A stretch of 63,618 nt of DNA, the filler included, from Folioceros fuciformis (taxonomy: Eukaryota), in NCBI GenBank assembly GCA_049999805.1. It is 5 parts of 5 records of this genome, joined end to end, with 100 filler letters (N's around TTAATTAATTAA, not from the genome) between each part and the next. Parts side by side here need not be neighbours in the genome. Positions count along the whole stretch, not along the records: positions 21,707 to 49,569 come from JBNGIO010005638.1; 4 more parts are not named here. One strand, given 5' to 3'. Under the pieces are notes generated by a model. It searched no databases, was not told where the DNA came from, and saw nothing but the letters and a program-made list of their open reading frames with translations. The number at the start of each line of letters is the position of its first letter. Position 1 is the first letter of the stretch. The position numbers and the translations under genes were made by a program. Below are positions 1 through 63,618 of the stretch, piece after piece.

Positions 1-773
1 TTCAAAATTGAATTATCATCTACAAACGATGACTAAAATTTTTGCTGCTCAAGATAAAACGAAATAAAATAAAATAAAAATAAAATGGCTTAATCCGCAA
101 AAGATTTCCTAATATGGTACAAAGTCATAAATTTCTCCACGCATACATTTAGAATTCTCTCCAATTACTAAGTTTTAGTTTTCTTTTTTTCATCTTATTC
201 CAAGCGGCGAGGAAAAGTAAATGGACCAGAGCCACTACCAAATCTGGACAATTAGATGAGGTGAAGTATAATTTTATTTGAGTAAATAAATAGATAGATT
301 TTACTATTATAATTCTCAAGTTTTATGAATAAAAAGATAAAACATCAAATTAAGAATGTATACATACAAAGCTAAAGGATATAAGAGCAATACCCCAAAC
401 ATGTGGGTGGTATAAAGTACATTAGGAAAAAACTACATATGTGGTGCATGTGCCCTGTTAATCTTTCTACCTAATATTGCTACAAGAATTCTAATTGTGA
501 AGAATTTCAATGACAGTTCCATCTTGTCAAATAATATGTTGCATAAGCATCATCATATTAAGAAACTTGAGTGTGAGAGCACAGCTCGTTTGTGTTAACT
601 TAAGTACCTTAACATTCTTATAATACAAGCAAATGGGTATCTTGAGTTGATAAACTGTGTTTTCAGTGAGTGGGTAGAATAATTGTATTGTTGATGTGAG
701 TTGCCTTGTTGAAGTGAGTGTAGACATTCATTCATATGTGTTGAATGAGTGTGAGAAAATAGAGTATCGTCAC

Positions 774-3751
774 CTACTTCATGTTCTGCTTAACGAGGTT
801 GTAAAGGTAATCAATCACTTGGTCCTTATTGTCCCCGAAATGCCTTTGAAGTGTGATAATCTCCTGCGGCACTAAATCGATGCCGACTTTCCTAAACAAC
901 TCCGAAATCGGTTCGGATGAATCCATACTCTTGATTCTGCAAAATAATGTGATGTGAGTGAGTAAGAGTAGTTGAAATGCACAATGTGTTCATGAGATAA
1001 ACACTTGTATTAACATCTTTGGCATTACCCAGTTCTTTCAGGGAACGACTTATGTAGCTTGTCCACCTCTGATCCTGGCATTTTTCTTAGCAAAAATTGT
1101 AGCTGGGTTTAAGAATACAAGAGTTTGATGTTAGTGATGCGAGATATGCTGGTTTCGTTTAAACTAACCTACTTCAGATAGATTGCAGAAAGTTCACCAT
1201 TACCTTGTCTTGCACCACTGTGAAATCAGCCTTTGGATACTCTTTGGGATGTGATTCCATATACTTTAATGTCCACTCATCTGCTTGGATCAGATGGAAC
1301 AAATGCTCATAGAAAGCTATAGTGTTACCCACCCACATATCTTTGACAGTGTATCTCTTATTTGATCCGGGTTTGTATACTGCTCTTTGCCTCTGGATGT
1401 ACCTTCCAGAAGTTATCCCAGAATTCCTAACTGGAGGTTCAAATACGGCCATAGTGTCATCTCCTAAGTGGTACTGTCATGTATGAATACATTTTAATGT
1501 TTGTTACCATTACTAGATAGTTTAACATATAGTTAATGATTCAATTAGGCAATCACCATACCTGAACAACAAAAAATCTTGTCTTCTCTGTGGGAAAAAT
1601 TTTATGGGTTGTGTCTTCTACCATTTTTGCAGCGAAAGTCAATATCTGCGATAACATATTGTTAGTAAGCTAGGGTTTTTCTTAACAACATGTAGTTGAG
1701 AACATGGAACTATGACATTATGTTGTTTACCTTCCCGTCGTTCTTAATCCAGTTATTAAAGTCGAAGTATGGCGTCTTGGGCATCAAATGAATACAGTGA
1801 GAGTAGCTATCCTCAGGCTGTCCATACCCATTATGCAGTGGAACTTCCATTCTAGCTAAAACTGGGCCAGGTTCCTGCAAAAGGTAGATATTGATTAACA
1901 TCACCTAACTATGCAGGATTATATAAATGGAAGTAACGGTTTCCCACAAGCATACTTGAATGTTAATTGCTTCCATGTCCTCCTTTGCCATGCCATGATT
2001 CTCAATGTAGTAGTTACGTGTAAAGTCATCAACATCATGGATCAACATGTCTCTATTATACACTTTGAAAAAGCTTCCAATGCGGAAATCTTTCACATTG
2101 TAGTATAAAGATTTAGGTTTCTTAGCCACCATCTTTGCACCTATCAAGAACAAGGACTACTTCAACACATACAACACAAAAATTGCACGTAATACCATCA
2201 CCCAATGTGCACACGGTTTATTAGTCCTCTCATCCATCTTGCAGTATCTTTACCTAGAAGCCCTTGAGGAACTTCTTTGGGCAAGCGACATCGCCTTAAA
2301 AGTTTTGGGTAAGGATCTTTGCCAGCATTTTTCTCATTGATCTCCATCACCTCCATGGTATCATCCCCCAAGAAGTAATGCATAATCTGCCATTCATTAC
2401 AATTGCAAGAGTCCTTAAGAGGCTAAGAATACCTCAAACCCAAGGAGAAGAATGTAGATATCATGTGACAGAAGAACATGGGTAGACCATTATAAGGAAA
2501 CCCAATGCTTACATAAGGCCGCCGATCACCATACAAATTATCCCTATCATCCCAAACGCAAAAGAATCGTAAGGTTTTTGGGTCATTCTCCAAAAACTGC
2601 TTGGACGCAAAATCCTTAGGATGTGACACCCGATGATGTGCAAGACTCTCTCTGTATTCTTGCAATGGTTCACCAGGATAAGCTTCTTCTTGTCCAATAG
2701 GATACCCATGCTTATGGAGATATCTCTGTAGCATTAAGCAAAGAAGTACATGAAAACTTTTCTCAAGATTATCACATTCAAGATAATCAAAGAGCATGTC
2801 TTCTTTACCCGAGTAAAAATGTCACATGCCACTATATGATAAACATGTCCATAGATTTCAATATCTTTCCCCAACTGAAAGTCTCCAACACCAATAGGTT
2901 CAGCTGGGTTCAATCTCTTCAGTACCCTATGCCTTCTTAGAAATTGTCCCTGCATTAGATAAAATTGTGTATATTATTTCATTTAAAAATAATAAAACAT
3001 TTTTTTTAAAAAAAAAATCAAACAAAACCTCCTACTTATACCTGCATCATCCCGCTATTATCTTCTCTTTTTTCCTGAATATTAAGGATAAATACTTAGA
3101 CATATGCATAGAGATCTGCATACAGATTAAGGAAAATGGAGATTATGTCTATGAGTCAAAAAATTCACTTACAGAGATTTGGACAGTAGCATCTTCAAGA
3201 TAATAATAAATTGTACATTTTCGAACTCGAAAATTTTCTTCTCTTCTTTCATTTACTTGTTCTTTGAAATAAGCAAAGAATCTCAACACCTGTCACAATA
3301 TTCATAATGTATTACTTCCAAACGGGGGGCGTTTACACCGTTCTATGAAAATTTAGCTTTGTTTGTTTGTCCAATTTATGAAAAATGTGAAAATGAATGA
3401 CACACTTGATGATCATATTTCAGCCATGCTGGTTGAGGCCCATAACAATCTTCATCGCAACCACATACTCCATCACATGGGTCTGCTTTGATAAGTTCAT
3501 TTGAGAATCGTTTTCCATATTTGTCTTTCACTAAAGGCCGCACTTCAGGGAATCCATCTGAGAAATTTAGTGTTTGAGATTTCCTCCTTGGTTCTTCCTG
3601 GAGTTTGTGCAAATTTTAGCTTTCGAGTTTTGGGCTTAGGGTGGGAAGGTTGGTTTAGTTGATTCTTGTTTCATGTTTGGAAGTGTGATGTTGGTTAGTT
3701 TGTACTCACAGGGCCATGGCAGAAAGAAAACGGTGGCAATGAAACATCCAT
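774..3751 (-). CDS. EFHC1: EFHC1/RIB72-like axonemal protein with three DM10 domains (multi-exon)
   Basis: Exon peptides KSQTLNFSDG, PAWLKYDHQ-VLRFFAYFKE..YYYLED, QGQFLRRHR..DIEIYGHVYHIVACDIFTR, LRFFCVWDDRDNLYGDRRPY-HYFLGDDTMEVMEINEKNAGKDPYPKLL and AVFEPPVRNSGITSGRYIQRQR match the DM10 repeats of EFHC1/RIB72. Inferred first exon MDVSLPPFSFCHGP|GTGAGT (ATG 3751); last exon ends ..LVKQNMK* at 774. Confidence 0.88.
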
Positions 3752-5033
3752 GGTTCCCTCTTTGCAAGTGTGGAACTAAGAAAAATGAGCACTTCACTTG
3801 TTTTATTTGCCTCCAATTTTATGTTTCTCCTGTGGAAAGATATCTAGATGGTTTCATATCTTTGGGTAGAAACCCTTCAAGTTCTTGATTTGAATTCAAA
3901 AGTATCATGTTATCTTCACTTTCTTACTTTTATGAGAGATGTGATAGAGAAGTGTATGTTGGTATGTAGACATACACACTTTTTTGTTTCCTTTCAAAAA
4001 AATATTTCAGCTGAAGCATTCGAGTTTGGGCTAACATGTAGGTGTAATGCATAGTTGGCAAATGCGGCCGTCGTGAAACCCGCATCAATCAAGTTATCAT
4101 ACCACCATCATTCTTCTTCTTTGTTCATTCTTTTGGTTAAATAGAAATTGACTTTGATGTATATTGCTTGAACCCTTGACCAATTTCATATACCTACTTA
4201 TTTGTAATAACTTATATATATATATTTGAAATAATGTAGACAGAAACGACGACATATGAGTTAATTAGGCGACATATGGTGAACCGTCAACATGTGATGA
4301 GAGCTACTGAAAGGTTCCGACGGAGGTAATTAGCTATGGAGGAGACCAGCTCGCTGAAGAGTAAAGTTGTCCACAGCGCCGTCCTCCTCTGGCTCACCCT
4401 CCATCATATTCCTAACAGCAAGTGATGAGAAGAAAAGAAGGGATAGACGATGGAGGGGGAGTCGGAGGATGAGGGCTCCGACGACAGTCAGTCTTCGGGG
4501 ACTGCTTCCAAGAAAACGCAGCGTGCGCTCTCAACCTCTGAGGAATCGTAACAGGGGATAGGTGAGGTTGCTGCACTGTGCCTAGGTTTGCAAGTAGGTG
4601 CATGCGCAGAAGAGGAGAGGAGGTCCGCAGCCAAGCTCCGCAGCTGATTGAGTGCAGATTTATCTTGCATGTGAAGAAATTGCGTCACGGTTTTCTGAGG
4701 CTGCATTCATTCAGTGAGTAGGACTCCTGGTCGGGGTCGCGGAGCCACTGCTGCGCTCTTTCACGTCCTGCTGCTCCTTCACGATGAATTCCCTTCCTCG
4801 TATTGGTGATTGTGCTGATAACCCTAATGGTTGGAGCATTTTGAGTAAGCTTACCCCTGGATCGGAGGGTAGAGTTCTTGTTGTCCCGTGTGTTGTTGTG
4901 ACGACTTGGCCTGCCTGCTAGTTCTCTTGCTCGATTAGTAGGCCAGATCTGTCTGCGCCTTGCTTTGCTCTTGGTAAGCTATATTGTTTTCTCCATTTGT
5001 TCAGTGACGTCTATTTCCTCCAAGGACTATATT

Positions 5034-5912
5034 CTACCAGTCCCACTCGATATCTGTGGCATCAGCAGAAAACAACCATTCTGCTCCAGCATTGGACAGA
5101 TGAAGCCATGACAAAGTGGAATTGAAGTGAAGGATGTGCGCTAGTTGCAGTGCTCCTTCATCTCCAACAGGATTCCTCCCAACGTCCAGCCTCTCAAGAG
5201 TGCAGTTTGTCTGCAGTGCGAGAGCGAGCATCCTCGCTCCTTCTGGCCCTATTCCCGTGTTATCCAAAGCCAGAGCTTTCAAGGTCCAACTGTGTTGGAG
5301 CATATGGGCAATGTGGCTGCACCCTTCAACTGTCCCACAAGCCCTGATCTCATCGAGGTTCAGGTCTTCCGTGTTGCAACCAGGCAGCAGCATTCCCGAA
5401 CACAGAGCCTCCAGGGCACCCGGAGTGATCCAGGAGTCCGGAAAGTTCTTTCTTACAAAGGAAATCCTAGTGAACAAACAGCTGGCCCGGCCAATGAGGC
5501 CCAGCAAAACGCCACCCACAAGCTGCTCAACTTCAAGACGATCCACCTCGCATCCATCACCACCCATTTCTGACCAGTCCCACCAACTGTCGAGTTCATG
5601 AGCCTCGCACCCAAAAGTACCGCCGTCGGAAAAGGATTCGCCGGACCTGGTGTCTGACGTTCCTTCCTTTTGCTTCCTCCATTTGCCCCCGCTTTCCAGC
5701 TGCCAAAAGCGCATGTAATATCCTACGCATTCGCGGCCAATCACTGGCATGAACTGCTCTCGCAGTAGGCGGAAATCTCCTTCTGAACCCCAGTAAGGCT
5801 CGTCGCCAACGTGACTATCTACCAGAAAACTTTCAAACGCCGGTTGAAGACTCGTTACCAGACTCAGTACATCACCCGTCGTGGGGCTTGGTTTTCTACT
5901 CGTGCTGGCCAT
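5034..5912 (-). CDS. Leucine-rich repeat protein with RI-like (NLRC3/TORNADO1-type) LRRs; intronless ORF
   Basis: Repeats of about 28 aa: TLKALALDNTGIGPEGARMLALALQTN, TLERLDVGRNPVGDEGALQLAHILHFN, TLSWLHLSN. First ATG after the upstream gene is MASTSRK at 5912. The C-terminus may be truncated or spliced. Confidence 0.65.
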   Translation of the reverse strand: MASTSRKPSPTTGDVLSLVTSLQPAFESFLVDSHVGDEPYWGSEGDFRLLREQFMPVIGRECVGYYMRFWQLESGGKWRKQKEGTSDTRSGESFSDGGTFGCEAHELDSWWDWSEMGGDGCEVDRLEVEQLVGGVLLGLIGRASCLFTRISFVRKNFPDSWITPGALEALCSGMLLPGCNTEDLNLDEIRACGTVEGCSHIAHMLQHSWTLKALALDNTGIGPEGARMLALALQTNCTLERLDVGRNPVGDEGALQLAHILHFNSTLSWLHLSNAGAEWLFSADATDIEWDW

Positions 5913-5952
5913 AGCTGAGAAACATCCCAACCCTGACCTAATCTGTGCTCTC

Positions 5953-6676
5953 TCATCTACTGAAAGCGGCTGAAAGCCTTCTCGAAATCTGATCCAGTCC
6001 CATCCTCGGAGACAATCTGGGGAGCACTTCCTGCAGCACAACCACATCAGCGGACTCATCAACACTAATTCTAACCCTATCCTGAGAATCAACCAGCAGA
6101 GGAAGGCACCAAACCCACGAACCTCCGTATCGTCAGCTCTGATCCTAGCTAACACAGGAATCTCGTATTTATAGGCTTGCTCCCACTCGGGATTCGAGGT
6201 GATGTCTCGGACCTGAGGCGAAATACGCACAACAAGGCATCAGCACAACGACACGCTGTATCTGAGCATCACATGGTCTTGGGGAGCCGGAACACCTCAA
6301 CGCGCACTCCGGCCAACGGCCCGTCAGACCCAAGAGCCGCCACCTGCTGCAGCTTCTCCTTGAGCCCGTCACAGAGGCAGCATCCCTCCTTGCTGTAAAG
6401 GACCAACCTCTCGTACCTCTGGTCCAGAAATGACTGCCCCTTCTCCTCAGCAGCGCAGAAACCTCGCAAGGCTGAACCGGACTCGGGGCTCGTCAGAGCT
6501 CGGACCGATGTAGACGGTGATCTCGCATGGCAGAATTTCAAGTGAACTCGAGAGATTACGCGAACACCGGCCGGCGGACCGCGCAGCGCATGCACTGCTT
6601 TGCTTCTCGACAAGCCCACAACCTCGCAGCCACTTCGTGCCAGCACGCACATTGCGAGCGATCGGGATGACGACAT
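5953..6676 (-). CDS. Glutaredoxin-like (DUF836, thioredoxin fold) protein with N-terminal transit peptide; 3 exons
   Basis: Exon 1 RLVLYSKEGCCLCDGLKEKLQ (ends 6296); exon 2 VRDITSNPEWEQAYKYEIPVLARIRADDTE (6212-6123); exon 3 EVLPRLSPRMGLDQISRRLSAAFSR* (6030-5953). GT-AG introns; resembles plant DUF836 proteins. Confidence 0.88.
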
Positions 6677-7852
6677 GGAAAGGACGATGAAAAAACGAAG
6701 CCTGACTTCACAGGCCGAGAAGAATATCCCAAGGTGTTATGCAGAAACATGCGGGAATCAGAGGCAGAAAAGAAAACGAGGGAGCTTTCATTAATTGTGC
6801 ATCTGTTTCTACAAACAACATTGCTTGACGTCGGTCAAGCACAAGGTAGGTAGCTAGTTTCTGCAGGACTCACAGAGGAAACACGGGAACAGTCTCCACA
6901 GACTATGCTCCAAAGAGCGCACTCGAAGTTCAGAGTCCAGCTCAAACTCCAACGGTAACTCCAAGCAGTCCAGAAGACCCGTCAGCGAAAGCCGCTCTTC
7001 TCGCAAAGACGAAAGTTCAGCAATGAAAACCCTGCCAAAGAGTGGTAACAGAGGCAGACCGTCGACTAGGGTAACACCACGACCTATGCCTCTTTACAAG
7101 CCTGAAACACTCTTCGAGGGCCCCTGCAAGCTGGGAAATGAACTTGTTAGTAGACTCATCACGCCTCTGTCCGGCTCCAGCAGTTTCGATGCAAGCACTA
7201 ATGCTAAGCGTCACACTGTATGCCCCCCTCACAGCTCCATCGAATTTCAAAAGCAAGCAAGAACTACATCTAAGCGTCATCTTGTATGCCCCCTCATTGA
7301 AGATCAACCATCACGAATCAACAGGTGGCCGCTCAAGCAAAAAGGCACAATACTGATCTTTATATGCACAAATAAAAGCTCGGCATCCATTCCCAAGCGA
7401 ACGCCGTAGGGGACGCAAAGCAGAACTTAGTGCAACGACACCACCCTGAGCCACATAGCATTCGCAGCCAGTCACTCCGAGTGCGTAGCTTACGAGAAAC
7501 GGCGAACGGTCTTGGCGTAACGGAAGCTCCAAATTCTCACGCTCCCACCGGTGAATTGCTTTCACTTAATCGTCTGCTGCGCCTGCACGTTCCGCGTCCA
7601 ACTCTCCTTCCGTCCATGCCTGCCGCTCACATGCCGAAGAGCCTGCCAGGCGTTTGCTAGAAACCATTCCATCTGGAGGCGAAGACCCTCTACCTCTCAC
7701 AACAGCGAGGGAGGCGCCAATTGCGAGTTAGGGCAAGCCGTCTATAATAATGTAAGCCCGGGAATCGGGATCAACGTACGGTTAAACTTTAGCTCATTGG
7801 CGTCCACGTTCCCACACAGAATTTCCTTTGCAAGACCTTGGGAAGGCGAATA

Positions 7853-8601
7853 ATGGGCGACGGGTCCTCCAGGAGGGTGCCCGCCCTGGTCTTGCTGCTG
7901 GCTCTGCTCGTGGGGTGGGCTGCCGTCTCGCACGCCAAGGCCGTGAAACCCATCACTGTGAGTGCAGAATCTTGGTCCTGTGTTGTAAGCATGTGATGGG
8001 TTGTGTCACATGCAGAGGGCGATCCGCTCAAAGATGAAATGGCGTTGTTTCCGGCAGGATGTGGAAGTGAGGGCCAGGAAGCTGGATTGCCTGGTGGATA
8101 TCGATAAGTATGGCCTTGCTGAGTTTGGAACGGGAACTGGAACGAGTGTGGAGTGTGATATGAATCCGTTGAGGAAGACGAGTATGTCTCACGCGATTTG
8201 TGCTGTCTGATCACAGTGGTATGTGGGGGAGGCGGTGCAAGCAATCGGCGATAGACAGGGAAAATTGTGCCCTTCGATGCGTTTCTGCAGCGTGTTATCA
8301 GCTGATCTACGGCGCGGATCCGGTACTTTTTTCCTTTCTCTCAAGGTTTAGCTGTTGCGTGTGGAGGTCGACACTCTCGATCTGACCTGATGCCAACTGA
8401 CGGTGCAGCTTGAAGAGGGCGAAGTGGAGTTTCATCGGGGTCGAGATTTCAGGATGTGTGTACGAAGGTAGGAAGCCTGCCGTTTTGTGTGACACCCTGT
8501 CTACCTGTCAGTCATCTACGTAGAGATCCTTAGCTTTGGTGGCACCATGTTTCAGGGAGTCCAGGGGTTTGCCTATCACTATGGAGAACCTATACGAATG
8601 A
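7853..8601 (+). CDS. Small secreted Cys-rich protein, DUF4787 family (5 exons)
   Basis: Signal peptide MGDGSSRRVPALVLLLALLVGWAAVSHA, then exons DVEVRARKLDCLVDID, GMWGRRCKQSAIDRENCALRCVSAACYQLIYGADP and LEEGEVEFHRGRDFRMCVR. The CY..IY..DPLEEGE motif is typical of DUF4787. Last exon inferred. Confidence 0.75.
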
Positions 8602-9066
8602 AGGAAAGGAAGGATTGTGCTCGAGCTGAGAGAGGACTTGGAGACTTAGCTTCTGATCGAAAGTCATCGAAGGAAGAACAGAGCGGGGACTAATGGCCTT
8701 GAAGAAGAATTCGAACTCTTCTCGTCAGCTCTTCATGTTAACTGTACCATAAGGTGGTGCCAGAGCTACTGCAAGTTTCCTGCAGGGGCAGAGTGAGAGA
8801 CGCCTGCCACCAGCTTAGATCAGAAGTTCAGCCCGGCTAGCGGGTATGAATGTTGCACAGTCTGGTCAGCGAAGGTATTCATCAGACGTCAAATGTGTCG
8901 CACTGGTCTAACACGTGTAAAGCAAGAACTGTGGGACAAATTTTGATCCCTCGCACCAGTTTCAGACCGAACTGCATTACACACGTCGAAATGCAGACCA
9001 CGAAATACTCATGTTCTACTCCAGAAACATCCGAGAAGTCTCACGTGGCACGGGATTTCCACGGCA

Positions 9067-11422
9067 TTAATTAGACAGAGACTTCAGGAACCTACTGAAG
9101 GACGACAGTGGACCCACAACCTTCGCCAACAGGGACGGTTCAGACTCCTCGTCGTTGTCCTTCCCACCGCTGAAGAGTAGGACCTGCAAGACAACAGGAG
9201 ATGAGAAACAATCCACGCCCCCATTGCCCGATCTTACGACAAGTCACAAAACTTAATTGGCATACATCAAGGTCGTCAGGATCCGGGCGCCGGACTAGCT
9301 CTTTCGATAATAGATAACGCCCTGGCCTTTCCTTGTCATCAAGAAACACCTGCCACAGCCTGTCGTGCAAGTCCCTTCAAGTACATGCCTTCCAAGTAGT
9401 CGGAAACATCTGTGTGATCGGGGTGAAAACTAACCCGGGATATTTTCTGAATATTGCCCCGAACGACAGTGGCCTCATGGAATAAACTACCGTAAAAGTG
9501 CTGAAAGCAACCGCAAGCAAATCCTGGTTAAACGGCCACTTCCACGCCTCAGCTGCGAAACGTTTGACTAGAGGACGAGATGGTACCTTAGAAAGGACTC
9601 CCGCATTCTGCGCACATTGAGGCCAATGCCTACATCTCCGCTTACAAGCCTAGGATTCCACATCACGAGTGGCCTCCCCTGAAGATGAAGATAAACAATC
9701 ATGGAGAATATGAGAGCTCAAGGATAAGACAACTTACTATCTACAAACTGATAGTAGCATACTTACAGGCCCATTTGCACTATCTGCGAGGACCGATGCG
9801 ATCCGTTGAACATCTGCAAGCATTTGATGATCTGGAGCAACTAACACTACTAACTCATCGCCAATGGAGACTGGCTTTCTGTCATTACAGCTGCCAACGC
9901 GCGAAGAGACAATTAAGGAAATGTGTTGATAGTGCCAGACGAGTCCACACTATCCTGTTCGACATTCTGGGCAAACAGCAAACACGATATACTGGCGCAA
10001 CCTGGCTACGACAGCTGATCAAAACCGACCACGGTAAGCAGGCCCTAAGACCTCAAATGCACGCAAGAAAAAAAGACACACACACAGGAAATTCTGTACC
10101 TGCCAAAGCTGAATGGCACTTCGCCCCAACGGGACTTCACCAGAGCAGCTGATCCGGCATCAGGAAATATTGCTTTTACGCACTGCACACCAGCTTCACA
10201 TTGTCAAAAGAACAAAGCTCCACAGCACCATATTTCCAAATAGTTAGCTAGATCGACACAAAGTTTTGAGACTTAGCAAAGGAGCTCTCCAACACTGTGG
10301 ATTTAAAGCTTTACCTGCATCCCCAAGGCCTCTTGCAGCGTCTCAACGAACAATCTTGATAAGTTCCACAGCTTCTCTTGAGCACCATCTTCATTGAGAT
10401 TTTCTAGTTCCGGCAGCAAAAGCTCCGTCTACCTTATTGTCATACAAAAATGAGACTGAGCAATAGCGTGGACGACACATAAGGTCCCTAACCTAAGGAC
10501 TTCCAACCGCATCCAAAGTGAGACAAAAAAATGACATTTACAAGAGCATGTTGTGCCTGGTTAACCTCATCAACAAATGCTCTAGAAGATGGGGTCTGAT
10601 ACTCAGGCTCGGAAGCATTTCCGCAGCTGTTTACTTGCCATGCACCATATCTCTCAATGCATGGCTCGGCCAGCTGCACTAAATGCTGGACACCTAATAA
10701 CTGTCAATGTCTGCCCTATTCAACCTCCTATTCACCTTCCAAACAGGAGGGCTGGTTGTTCAGGCGATGTCTTTCTGCGACCCAAAGCCGTACCGTATGA
10801 CTTGCGTCACCCACACAGTTCGGCCACTCGCAGACCTCCTTGACCTAACCTTCCAGAATTACAATCCTGCGGCTCAGAAAGCACAGGGACGAGGCGACTC
10901 TTACTATGGCCCGCGTGCCACCAGAACTGATGTACAAGGCAGCTGCTTCTGCAGATTGTACGACGGCATCCTCCAAATCATTCGGAAGCACGCTATACAC
11001 CACAACATCTGCATGAGTGAAAAGCGTGGGAGTACTTCCATTCGGTGCGGTGCTCTCTCTTTGAATACAATCCTCCTACGCTGCTGCTGTTACAATCTTG
11101 AGCTGGCAAACCAGCTATGAAACGCTCACCTATCGTCCGCCGAGTCCTCAACCTGCCCCTCGTCCTCTCCATCGCCTTCCTCCGCGGTCTCTTCGTACGC
11201 TTCATTGTCCAAAGTCTTGCTACCACCAAACTCCTGAAATTTGGCCCCCCGAGACACGACCCGCTTGATTGATGCCGTAGAGAAGATTCCTCCCGAGCGC
11301 ACCGTGAAGCCGCCGAACCTTCGAGGAGGGAACTCTATCCGGCATAGAGGCCTGCGCACGTCTCCAAGGCTCGGCGCCGCTGATGCTCGTAAGGGCATCC
11401 GCGAAATGCGGTGGAGAGCCAT
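9067..11422 (-). CDS. Chloroplast DUF1995-domain protein (multi-exon)
   Basis: Transit peptide followed by exons VLPNDLEDAVVQSAEAAALYISSGGTRAI, ELLLPELENLNEDGAQEKLWNLSR, VKAIFPDAGSAAL, NDRKPV..PDHQML, WQVFLDDKERPGRYLLSKEL and ..FSRFLKSLSN*. Confidence 0.85.
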
Positions 11423-11890
11423 GATCTTCAAGTGCCGTCATGGCCGCTTTCGGTTGTGGTGTTGTAGGTATTGTGGAAGGATGTACACATTTAGGTCCGA
11501 GTGTGCATCAGGAAAAACGGAGTCATTATCTTGTACATCCAAGAAGCCTTGAATCTTACAATATAAGTCATAGCTTCCAGAAACCAAACAAGCTGTTGGA
11601 CATTTCTAAGTCTCACACTAGCTACTTCTGTAAGAAGCGGGCGTGGCAGCAGCCAGAAGGACTTAAGTCCGGTATTCACAACCTGCAGAGGCTCCCCATC
11701 TCCCAGGCGAGGCTCCACAGACATGCACATAATCATAATGCATGGTCCTAGTCAAGTGGTATGTATCATCCGCACGGGTAACAATGTGTTACCACATCGT
11801 CCAATGGCCCACGTTTTCACAACTACATTCTCAACACCCCTGCCGTTCTTGTACAGTAAGCTGTAGAACCTGTTCCCAAAAGCTTGCGAG

Positions 11891-14800
11891 TCAGGAAGCC
11901 ACCGCAGACGAAGCTAACGCGTACCTGTCATCATCGTTCGACCTTGAGGCACTAGCCATCTGCCTCTCCACGCCTCGTACATTATATTGCTCATGCACCC
12001 TTATCCTATTATCTTGCCACCACTGCTCAGCTTGCCGTTCACTGAACCTCTTCCTACTGCACAATCCACAAGCCTTTCATCAGTATCCACACCACAGGAT
12101 AACGCTGTATGCGTACGTTCTCCCAGAAGCAGGGCGGACACACGGACAATCGGCCTACTTGTATCAACCATAACTCAGATCTTTAAAATCAGATTGATAG
12201 AGCTCACAGGGAAACGGCGGATGTACCTGAACCTGACTCGCTTCAAGTCCTTCCCACCACCTGGTAAGGCAGTCAAAGTAATATATACTCCGGCCTCTAC
12301 TTGCTCAACCCACTCAGTCCCCTGATCATGCCCATTATCAGATGCGCCTGCACTACTATGCCTCCCTTCTTCAGTTCTCGAGCTGTCGGGTCCGTTGGCA
12401 TCTATTTCAACAGCCCTCGCCGCCTTTGGGAAAACAGTCCTGCTTTGTACAAAGATAGCTCCTTCACCCATTGCCCGAGGGCTGCTCACACCATTGGCAT
12501 CTCCATCTCGTATGCTTGAGACTGCAAATACTGGAGGCTGCATATACTTCCTTGAATTCCCATGTGAACCTTCTAGATCTACAGCACCCATAGAATCGAG
12601 AACCGCTGGTGGATGGAGGCCATTTGGTGGGTCATGCCGACTGACTGCTCCAACTGGCCTTCCTTGCTGGTATGCTACCGGTGGCAGTCTCTCAGCCATA
12701 TCCTTCAACTGATAAAGGGTCAAAAACTAGTGAGTCGTCTTCCCGTTAAAAAAAAACACTATTAATGCAGGGGTAACTCAAAAGCACATTGAAAACCAGC
12801 CATCCGTCACAAACCTGGGCAGTAAGGGACTTGATTACTTCTTTCGCAGCTCTGCACTTGGCAGCCTCTTCTGCAGCTGCAGTCTGTGCTTCCTTCGTCT
12901 TCTGATGGGCTGCTTGCAATTCGATCTCTTGACTTTGGCATTTACTTGTGAGTTGTTCAACCTGATAGGGTACATCAACAACCAGGGTACTACCATCTAC
13001 CGATCATTTGCGTGTCAAGTAGGCATCTTACAGACACAAGACACTTCGAACACAGATCACAAGGTGGTAGACAGTCAATAAGGAGTACACCAATCACAAA
13101 AACATGTCAACGTCAATGAACAAGAGCAAGAGCGTACCTGCTTCAACAACCTCGCCACCTCCTCTGTTAAAAACTCATTGCTTCGCTTCATTTCATCCAC
13201 GGCAGCTTTCGGGGCAGTAAGACCAGATCCTGTCGGTGTTGGGGTGGTTGACCGAGGAGGACTGGGCCGCCTAGACATTGGGGAGTGGGACCTGGAAGCC
13301 ATATCAGCCGAGGGCACTGGAGGCAATGCTGGAAGCTGAGGTAATGGAGGCACATAGGATGGATTGAAGGAAGTCGGGGGCATCACTGAGACCCAACTTG
13401 GTACAGCATTGGGAACAGGAGACACTCGCCTCGAGGAATCAGGTTTCTTACTTCGTTTTGTGGCAGCCTTTCCTTCCATGTGCTTCACCTGTTCACTTGG
13501 CAGAAGTTTTGGAGAAGGCACTTGTGGCTTAGGCACCTTCGGATCAACCTTGTCTTGCCTATCTTTACCGTCTGGACGCCTTGCCACATTAATCTTTTGC
13601 TTTCCTGAAACAGATTGGGGTCCTGCTTGACTGTCAGCCACTTTCTTAAGCTTTGAGTAACATGCATCACAGACACGGTATGGCCGATTGGGATTTGGGG
13701 CCAGTGAGGCTCTGTGCGCCTTTTTTGCACTGCAAGAATGGCAGAACCCCAAACCACAGTTGTAGCAGTTGTGTCGTTTCCTGGTGAAAGTGAACGGATG
13801 CTTACAACCCGAACAAACTGACTGGTCTGCACTTGACACCCATCTGTGCAGACAAATGGCAGCCGTGAAACTCGAACCACATGCTATTGTCTTCACTTGC
13901 TTGTCCTTCAGTGCCTCCACCAAGGTCGGTACGTTTTTGTCATTAGTGTCTCCATGGCCAAGCCTACCATTTGCACCTTTTCCCCAAGTGTACACCTCAG
14001 TCCTTTGAGTCAATACAGCAACATGGTGAGAACCACATGCAATTTCTTCGACAAAAGACTCCCATAGCTTTCCTCCAACAAGACCTGGTAGCTTTCCATC
14101 TGCCTGGGGGTCTCCCAGCTGTCCATAGGAAGTACCTCCCATTGTGAACACCTGCCCTAAGGTGGTCAAGGCTACAGTCAGACTCGCTCCACAGGCCACC
14201 TGCCGGAAGTTATGATCAACAACCGCAGCCACACAGGTTGGAACAAGCTTCTGCTCCTTATCACCATGACCAAGACGACCTTTGTCACCGTCCCCCCATG
14301 TGAAAAGCTTACCAGAGGCACTTGTACTCCCACTGCTGCTAACCATTACTTCTACAACTGCAGCTGTATGCCACACCCCGCAAGCAGCTCTAACCGTTTT
14401 CAGACCTTTCAGAGATTCCACCTCCCTTGGGGAATGAGCGCTCTTTGTGTCTCCGTGGCCTAAAACTCCAAACGTTCCATCGCCAAAAGTGAACAGTTGA
14501 CCAGCTGAAGTGACAAGAGCAGTATGCCATGGGCCACAAGCTATGGATGAGACCCTTATTCCCTCTAGAGGTCCACCTACCTTCTTTGGTACCCAGTGGC
14601 CAGCTAAACCTCCATGGCCCAAAAGCCCAAAATTGTGTGTACCATCACCCCAGGTGTACAGGTCCCCTGAAAGTGTCACAGCAGAAGTGTGATACTCACC
14701 ACAGGCAACAAATTCGATGTTGATAGAAGACAAGGCCTCCACAAGCTGAGGCTGAGACACATCTTTATCAACCCCATGACCCAGTCGTCCACCTGATTCC

Positions 14801-16650
14801 TCGCCCCAACAGAAAACCTCTCCCTGTTTGGACACCAGAGCTGCATGTCGGCCCCCACATGCAATGTGATGTACATCAAGTACCGCCGTTGAGTCTAAGG
14901 GTTTTGGGAAAAGTGCATCCATCTTGGCACCAACTGCGTCGCCAGATCCAGCTCGAAATGGACCACCACCCAGAAAACCGTCGCCAATACCTTCACCCCA
15001 CATGAAGACGTCACCTAGAGCATCGTTTTCATCATGACCTGAACCCTGGCTTGAAGAGCTTACTTGGCTGGACATACTCATTCTAAAAGCTTCCATCGAA
15101 CCACCTCGCATTGGGTTAGTCACAATATCTGACCCGACATCAGAACCTGCAGAGTGGAGCGATCCTCCAGCCGAGCTGGAGTCCAAAAATGTCCTTGAAT
15201 CACCAGCCCAGACTGATGAAAAACCCTTGTCCACTATGGGTAACACTCGAGGAGGACTCTCAAATGGACTCAAGGTTTTGAAGCCTTCACTAGAATCCTG
15301 TAATTATAAATCAAAAAGGCATCATGAATATTACTACCATCATGTCAAGCCATATAAATAATCCCAATAACTGTGCCTGAAAATTGAAGACCGTACTAAC
15401 ATGGATGACAACAGAGACACAAACCTGTGGGAGGCTGTCGGTACTGCCAAACGGGGAACCAAGCGGAGAACTTTTCCTTGTGCGGTTAACTGGACTGTGG
15501 GAATCGAGGCTCAAAACGCCATCACCTCTCGAGTCAACCTTCTTGCGTGACTGGGCTCCAGCAACCAGAGCCTTGAGTCCAACAAACCATACCTCTGCTT
15601 CATCCTTGTCCTTGCAGATCTGGAGATAGTGGAGGGGCTTGAGTGCAAGAACTATCCCACAACCATCACAGCAGAAGAAAACTTGAAACAGGTTTCAGTG
15701 TGCCCACGGGAAATGGCAGGGCGGTACCAAATCAAGAGATCGTTCGTCGTTCTGATAGATTAGAGAAAACGACTGATACTCTTTCTCTGGCCGTGGATAT
15801 CGCTGAAATATCAGCTGCAGGGTGGTGTAGACGACATGAACAAATAGAAAAAAAAAATCAGAAACCATCAGAGAGCGCACGCACAAGGCAACTATGAAGC
15901 AGATATGAAAATTAGGTTCTCACAGTTCGCTGGCCAGGAACAATTCTCGAGACAGAGTTCAACTTCAAGACTTTCTCTTCCTTTCCAGAATACCATATCA
16001 AAGATGTTTCATCCTGTGTCAGGCATGCCAAGAAGCTTAGCGTTGTTTCTGTGCTAGTGACAGGGATGAAGACACACGGAAATGCTTCAGGCCACTCACA
16101 TTCGACAGCCTAAAAGGACAGAACTTCGGCTTGCCCCTGCGTCCGTATTTCAGTAGCTGTGCACCCTTCTTCAACGCAGTGATTGCCTTCACAACAGTTA
16201 ATTCCAAATATTAACAACGTGTGAGTTTACCAACTGACACCCGCTCATCCTAAAGAGGGACGTCAAATGAGCTACAGTCTCTTCCGTAGAGCAAGAACAC
16301 CTCCTTGCACGCAAAATGCACTAGAGATGTCTGCATCAAGCAGATAGACGCTACTCGTCAGTTGTAGATCAAGAGCGCGAAGCTCGCTGCAAAATGCACA
16401 TATCCACCTGCTTCACTAGTGAGCAGCAGCTACTTCCAAATGACAATCAAGGAGAAGTTCTTCGTGTGAGTTGAAACTAAGCGTATGGGAGGGAAATGAG
16501 CCACACACCAAGCGTACCAGGACAGGACAAACTATTAACTGTTTCGGCACCAAAATACCAGATCCAGAACTAGCAGGTAAACATCCGACATATGACATAT
16601 ACCTGTTCAATGTCACGCTCAGCAGGTCCATTTCGTGCGAACTCTGCCAT
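11891..16650 (-). CDS. RLD: PRAF/RLD family protein (PH, RCC1 repeats, FYVE finger, coiled coil, BRX domain)
   Basis: PH exons ([47 protein letters not shown]). Large exon with RCC1 repeats and FYVE finger ([18 protein letters not shown]). BRX domain [34 protein letters not shown]. The stop is approximate; an intron-containing 5' UTR probably extends beyond 17.3 kb. Confidence 0.93.
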
Positions 16651-18932
16651 TCGCTGTACAGGCCTTGCGTGTTGCATCAAGTTCCTAGCTCCTACAAAGA
16701 GTCCAGGATCTGAGAAGCTCCAAGTCTGAGACAGCCAAGCTTCTCATCTCCCTTGTCCCGCATTCGGCAGTAAGCATTCTCTCTCAGATTTTCGCCCAGA
16801 CCAACTGGCCCCGAAAACCATCAACTGCATGGGAGCAAAGAAGACCTGGTGCATGTCACCGCCCGTTGGCAAGCAAGCAGCACGCTCCCTCCTATAGTAC
16901 AACACTCGAGGCTCTTCACCATCTAAACCCTGACACAGGCCCTTTCCAACAGCACTCCGAACATTCCGAGCTCAAGGGTCACACAGACATTGCGATGACA
17001 GCTCCGATAGGAAACTCCTTCGCCACATACAACACCTTAGCTCCGACGCCACCGAGGATCCATCAACGCCTTTAGCAGCTGCCCGTAAAGACCCCTGAGC
17101 CCCCGGCTACAGTCCGCAAACTAGTAAAAAACCCAGCCGCAACACCCGGTCCCCTGGCACAAGAGAGATTCCGAAAGACCGGAAAGCCGAGTGGATGGGG
17201 GAAAAAAAAAAAAAAAACGGAGCTCACGCTACTCGCATTCGCCGTGAGCTATGCATGCCGTTGCAACGATCCGAAACCCTGACTCACCAGGGCAGCTCAG
17301 CTGCTCCCTTCCTCTAGGGCCGGGGCGACCTTCCTCCCCCGCACACATATTCCTCCATCCACACATCCGCAACCTCCCTCTTCCCGCTTCTCCCTGCCTC
17401 CAACGGCAGCGCGAACCTGATCCAACCTCCCTTCCTGCTTCAGCGCTGCCTCCTCTAAGCTGTCACCCGACGGTCCCTCGGGCTGGCTGCTTGAGCAGAA
17501 AGCGCGTAAAACGAAAGCAAATGCGCTGCCGCATAACACATCCGGCAGCGGCAGCGGCAGCAGCAATTCACCAAAACGACGTGATCCGGCTTCGGCTCCG
17601 ACCCCTGCTCCGGCACCTGCTCCAATTGCTCCCAGCTACAGAAACAATGGGAATTCCGTTCCAGCCCCGCACCCCGGGCAATTGCCATGCATTCGCCGCA
17701 TTTCCGCTGCGGATCCACGCGATCCCTCCTGGCGCCGGGAATCCTCAATCCCTGCTCCCAGACCGCTTCCACGCCCGTTTCCCTCCCGGCCCACTTTCCT
17801 TCCCCGCGCTCTCACAGAAATAGGAGCTGCGGCCCGCGGCTTCGGCAGACGGTGGGCTGGCAGAAGGGCGGAGGCGAGGCAGCGTGGGGGCAGCAGCAGA
17901 GGGAGCCGCACCCGCAGGCAGAGGAGCAGGCGGACGCAGGACAGGCGGGGCTCATCAGGTAGGCCAGCGGGGAGGCGTCGGACGGAAAGAGAGAGGAAGG
18001 AAGGAGAAGTAACAGTGCAGCTCTATTCAGCAAAATCTACCCAGACTCGCATGGGAGGCAGAGGCCGAGGACGAGACCCAGCCCAGACCGGGCCCGGGCC
18101 TGGCATGCGCGGAACGGGACCAGGCACGCGCCCGGTGGAGGGGCCATAAACCTAACGGACAGTCCATTGCTTCGTCTGTTTCTGTTGCGGATTTGCAGTA
18201 CGGGCCACGGCGGGGAACGCCAGGACCTTCCCAATTGCGATGTCTCGGGAGAAGGCCCTGCGTAGTGTAAAACAGGCTATGTGTGTGTACATACGTCCAT
18301 AGCTACATTTTTTTATGATCCGAGGAGAGAGTCAATCAATGTGGCACGAAATCCTGGTGCAGTTTTGCGGTGGGTTCGGGGTTCGGGTTCGGTTCGGGGT
18401 CCGTTCCCTCCCGCACGTTCCACGACAGGGAGATGCCGTTTCGAAACGGCCCCTCTGGCAGTAGTGGAAATTGATGGCGCTCCCGCGCCATCATGCTACG
18501 CAGAACCAGCCTGCCATGGCGCACACATGCCTCGTGTCGTCTTCCTTCTTTCTCCTTTGTCTGTCTGTCTGCCAGGCCAGGCCTACATCGGCTTGCGAGT
18601 TCGGCGTTGCGGGGATTATCATCCGATGAGCGGACCGTCTCCCGCTCGCGTTCAGGATCGACATGCGGCGGAGCTTCATCTTTGCGACCTTATCTACACG
18701 TTATGGTAATTCAAGCGCACAAAGACGACTAAATCAAGGCTGCACTAAGCTCCCGCCCCGCCATCGCCGACCAATGAGGAGCCGCTCTTGCCAGCTTTTT
18801 ATGTATGCGGTATCAAATTTTGGATGTGCAGCTGGCTGGCCTGTGAGGTTACCGGACTGGCTGCCGCCTTTACGATCGTCTCCTTCTTTGGCTGCGGCTG
18901 TATTCGTCATCAGATCACAGCTTCTACTTCCG

Positions 18933-19081
18933 CTCCTTCTGCATTCTCCTTCGAGTGGAGAGTGCCAGGTGATAAGGTAGCTGCTCCTTCTGCGTTCCTC
19001 CTTCGAGTGGAGAGTGCCAGGTGATAAGGTAGCTCCTTCTGCATTCCTCCTTCGAGTGGAGAGTGCCAGGTGATTAGGTAA
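18933..19081. repeat. Tandem repeat, 3 copies of about 49 bp
   Basis: Unit CTCCTTCTGCATTCCTCCTTCGAGTGGAGAGTGCCAGGTGATAAGGTAG repeated three times with minor changes. Confidence 0.9.
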
Positions 19082-19898
19082 TGCGTTACACATGTAATGG
19101 GGATATACATACATGATAAATGTACGTACATATCAGATATTTCGTTGTTTGTCTACTTGTTTGTTTGATTGTTGTTACCTAACCGCACGCTTGTGGAGAG
19201 CCGGAGGCGCACTCCAGCCGCTAATCCTGACAAAGAGGCTCTCTATGCACAAACAGTTTGTACTCACATACGATCCACTTTTACAAGATCCTAACCAGTG
19301 TCCCTGCCAGCTTGCCTTGGAAACAGCATCGAGTTCGCACACAGCGCCTGCACACACGCGCAGACACATGGCGAAGAAGGTTCATGAACAGGACAGACGA
19401 GGCAGCCGTTTGACACAAATCCGCTACGGCTTCTGGTGAAGGAGGCACGCACTTCGAGAAAAAAAATCTGGCCATTTCGGCTTGAGAGATAGTGTTCGCA
19501 GGCAGCCTCAACATGAGGAGCCGGAAGTGGGAGTCTCGCTCGGGACTAACTCTGTGTTCCAAGTGTTTGGTGGAGCCACTTTTGCCTCCGAAGTCCAAAC
19601 TCGGTGAAGAAATCCTGTTGGCGGTGTGTCGTACGTGGCGGGAAGAAGCGTGCCTTCGGTCTACGGGCCAACGTCATCCTGACCTCCAAGATCTCAGTTC
19701 CCACTTCTGTGATTGTTCCCCGGATTTCCCCTATCAGGATTTCACGATGACTTACTGGAGAGAATTCCCGCTTTCTGCCGCAATCGTTAGGCCCCAGGCC
19801 ACGTCGCGATTTCATTGGTCTCTCGCATGTGCACGAAATATGCACCATCAAGTACTCCATCACTTCCAACTCAACAGAACATGTGGGCAAGTGCTAGT

Positions 19899-21606
19899 TC
19901 AGATGCTGGGCGGCCCCGCACCTGTTATAGAGCCTTGGCCTGCCACAGACACCGACAACCACCTAAGCCACTCCTAAGGTACAGGAATAAGAGACACCTT
20001 AAAGCGACACTCGGAATAGACACTCACAGACGCGCTTGGCTCCCGCTGCAGGCTACTCTGCAGTGCGGCAATCTGTTGCTGCTGCTGGTGAATGATTATC
20101 TGAACCCCCACTTCTTCCGTCAGAGACTATTCATACAACAGAAACGTGTCTACATAATCAACACACTTACACAGTTCCAAGTATGTACCTGCTGCTGTTG
20201 GACAACCTGAGGAGGCTGAGATGCCCCAGATCCTGTGGCGGCCTTGGAAAGGTCCCGCAGGACTCCCTGTCAGAGAGGAGTAAGAAAGTTGAGCTCAAAT
20301 TGCAAAGGGAGACCAAGCCATCAAGAAACAGCATGGAGAAGACTACGACGGGGCTCGTCCCGTACGTTGGAAACATGCACAGCCAGATGCACACCGAGGC
20401 CATCCTTTGCACAGGAGAGAGTAAGACTTAAGTATGGGACCACTTACTTTAGTAGCCCACATCAACCCACAAGCATTGCAAAGGGTCCTAGGGCCTGCTG
20501 GACCACGTCGCATCATTGGAGTCGACTGTTCACCTATGCCGCAATGGACACAACTGCAACATGGTTGGACAAATCCAATTTCGTTAATTGCGCGACGCAC
20601 CAAGTGCTGAGCAAAAGCGGACGATAGCACTCAGAAGGGTAAATTCAGACACACCACAGTCAGCCACACAAATTCCTTCAAGATCCATACATGACTTCTT
20701 GTTGAGCACCTCCAGCAACAAGTGAGGGTAGTTCAGACGAATCCCAGTTCGATACATTCCTGGCCTCCTCCCCACTGTTCCTTGACGATGCAAACTGGCC
20801 CTTCTTTCGTTGCATTCTGAACGCACAAAAACTACAAACAATTAACCCTACAGCCCAAGGCTCCGGAGATGCGCACAAGGCTAGCCCAAAAGTCATATCA
20901 CGATAACACAGCACAGAGCAACATTGCTGCAATACCTTTGCGCAACCTCCTTCCTAACGCTATACCGAATTTTCTTATCATAACAGCGCTCCTTGCGCTT
21001 TTCTCGAAACCTGTTCAAGGATGCCAGTCTTTGAGGCATGTTCATACGAGCCGGAAGCTCAGCCAACCCCTGATAAGACCACCAACTTCAGCTGTCCCAT
21101 TCAGTACGCAGCCATTCACACACCAGTCATCCAAATACACACCAACCATCCATTCAAGACTAAATCCAAGAGGCACCTTATGGTGATGCCCTGCTGACAT
21201 GGTAACACCAGACATTCCAGGCGGTATCTCTCGCCCTCCTAACAGCAGCAGCACTGCTTGAACCTGCACCCGCCACTCTCCTCAGGTCAGCCAACAGGTT
21301 ACCAAACAACCACCAAACACACGCAATACTCAACACATCACCTTCTCAGGTGGCACGGTATCAAACACATACACCTCCCCCTGATACGACAGGGTCAGCT
21401 GCGTCGTGCCCTGCACTCTGACGGCCAGCGGCGTCGGAGGCTCCCCTAGATTGGGATCAGAATGCATATCCGCCTCGTCCAGCCCCTCCCCGTCCCCGGG
21501 ATCATCGTCCTGGTCGTCGTCCGCCATGCCGTCGTCGTCCTCATGCTCGTGCTGGTGCCCGTGACCCGCCATATGCTGGTGCTCCCCCGAGATGTGGTCA
21601 TGCGAA
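19899..21606 (-). CDS. ZML: ZIM/ZML-type GATA transcription factor (tify + CCT + GATA finger); 5' end cut by contig break
   Basis: tify [109 protein letters not shown]. The 3' exons are approximate. Confidence 0.92.
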
Positions 21607-21706
21607 NNNNNNNNNNNNNNNNNNNNNNNNNNNNNNNNNNNNNNNNNNNNTTAATTAATTAANNNNNNNNNNNNNNNNNNNNNNNNNNNNNNNNNNNNNN
21701 NNNNNN
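21607..21706. other. Artificial contig spacer (44N-TTAATTAATTAA-44N)
   Basis: Exact 100-bp unit with a six-frame stop linker, present four times in the window. Confidence 0.97.
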
Positions 21707-22346
21707 CAGCCCCTGGGAAGGTGCAATTCACCACTACCACGGTGTACGCCCGCCCGAAGCCCCAGTCTGGCAGCATCTTCCGACTTGTCCCTGGAATCGC
21801 CGCTACAGAAGCGCCGGATCCCTCACCTTCAGCTCCTGCGGGGAGCCAGGCGCAGTCGAAACTCGCATTTCCGAAAACTTGCGCGGGCTTGGACGCCAGG
21901 CCGACAACGGCGAAGGTCGTCGGCCCGCCTCGGTATGCCGACATCTGGACAAAAAGTGCCGCCGCGTTGCCGTGTGCTCGGAACCTCCGCTTGATGCCGT
22001 TCGTGGGCGGCCCCGGGATGCCCGACCCGGGCCAGTCCTCCGCTCGTACTCCTCCTGTCGCCGCACCGGAGCTGCCGTCCCTGCAATTCAAGGGCGCCAA
22101 TCCCTCGCCCTGGGCCAGGCCTAGATCTGGCACCAGGCTCCGGATGGGGAGAGGCTGCAACATAGTGATGAGCAGCAGGCAAATGGCAATCACCACGGAC
22201 GCCAGAATCTGCGCCCGGAAATTGATGAGCCGCATTGCGACCATTTTGCACCAACTATGGAGCCTAAAGGTGTGTGCATGCTTGCCACCGGCAGTGGAAG
22301 GCCTGTCTAGCCACGGCCCCGCAAACTTCTGCATACCTGCCTCCAT
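21707..22346 (-). CDS. GALS: Galactan beta-1,4-galactosyltransferase (GT92/DUF23), 5' part only
   Basis: Type II TM anchor, then IKRRFRAHGNAAALFVQMSAYRGGPTTFAVVGLASKP and MLPDWGFGRAYTVVVVNCTF, characteristic of GALS proteins. Cut at the contig edge; start codon uncertain. Confidence 0.88.
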
Positions 22347-23217
22347 CAACTCTTTCGTGTCGTCTCCTCCTCTCCGCTCCCCGACTTCCTCGCTCAGCTC
22401 CAATTGAAATTATAGTTGAGATCGGAGTGGAAGCCGCGATCGGAGGTGGAGGTGGAGGTGACTCCCATCTCCACACACAGCGCCCTGGAGTGGAACGCTG
22501 ATGAAAAGGAGGCAGCACTCAGCAGACAGCCGGCACCAGATGGCGCGCGCTCATTCCACCCACGGGCCCTTCCGACGCGGCAGGTTGGTGGCAATCCACA
22601 CTTTCCAACAGTCATTCCGCGGACGAGCTATTCACGCTGGCGGTGGGAGGGGAAGGAAATTGCGGACAGGCTGGTTGTAGACCGGCTGTGCTTCTCACTG
22701 GCGGCGTCTCAATCGGCCCGGCCCCGACCGGCCCGTCGAACAACAACTCTCGACGCACCCGCCGAGCAAATGTCCACGGCTCGGGAAACGGCGGCGACTG
22801 CTGAAACAACTTTTCTTTTTCTTTCTAATAAAAAAAGCTGATGGAGCTCAAGCCCCTAGGAGAGTCCACTTTTATGCCTGCGAATTGTCGCTTCTTATTC
22901 CCTACCAATGTAAGGTCCCAACTACGGAGGGTCGACTGGACTTAGCTATCCGTTACGGTTTGCGCTTCACTTCTCCGGCTGCGGCTCCGGCTCCGGCTGG
23001 GCTGGATTGAACATTGACCAGAGAACTGGAACCAAGTCCATTCCACACTTCATTGTCACACGGTTTTGTCTACGATAGTTACGTACAGTACATGGATGTA
23101 CAGTATACAGTGTACCTAACTCCGGAGTTTTGTCCTTTTGCGTACATGTACATATGTACATCCAGCCTTATTCTGGTTACCAAGTGGAATCTTGCGCGTC
23201 ATTCATGCCCTGAGACC

Positions 23218-23781
23218 ATGGCGGGTATGCAACGTGCGCTTTACGATAATGTGGAGATATGTCCCATTTGCCATGAGGATTTGGACTGTGCTTTATGGGC
23301 AAGAATTGGAGATTGCTCTCACGCCTTTCATCTAAGGTGCCTAGTGAGGTGGTATGTTGCCGAAGGATCGGAGCATGCGTATTATCTAATTTGTCCAGCT
23401 TGTAGAATAGCGGCAACAGCAACAAACCCTTGTGGAGGAGATCATGATGTGCCATTTGCGAGGTCTAGGGTAGGGCTTGCAAAACTAACACGGAGCCCTC
23501 ACGCAGGAAGGCATAAGCAGGAGGAGGAGGTTCATGCACATACGCACATGCAAGTGGGAGAGGAGGAAGAAAACAAAATGGGAGAGGAGGAAAAAAACAA
23601 AGTGCATGAGAAATCTGCGAAGGAGGATGAGGCTTGTGCCGCAGTTGCCACTCCTCTGTCACACATGTTTGTGAGAGTGTCGGATTTTGTGAATTTTCAC
23701 AGGGACGCCGCTCCCGGGGGTGATCTTGAACACCACGGTGATGGTGGCAAGCGAGATCAGCGTGAGGAGAGTAGTGCGTAG
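23218..23781 (+). CDS. Intronless RING-H2 zinc finger protein
   Basis: CPICHEDL..CSHAFHLRCLVRW..CPACR followed by an acidic tail. Confidence 0.7.
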   Translation: MAGMQRALYDNVEICPICHEDLDCALWARIGDCSHAFHLRCLVRWYVAEGSEHAYYLICPACRIAATATNPCGGDHDVPFARSRVGLAKLTRSPHAGRHKQEEEVHAHTHMQVGEEEENKMGEEEKNKVHEKSAKEDEACAAVATPLSHMFVRVSDFVNFHRDAAPGGDLEHHGDGGKRDQREESSA

Positions 23782-23865
23782 GTAGTGAACGTATGATGTT
23801 GACGTTAGGACGTCAGCACGTTGGAATGATTTTCTTGAGTCGATGGTGACTTGGTGGATGCGTGC

Positions 23866-24444
23866 ATGGCGAGGCCGCGAGAGCGGGAGGCGCTTGTGAG
23901 GAAGGTTTTCGGGAGGTTTGGCGAGTGCCTGCTGTGCCGCGAGGTGTTGGCTGCCAAGCGGTGGACGAGGTTGCGGGAATGCGGCCATGCATTCCACGTT
24001 CAATGCGCGGTGACATGGTTCGTGCGGCGGAAGAAAGGGAAGGAGCGGGCGCGGTGTCCATACTGCCGGAGCCCGGCTGGCGGACGCGAAGAATTGCGTG
24101 ACCAGGGCGGTGACATGGAAGTGGAAGAAGACGATGTCTGGAGAGAGGCAGAGGCAACTTCCTCTCATGACTGCAGGAAGAGCCTCACCTTCCGCCATGA
24201 TAGGAGCATGCAAGGGAATGTGGAGACATTCGTTGCGGTAGAAACGGCCATGGCGAGCGTGAATCAGGTAGTTACCATCGCCGGCGCGGACAGAGCTGTG
24301 CTGCGAATCTACCATGAGCCAACGGCCACATCGGAGACTGAGCGGCCGGTGCCTACAAATCAGGAGGCTTCTTCGCCCTCGAGCCACCACCACTTGTCAC
24401 CTCCACCGCAAAGCCCTAGCGCTCACTCGGACTCCCTCGCTTGA
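23866..24444 (+). CDS. Second intronless RING-H2 zinc finger protein
   Basis: CLLCREVL..CGHAFHVQCAVTW..CPYCR; first in-frame ATG at 23866. Confidence 0.7.
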   Translation: MARPREREALVRKVFGRFGECLLCREVLAAKRWTRLRECGHAFHVQCAVTWFVRRKKGKERARCPYCRSPAGGREELRDQGGDMEVEEDDVWREAEATSSHDCRKSLTFRHDRSMQGNVETFVAVETAMASVNQVVTIAGADRAVLRIYHEPTATSETERPVPTNQEASSPSSHHHLSPPPQSPSAHSDSLA

Positions 24445-24777
24445 GACGCTAAGCCAGTGGCGGCACGGAGCGCGATACATCACTCAAGCCACTACGTCGC
24501 TGACAACGAAGTCACCTGCACCACTTCGTCCGCATTTCCCGGGCCACAGGCACGCTGCGCCGGTCAGGGAGCACTCCCAGCCCCCATGCCACGAGTCGCC
24601 CGCGAGAAGGACAGCATAACTGGCAGACTGCGAGGGAACAGGAATTTATGAGTCTGACAATGGTATGAAGCTCGGAGATCGACACCCTTCTGTTCAAGGA
24701 AATTTAGCAAGCGCATCATCACTTCTTGGGGACCGAGTGCAAGTTTGTAGACTATGCTCCGTCCACAGATGACGGCA

Positions 24778-27128
24778 TCATGTACCGAAGCTTCGATCTC
24801 CAGCATCTCCGAGCCCAGGCAAAATGTATCTGCATGAAGAAATCCGACGCTCAAGTTATCGACAGCCTCGATTGCGTCAGAAGGTTCTTCAAGGACTGGT
24901 CTTGCAATCAAATAATACCCTTGATCGTTCAGCTCTGGGTCGATGGCGCCTGTGTACACGCGCAGGCTGTAGTGACAAAGAGGAGGACAACCAGGTACTT
25001 CAGCAATTGCAGGGAGGCGACAACAAATCAAGAATCAGAGAGGCCCACAACCAACCCAGGGAATTTTTCGCTAAGTTTTGTCAGAGCTGGAGGTGCAGCC
25101 ACGGCAGATATCTGCAACACCACATTAACAGGAGACGATTGTTGTCAACTCTCACAAGACACGTAGACTGTCATAACTACATCGAAATAACATACATACC
25201 ACACGAATAAGCTTGTGATCCACACCACGGCTCTTCAGCTCGTCTATGGCAGCTACCATTGTACCTCCTGGAATACCCACCTCAACATAAATTCTTGCTC
25301 TTCTCAGCTCTTCAACTTTACTACTTCTGGACTAAATAGGAGAAAACAGGAATTACCTGTGGCAAGCATGGGATCTGTAATAAGCACACGAGAACCCTCA
25401 GAAAATGTGCCTGGCAACCTGCACACAGTTCTTGAGATAAGTGCACCGTGCACAAAGGGATTTTTGAGGACTTTCCGAACATACTATGCCTTGTTCTAAT
25501 TGTGGGGCTAGCTACAAAAGGGAGAGCTAGGGCCAAATCCTTGCCGTCAATGCAAACATGAAACAACTATAAGAAAACCAGTAACCTAGAAAGAAACTAA
25601 GCCCTCGAATTTCGCCATACTTGTTCAGGTAGCAGGTTGGTTGCAGGGTTACTTCATCCCGGGCATATCCTGAGAAGAATACGACAGATACAACCTATCA
25701 GATTCAGGCTTGAAGGATAACCGCACCGCACAAGTTCGTTCCTACACTCATACGCCACACATTTCGTTTCATCTGCAAGTGGCTTACTATAAATCAGAGG
25801 TGCTCGGTGACTTGCAGACCTAAGTGGTAGGTCTGAGTTGAGGGCAACACAGAGGATATTAGCTCGGCAAGTACAAGACCAGCTCTCAGAATTGGAACGA
25901 CCTGCATTACGACAGTTTCGTAGAAAACCAATCGCAAGCAAAAAGATAACTCAGAATAGAATGGACCGGCCATAGTCCGAACGCAAAAGGTAGAGCAACG
26001 ATGGACAGAAAACCGGCACATATTGTCACCTTTACGGGCTCCCTCGGGTCAATGAACTCGACATTAGCGACACCAAGTGGCGTCTGTATTTCACCAGTAA
26101 CTGTGACCTGTGACAAGGGTGGTGAGAGACGAGCCGGGAGACAAGATGCTTGGCACATCTTTCAGGAAAGAACTGCAAGTTCCGTCTGCCATCTTACCAG
26201 CCAGTCTCTGGACGCTTCATATATCAGCAACCTCCCAAGCTCTGCCAACGCATTTCCTGCGGAGAAAGAAACTCACCACGTCACCACTCTACGGGTACTA
26301 TGTGTAACAATAAACTCAGAATAACAGGTCGACGAAGTTTGATTCAGAAGCTGTAGACGCAAACCAGCCATGACCCCGTGGACCGAGACTTACTGAACAT
26401 GGGACTTGGAGTGTACTCATTCCGTAGCACAGATATCCAGTGCTTTATAAGGGGGTGTGGCGGCACAAAGACCTGACAATCCGCCAAAGACTGATCAAAC
26501 TCCCGACACACGCTGAAGCAAACCCTACTGCACCCAAGTAACAAGACAGATACGACTGAGTCGCATCCCCCACCATGAACCCGGTAAGCGCTCCATACCA
26601 AAAACTGATCGGTGCCCGTCTGCGGAGTTGCCGATTTGGCAACTGCGCACCTTGCACCATGCTGTCCCCTACGAGGCCTAAAAATTGACCCACTCCAGAC
26701 TCCAGCCGGGGCCATGATACCCAAGGATTTCGAACATTTCCCCTGCGGTAAGTAAGATGTTTTCCCGGAAAACGGTCAAGTCCCAGCACACAAAATCCTG
26801 GAAGCCAGAACACCGTGAGGGCCAGGCATCCAGACAGAAGTGATGCTAACAAGTTGCTGCTTGCTGCCCTGCTGTTATCGGAACGAACACAGCTGATGAT
26901 GCAAGCTGGGATCGAGAAACCCCAGTTGAACGCATCATACGTGCGCACGGGGGAGAAGGATTTGCAAAGAGTTGCGGGCCACACCTGAGTTGGCGAAGAA
27001 GGGCCCGTTGCACTCAAGCTGACCGGAAATGAAGGCGAAGACGAGGAGGAGAGAACCGAGAAGCTGGCGAGACCATGCCTGCTAGGCAACGACGACAGCG
27101 CGGGAGCCCAAACCGGAATGCAGGCCAT
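24778..27128 (-). CDS. UPP: Plastid uracil phosphoribosyltransferase (multi-exon)
   Basis: Ser-rich transit peptide; exons VFVPPHPLIKHWISVLRN, RNALAELGRLLIYEASRDWL, VVPILRAGL, VLITDPMLATGGT (PRPP loop), VYTGAIDPELNDQG and YILPGLGDAGDRSFGT*. Confidence 0.93.
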
Positions 27129-27684
27129 GCGTGCCGTATCCGATCAGGCAGCACCTGCTTCAGTAGGGGAGGAGAAGAGTTAACCCAATCGAAGCCAATA
27201 GCAAATCCGAATACAAGAGACCACCCGAGCCTCTCACCTCTCCCTTCACCCTATTACCTACTACATTTGTATCTACGGCTGATGCATGGTAATACATATG
27301 TACATTTTGTATAGAGAGTGAAGTAAACCTGTAGCAAGCGCAGTTCTTCGGTTCTACGCCACGCTCCATGGCCCGGCTTCCTTTGTAATCTTCACCTTTT
27401 GGCTGTGTTGTATGTAGAGAGGATACAGCCTCGAAATTGGGATGTGGGCTGTATGTGTTGTTATATTGGTAGATGCGAGCTCTACTTTCTCAAGCTATAC
27501 TATGTTTGTGACGAAGACCTGGGAGCTGCGGATCCTGCCTCGAGCTGTGACCGAGGACCCGATTTCCTGACCATCGCATCACTGTTTTCAGCAAATTGCG
27601 GACGTCATCGTGGACGCTCTCCTATCTCTGTTTAAGCAGCCTTGTTCTCTGCCCAGGTTGTGTGCGCGTCGGACGAAGGGAGCC

Positions 27685-30600
27685 ATGGCAGATGATTCAC
27701 GAAAGACCGTAGGCCAGTACTGGCTGATCCATAAGATAGGGGCTGGCTCCTTCGCTGAGGTGTGGAAAGCTCAGCATATGACGACGGGAGATGTGGTAGC
27801 CATCAAGGAGATCAAAACCGACAGGCTTGATGTCAAATTGAAGCAGAGCCTCATGTCGGAAATTCAGATTCTTGAGAAGATTACCCATCCTAACATCGTC
27901 CGTTTGCACGATACAATTCACGTGAGTTCCAATCTCACTGTTGATTATGTGGAGCAGAGGGCACCAGCATATGCAAGGAGAATCCGCCAGAGGTTGGACT
28001 TTGGCTCTTGTTCGCAGCTCGTGCTGACGGCACCCTTTGTGGTTGACGTCCTTCAGGCCTCCGACCGGATTTACTTAGTGTTGGAATATTGTGCTGGGGG
28101 TGACCTTGCTCGACACATTGACCGGAAAAGGTTTTCGCAGACCGTTGTCAGGAACATCATGAAGCAACTAGGTTGGTGAAGTTTTGTCTGTCCCCCCATT
28201 TTCTTATCAGTTGTTCGTGTGCGGAATGGAGCAGGCCCGTAACGTAGAAATCTTCTACAGTGTGATCATCTTTGAGCTATGTGTGAGCTATTATTATCAG
28301 ACCACTTATGGGTGAAGGGGCTTCTCAGGTGCTGGTTTGCAGGTCCTTAGAGCTAAAAACTTGATTCACAGAGATTTGAAGCCTCAGGTGTGCAACCCAA
28401 CTATTTCTTCGCAGATGCCATGACTTTGTACCTTTGTAAATGTTGGTGCATCTGTGGGCCGTTTGGAAACCTGCGCGTGTGTTATTAGGGATTGGTGGCC
28501 CAGAACTTAACTTGCACCCTTGTGCAGAACCTTCTTCTGACAAGCAATGATGATGACGCTGTGCTGAAAATAGCTGACTTTGGATTTGCAAGGTGGGAAT
28601 GTTCGGATTCGGATGTTAACACTTCGTAGCTCTTGTGTATGTTGTGTGCACTTTATCATCTGTTGTATTCTTCATCCAGCTAATTGCATAATGTGGTTTG
28701 CAGGTCGTTACAGCCTCAAGGCTTAGCTGAGACCCATTGTGGTTCACCTTTGTACATGGCACCGGAAATTTTGCAGCATCAAAAGTATGACGCCAAGGTA
28801 GTTTTGTAGGCAGGCTAGAATTCTGTCCTCCTGACCTTTTTTACTCAACAAAACTATGCGGCCAAATCAAGTGATGCGTATCAAGAGTGAAGGCCATTTG
28901 ATTTCAACCTTTGTGGCCTTTGCCGTCTTTTTTTTTCATTGTTGCCCGTTTCTCTTGCAGGCAGACCTTTGGAGTGTAGGGGCTATTCTATTTCATTTGA
29001 TGATCGGACGCCCACCGTTTCCTGCTGCCTCTTTGCCGGAGGTAAAGTACGACCGGGATGTGAAAAATTGACGGCTTCACGACTTCTATACAGGCAGTTT
29101 CCTCGCAAAAAGAAGTTGTTTCCTTGCGCGTGCTGGGAGTTTTGAGCTTGAATCAAGTGATTTGTAATTCAAGTGATTGATCCTTCTTGGCTGCTTTTGC
29201 AGCTGATGAAAAACATAAAACATTCAAAGTTACTCTTTCCAGAAAATCTCTTGAAGGAGTTCCATCCTGATTGTGTTGACCTGTGCCGCAAGTTGCTTTG
29301 CCAAAACCCTGGTAGGTTCGTTGTTCATATTTGACTTTGATGTTCTTCCTGCATGGCCTTTCTATAAACTGGGTGTTGTCTTCTCTTGTCTTCCAGTGGA
29401 GCGCCTTTCTTTTGAGGAATTTTTTAATCACCCTTTTATGCGAGCTGAAAGGTCCACCCTTAACCCCTGATTCCTGCCTCTTTCACACATACGTTGTCAG
29501 GTCATATAATTTCTAACTGTTTGTGGTTGTTATCACAGGGTTGAGGAAGTCGGTGAACAAGCTGCTAGTGCTCCAGTTGTAGCTTTACAAGCTCACAAAT
29601 CTGATAGCGTAGCTTCCTTGGCGAACGATGTTGGTCATTTTCCAATGACAGCACCATCAACTACAGTGGTGAAGCAACCAAGCTGTGTAGATACATTTCC
29701 ATACTCGGTGCAGACTGGAACCATTTCGGGCGAAAGGACATATGTGAACAAACAGGGCACTGCAGCAGTTGATTCTCGTCCAAGATCAGGTTCTTGGTCT
29801 TCAGACAAACACCATCCTACTAGCAGCAGCAGAAATAGATCCCGGGCTGTAGAGATCCGGCAACCAGGAGTTTCCATTGGTCACCGAAGTTCATTAAGGG
29901 ATGGAGAAGATGACTACCTGTGTGGAGGCACGTCTAGAGGAGGTAAGGTGCGATGCCTTTGTATAATTAAAATGTGTTTTGTATGCAGTGGGCAAAAATT
30001 GTGCTGACGTGTCAAGTTTGCTGTGCAGGGACTCTAGTGGATTCCATGGAGTCTATTGAACGTGATTATGTTCTGGTAGCTTCATCAATGGCAACCAACG
30101 AAATGATGCTAAGCCTACCTGCTGGGGACAGATGCCTGAGTAAAGGTGAGGGCTCGTCACAAGCCAACTTTTCTTGTGTCAGAGTGACTGGATCTGCAAG
30201 TCCGCGAGAAAAACCTGGGATGAGCGTTTACAACCAGGCGTTCCCTCCTGTAACTGTGTCTCCTCAAGAAAGGCAGATTGAAACCACAATATATCCACCT
30301 CAAAGGTTGGATTCCCTAAAGCGATGTGCTGAAGTTATTGCAAAGTTGGCCACAGAAGAGGTAATTCTGATGACTCTGCCGTCCTTGTCGGTACGTCTTG
30401 CCCACTGTGGCTTGGTGGGTTGTTGAGGTGAGGTGCTGTCAGTTTTATGCAGGGCAACCCCTCGCAGCTTTCTCGATCCATCTTGTTTGCCTATCCATTT
30501 GGAATGAAGCATTACAGATATGCCACGCTTGGGCCAAGGAGGGGAGACAGTTTGAGGTGCCTGAGGATGTTGGGAGCCCTGATCTGGAAGCCGTCAATGT

Positions 30601-31180
30601 AGATAAGCAACAGGAGACTTGCTCAGCAGTGGAGAAAGAGTATGTAGCAGCTTGTGAGCGAGGGGAAGCTCTTGCCACACGCCTGAGTGGTATCGATGGT
30701 ATTGCGAGACAACGGCCCTTGACTTGTTGTTCAATCGATCGACTGTTGCTTGTAGGGTTGCGCAAGTCTACTGACGGCCTGTCTGCTAACTGTGCAGGTG
30801 CCGACCGTGTGCCAGATGCTGTGGAACTCATCTTTCAAGCGGCGGTAGCCGCGGCTCGAAATGCAGCAGTAAGTTGAGATTTGTTCATGCCACTCAAGCC
30901 CGCACATGATACCACGCTCTTCACTCGATTTGCACATGGCATCTGGTTTTTGCAGGTTCATGATGTGCTGGGGAACAATTCCAAGGCATGGATGTCGTAT
31001 GATAAAGCTGCCACGCTCCTCCATTTCCTGAAGGAAGAAGCGCCTTCACTGCCTCTGAACCCTCCTCTTGTATTGGGTCCCTCGGAAAGAACTTGGTTGA
31101 CTGAAACGTTACACCGGGTAGCTGAAAGGCAGTCTCACTTTGTCACAAACACAAGCAGGCTAAGTATCACCCCTCAATAG
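27685..31180 (+). CDS. ATG1: Autophagy Ser/Thr kinase ATG1 (multi-exon)
   Basis: [77 protein letters not shown]-like motif [15 protein letters not shown]-like C-terminal region ([10 protein letters not shown]). Confidence 0.92.
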
Positions 31181-31297
31181 CATCTAGTATCACCCCTCAA
31201 TAGCCATTTAGTATCACCCTCCATAGCGTTTAGCATCACCCCTCAATAGCCATTTAGTATCACCCTCCATAGTGTTTAGCATCACCCCTCAATAGCG
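31163..31297 (+). repeat. Minisatellite, 6 copies of 22-24 bp, overlapping the ATG1 stop codon
   Basis: Unit AGYATCACCC(C)TCMATAG followed by a short variable tail, six times. Confidence 0.9.
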
Positions 31298-32085
31298 AAC
31301 CTATTTGCGCTCTACAGAGTAGAAGGAAAGTGGATCCTAGTCGATAACAAGCTGACTTTAGTTGACAGGCAAACACTTCAATAATGTGCAGTGATCTCTA
31401 TGTACCTGTAAGCATTTGATGTAGGAAACACCTGTATTCTTCCATGTAACATACTCCTAGCAGTTTTATTTTAATAAAGTCTATATTCCGTAGATATGGT
31501 GTAAGTATTTCCATCTCTATCTACACCATCTTTAGAAGCTTAATGCATTGTTAGTTACGAGGTCCCCGTATTTTGTGAATGAAGGCAGACATCTCATAAA
31601 ATGATGCTCTCCACTCACTGACCACTGATAGCACATGACAAGTTATTTACATGAGCAACTCATTCACAACTTACATGAATGAATAGCTAAGTATTTTCTA
31701 TTATTGAATGAATTGCTCATGCAAGTATTTCATTAAATGACCTATACCCTACAAACACTAATATTATAACATGGAAATAGATAAGCATGAACAACAATCA
31801 AAGAGTATAATTTTGATCATAATTATAAAATATTAGTAAATCTCTAACCCTAAAATTTAAGAAAAAAAAGTTATTTGAAGAAGAGTGCTTGTAGTTCACC
31901 ATGCCCTACAAGGAATTTGCCTGAAAAGGCACAAGGTCCGAGATTGAGAACATAATCCCATTTTAGATGTTATGAAATAGAGCCAGCTCATGGGTAGTGT
32001 ACTCTTGTAAACGGATCAAGCGGTTTTCTTCAGGGCCGTGTCCAAAGGAATAAAACTCACATCTGCTGTTGGAAGTTTGAACCGA

Positions 32086-32303
32086 GCGGCAAATTTGAAG
32101 TTCGAACTGACCCGCGCAAAATGGGCGGGCTGTTGTGAGACACCCAAGGATTGAGTAATTAGAAGGCCCGTCCCGATCCGTATCCCAGGCGCGGCTTCCA
32201 CGTGGGATAGCCGAGCCTTTTGCGTGGTTCGGTTTTCTCCCAGCTGGACACCGAACCTGTACTCCACGTCACCGATCCCGTCTTGCCTTCCGGTTCTATA
32301 AAG
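32086..32303 (+). promoter_or_regulatory. S-phase histone promoter: E2F-like site, type I element, TATA box
   Basis: GCGGCAAATTTGAA at 32086 (TTTGCCGC on the minus strand). CCACGTCACCGATCCCG at 32264 is close to the plant histone type I element CCACGTCANCGATCCGCG. TATAAA at 32297. Confidence 0.7.
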
Positions 32304-32436
32304 CAGCTTCGCTTCCCCTTCCTTCTCCACTTCGAGTGTTTTCAGCTTACGCTTTCCCTGCTGCCTGTTTCCGCTGCTGTGCGCCGCCAGGTTTCCTTGT
32401 GCTCGCTCTGCCGTATCTGTTCGCGAGGGTTCTGTC

Positions 32437-32844
32437 ATGGCTCCCAAGTCTGATGAGCAGAAGGCCGGCAAGGGCAAGGCCGAGAAGAAGCCGATGAAGC
32501 CCAAGGGCGAGAAGAAGCCGGCCTCCATGCCGAAGGAGGGTTCCAAGAAGAAGAAGGTGAAGAAGAGCGTTGAGACGTACAAGATTTACATCTACAAGGT
32601 GCTCAAGCAGGTGCACCCCGATACTGGTATCTCTTCCAAGGCTATGGGGATTATGAACTCTTTCATCAACGACATCTTCGAGAAGCTGGCCCAGGAGTCT
32701 GCGAAGCTTGCACGCTACAACAGGAAGCCTACTATAACTTCACGGGAGATACAGACTGCTGTGAGGCTGATTCTGCCTGGAGAGCTGGCCAAGCATGCTG
32801 TGTCTGAGGGAACGAAGGCTGTCACCAAGTTCACAACTGCTTAG
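32437..32844 (+). CDS. H2B: Histone H2B, intronless
   Basis: [57 protein letters not shown]; complete 135-aa ORF. Confidence 0.99.
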
Positions 32845-32869
32845 GGCGCCCAAGCTCCAACCCTTTTCT

Positions 32870-32901
32870 GGTGTTTTTGAACACCACCACTTCAGAGGGA
32901 A
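32870..32901 (+). terminator. Putative histone 3' stem-loop with purine-rich downstream element
   Basis: GGTGTT-TTTG-AACACC (6-bp stem, 4-nt loop), then ACCAC, then AGAGGGAA; starts 25 nt after the H2B stop. Confidence 0.7.
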
Positions 32902-33426
32902 CTTTGACGCTTCATACTGACTATTGAACATGCTGTGCTGTTTGCAACTTGTCCTTGGCTCACCTTCACCGCTCTGTGATATTCATTTCGTTCGTCCGCT
33001 CGCGGTAGGATTCATGTTCTTGGCGGGGTATAGGAACTTGTAGATTGCCGTCGCTTAAAGTCAGCTTCCCATCAGTCGTCTTAGGCGTCTCTGATCTCTG
33101 AGAGTGGGGATCGGTTGTAACAGGTTAGAACATGCAGGTAGGATAGGTTGTCACAGGTAAGCACTGAGCAGTCGCAAAGAAAGGATACTGTGTTGAACAC
33201 ATCTTTCCAACTTTCAAGTGAAATTTAAATTGGCTTCTAGTGTCTCAGTATGCACTGGCCGCTGATTTTGTGCTATTTATGAATCATGTTGAAAGCTTTA
33301 TATGTAGATAGAAGGCATAAATGTACATAGACTTATAGAAGCCGTGCAACAGCAAACCCTGACTACATGGGTGCAATTGTGACCCTTTTTTCATTCGAAG
33401 TCCTGTTACCGCTCCAATTTTTCAAA

Positions 33427-35932
33427 TCACTCTCTGATACTGTCATATCGTTTGCCCCTGGATCCTGGGCAAAGCAACAGCTCTTTATCACACTCTGAAC
33501 GCATACGGTTCGGTAGATAGGAGTAGCACATCAAACAGGTGACATCACAGCGCTCTGTTCTTACCAGAGAAGTATTCAGTGATGTAGATAGCCAGTGTTG
33601 CTTCTTTGCAAATTGCTTTGCCCATGTGTCAACGATGACGAGGGCGCATGCATCTCCCCATATATTAACAGATGTTCGGAACATGCCAAGGAACCAATCG
33701 ACTGCATACAGAATTGAGACATCGGGGATGTACTGGCTTAAGCCAAGAGCCTGCACAACAAACTGGTTACACACTGCAGGAGCTACGAAGGACAATCAGG
33801 AATTTCATCATACAAAACCATCACATAACATTTATGTTCCTGAAACCGAACTGACTCTGGCAATGGACCTGTAGAACTGTGATCATTGAGACGAGGGCCC
33901 CATTGGGAATGGAAGCTGCGCCGATGGCCGCAAGGGTGGATGTGAGCGCTACGACGAGCACATTTCCAACAGACAGCTCATAGCCATGTGCCTAGCCACA
34001 CCGTCCATGTTGTCAATTGTTGAGTTCCAGAACTTTCTGCCAATGATGGCATCACAACGGGAATACTTTCTTACCTGCAAGATGAAGATGACTGACACGG
34101 CTTCATACAATGCGGCTCCATCCCGGTTGATATTTGTGCCCAGAGGAATAACAAACTTGACAATACTTGGTTCACAACCATGATCCTCTCCACATTGCAT
34201 GGTCACAGGCATTGTCGCTGCGCTGGAAGAAGTTCCCAATCCCATAACAAGGGCAGGCATAAATGACCTGCGATGCATAAAAAAAACAATTCTCCGAAAT
34301 TAGCATGCGCAGTTGGAAAACCGTTGGATTCAACTGATCACCATCCTGGACTTGAGCAGAGGCTCACCGGAAGACTTTGATGCAGTTGCTCCGGGATAAC
34401 AGGAACAGCGTGATTGGTAATATCACAGTCGAATGCAATAGAAACCCAACCATGACAGTGCTCACATATAGCCCCAAGGCCCTCAACAAAAGGAGGACGC
34501 TGCATGCCTTCAGTATCGTACTTGCTATGAGAGATGCCACACCAACAGGCGTAGCTGCGATTACTACAAATATCTGCAAACGGAGTCTGAAGTGTAACTT
34601 GGCCGCAAGCCCTTCTACTTCAAGTTGATCACAGAATTCTGGCAATCCTTGAGACGTTGATACTCACAATCCTAAGAATGACGTCATTGCAGAGTTCAAT
34701 CAGCTGTATTAAGGGCTCCGCGCGTTCCCCTGAAAGTGCCAGCAAATTTGTTGGATGATAGGATAAGAGGAAGATATCGAGCAAGAATGGCAGAGAGACA
34801 GAGCACCTTCCTACGCACATCATTCCAGTCCATCTAGAAAGGTTATGCTCTTACCAATTGTATTCAGTGTGAAGGCAAAGAGTATGGAAAAGAAAATCAC
34901 GCCGAGATAGTTCGTCTCCGCAGCAGCTGCAACAATGTTGGTGGGAATGAGATCCCGACCGATGTTCAGCAGTGATTCTACTGTCGATCCATCTGCAGCT
35001 GAGCTTTCCCTGCAGAGTGAACAGCTGCGTGAGAGAAAAGGGTGCAGAGATCAAACACCCTGCTCACATGGCATGCTTTGACAGCTTGGTGATCAGTTTG
35101 GGAGGGCTCTTACGACACCGACTGGACACCTGAATTCTTCTGAGAACAGGCGGCAACACCATCACCACTGAAGGGCTCACTTCTTCCCGGCCTGATAATG
35201 TAAACCAAACCGATGCCAAGGCCCACTGCCAGCAACATGGAAAGCAGATAGTACAGAAGTGACCATCTGGTTATCCGCCCTGTTCTGCCAAAAATAGAGC
35301 CAAGATTTCGGGCAGAGTCAGCAAAACGTGGACCGAAACTAGAAAAATCTCCTCCTCCACGGGAGGCCTCATGACCTTGTCCGAAAGCTTCGAAATGGAC
35401 AGTACCCGCTAGAAGAATGCCTCAAATTTAGCACGCCAGTCATGAGAGCGAAGACGATGAGAGGCAGCACCAGCTCCTGCAGAGCTCGGATCAGCAGCTC
35501 CCCAGGGTAACCTGCACAAACGGCCAGGGATGGGTACCGGATCCAGCCCTGCCAACGGGCGATCGGGACCAAGAAACGCGGTCTGGCATATGGTGTGGCC
35601 TACCGATGAGCTCCACTGCGCGCTCGGAGAGGCTGGCATTGGAGAGAGCAGCTCCAAGGGCAATTCCCAATCCCACCCCTCCCAAAGTCCACCAGATCAG
35701 CTTGTCCATCCGGAACCATCGTTTCTGAATCCGTCGGAGCAGATGCGTCTCGTGGCCCGCTGTGGAGAGGAGAGGAGAGGTGTGAGGTTGGGCCAAATTA
35801 GATGCAGCTATGTCAGTAAAAGGACAGGCCCGAGTCCACCAATTGAGAAGCTGAGCAGAGCAGAGGCTGGGCTGAGGTGACCTGACCTTCCCCCAGAGGT
35901 GAGTAGACGATCTCACTGGCCTGATCGCCCAT
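33427..35932 (-). CDS. Dicarboxylate/amino acid:cation symporter (SLC1/DAACS, EAAT/GltP family), multi-exon
   Basis: GYPGELLIRALQELVLPLIV, ATPVGVASLIA, LGTSSSAATMPVTMQC, FVIPLGTNINRDGAALYEAV, LAAIGAASIP and AVDWFLGMFRTSVNIWGDA are SLC1 signature motifs. Inferred start MGDQASEIVYSPLGE; 3' end approximate. Confidence 0.9.
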
Positions 35933-37451
35933 GCTGGCGACGTTGTCGACGCCAAGTCTCGCATGAGAAACCGTGCAATTATTGGCATCATTACAAGGCT
36001 AGGCAGTGTGATGAGGAGGGTCTGCGAGGCATGACAGTTTTCACACGGCACCACCTGCACGCAGGGCTGCCGCCCTGTTCGCCCATGCCCATGCCCATGC
36101 CCATGCTGTCTTCCACCCCTTCAGCTTCAGATTCGCATAAAATATCGTGGAGAGGGCATTTGCATCTGCCACACTCGCCTTTTCACACTTTAGTCAAATC
36201 ACGTCTCGAGAACTGGATCCCACATTCGCCTACTTAGCTTGCCTTCATCCCACACAACCGTACAAAAGTGTTTGGCCAATACCAAGCGTGTACAAAGTGC
36301 ACTGCAGGCAACTAATGTCCAATGCTAATAAATATTAAATCAAGTCTTTTAAACTCGAACATGGATATTTTTTCTTATCATATCCAATGCAACAACATAT
36401 GAGAACCTTATTGCTTCCTTCCTTATTCATTTACCATAACCGCTTATGTTGTAAGTGATCGACATTAAGAAACCTTCATAAGAGTTTTGGTGCATATGGG
36501 ACACATTACTTTGGATCTATCAAGTGAGAGCACACATCTCTTTGTCTTTGTTTTCCAAGCATGTCACCATTTGTCTACTGGACTTGCTATCAATTCTTCA
36601 CGAGCAATCACATCGTGCTATAGCCAATCAAAGTGCAAAATCGTCTCTCAACCTAGTCCAATTCAAACTAGTATGCTGTGAACGTATCCTAAGTTTGAGG
36701 AGAAGGACAAGAAGCATGAGGGGAAAAGGTATAATGTACAATTTGTTGCTCTTGTTTGCTACACCTCGAGAAAGTTGCAATATCCTTAGGCTTTGCAATA
36801 GGCCTAGAACAACATTATTGCTTCGGAGAAGTGCAACAAGACATGCAGTGAATGCATTTTTTTCACAATGGCCAAAAGAAGAACACAATTAGGGACATTC
36901 CAAGGATGAAACATTAGACATGTGCAATCAACTACCCACTCTAATATGCAAGTGAGACAAAAGCTTTTGGTGGAGAGGAAGACAGAAAAAGAGGAGTAGT
37001 TCAACCTGATGCATGTGAGGGAACTATTAAGATGAAAAGATTAAGTGTGCGAACAAAGAGACACAAACCAAAGGTGGACATTGTCAAGCTTAGAGGGGAG
37101 AAGGTGAGATGAGCAAATTGCTAGTTCCAAGAATGAACCAAAAATGAAACATGTTGCAAGAGACCTATATCCTTGTGTCCAAGCATCCATAGCACCCATC
37201 AAAGAATTCAACTAACTATGCAAATGCAAAGCTGCATGAACAAAAAGGGGGCCGAGTTGAAGAAGAGCCATGACTTAGGGCAACAAATTTGGACTAGCAT
37301 GCATGCAAGTGCAATAGAAGGAGCTGCTAGATGATTACAAGTTAAAACAAAAGTGGACATGGGTTCAAAGGACTATCACATCTTCTTAAGGTGTTAATCC
37401 TTACACATGATTTGGATTAGAATGGTCTTGTACGACACACCAAACACCAAA

Positions 37452-37670
37452 ACTAGTTGTGTGACCTGATCTTCATTGTGCAACCACTAGTCGTGCGACC
37501 TCACCTTCATTGTGCAACCACTAGCTGTGCGACCTAACCTTCATTGTGCAACCACAAGTTGTGCGACCTAACCTTCATTGTGCGGCCACTAGTTGTGCGA
37601 CCATTAGTTGTGGGGCCCAAACTCCATTGTGCTACCACTAGTTGTGTGGCCTGAACTTCATTGTGCCACT
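37452..37670. repeat. Tandem repeat, about 6 copies of 34 bp
   Basis: Unit ACTAGTTGTGCGACCTAACCTTCATTGTGCAACC with variants. Confidence 0.88.
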
Positions 37671-37788
37671 TGACGCTTTTGACTAGCAATTCCATTGCTG
37701 GCATCGGCCAATACAGTTGTTTACAAATCACAATGAGCGCACCCCAAAAGACAAGATATCATTTGCACTAGATTTTAGTTAGTGTCAT

Positions 37789-37945
37789 GGCAAGAAGGCT
37801 CCATCTTGTAGAACATGCAAGGACAAGGCATCATTCACACTAGCTTTAGGTAGTGTCCAAGCAAGAAGGCTAGATCTTGCCAAACAGGGACAAGGCATCA
37901 TTCCCACTAGCTTTAGGTATTGTCCAAACAAGAAGCTAGATTTTG
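37789..37945. repeat. Degenerate tandem repeat, about 2.3 copies of 65-70 bp
   Basis: CAAGAAGGCT..GGACAAGGCATCATTCMCACTAGCTTTAGGTAKTGTCCAA occurs twice, plus a partial third copy. Confidence 0.75.
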
Positions 37946-38425
37946 TCGACCATGAAGGTACCAGAGATGAGATACATGAATACCCTTATCTGACCATTTT
38001 GAGGTAGAATCATGATACCATGGACATGTAGTTGTTCGCCCTTAGGAAGTAGCACTCACATGTTAAAATGTTTGGTGGCATCTTACTAACCACCACTTCT
38101 AAGTCACCATTGCAAGACATGCGCCATTCCGTATCTTAATCATATCATAGCATTCTCAAGGAAATTACTATCTCTTAAAATAGCTCCCGAGAGGACTTGC
38201 TCTCACAAACTTGCTCTCACAAATCCCTGTGGGCTTTTCGACCTCATTTAGGTGTAGATTGGTTTTTTCGTAGCTAGTATTTGATAAAGTCTTTATTTAT
38301 CTATCTATTAATCTAAATAGATATATTATTAAAAATAAATGGATAAGTCAAGCTTACAACTATAATTTTGAGAGCATATATTATCCAATTATTAAAAAAA
38401 TAATTTTATGATTTATTAAAAAAAA

Positions 38426-41400
38426 TCACTCAAGACTTTTTATCACAAAGTAATCTATAATTCGTACATTACAATTTCTCTCCCTATACAATCCACGCGG
38501 CACCCACTGGCTAGGAAATGTTTTCATATGTTCCGGTAGGTCTGGGCTTTGCTTTTGTTCGGTTTCCCAAAACGGATCTAAGATCCATTCTTTCGGAACC
38601 TACATAAATCGAATGTAATAAAGTTAGCTCGTAAGTATGCATGTAAGCAATACTACTACAAAAGGTCAACCATATAATTAAAATTTTAACTTAAGTATGC
38701 ATGTAAATATCATTTTGATGAAAAAATGAACCATATATTCAAAATACTACCTTATCAATTGCAAGCGTCCATATTTCCAAATCCCCGTTAGTTGTTATAT
38801 GACAACGGCAAAAGGACTTGTAGTTTGCAATTCGAAGAGAAGAGAATGCCTCATCAAAGTGTAAATGAAACCAATTAATGCTTATGTATAAATAGCTTCC
38901 AAATATAAATGAGACAACGGGGGTTGAAAAAACCCAGTAATATAGAAATATGGAGACATAATACACAAGAATCATGCTGCGAGAAACTGAGGAGTACCCC
39001 TTCTCACATATCTCAATTCTGGCAACAGCCATCATCTAAAAATTTGGACAATCAAATTAAAGGCTCTAATGTTAATATGATTATTTATGGAGAATGTAGA
39101 TCATAGTTTCATTTTATTTTTTATTTTACTGTTTAATAAAATAAAATTTATGAAATCTTTTACCTCTGGAACGTCAAATATGGTCATAAGATATTTAATA
39201 CATGCTGGGTACAATCCATATGTCCAATGTTCAATACGAGCTCTTAGTCCGTATGGGTCGGGAAAACGTACATTCTCTTTCAGCTGGTACCATTCGTAAA
39301 GATGGTACAAGCCTTCAAAACAAGGTACAATAAAATATTGAAATTATTATTATTATATATATATATAAAGGTGCAATTTATAGAACACTTGGGCACTTGT
39401 CTTAGTATGTCACAAAACATGAATTCTAGCTTACCGCCTGTGCCGAGCAGCTTATGTTCTACACAAGTTTCGATTCCAAGTTCAAGTAGCAACATTAGGG
39501 TTATGGCAGCACTAAGATGCGCGCTTGCGTGTACGCATCCAATACATATTCGTTTTATCATGGATGCCTTTCTAGGCACGAAAAACACTGCAAATAACAA
39601 TAGTCCAATTGCACCTCCCATTGAAATATAAGAATTCTCCATGGTATTTATGAAGACTTGATACATTTTGCTCATAAATTGATCAAAGTGGACAGACACG
39701 ATCCCTGAGTCCAATATGAACTCGAGCTTGCACTAATTTCATGAACGAATCCTGAATTAGATAGATAGATCGATACTTATGAAAACAGAAACAGCGAAAG
39801 TCATGTCAAGCTCTGCCAACGTACTTGTGGTAACATTGAAAACACTAATAAAAAATATATGATTCCCCCAAATACGTCAAACCTCCAGTTTTTCTTTCGA
39901 AATTTCATAATATTGCCTAATGCGATCTGCATGCGAATTTATTTGGAATTACTTACATTTTTTTCATAATGAATGAAAAACAAAAAGTACAAAACTCAAG
40001 ATAAAAATGATATTGAAGCATGCATTTGGTGACACAAAAGTGTACAATGCTTGCTTATATAGAGTTCACCCTTCTAGATTCCTTAATGGAAGGATATGCA
40101 GATTCTCTTTTATAGTTAGCTCCATTGAAGTGTTGGAAGTCTTGAAACACATGAGTTGGGTGAAGGAAAGCCCCACCAGAACCATTTACTATTAGATTCT
40201 CAATATGGGCTGGTTGCTCTGATGGAATAGCCGAGTGTCTCATGAAGTGGTGCAGATCTCCAGCTAATCTTAATCTACATCTTCCTTGTAAGTGATCTTG
40301 TATAAGGTGTGCTACATTGATGCCTGTAGCAGAGTTCCAGTACCAATCTAGAAGCCAATTAGGCTCATGAGTCATAAAAATCACAGAATCATTCCTTTTG
40401 ACCTAAACAAGAGACCATCAAACGAGAGTGAGCAATACTCCTTGGTTGTCTAATAGATTTAATATAATAGAATTTATAAATCATTTTTATGATTGTATAT
40501 TTTAATCATTAATATTATTTTAAAAATCATTTCATCCTTTTCTTAATTTTTTAAAAAGAGAATAATATAGTTACCTTGTTTCTCACAATTTCTGAAAAGT
40601 ATTTGAATTGAATAATATCAATATCTGCTTGTAAAGCTTGATCAAGACCGAAAACCCACCATCCATGTGGGAGCTCTAAAGCAAAATAACTCTTTTCTTG
40701 AGGTAATAACCAACCACCAAGCCAACTTTTATGGCATATGTATCTCATAAATGTGTCTAGTCCATCAAACCAATCTACCAAAATAATTATTATAATTTAT
40801 CATCATCTTGTAGAATAAATTAGGTTAGTTCAACAACTTGATAACAAGATATTAACATGAAGCTGTAAATGCATACCATGGTTGCCTGGTATAGCAAAAA
40901 TTTGGGGTCCATCATACTCTTCAATAAGTTGAATAGCAGTTGGAAGTTCTGGTTTTTTAACAGCAATGTGTTCTTTCTTAAACCATGGAGGTGCTTGCAT
41001 AGCATATTCAAATGGGCGAATAAGTCGTTGCTCATAAGAATATGGGGAAGGATTAGGATACCTGGATCAAGAACACAGTGTAGGTTAAGATTCATGTTGT
41101 CATTATAATGCATAACATATGTGTAGAGGAAGGATGGTGGGCAACATACGCAAGGTCTCCACCAAGCAAAACTAGTTGAGCTCGTGGCAATGTTATAGAT
41201 TGTCTTTCTTTGTTCATCAGCTTGATAGACGGCTGAGCTAAGAGACGAGCAACGGTGTATGTGGAATTTCCACCATCTCCTGTGTCGGCCATGAAATCAA
41301 ACCAGAGCTCATTTCGTCCACTGAAGTGAGTGTGTAGAAATAAGTCTTCTCTGGCATATTGTTGTGCTTGTGTCACATTTGCCTAGCATCATGCATGTAT

Positions 41401-43114
41401 TCAACACACGGACTTATGTAATTAGGACAGATTATGATGCTATAGAGCGATTAGAAAAGTATAACACTAAGAGGATTAAAGAAGTACCTGCATAGTTCTC
41501 ATGTCAAATCTTCCTAGAAACAAAGTCACTGAAACCACTAAATCAAAAGTAGTTTTGAGCAGGTCTGCGGACGTCCTTGAGTTCGCACATGCAAAACAAG
41601 TATAAGATGAGATTTCCTTTCCATAAACCTGTTCTATACTAATGGTAGATTATGGGTGTTATGAAGAAAGATTAACATACCCAGAATACCAAGGTACCAT
41701 ATCCAAGAAGTTTGGCCTTGTACAACTGATCAAAACTTCATCGTCTTCATGTACAAAGAGAGGATGAGTAAGTTCCCACCTGCTCCAGGTCTAAATACCC
41801 TTCAGTCAGATTATATTGATCAAGGTTGTTCTTGATTAGAGATGTTCTATCTCATAGTATTGGTTAGGGAGTCTTTTATTTACTTACCCACTTGAATACT
41901 CCACAAAGGAATTGGCAAGGTGTAAGCCGATCAAAGTTGCCCACAATGAGTACACCGGAGAGATGTTATCAGATCGTCCCACATTGTTATCAATGCGCAC
42001 TTTCTACAAGATGTTGAAACAATCAACAAGGATTAAAAAGGAATGGCAAAGAGTCCAACAATATGCACTACTAAAACCTACATCTCCTCATGAAAGACTT
42101 GCAATTCATGCATCCGCTATATGCATTTGCTTGTAGAATCATTGTAAGACAAGATACCTCCAGAAAGCTCACAGACCTCTCCATAAAGCACCCATTTTGA
42201 AAACAATGGATAGTCTCTAGCTGATCCTACTGGCCCTAGCCAATGTAAGCATACTCTTTCCTTGACTTCATGAACATGGGGCCAAGTAGTTTGGAAAGTG
42301 GACGAATTCAATTGCCATAGGTTCTTAAATATATCCATTGTGAGCCATTGATCAACAGATTCTTTTAGTTTTGGAGCCGAGCGGTTGCCACAATGACTGT
42401 AGAAGACACAACATGCTACACTAATTACCTGCAATTCTCATGACCAAAGAAAGTCAATACAACTTCATTGGAAGAGAAGCTTGCAACATTTGGATATCGA
42501 GGGAGGGAGGGAAGGAAGGAAGTGTGGATTGATCCTCACTTACCATGCAATTTTGGCATATTGCATACCATTCAGGAAGGCTTCCCCTTTGAATAGGAGT
42601 TAGAGTTAGGTATAAAAATGATACAAAAATGAGATGGAAGAGAATAATAACAAGCATGGACGATAGAAAAAGTGTGAAGAATAGTGGGAGGTTCATTCTA
42701 ATGTCCATCCCCATGGATTGGAAACTGGGCAGATGTTGAACTGCGGCTATGAAAAGCCATGCTATGTACCTGAAGAACATAATTTGCTTTCTTAGAATGA
42801 ATTATGAGTGAGCATTATTTAAAATTCCAACAAGATTAATTTGAACAAAAGATTCACCATCTGCTGAAGCTAGTGTAGCTTGGTTTAATAGTCTTTCCCC
42901 AAAACGGAGATGAGAAGAAGTAGAAGAAAATAAATAGACATGCATATATGGACCACCATTTAATATTGGTGTCCAACTTGTACAAAAGGTTCTCCAAATT
43001 GTCAGTAGAAATGAAGAAAATACAGGCTCCTAATATAATGAAAATAGCATGTCGAGAATGGTCATGAGGATATGGATAAGATGCTGACATTCTTGGTCCT
43101 AATATCTTGGCCAT
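38426..43114 (-). CDS. Multi-TM calcineurin-like metallophosphoesterase superfamily protein (multi-exon)
   Basis: YPYPHDHSRHA, TSADLLKTTFDL, LWFDFMADTGDGGNSTY, LLGGDLAYP, IPGNH-DWFDGL, THEPNW, LAGDLHHFMRH, VNGSGGAFLHPTH, HFDEAFSSLRIANYKSF; ends ..VIKSLE* at 38426. Confidence 0.92.
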
Positions 43115-43919
43115 TTCGAGTTGATTATAATTCTTATCAAGCTAAGTAGTCAAATTTAATGAAAAATATGCAGGAGCATACAACTTAATCTGCTTGCAAT
43201 TTGTGATTCATTTCCATGAATGCCTTAATTCATGGAAAAGTTAAAAAGATTCTTTTATTGCATCTTCTGTTTTCTTCATTAGTTCTTGCATCAGCCAATA
43301 AGTGATGTGCAATGTATTTGGCCAAGTAGGCCTGGAATATTGGAAAATTTAAACATGTTGTAAACTTATTCCCGACCATAAGAATGGGTTACTATCTTTT
43401 TAAAGATTTTGTGCCCCATAAAAAGAAAGGGCAAAGAGTATGAGTTAGTTTGGTTGCTGCACAGGAGGCTCATAGTACGAGGGCTTCTTTCATGCCAGTT
43501 AAGTATAGTTTAATCTCTGGTTTAGTTTTGTTAGGATAGACTATAGGTATAAGGCTTAAACATTAGGTGTGCTTGCGTGGTTAAAGATGCTTGTTGATAG
43601 AAAAAACATGTACAATAGTACTGCATGCAAATAAAGCAAACAAATCGGAACAACTTGGAACTAACTTGGAATTGGACAATAAGGAGCCCGCCCGTTTTCT
43701 TGGAAATGAGCAGTTTGATAACACCCATATTTTTGTCATTGTACCCATTGAAGCAAAGACTGTACTTGTCCCTTTGATTATGTACCTACTATGTGTTGTA
43801 CTTGAAACAGAGGAAGAAACAAATGTATTGTACTTGGAGGCACCAACTGCCAACATGAACTCCATCTTTGTTGGAAGTACATGAACTTGTCCCCTTGTGT
43901 TGTTGCTGGAAGTATCCTA

Positions 43920-44600
43920 GCAAGCATTTTGTGATGCTGGCTTTATGTGGTGTTTGTTTGTTGTGGTCTTAATGAAGCAGTGTACTTGACACAAAGTCTT
44001 TAAAGAGACGAAGATAGAGACATCTTGGATTGGATTGAATTGGATTGGATTGTTGACATTTGGGTAGATATGAAGTGCAAGCATTTTGTGATGTAGGCTT
44101 CATGTGGTGTTTGTTTGTTGTGGTCTTAATGAAGTAGTGTAGTTGACACAAAGTCTTTAAAGAGACTAAGATAGAGACATTTTGGGTTGGATTGTTGACA
44201 TTTGGGTAGACATGAAGTGCAAGCATTTTGTGATGTGGGCTTTATGTAGTGTTGGTTTGTTGTGTTCTTAATGAAGTAGTGTACTTGACACAAAGTCTTT
44301 AAAGAGACAAAGATAAAGACATCTTGGATTGGATTGTTGATTGTCCCCTTTGGTTGGACATAGAGTGCAAGCATTTTGTGATGTGGGCTTTACATGGTGT
44401 TTATTTGCTATGCTCTTAAATGAAGTAGTGTACTTGACACAAAGTCTTTAAAGAGACAAAGATAAAGACATCTTGGATTTGATTGTTGACTGTCCCCTTT
44501 GGTTGGACATAAAGTGCAAGAATTTTGTGATGTGGGCTTTACATGATGTTTATTTGCTACGCTCTTAAATGAAGCAGTGTACTGGACACATAAAGTGCAC
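43920..44600. repeat. Satellite-like tandem array, about 4.5 copies of 142-157 bp
   Basis: GCAAGCATTTTGTGATG..AATGAAGYAGTGTACTTGACACAAAGTCTTTAAAGAGAC recurs at about 43920, 44077, 44219, 44367 and 44516. Confidence 0.9.
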
Positions 44601-45379
44601 TGCCAACATTTAGTTACCAACAAGTATGTACATACCTAGTGATGTGGATATGTAACACAGCGTGTGTCCTTACAACCCAGCTCCTCATTGTACTAGGATG
44701 AAGAAATGCTTAAGACAAGCTCTTGACAAGGATGGTGTAGTTGAGTTAGAATGCTCCTTTTTGTACTTTTACACAAATTTAAGACAATCTCTTGGGAAGG
44801 ACGTTGTGGTAGTGTAGGACAAGGTTTGGTTTATGACAGGAGAGGATGTACTTCTTTTTGTGCTGCTTCCATGACCTTGTATTGTGCACCTTGCACTTTG
44901 CACTCATTGGTTGGTTTGTTATTTGTACCCAATATATGGTTACAGGAGGCAGTAGCAATAGACTTAGTAATGCTGGGCAGTTCTATGAATACCCACAAGT
45001 CACAATCAAAGTAGGTACTTCCAAATAATCTAGCACTTTGATTTTGGAGTGTTCCTTTTGTGTACGAGTTGAAGGACAAGACATGTGGAGTCCTTGGTGC
45101 AGCAGGTGCAGGTGCAAGTGCAACATGTTTTCTTGTTTTGCTAAGTTTTTAAGATATATTATTATTTTTTACTATCTAATAAAAGAATATATAAAGAAAA
45201 TTAAAAGAGAAAGCAAACAAGATTGGAGCAGCAAAAGCAAAAAAATATCTGAATGGGTTTGGTGAGCTCGGATTGGATTGGATGCCCAAAAAATATGCAT
45301 GCAAAGTCAACGGGTGCAGTACCCAACAGTACACCCACCTCAAGATTCATTTTTTTTTGGTTGAGGGATGGAAGGAACA

Positions 45380-48300
45380 TACACCCATATATCTATACAT
45401 ATATATATATATATTTACATATATTGATCCATACATACAGATATACATGCATGCATCCATATGCAGTTATTATATTTTGTTGGTGCAGCCTACTTTTGGT
45501 TGGGCAGAGTTTTAGAGGCGGAGGGCAGGTATGTACAGTATAGTACTGTAGTGTAGTGTTTGATGGTATGTATGGGGGGAAAAAGGATGAGCAGAAGGCG
45601 ACGGGGCGTGAGGCAAGGCAAGGCAGGGCAAGGGACGGTGTAGTGCGTGCCGGAGGCAAGTGGTGAGACGTCGCTGTGGAGCAGCATATGTGAATCGTGA
45701 CGCACGCGTGCGCTGCCTGCCACCTCCATCTGGACCGCCTGTTTTGGGAAACTGGGGGCCCACCGCCTCCGCCTCCGCAGGCTCCGGTCCTGGTTCGCGT
45801 CGTGCAGCAGCAGCAAGCAGCAGCAGCAGCAGCAGACACTCCGAGAGAGAGGAAGAGAGAGAGAGCGATAGAGAGAGAGCAGGGCTTGCTAGCTCTTCAA
45901 GGTTGTGCAGTCAGTGTGCACAACAACAACAACAACAAGAACAAACACACACTGAAGGTGGAGGTGGAGGTGGAGGTAGAGAGCTGGAGAGCTGGAGAGT
46001 ATGTGGATGCCACTTGGCACCGTGTTGCCGCCGCACTCGGCGCCTCCGCCCGTCCCACCCGCTTTTCGAAACGGAACGGGAAACGGGGAGTGGAGAACGG
46101 ACAAACCAGTTTGCGCCTTTTTATGACGGACGCCTCTTCTCTCACCGCCATTGGGGCGGGGATCGGGGATCGGGGATCGGGGATCGGGTTCGGGTTCGGG
46201 TTCGGGACGCCCGCGATCACCACGCTTTACAAGACAAGACAAGACAAGACACGACAAGACAAACGTCTTTAAAGCCAAGACAAGAAGAACGTGGAAGGAA
46301 TGTTGTTAACAGCATTTTACACTCTCGCTGGGAAACTCTTGCAATCACATCACCGCCTTACCATAGCATAGCATACCATGGCACATCGCATAGCATTCGC
46401 AAGTAGGAGCATGAACGAGTTAGCTGCTCTGCTCTTCGGAATTGGTGTTCTTTTTCTATGATTATATTTTTTATTCATTTATATGAAATATTTTTCATAA
46501 TATATAAGCAATATATTTATTTCATAAAAAAATAATAATAAAAAATAATTCATAAAATAATACTCATATCTGTAAAATATCTGGAACAAAAAACAGTTGA
46601 TAGTATGAGAATTGTGCTGGCATCTGTACATGTATGTTGTTTATATATAGAACATGAGGGAAGGAAGGGAAGTGGTTGTTGGGGAAGTTGGAAAGGACAA
46701 ATGAAGAGAGAAAATTATAAGAGGAAAGTAGAGTAGAGGAGAGGAGAGGAGACCATAGCAGAGGAGAGCATAGCAGAGCAGGCACGACATAGATTCTGGA
46801 AGTCTAGTTACATTGAATGGGAGTGGATTAGGCGTGACTTGCATCCCAGCAATGTGGAGCCCATAGATTGGAGGGCTTAATTGTAGCATGACCAACCACG
46901 GGAAGCAAAAGACAGAAACAAAGGAGAAAAACAAGCAAAGGATGACATTCGATGAAATGAGATAGAGGCCCAATCCAATCCAACCCAACCCAACCCAACC
47001 CAACCCAATATGCATGCACGCACACAGGCACGGGCAGGGCCAGAGGCGGGGGCGCGGGAGGGGGACACTCAAGGCATGCAGGCATGCACGCAGGCAGCAG
47101 GAGCCTCCCAGGCCCGGTGGGGAGGGACTTGGGTGATGATTGCCTTTTGGGCCAATGGCGGTAGAGCAAGATCAAGTTCCAAAATTAGTGCTATGCTCCC
47201 GGTCTGCTCAAGCTCAGCTATGTCTGATTCCGGCCTGGCCTGGCCTGGCTTGGCCGGGTGACTGACCGCTGTCATGACTCTTGTCTCCTGCCCTTGTGCA
47301 GGTGATGAATCGAATTGAGTGGGTGGGTTGGTTACAACTGGATCATCCATTGCATTGCATTGTTGGTTTTTTTGTCGTGGCCGAGGGGGGAAGACGACTG
47401 CTCAGTTCGTTTGCTCTCATCACCACCCACATGGAGAGAGAGGTTGGTGCACCGGGTGTTCGGAACAGACGTGCATGCTACTGCTGTTACTTCTCCGCAT
47501 TCTTACTATTTCTAGTCTACTCATGGCTGCGCTGCGTGCGTTGGGATATATCAAGCAGGTGAGGCGAGGTGAGGTGAGTAAAAGGAGTGGAGGAGTCGGT
47601 TGGGGCTGTGCTGTGTATAGCCGGCTTCCTTCGTCGTATGTTGAATGGGCTGGCCCGAGGCCGGATGGGCAAAAGAAAACGCAAGGGACGTGGTCATGAG
47701 AGCAATGGGAGCTGGGGCTGCCGCTGGCTCTGCCGCTGGGGCTGGGGCTGGGGCTGGCCTTGGGACCCACCGTGGGAATGGGCTGTGGCTCCCCGCTGCC
47801 GGCGTCCGCCTCACAGCTCCTTCTTCCACCACGGATGGGAGCCTTTTCCAGTGTGCGGGCCTTGCCTCGGGTTGCCATGCCATAAGTTCCCGCGGTTAAC
47901 TGCGGACCAAAATGGCAGATGTGGCCAAGAAGGATAGATAGTAAGAGCCGTTAAGGCCCAGTCCGTGTGCCGCCATGGGTGCAGTTGCGCTGCTTAGCAG
48001 CAACACCTGCACACCACCCTGCCCTTTCTCCCTACCAACGTGTAAGCTACAGGCCTTCTGCCCTATTTCGTCCAAGCTTTCTCCTCCCGCTCCTCTCTTG
48101 CTCGCCCGCTCCCTTTCCCTCCGTCTTTCTCCATCGCCACCCTGCGCCGCCCAAGTATGTTGGCTCGTACTTGCACTTCTGTGCTGTGCTGTGCTGCGCT
48201 GTCTCGTAGTTGCAGTGCTGTGGTGTCTCCAGTCGGCTCTGGTCTAGTCTGCAGTGGAGTCGTGTCTCTAGTCGCGTCCGGATGGTGTCTGCAGTCGGGT

Positions 48301-48900
48301 CTCTAGTCGTCAAGAAGGACGCATGACAGCAGGATGGGCCGGACCCATGACACCAGGATGGCCTGGATGGGCTGGACCTGTGATTGCTCCAGTCCTCCTT
48401 CCCTAGAGAACTGCGCGGTCCACAAGAGGAGCACCACCCTTCTCTCTCATGGGCGTTGCAACCTCCACCGCAGCTGCTCTTGGACTGGTTACCTCGGCAG
48501 GTACGTAGCTAGTACCAGTACCTTACTGCTGCCTGCACGCCACAGTCGGCAGTTCCTGAGTTTGCGGGAGAAAAGGTAGAACGGGACGGAGGGGAGAAGA
48601 GGAGACGAGACGAGGCGAGACTAGAGGCGAGGCGAGCAGACGAAAGGAGAGGAGACAACAGCAGCAACAGGAGAGGGGGCTGCACCACTGCACAGTGACA
48701 CAGTACACCGACTGCAGGGTTGCAGTGTGCACAGTGCACGGCTGCTGCAGCAGGCTGTGATCTGGCCTGAGAGAGAGGGGTTTGGTCTGAGTCTGGTACC
48801 GGTGACTGTGTGGTCCGACCCCGGGCGGTGAGGGTGCCTGGCTTCTGGTCGGTGGGCTGGGCCTGGCCTGGGCCTGGCCGGGCCTGGTCTGCTCTGGTCT
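45380..48900. repeat. Microsatellite-dense region with many different motifs
   Basis: Runs of (TA)n, (GCA)n, (AG)n, (CAA)n, (GGAGGT)n, (GGGATC)n, (GGGTTC)n, (ACAAG)n, (CATAG)n, (AGAGG)n, (CCAAC)n, (GGCCT)n, (GGGGCT)n and (CTGTG)n. Confidence 0.8.
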
Positions 48901-49184
48901 GGAGCCCGCAACACCAGGAGTCGGACCAGCACCAGCAGCGGCAGCACCAGCCTTTGCATGCCTGCATTGGGCCAAGCCCAAACAATGTCTTCTTCCTGGC
49001 CCCCCCCCCAACGCAGCAGCAAGAGGCTCCAGGAGAGAGCCGAGCGCCGGGCCCAGGAGCCGCAGCAGGCCCAGGCCCAGGCAGCTATCCAGAGGTCCTT
49101 GCGGGCGCTCCCCCCTTGGGGAGACATGGGCCTCCGCGCGCTGCCCAAATGGGGTAGAACTCGCGCGCGCAGCGCCAGGAGGAG

Positions 49185-49475
49185 CATCAACAACAGCAGC
49201 AGCAGCAACGGCGAAGGCGGCTTGGGGAAGGACATCAACAGCAGCAGCAGCCACAGCTTTTTTTTTTTTTTTTTTGACATCCACAGCAGCAGAAGCCACA
49301 GCGAAGGCCGCTTGAGGAAGGACATCAGCAGCAGCAGCAGCAGCAGCGACAGCGACCGCGAACGCGGCTTGGGGAAGGACATCAACAGCACCAGCAGCGA
49401 CAGCCAAGGCGGCTTGAGGAAGGATATCAACAGCAGTAGCAGCAACACCAACAGCGGCTTGGGAAAGGACATCAA

Positions 49476-49506
<31 letters not shown>

Positions 49507-49569
49507 GAAGGCGGCTTGGGGAAGGACATCAACAGCAGTAACAGCAACAGCGAAGGCAGCTTGGGGAAG
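49185..49569 (+). repeat. Compound tandem repeat (AGGACATCAAC(AGC)n..GAAGGCGGCTTGGGGA), about 7 units, running into the contig end
   Basis: Repeated GLGKDINSSS units in ORF 48958-49569; one unit is interrupted by a poly-T tract. Confidence 0.88.
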
Positions 49570-49669
49570 NNNNNNNNNNNNNNNNNNNNNNNNNNNNNNN
49601 NNNNNNNNNNNNNTTAATTAATTAANNNNNNNNNNNNNNNNNNNNNNNNNNNNNNNNNNNNNNNNNNNN
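49570..49669. other. Artificial contig spacer
   Basis: 44N-TTAATTAATTAA-44N. Confidence 0.97.
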
Positions 49670-51277
49670 TTCAGTGAGCATTGCTGAAATAACTCGGTTT
49701 ACTGATATTGGCCTCACGTCTTGCAACCCTTGGACCACACTTGTCCATGTCTCCGGCAGTGTGGTGAGAAGGATCATTGCTAGTAGCTCCTCCTTGAGAT
49801 TAAAACCTACCGACACCAGCTTGGCTCTGTAGTTGCGAAAATCCAAGACATGCTTGTCGACGAGGTCAGACTCCTTCATCTGCAGTCCTATAAATTGTTG
49901 AAGTACATAGGTCTACAGCATGAGGTCCCGTGAGTCGTAGAGTAGCTTCACTTCTTTCCACCAGGCTGCTGCGCTCTCGTCAGCTCCCTGGAACACTCCA
50001 GTGTGGGAGCTCTTCACGCTGAAGTGAAGGAGGGTATGGGCCAGTTGGTGGGCCTCCTCCCACCTAGTAACTGCATCAGGGTCAGTGACCAGAGGTCTGG
50101 GTGGGGGAACTGGCGGATTTCCCACACCATGAACATGCGCCCAGAGTTTCCTGGATTTCATGATTTCTTCCATGCTTTCTTCCATACATGGTAATTCTCT
50201 CCATCAAACTTGTCTTCCTTAGGAATGTTGATGGGGGCAATTGATGCAGCTTGCTGTTGTTGTGCCATTGTACTCCACGCTCTCACTTTTGCACGGGTGT
50301 AAAGTCCACTTTGCAGGAAACGTGCTGACCAGGTTCTTTGTACGCTTCCAGTTTGACCTTGAGGGTTACGCCTTCACTTAGAGAGTACTCAAGCAGGATA
50401 TGATACAGGGTATGTGATGCATACTGCCTGACTATGTAAGCAAGTTGCTCCTCATCTTGTCTAGAAAACAGTTGCTTCAAGTGGTGATACAAATGCTGAG
50501 TGGCTGAATCTGCTGTAGTGGGAAAATGTAGAAAAAGAAGTTCCTGACTGGAAGGGAGCAGCATTTTGGTCAAAGAAGATCAGAAACATCAATGCGGCTC
50601 CAATCGTAACCGTCTAGTGTTGGATAGCCTTGAATTATGTTTGTTGCCATCAGTTCACATATAATGCAGATTTTTATCCAAACCTGCTGCCAGCGTGTGG
50701 GTGCAAGGGTTCACAGGTAGGCTTCCTCCCGCTCAGACTCCCACACATGGACCTCCTGAAGTTTTCTGGCTCTCCTTGCAAGGCGTTCTCGTTTCCTCTG
50801 GCCAGGCATAGCTGCTAATCGTTGCGTGTTGCTGGTAACATTCTCCAGAACCGAAGGGGAACCCAAGAGGCATTTGTAGCAACAGCACAACAGGATCTCA
50901 ACACTCAGGTCAGAGGGAAAGAAACACCAAGCACCACCGCCATTCTAAACGTGACCGTGGCTAGGAGCTAGATGTAACTTCAACAGAGCACCAACGTATC
51001 TTAGAAAACCACCATAGAGTTAGGAAATTCCAGGCACAGTGATGCGCACGCTGACACGAACATCTCAGACTAGGAATCACGGCAATTCTTGCTCTGATAC
51101 CATAACAAGTATCGAGTATGCTAGTGAGCGATAGGCGTAGGAAAAGATAGATTGATGAACGCGTTACACGCCGCTGTCTTGTGCACGCGGCAGACGGTTA
51201 CTAACCGTTAGGGTATTCCACTAACATACGACCTAGACACCTAACCTACCTTAGGGTTAGATGCCCCTGTATTAACA
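49670..51277 (-). mobile_element. Ty1/copia element A: 5' LTR, Met-tRNA PBS, leader and degenerate gag (truncated by contig edge)
   Basis: PBS TGGTATCAGAGC on the minus strand at 51091-51102. Candidate LTR 51103-51277 begins TGTTAA and ends TA rather than CA. Gag (UBN2-type) DKFDGENYHVW..KSRKLWAHV..MILLTTLPETW at 50268-49670 carries a frameshift and a stop. Confidence 0.8.
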
Positions 51278-51972
51278 TGCCCACTGTATCATTAGGCGGT
51301 GCATCCTATTTTGTCACTTTTATAGATGATTTCTCACGCAAAGTGTGGGTTTATCCTTTGAGGAAAAAGGATGATGTTCTGATAGTGTTTCAGAAATTTG
51401 TCACCCTTGTGGAGAATCAGTCTGGCCTCCGATTGAAGTGTCTAAAGACAGACAATGGGGGAGAGTATGTTTCGAAGGCTTTCCAGTCATTCTGTGATTC
51501 CAAGGGAATCAAGAGAGAATTGACTGCCCCGTATACTCCTCCCTAGAATGGTGTGGCTGAACGGATGAACAGGACCATCCAGGAGAGGATGCGTAGTTTG
51601 TTGTCAAACTCTGGATTGCCTAACGGATTTTGGGTAGAAGTAGTGGTTACTGCGGTGCATCTTATTAACAGATCTCCTAATAGGGCTGTGGATGAACAGG
51701 TTCCAGAGGAGATGTGGTATGGAAAGAAGCCGTCATACAAGCATCTATGAGTGTTTGGCTGCGAGGCATACTACCATGTTTTGAAGGAGTTTCGGGACAA
51801 GTTGGCTCCCAAGTCAAGAAAATGTATTTTTCTTGGCTATGGTGAATCTGGTGAGATGGGATACCGTCTATGGGATCCAGAGGCCAAGAGGGTGGTTCGC
51901 AGCAATGACGTGTTCTTCAATGAGACCAAGATGCCCAAGAAGCCTACTCCAACTTTGGAGGTGCAACGGGTG
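51278..51972 (+). mobile_element. Ty1/copia element B integrase fragment (host of the nested insertions)
   Basis: SLGGASYFVTFIDDFSRKVWVY, KTDNGGEY, PYTPP*NGVAERMNRTI, FGCEAY, KSRKCIFLGY, with in-frame stops. The reading frame resumes at 59172 (VQRV|VFQEDGFD). Confidence 0.88.
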
Positions 51973-54900
51973 TGTTGGGGAATTAAACCCGACATGAGTT
52001 TACTTAAGATAGGTTACTTGAGGGTTAACCTACCTAACTCAAAGGACACATACAATTTTTGTCTACAAGGACTCTGTATTCATTTTTATATATACACATA
52101 TTATATTTGTATCTAAGTCTTGCTTCTAATCAAGGTACTCTAGCTAATTACAAGACATAATTGTCATGGTATCAGAGCCCTCGATGCTCTAAGTCTTCCA
52201 CTATATTGATTAACTGATGTGTCTAGTCTAGGGCCTCAATAATCATAGATGATAGTCGCATCAGTTTCTGGTCCTTGTGCTTAAAATGCCTAGAAGAAGT
52301 GATAGGCGTAGAAATAGGCCTATTCCTACACCTCCTTGGGCTGCTAGGGCTGATTATATCCGAAGGTGACACAATAATCTGTTTATTGTGTCAGACGCTG
52401 ATGTTTGGATCCAGGACAGAGAGAGGCAGAATGGAGTGAGAGAATGTCTTGTCTCTCCTCATTCTTACTACAGTTGTGTGTTCGCCAGACGTCTTGAGAT
52501 TGAGAGGTCTAACCTTCTGCAATCAAGGATTAAAAGAGACAATTGGTTAGTAGGAGTTGACGAAGACGTGGCGTTATTTGATCAATTGGATTCTACAAGA
52601 CGTCCTTTCGCAGATAAGAGATTCTCCTCCAAATTGGACAGCATTGAAGCCCTGTTGACTCGATTGCTTGTTCAGACTCAGCCAAAGCTTGAACAGATTT
52701 CTTTCGATGTGGAATCTCTCTAATAAGAAGTCAGTCAAGTTGCCAATGAGATTGCTAGTCTAAAGGTTTTTCGGGAATCTTCTTCAATCTCTGCTGTTCA
52801 ACCAGTTGCAGCCCTGTATCTGAAATCACTCGTTCCCATGAGGGAGGGAGCAAGTGTTGGGGATCAATAGGGTGCAACGACTTCCAAGATCTGAAGCGGT
52901 GCGCTACAACATTTGGGATCCTAGCACGCTGACAAGGGAGCACTCGACAGGCACTTTCCATAGTTGTACTTGTTGAATGATGCATCCACGTGTCATCCGT
53001 CTGCTGTTTTCCTCTTCGTTGCTGGAGTCATGTCTCTTGCGTTCTTGGTCCCCTGCCACTGACATGTGAACCGTTATTCAGTTATACGTTCACATGACAT
53101 AGTTTTAGGTTTTTAGGGTTTTTCCTTTTAAGAACTAAAACTAGAGTTCACGAAACGCTATTTCAATGTACCGTTTCGTACCTTTTTTGTCTCATCAGGC
53201 TATGTTGTAGTTGTGCCTGTTGGGTATGTAGCTGATGTTGTAGGTTGACTCAGATAGTGATTTAGATTTGGACCAATTCTCTTGGTTGTATTCTGATCCA
53301 CCACTTCCTGTCAATCCAATACTTGTTCAGCCCATCATGGCATCCATTCCAGTAGCTCCTCAATCTACATTTGTCGGTCCCTCTATTCAGGTGAATTTAA
53401 GGAGAAAGACAAATTTGACTGGAAACCCATCAGGTTTGAGAGCTGGAAGGCGAGAATGAAAGCTAAGCTAGATGCCAGAGACGTGTGGGAGTATGTGGAC
53501 GGATCCATACCCAATCCATTGAAGGTACCTAGCACAACAATACCACAACCAACAGCTGATGAAATAGCAAAGTGGAAGAAAGGCAACAAAATCGCTTTTG
53601 CTATCCTATTATCTGGACTAGATGAGTCAACGGTAACTGAAGTTGACACCTTGGAAATAGCTGAAGTTGTCTGGAAGTAGCTGTCTGATACTTACCAGGT
53701 TCAGAATGTTTGTACAATGATCAATGCTCGTAATAACTTCCATAGTCTTAGGTTGAAGGAGGGGGAACCAGTTGTGGCTCATATCACTAAGTTGAGGCAC
53801 CTACAGGCACAACTTGCCGCACTAGGTACCAAGATCACTGAGGTGGAGATGACTGCTCAACTGTTGGCCAGCCTGCCTTTGTCCTATCAACCATTCATAT
53901 CCAGTCAAAATACCACCTTGCGTGACACATACAAGGTAGCAACAAGTGGTCAACCATCAACATTGAATCTGAAAGAAATCATAGGGGCTCTCTTGCAAGA
54001 AGAACAAAGCCACCTACATACCCATTCAGGTTCTCGCCTGCGAGGGGAGAAGGTCATGTTTGCCTCCAAAGGAAAAGGACAGTGGAGAGGAAAAGACAAG
54101 GGCAAGAAGACACCCACATCTTCTACCTCTTCTTCAAACTTCCCGACCAAACGCAATGGTAACTGTAATTGGTGTCAGATCCCCGATCACTGGGAATGTG
54201 ACTGTAGGAAAAAGAAGGCGGGTGAGCCTAAGAAGGATTCAAGATCTGAAGCTCACATTATATCAAAGGAGAACAAGACCTCTGGATCTCAACATAAGAG
54301 TGGGAGTACTATTCTTACAGTCTGCCTGACTTCTTATAAGGATCAGTCTTCCTCCTGGTTTGTGGACTCTGGCGCAACGGCTCATGTCTGCAATAACCAA
54401 GAACTCTTCTCCACCCTACAGAAATAGCAATCACCTCAACTAGTGTATGTTGGTGATGCTCGTGGTGTTAAGGTAAAAGGAACTGGTTTAGTAAACATAC
54501 CTCTCTTTGGTGGAACAGTTCTGCATTTGGATGATGTACTCTTTGTCCCTGAGATGAGTAAGAATCTTCTATCCATCAAAGCTCTTGTTCAGAGTTAGAA
54601 ATATGGCTTTAAGTTTGAGAACAGGAAGTGCTATACCTACCAGCAGTCATTTCCAGAAGTTTCTATTGCTAAGGCTGTTCTAATCAATGATTTGTATCAG
54701 TTAGTAATAATTCAAAAATCCAAAGTAAGGGCTCTATTGGCTGCTTACAATGTACAGGCTAACCTCTAGCATGCACGATTAGGACATGTGAACAGGTCTA
54801 AGTTAGATCTTATGTCTTCGTCTAACTGTTACAGAGAACAACTTCCTCCTTGCTTTAAGCATCTTGAGGCATGTCGCTCCTGCATATTATCCAAGCAAAA

Positions 54901-57900
54901 AGAGTTACCATTCAAGAATAAAATAGCAACAAGGGTCAAATCTGTCTAGGAGCTAGTTCATGCTGACATAGGTGGTAAACTCCCTGTGAAGTCTCTTGGC
55001 GGCGCTGAATACTATCTCACGTTACACTTGGACTTTTCCTCTTAAATTGAAGAGTGACGTGTTTGATACCATTGCTTCCTGGATTCCAATGGTACAACGT
55101 CAAACAGGAAAATTAGTCAAGTGCTTCCGTACAGATAATGGAGGTGAATTTACAGGTTACAGGTTTGATCACCTTTTCCAGCAGTTCGGCATCATTGGCA
55201 GCTATCTATTCCCTACACGTAGCAGCAGAATGGTGTTGCCGAGCATAAGAACCAAACATTAATGGGAATGACACGAAGCGTGCTCTTGTGGTCATCCTTA
55301 CCTAAAAGCTTCTGGGCTGAAGCTGTTGTTGCTGCCACATATATTTTGAATCGTGTGCTTACAGCAACTCTCCCAGGACAGACGCCTTATGAAGCCTTTT
55401 GGGGTAGGAAGCCCAACCTCTTGCATCTTCGAGTATTCGGGTCTCCAGCGTTTGCTTATATCCCTGAACCCAAGAGGGGGAAATTAGATGCTGGGGCTAA
55501 AGCCCTTCTATTCTTGGGTTACTCTGAAGAGTCCAAAGCTTACAAATTGTTCGATCCTCAAACCTTAAAAATTACCCTCTCGCAGTGTTACCTTCATAGA
55601 ATTGTCATCCCCTAAGCCGAATGTCAATCCTCATCTTGTAGACCCTTTTGTGGATTCCGATCAGTCTGTACATGCTCCAACCTACACCTATCCAATGTCA
55701 GATGGTGAGCCTCCTTCACAATAGGAATATGAAGATGCAGATACTGCTGAACAGGCTATTAGAGATGACTTTGAAACTCCACCTAGAATTCAACAAGCTA
55801 CTTTACCTGTTGACCCTGATCGAGACGATGCCGATGTGGATTTTCATGGATAGGACACTAATGATGACCTGTCATTACATGAGTCGGAGGATTCCAATCA
55901 TGCTACCTCAAATATTGGGTTGTTGGTTGGTGACACAACAAAATGAAGGTGAGGTACAGCCAGAGCCTTCAAGATATCCCACTCGTGAAAGATGAACAAG
56001 GGAAAACTGGCTCAACCCACCCTATCAAACTGAAGACTTTCGCAAGCCTGCAGCTCATGTGTTTGATCTTCATGTCCCTGAAGTTCGACCAGATCCTCAG
56101 TCCTATTCAGAGGCTCTAAACGGACCTGATGGAGAACACTGGCGCAAGTCAATAGATGATGAATATAACAACTTGATTAAAAATAACACTTGGGAACTAG
56201 TTGATCTACCACTGGGCAGAAAACCTACCTGCTGCAAGTGGGTTTTTAAAACTAAGCTGACTTCTGATGGTACTATAGCACGTTACAAATCCAGGCTAGT
56301 AGCTAGGGGTTTCAGCCAGATTCCTGGAATTGATTTTGGTGATACTTTTTCCCCGGTTGTAAAACCACCCTCAGGTCGCATCTTACTTGCTATGGCCGTA
56401 GAGTTCAACTTAGAAGTCCACCAGATGGACGTGCGCACTGCCTTCCTACATTGTTTATGGAACAACCAAAGGGTTTTGTTAGCAAGAAGTGGCCTAAGAA
56501 GGTTTGTAACTCCTTAAAACTTTATATGGGCTAAAGCAGAGCCCAAGAGCTTGGTATAAGCGTATTGTGAAGTACCTTCAGACATTGGGTTTTCTTCAAA
56601 GTCCAGCAGACACAAATGTGTTCTACCTTGCCATTGGTGCTCTCTTTGTTATCTTGGCTCTATATGTCGATGATTGTGTCTTGCTCAGCAATGATATAGG
56701 GCAGTTAAATAAAGTAAAGGACATGCTTAGACAGGAGTTTGAAATGACAGACCAAGGTGAACTTCAATTCTGCCTTGGTATTCAGATTCTACGTAATCGA
56801 CAAGCAGGGCAGATAATCTTATATCAAACAAAGTACTTGAAGGAGATCCTCAAGCATTTCAACCTTGATGACGCTCCATCCATCGGCAGTTGGGGAGAAG
56901 CTCACACGAAATATGTCACCTCAGCTGGCTGCAAACATTGAGGACATGGCTTCTGTGCCATATGCTGAAGCTGTGGGGTGTTTGATTTTCCTGGCCAACT
57001 ATACACGCCCCGCTATTAGTTATGCTGTAAGCCAGGCCTCTCAATTTCTCAAGCAGCTAGGAAGGATTCATTGGGCTGCTGTAAAGAGAATTTACAGATA
57101 CCTAAAGGGGACTATTACTTATGGTTTGCAGTATACCTCAAGTGGGAGTAAGAGTTTGGAACTTATCTCATACGCCGATGCTAATTGGGCGTCTGATGCA
57201 AACACTCATCGTAGCTTGTCGGCATACTGCTTTCTCCTAGCATCAGGCTCCGTAAGTTGGAGCTGTAAAAAAACAAACCTCCCTGGCCCTATCCTCAACC
57301 AAAGCTAAATACAAGGCCCTTACGGATGCCTGCAAAGAAGCTGAATGGCAAAGACAGTTCCTTGAGTCAGTGCAACAATTGCAAATCGGACCAACTAAGC
57401 TGCACTGCTACAATATGGGTGCTATAGCTCTCGTTTCCAATCCCAGGTTTCGTGCGAGGACAAAGCATATAGAGCTTTACCATCACTATGTCCGGGATGT
57501 GGCAGAACGAGGAGCTATCAAAGTTCAGTACATCAGTACTCACTTGAACACTGCCGATATTTTCACAAAAGGGCTCCCAAAGGCCAAACATTTCCATCAC
57601 ATGGCTGCATTAGGTCTAAAAGAGTTCAGCTATCCTAAGAAAATAACCTAACTATTCTATGTAGAGCCATGGCTTTTTCCTGGGGAGTTCATTGCTGTCC
57701 TATCCGCACAGGAGATATGCATCTTAGTGGCCCTTACCACCGTTCTCTTTTGAAAGTGCTCCAAGTTTGTAGCCCCCCTGTGTCAATAGGATCGACTCCA
57801 GTCTATGTGCAAGTGTAGGAGAGGAGAGGAGAGGAGAGAAGAGAGGGTGGTATTGGTGGTCATAACCAAAAACAATACACATCACCACTGTCTTACTATG

Positions 57901-59166
57901 GAGGTCCGAGGTCTCCATTTAAGTAGTACATTTAGGGCTACACAACTTCCAAGTTCAATATGGCATACTCTACACTATCCTAAGTTCATTAATAACTAGA
58001 ACTAGTTTAGTATGAACCCAACCGGGATAACTAACACCACATGAGTTTAGCTTATATAGAGCTCGATAACTCAACACCATGCTTAGAAAGACAAGTCTCA
58101 GATTAGTGTCAAGCACATGGACTGTCCAGAGGATGAAGCTTATTTCACAAATCCAGTCGTGGACAGAACATACTGTATGTTTAGTGTAGAACTCACCTTG
58201 AACAATCTCTTCCCGCACAGTGGACACAGTCGGCTACTGTAGGTGCACACGCAACAGTCTCTGCCTGCATGTCTAGTTCTGCTTGGTTCGATGTCGTTAC
58301 AGACTTCGTCCGTAGTGCCAACAACCCGTGCAACAATTTCTTCAACCAGAGCCGCCTGCTGCCTAGCGACCTTGACCCTCTTCACATCCAGGAGCTTCTC
58401 CATTTCATCTAGCGTAGCAAAGGCTGCTTCAACTTGGTCAGCTAGCACAGGAGCAATGGGAGGACCTCTGTGAACTCGACTACGAGGAGCGCTCTCCACC
58501 TCTTCACCCGTGGGGTTTGCAGTTAGATCAAGATCTGTCAAGCTGGGCCTGGATGTCTCGGAGGAATCAGAAGACTTCAGCTCTGACACAAAGCCGCCAA
58601 GGTTGCGAGGAGGCAGAGCAGGTATGGCGCCACTTCATTTTCCGTAGGCGCTGCAGCTGGTATGGCGCTTCTGACTTCAAGGCGTCCTCGTGCCTAGCTT
58701 CTGTCAGCTCTGCCACGGTTGGTCTTCATCCTTGGGCGTCTTGTGGCTGAGGGTGGCATTGGCACTGGATGTAGCCCCTGTGCGCGTTCCCGCCTTTATG
58801 TATGTGTCACCTTCCTTTCTCATGGGTAGCATGCACGAGAGGAACTCGGACAAGAGCTCCATGTGGTGTACCATGTCACTCATAGGTAGCGGTGGCCTAG
58901 TGCTCCTGTATGATTGCAGTCTGTGCGAAGTAAAGTGTGTATGAGTAACCCTCGTTTGGGTTTAGTGGGAGTGTTCGGGAATTAAACCCAACACCAGTTT
59001 ACTGAAGATAGGTTACTTGAGGGTTAACCTACCTAACTCAAAGGACACATATGATTTTTGTACATAAGGACATCTGTATTCATTTTTATATATACACATA
59101 TTATATTTGTATCTAAGTCTTGTTTCTAGTCTAGGTACTCTAGCTAATTACAAGACATAATTGTCA
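51973..59166 (+). mobile_element. Full-length degenerate Ty1/copia element C (7.2 kb)
   Basis: LTRs 51973-52166 and 58972-59166 (TG..CA, roughly 93% identical by manual comparison); PBS TGGTATCAGAGC at 52167; PPT AGTGGGAG at 58964; target-site duplication GGGTG/GGATG with one mismatch. Confidence 0.95.
53337..57651 (+). pseudogene. Disrupted copia gag-PR-INT-RT-RNase H polyprotein of element C
   Basis: CNWCQIPDHWECDC zinc knuckle, WFVDSGAT protease, RTDNGGEF integrase, HQMDVRTAFLH and LYVDD RT, ARTKHIELYHHYVRD..ADIFTKGL RNase H; many stops and frameshifts. Confidence 0.93.
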
Positions 59167-59776
59167 GGATGGTCTTCCAAGAAGATGGATTTGACCGTCT
59201 CGCGCAAGTTGAACGTTGTGATGTGCAGGAACAAGTTCCTCCCCTTGTAGAAGAGGAGAGAGTACAACCAGCTCCGGTCAAGGCGCCAGTGCTTTGTAGG
59301 TTGTGGAGGCAAAACCCCGGGCACTGATTGCCGACGAGTTCCACCTTTAGTGGCCACACTTATCCCACTGTCGTTGAGACATTGGGTTTCGTTCCCACGA
59401 AGGAGCGATGGGGTTCCTTGCTGCTGTGGATGGAGGGTCGGACTTGATCAACTCGATGATGGATTCGAGGGCTCCCCTCCAGCTCCGATCGGGCGTAGGA
59501 CAGGCCTCGCTGTCCGGCGGTCAGCTGCACCTCTCTTGGTGCCCACAAACTCACTCCAGTCACTACAACGACTCTAACCTCTCAGATCTGCGTCTTTCCT
59601 CACACACCTCACTCACTCTCTCACTCCAGCACCAACACCAGCAACTACCAGCCACCAGCAACGACACCACTACCTTCTACACTTTCCTACGGACTCCTCC
59701 TACCCGGCAAGAGTCACTAGACTAACTCCAAACAAAAGGACGAAGGGAACACACTCCCCTCTTGGGTATCTCCTCC

Positions 59777-59876
59777 NNNNNNNNNNNNNNNNNNNNNNNN
59801 NNNNNNNNNNNNNNNNNNNNTTAATTAATTAANNNNNNNNNNNNNNNNNNNNNNNNNNNNNNNNNNNNNNNNNNNN
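59777..59876. other. Artificial contig spacer
   Basis: 44N-TTAATTAATTAA-44N. Confidence 0.97.
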
Positions 59877-61550
59877 AACAAAAGGTAACATACGTTATCT
59901 ACCTTTTTGGCTAAGGGCAATTGTAGGCTTAGTGCCTTGGCATGTTGCTATTAAAACAACATCCTACTGGGATTAACATCAATTATTAGGACGAAGCAAA
60001 CCTCCACTGCCCTAGTAAGGTTGGTCGTACACTATGGAATTAATAAATTGGGACTATTTGAAGTCTCTCTCTGTGTACAATCGGCCGAAGTTGTTACAAT
60101 TATTATTATTATTATTATTATTTAATGTTTGATTTGCTCTTTGATTTTAGATTGTAGAAGTGGCAAGGCCAAAGTCTATTGCGGTAGCCATTAACCAAGT
60201 CTTAGAGCTTGTGAAAGAAGCTAAACTGCTTATAGGTCTAAAAGGGAAGGATCATTATCGAAGAAAACTCTAGAGAGGACTTCAACTAGGGTGTGCATGA
60301 CCAGAGGAGTTATGTCAAATTAACAACTAAGGCAACAACAAGCATAAGGAGGACACTTATTTTTTCTCCTTCTTTTGCTTCTTCCTCCTCCCACCAGTCC
60401 CTCCCTCTTCTTGTTTGTACACAGGTTGGCTGGTTCTTCATAGGAGAAATCACTCTAGCCTAACATTTTAGACTTTTCTCCATGCTCAAGCATTGTAACT
60501 CATGCACCCAGTGTGTCCCATGTTTTAGACTTTTCTCCATGGTCAAGCATGGTGTCCCATGTTTTGGACTTTTTACCAGGTTAATAAAGTCCAATGTGCT
60601 TCGACTAATGTGTTTAGTGTAAGATTAGTGTCTAGTTCAGTACCATTAGTTTAGATTAGCTTAAGCTAATCTATTGGAAGCTTCTTGCGCAACTTCCGAT
60701 GTGCTCCTTGCGCAGCTTCCGATGCGCTCGTTGCGCAGCTTTCAATGCGCTTCTTGCGTAGCTTCCGATACGCTTCTTGCGCAGCTTCCGATGCGCTTCT
60801 TGTGAAGCTTCCTAGGTCCTAAGATTGGAAGCTTCCTATGACTTTAGTGGTAGTTAGACCCTTGCTCAATGCCAGGACCTAGGACTTTAGTGGTAGTGAA
60901 GACTCTTTCCCCTTACTAGCTTGGAGGACCTAAGACTCTAGTGATATGGAAGACTCTTTCTCCTTACTAGCTTGGACGCTGATATTTTAGCTACTATTGG
61001 TAGCCATTAGGGTTAGCTACTATTGGTAGCCATTAGGGTTAGGGGTAGCCGTATTGTCTAATCAAGATTTATCTCCCTCATTACGGATGGATGGATTTTC
61101 ATATTGGTTTTTTTATAGTCTTTTTAAAATAAATGGACCTAACCTTCTTGATGCATCGAAGATGTGCATAAGGTTCTTGAGCATAGGAAACAACTTAGCT
61201 ATGAGGTTCTTGAGCTTAGGAAAAACTTAGCCACGAGGTTCTTGAGCTTAGGAAACACCTTAGCATGAGGTTTTTTTTTCTTCTGAAGAGTTGAGGATCT
61301 TTCAAAATAAAATTATAAGTACAGAGGGCCCGTAGGTCCTATCAGAACCCTACGACGGAATAGACCGTGACGTGGACCCCAATTAGCGACCACGGAGGGT
61401 GCATGCGTGCCCGGGATCACTCCAGAATCCCTAGGCTTCAGGTGTTAAGTCGGCAAAATTTCCTGGGCATGATTTTCTGCATACACAAGAGCTCTGCCTC
61501 CGAACTGGGAATCGATTAAAGTCTCTACAATCTGAAATCGCCGTACCACA
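59877..61550. mobile_element. Probable long LTR or TE fragment with several internal tandem repeats
   Basis: Non-coding. Sub-repeats at 60462-60572, 60679-60811 (about 6 x 22-23 bp), 60836-60976, 60988-61043 and 61170-61271 (3 x 32-33 bp). The right edge reads TGTGGTACGG on the minus strand, an LTR-like terminus. Confidence 0.5.
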
Positions 61551-61625
61551 TGCCGTTCGTTAGTTCACAAAACGTGAACCACACTCACGAAGAATTCCAT
61601 GGAGTACAGGACTCTCATATCTCAC

Positions 61626-61967
61626 CTGACTCATACTCCATTCACTGTCTGGAACATTTTCAATGAGATACGACCACATCTCAGAGGGTGAGACGCTGGC
61701 AAAGTAGTCAAAGCCCAACCCGCCTTTACTGATGGGTTCAGTCAATCCTGGATACTGTGAGGCCTGTGGGAAGTCGCAATCGACTCAGCCAAGAGTGCTG
61801 GTGCTGTGCACACAAGCAATCCAGAATTTGTCAATTAAAAGAAGAGAGGCAGGATTGTGCATACATCCCCTGCAATTGTGACAATGTTCGAGTTGAGCTT
61901 GTGCAGCATCTCATTAGCCAGAATCACATACAGCAATGCATCTCTGTCCACGTATTGATTGCAGTAG
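61626..61967 (-). CDS. SBE3: Two internal exons of a starch branching enzyme 3 / BE1-type GH13 gene
   Basis: Exon 61967-61865 YCNQYVDRDALLYVILANEMLHKLNSNIVTIAGD; exon 61763-61626 ASQYPGLTEPISKGGLGFDYFASVSPSEMWSYLIENVPDSEWSMSQ; GT-AG bounded. Confidence 0.85.
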
Positions 61968-62073
61968 CTGCACAACCAGAGAAATGTGAGAAAGAGCGAG
62001 GAAGCAGTCTATGTAATTCGACCAACATGGAGCTCCTGCGAGCAATTTCCTGAATGACAGCAGCCTTACTCAT

Positions 62074-62173
62074 NNNNNNNNNNNNNNNNNNNNNNNNNNN
62101 NNNNNNNNNNNNNNNNNTTAATTAATTAANNNNNNNNNNNNNNNNNNNNNNNNNNNNNNNNNNNNNNNNNNNN
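62074..62173. other. Artificial contig spacer
   Basis: 44N-TTAATTAATTAA-44N. Confidence 0.97.
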
Positions 62174-63618
62174 TTGATAGATTCAAGGCTAGGTTGGTGG
62201 TGAAGGGATACTCCCAAGAGGAGGGCATTGACTACAATGAGACATTTGCACCAGTTGCCAAGTTTGCATCCATCAAAACCTTACTTGCAGTGGGAGCAAT
62301 GTATGATTTGGAGATTCATCAAATGGATGTGAAAACAGCATTTCTAAATGGGGACTTGGAGGAAGACATTTACATGGAGCAACCCCAAGGCTATGTAGTT
62401 ATCGGCAAGGAGAACATGGTTTGCAAATTGAAGAAAGCTCTTTATGGATTGAAGCAGGCTCCAAGAGCTTGGTATCAAAAGATTAACTCATATCTTTTGG
62501 AGCAGGGTTTTCGGCAATGCACATCAGATGAGAGCATCTACATTTTTGAGGTCTCCCAAAGTAAGGTAATCTTAGCCATATATGTGGATGATCTTATCTT
62601 GTTGAGTCCATCTTTAAGCAGTATTGATAAAGTGAAGGAGATGTTGTCAAAGAAGTTTGAAATGAAGGACTTAGGGAACATCAACTATTGTCTTGGAATT
62701 GAAGTGCGGAGAGATAGGGCAGCACGTATCATCAGGCTTGGTCAGCAAGGGTATGTTGAGGGATTATTGGAGCGATTTGGAATGATGGATTGCAAGCCTA
62801 TTGGGACCCCTCAAGACTTAGGTGTGAAGTTGTGTAAGGTTGACTACTCATCAAATGATGGGGAGGAGCATGAGATGAGTAACATCCCATATAGGGCAGC
62901 AGTTGGAAGTTTGATGTATGCCATGGTAGGAACACGTCCAGACATTGCAAAGGCAGTGGGAGTAGTGAGCCAATTTATGCAAAGCCCTGGAAAGCAACAT
63001 TGGATTGCGGTGAAAAGGATCATGCGATACTTGAGAGGTACAAGTGATATGTGGTTGGAATTCTCGGGTGGAATCAAATGCCATAATATTATTGGGTATT
63101 GTGACTCCGATTGGGGAAGTGATCTTGATGATAGAAGATCAACTACAGGATATACTTTTATTTTAGGAGGAGGTGCCATTACTTGGAATAGTAAGAAGCA
63201 ACCCACGGTGGCCATATCGACAGTTGAAGCTGAGTACATGGCATCCACACAAGCCACCAAGGAGGCCGTATGGTTGAGAAAGCTCATGGAGGAGATTGGT
63301 TATGAACAATTACATCCGACCACTCTTAGGAGCGATAGTCAAGGAAGTATGGCCTTGATCAAGAATCCAGTGCATCATGCAAGGACAAAGCATATTGACA
63401 TTCAACATCACTTTGTACGTGAGAAGGTGAAGTTATTGGAGGTTACCTTTGAATATTGCAACACTGAGGAAATGGCTGCAGATTTCTTAACCAAGGCAGT
63501 GAGTAAGTTCAAGTTTGAGAAATGCAGGGGACTACTTGGACTAAAGCAAACTCAACTGCGCTGAGTGGGAGTGTTAAGCATGATTAACGTTGATATTAAT
63601 TAGTGCTAATCCAGCTTA
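62174..63618 (+). mobile_element. Ty1/copia element D: uninterrupted RT-RNase H ORF, PPT and start of the 3' LTR
   Basis: Stop-free frame of at least 456 aa (HQMDVKTAFLNG, YVDD, GYCDSDW, ARTKHIDIQHHF, ADFLTK) ending at 63564; PPT GAGTGGGAG 63563-63571; LTR begins TGTTAAG at 63572. Confidence 0.93.

Follow-up and report, generated by a model that had tools for sequence, protein, structure and literature searches.

Does a hairpin that lies close behind the stop codon of a land-plant histone H2B gene direct the formation of the mRNA 3′ end, and if so, by what kind of pathway? Angiosperm replication-dependent histone genes carry type I Hex/Oct promoter elements and their transcripts are polyadenylated, and histone 3′ stem-loops are known from Chlamydomonas and Volvox. 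The H2B locus studied here lies in a stretch of DNA of 63,618 nucleotides, which we refer to in full as the window. A preliminary description of the locus had seen in it an animal/alga-type stem-loop with a downstream purine-rich element, and had suggested that a processing pathway usually considered lost in land plants may be retained in this seed-free plant. Here we compare the hairpin with chance, with the Rfam histone model and with stem-loops behind H2B genes in metagenomes, and we weigh the ways in which it might be used.

An intronless H2B gene and the hairpin behind it

The H2B gene is a single ORF matched by the Pfam core histone family (E 2.9e-22) and is the sole histone ORF among the 57 ORFs of at least 100 aa in the window. 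In a protein comparison its closest full-length relatives were plant H2Bs, with identities of 94% to a transcriptome H2B, 87% to the H2B of Physcomitrium patens and 81–85% to those of Sphagnum and Ceratodon. The next gene on its 3′ side is a convergent SDF-family transporter, with an exon at 33952–34278 on the − strand. One sequencing run, whose status as RNA is a guess, contains 0.73 of the sampled words of 32330–33330.

Both of the promoter features described earlier, an E2F-like site and type I S-phase elements, were found again as motif matches upstream of the gene (Table 1), using the Hex, Oct and E2F consensuses of the plant histone promoter literature. The block combining Hex with a reverse Oct-like sequence, CCACGTCACCGATCC (32264–32278), occurs once in the window and in none of 100 shuffles; the pattern CCACGTCANCGATCC likewise gave one match in the window and none in 100 shuffles.

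Table 1. Features of the H2B locus, in order along the window
Feature	Position	Strand	Remarks
E2F-like site TTTGCCGC in the H2B promoter	32086–32093	−	Regex TTTSSCGC; motif match only
Type I-like histone promoter element	32264–32281	+	Hexamer ACGTCA (32266–32271), then reverse octamer-like GATCCCGT (32274–32281)
TATA box TATAAA	32297–32302	+	140 nt 5′ of the H2B ATG
Histone H2B coding sequence, no introns	32437–32844	+	135 aa; single ORF; Pfam PF00125; stop codon TAG (32842–32844) included
Spacer between H2B stop and stem-loop	32845–32869		25 nt
Predicted histone mRNA 3′ stem-loop, 6-bp GGUGUU/AACACC with 4-nt loop UUUG	32870–32885	+	GGTGTT 32870–32875, TTTG 32876–32879, AACACC 32880–32885
3′ flank ACCAC	32886–32890	+	Followed by TTC
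Purine-rich, histone-downstream-element-like block AGAGGGAA	32894–32901	+	Positions 9–16 after the stem

The hairpin and its distance from the intronless H2B had been described as GGTGTT-TTTG-AACACC-ACCAC, 25 nt past the stop, and all coordinates agree with ours. Its stem consists of six Watson-Crick pairs, with G-C at both positions 1 and 2, and its loop has U at positions 1–3. According to the accessible text of a recent preprint (10.64898/2026.10.14.759114, October 2026), the stem G-C and loop U positions are diagnostic of histone stem-loops, and the distance from stop to stem is about 25–60 nt; the spacing in the window falls within this short range, as for replication-type core histone genes. 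The hairpin is included in the minimum-free-energy fold of a 66-nt stretch, the stability of which is ordinary (z −1.45, with 17 of 200 shuffles equally stable), and we count this against reading the hairpin as a histone processing signal.

The hairpin compared with chance and with Rfam Histone3

A short palindrome in an ordinary 3′ UTR could arise by chance, and the frequency of such hairpins in the window bears directly on this. A strict filter, which required a 6-bp stem with GG..CC at its base, a loop of 4 nt and a flanking ACC, found one match in 127,236 positions on both strands of the 63.6-kb window, and this match lies at 32870. A chance origin finds some favour in the unremarkable fold z-score and in the low score given by Rfam. 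Across the whole window no Rfam family reached its gathering score, and the Histone3 model (RF00032), which had been put forward as a check on this locus, gave the hairpin 15.4 bits, well short of its cut-off of 34, with E 0.26 when 401 nt were searched.

The low RF00032 score arose because neither the A-rich 5′ flank nor the animal stem sequence of the model was matched; the hairpin core matches throughout in the cmscan alignment (GG...UUUU.A...CCACCA). We ran RF00032 on 19 metagenome loci as well. Those above 34 bits (L079, 41.1; L061, 37.9; L077, 35.3) were all of the animal type, and all four non-animal-type stem-loops scored were below it (L070, 29.8; L076, 28.9; L059, 21.2; L053, 18.4). 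The Rfam cut-off divides animal-type stems from others, not real stem-loops from false ones, and as it misses stem-loops of non-animal type we judge it to be uninformative for the stem found here. The Discussion of preprint 10.64898/2026.10.14.759114 similarly ascribes low sensitivity in plants to animal-trained models.

A covariance model built from metagenome H2B loci

We fetched 80 metagenome loci encoding H2B relatives and located the H2B C-terminus in 74 of them. A 6-bp hairpin of the form G...C, with a 4–6-nt loop and followed by A and then C or T, was present within 300 nt past the H2B stop in 43 of the 74 loci, and the exact 12-nt stem of the window (GGTGTT...AACACC) was found 3′ of H2B in 17. 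H2B 3′ flanks contained 43 hairpins in 20,976 nt, compared with 15 in the 62,697 nt that make up the rest of the loci upstream. The 15 upstream hairpins may include palindromic stem-loops belonging to neighbouring histone genes.

After duplicates were collapsed, 33 distinct stem-loops were aligned in register (alignment A1). The two basal G-C pairs are invariant in A1 and the other four of the six pairs covary, with 100% pairing by construction because the hairpins had been preselected as perfect. In the 3′ flank, every member has A at the first position and at least 90% have C at the third; the ACCAC of the window agrees with the ACC(C)A form of this flank. Two hairpins were omitted from A1, that of L005, with an A/U-rich stem lacking the GG..CC base, and that of L071, with G-U pairs and lying 224 nt from the stop.

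From A1, drawn from metagenome contigs unrelated to the window and with the window itself excluded, we built a covariance model (R1). Applied to the 80 loci, R1 yielded 76 matches (E ≤0.05), of which 30 were outside the training set; L005 and L071 were not recovered. Each of these 30 untrained matches was assigned to the longest ORF ending no more than 350 nt upstream. Recognisable H2A, H4 or H2B C-termini preceded 23 of them, and one more lay behind a lysine-rich (H1) protein. The other six were unrecognised, with three apparent wrong-frame ORFs, two matches with no ORF within 240 nt, and a probable false match in an angiosperm-like locus (L006). Pfam confirmed all eight of the neighbouring ORFs submitted (five H2A, PF16211; two H4-like folds; one linker histone). 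R1 models histone stem-loops, a family which follows H2A, H2B, H4 and H1 genes in the metagenome contigs.

Across the 63,618 bases of the window, searched on both strands with filters off, R1 gave one significant match, at 32860–32899 on the + strand (22.4 bits, E 1.3e-4, E-values being rough because the calibration was shortened). The runner-up, at 11.1 bits, was this palindrome read on the − strand, and no unrelated site exceeded 10.7 bits, leaving a gap of 11.7 bits between hairpin and background. The score is at the low end because the 5′ flank is pyrimidine-rich rather than A-rich; as the 24 untrained matches behind recognised histone genes span 17–40.7 bits, 22.4 bits is low but in range.

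This 5′ flank, CCCUUUUCU (UUUCU in the cmscan alignment), is the feature in which the hairpin departs from the family, being without the A-rich sequence of the Rfam consensus (CCAAA) and of most A1 loci. The flank is likewise not A-rich in three members of A1 (L008, L053 and L059). In animals, the 5′ flank contributes to SLBP binding.

A chance hairpin is contradicted by the strict filter, by the R1 match (E 1.3e-4 over the whole window) and by the identity of the 12-nt stem in 17 of 74 H2B 3′ flanks from other organisms, and we regard it as extremely improbable. Judged by its sequence features, the hairpin is almost certainly a true member of the histone stem-loop family.

Type of stem-loop and relationship to known systems

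The metazoan stem-loop and histone downstream element (RF00032; SLBP, U7 snRNP and CPSF73) share much with the locus studied here, including a 6-bp stem, a 4-nt loop, basal G-C pairs, uridines at the first and third loop positions, closure by a U-A pair, ACCA as the 3′ flank, a place a short distance past a core histone stop (25 nt in the window) and a downstream purine-rich block. The two differ in the middle of the stem, which is GGUGUU/AACACC in the window and GGCUCU/AGAGCC in the animal type (as in L077), and in the 5′ flank, which is U/C-rich in the window and A-rich in animals. The purine block also begins nearer to the stem, 9 nt past it as compared with 12–15 nt in four animal-type loci (L061, L062, L077 and L079). 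The stem is thus of the type that we label green-lineage, not of the animal type. The suggestion that a stem-loop pathway is retained here therefore keeps its cis signals (the stem G-C pairs, the loop U, ACCA and the purine block) and loses the animal-type stem.

Green-lineage-type stem-loops behind H2A, H2B and H4 genes on alga-like contigs share the ACCA flank and a purine block with the window, and the stem is identical in 17 of the 74 loci. The alga-like appearance of these contigs comes from short H2B tails and divergent H2A-H2B pairs, the latter being a green-algal arrangement according to the accessible text of PMC8226298. At many green-lineage-type loci the loop has 5 or 6 nt, the 5′ flank is A-rich and the stem begins 27–240 nt after the stop, whereas in the window the loop is of 4 nt, the 5′ flank is pyrimidine-rich and the stem follows the stop after 25 nt, and its H2B stands alone rather than in a divergent pair with H2A. 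One of these loci, L076 (GGTGTT-TTTC-AACACC-ACCA), departs from the 20-nt core in the window solely in the fourth nucleotide of the loop. Alga-like contigs and this plant have an unchanged 12-nt stem, GGUGUU/AACACC, in common.

One metagenome locus resembles a land plant more closely. L008 encodes a full-length H2B, 86% identical to Alnus H2B.3 and ending in KFTSA, and so appears to be a vascular-plant-like (seed-plant-like) gene. Its stem-loop, GGTGTC-CTTT-GACACC-ACCC, lies 29 nt past the H2B stop and differs from that of the window by a compensatory change of the closing pair from U-A to C-G. Stem-loop genes of the same kind are described in land plants in the accessible portions of PMC13130582 (Genome Biol, March 2026) and preprint 10.64898/2026.10.14.759114. 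The genes reported there, including those of P. patens, Adiantum capillus-veneris and Cycas debaoensis (PMC13130582), share with the window a canonical 6+4+6 stem-loop near the stop; they come with RNA-end data and SLBP calls, whereas the locus in the window is known from its DNA signal alone.

With angiosperm replication-dependent histone genes the window shares the Hex and reverse-Oct-like block, the E2F-like site and the TATA box, again as matches to the promoter consensuses. It differs from angiosperm-like histone genes in having a stem-loop, as none follows H2B in 21 of 23 metagenome loci with H2Bs ending in KFTSS; in the other two (L047 and L059) the N-terminal tail of H2B is short and alga-like.

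The downstream purine block and a predicted 3′ end

The purine-rich block reported 8 nt beyond the stem is present, as AGAGGGAA. When the 45 nt past the stem were compared in 32 loci, the purine fraction peaked at 75–81% at positions 11–14, and the longest purine runs usually started at positions 8–16. Examples include GAGGAAG at position 8 (L047), GAGGAAAGA at position 9 (L048) and AAAGA at position 10 (L011 and L018), while in the animal-type L077 the run AGAGGAGAA starts at position 14. From its position AGAGGGAA fits the purine-rich zone of the family, as far as a motif-level test goes.

Animal histone pre-mRNAs are cleaved 4–5 nt after the stem. If the same geometry holds here, cleavage would fall at about 32889–32890 and the mature mRNA would end there. 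The arrangement of signals suggests the following route. The H2B gene would be transcribed from an S-phase-type promoter with its Hex/Oct type I-like element, E2F-like site and TATA box, and the nascent RNA would fold into the 6-bp, 4-nt hairpin 25 nt beyond the stop. SLBP would bind this hairpin by way of its flanks, the uridines of its loop and the second pair of its stem (G-C); a U7-like snRNA, carried in an Sm/LSM10/LSM11 ring, would pair through its 5′ end with AGAGGGAA; and a CPSF73-containing complex would cut 4–5 nt past the stem. The resulting mRNA would end in the stem-loop without poly(A), and its export, translation and decay would be tied to SLBP and to DNA replication. For the trans-acting steps and the RNA end we infer from animals, green algae, moss, fern and cycad.

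On this evidence 32870–32901 is probably the histone mRNA 3′-end signal of a replication-type H2B in a seed-free land plant, and it is likely that the hairpin directs 3′ end formation mainly by a poly(A)-independent route. We hold a further step, that a U7-type snRNP cuts the H2B pre-mRNA beside AGAGGGAA and that the full U7 arm survived into land plants, to be a tentative and rather doubtful proposal, in which AGAGGGAA would pair with a U7-like RNA. Homologues of LSM10 and LSM11 in land plants are reported in the accessible text of preprint 10.64898/2026.10.14.759114, and in the parts available of the literature cited here we found no report of a land-plant U7 snRNA of this kind. Were the proposal true, the whole U7 arm, beyond SLBP alone, would have persisted into land plants, and AGAGGGAA would serve as a handle for the land-plant U7 snRNA, a short Sm-site RNA with a complementary 5′ end.

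Possible read-through to poly(A) sites and possible loss of the machinery

The downstream sequence and the reported behaviour of other plants bear on two further explanations, in both of which the stem-loop is genuine. The stem-loop may be real and conserved and yet act on only a fraction of transcripts or in some tissues, with H2B mRNA partly or mostly read through and polyadenylated. Such dual use has precedent in P. patens, where the H2B gene LOC112291437 gives both isoforms, and in similar genes of the fern and of C. debaoensis, according to the accessible sections of PMC13130582. At the locus itself, the 5′ flank in the window is without an A-run, which could weaken SLBP binding, and UGUAA at 33116 and an AT-richer stretch at 33195–33345 lie downstream. 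This stretch may instead be part of the SDF-family transporter gene that converges on H2B from the − strand. The first 650 nt past the H2B stop contain neither AAUAAA nor AUUAAA on the + strand, where the nearest poly(A)-signal-like matches are UGUAA and AAGAAA (at 33177); as plant poly(A) signals are degenerate, the absence of AAUAAA is weak evidence. The stem is also perfect and the purine block present. We therefore consider mainly or partly polyadenylated use to be unlikely, while the more plausible of these two explanations.

The hairpin could also be a relic, an ancestral green-lineage structure left unused since SLBP or U7 was lost or silenced in the lineage. The accessible text of PMC13130582 describes independent losses of SLBP in Selaginella and in angiosperms, as well as Cycas panzhihuaensis, in which SLBP is retained but unexpressed and histone mRNAs are polyadenylated; in preprint 10.64898/2026.10.14.759114, SL-like hairpins are said to persist in lineages under relaxed constraint. 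An unused 16-nt palindrome should decay, however, and here the six pairs, the loop uridines, ACCA and the purine block are all intact and distant relatives have the identical stem, which makes a relic improbable. The cases in PMC13130582, as given in its available sections, establish that possession of a stem-loop or of SLBP is no guarantee of poly(A)-less mRNA; for the window, a hairpin in use for poly(A)-independent 3′ end formation remains the reading that we prefer.

Published context and position of the plant

The premise that land plants are generally taken to have lost stem-loop processing is no longer current. Histone mRNAs that carry the stem-loop and have no poly(A), together with SLBP, are described in P. 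patens, in A. capillus-veneris and in C. debaoensis in the accessible text of PMC13130582, and bryophyte and gymnosperm stem-loops in that of preprint 10.64898/2026.10.14.759114, which notes that the bryophyte stem-loops retain the G-C pair of the stem and the U of the loop, and presents itself as confirming and extending earlier findings of Lopez and Samuelsson (2008), with mosses among the groups listed. Retention of the pathway in seed-free plants is thus already published and is not new here, and the value of the finding in the window is therefore incremental. In the library searched we found no paper on hornworts or liverworts that connects histones with SLBP, so that this plant may add a new case, one more land-plant lineage in which the ancestral 3′ signal for poly(A)-independent histone mRNAs would be kept.

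For surveys of other genomes, the results imply that stem-loops of this type are under-called at the Rfam Histone3 gathering cut-off, as well as by pipelines that accept loops of 4 nt only, and that a lineage-aware covariance model separates them cleanly. The purine block adjoining the stem-loop may in addition provide a starting point in the search for a plant U7 snRNA.

The position of the plant was assessed from a second protein, a 678-aa RCC1/FYVE ORF in the window. Exact protein look-up gave no identical entry for this ORF or for the H2B in the collection searched. Among the matches listed, the best identity to the RCC1/FYVE protein was 80%, followed by Marchantia (71%), Riccia (70%), Ginkgo (69%), angiosperms (about 67%), the mosses Ceratodon and Sphagnum (66–67%) and the lycophyte Diphasiastrum (66%). 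In a midpoint-rooted tree of 26 rows, consisting of the window and 25 of the 120 matches listed, the window and its 80% relative form a branch of their own (100/100 support). This branch is nested among non-seed plants, in a set with good support, and is separate from the two liverworts, from the mosses and from the lycophyte. We would guess a hornwort, a streptophyte alga being less likely, and the description of the source as a seed-free plant is therefore reasonable.

Loop length in histone stem-loops

Many of the alga-like histone stem-loops in the metagenome loci encoding H2B relatives have loops of 5 or 6 nt (Table), for example GGTGTT-CATTT-AACACC, a 5-nt-loop form present in eight loci. 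The plant and protist scan in the preprint 10.64898/2026.10.14.759114 used a fixed 6+4+6 window, a limit conceded in its Discussion, and stem-loops with 5- or 6-nt loops would be missed by it.

A seed-plant-like H2B was found on a metagenome contig (L008:1501-1988), 86% identical to an Alnus H2B.3 and ending in KFTSA at its C-terminus. It carries a perfect stem-loop, GGTGTC-CTTT-GACACC-ACCC, 29 nt 3' of the stop, with no obvious purine block 3' of the stem-loop. The source of this contig could be a gymnosperm or fern. At another metagenome locus, one miRNA-precursor model hit L076:401-477 in both orientations, at 41.6 and 39.6 bits, well below the cut-off of 97. This double hit suggests that a long inverted repeat lies 5' of H2B on that contig.

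Surroundings of H2B and other window features

An exon of the sodium:dicarboxylate symporter (SDF) family lies ~1.1 kb 3' of the window H2B, and the AT-richer stretch at 33195-33345 may contain the 3' end of this gene rather than an H2B poly(A) site.

Features of the window and of the metagenome loci
Feature	Position	Strand	Remarks
PH/RCC1/FYVE (PRAF-type) protein, large exon	13078-15111	-	
RING-H2 finger ORF 1	23092-23781	+	Pfam zf-RING_2 / zf-ANAPC11 for the pair
RING-H2 finger ORF 2	23866-24444	+	as ORF 1
SDF-family exon	33952-34278	-	convergent to H2B
Copia-type LTR retrotransposon pieces	53717-57308	+	Pfam
Copia-type LTR retrotransposon pieces	62299-63564	+	Pfam
Longer-loop stem-loop	L042:669-709	-	
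Longer-loop stem-loops	L010-L018, L022, L043-L046, L048-L050, L074, L075		H2B 3' flanks

In a midpoint-rooted tree of 26 rows (the window PRAF-type protein and 25 of 120 listed matches), this protein and an 80% relative formed one branch; the rows for liverworts, mosses and the lycophyte lay outside it. This grouping is the sole pointer to the lineage. The two RING-H2 finger ORFs, adjacent and on the same strand, look like a tandem duplicate pair. Together, the two Copia stretches contain gag (PF14223), integrase-adjacent SH3-like (PF25597) and reverse transcriptase RVT_2 (PF07727) domains, and the pol frame of the first copy is broken into several ORFs. N runs at the part joins (~21651-21700 and ~49570-49617), seen as X in ORF translations, break one GC-rich ORF and one low-complexity serine/leucine-rich ORF.
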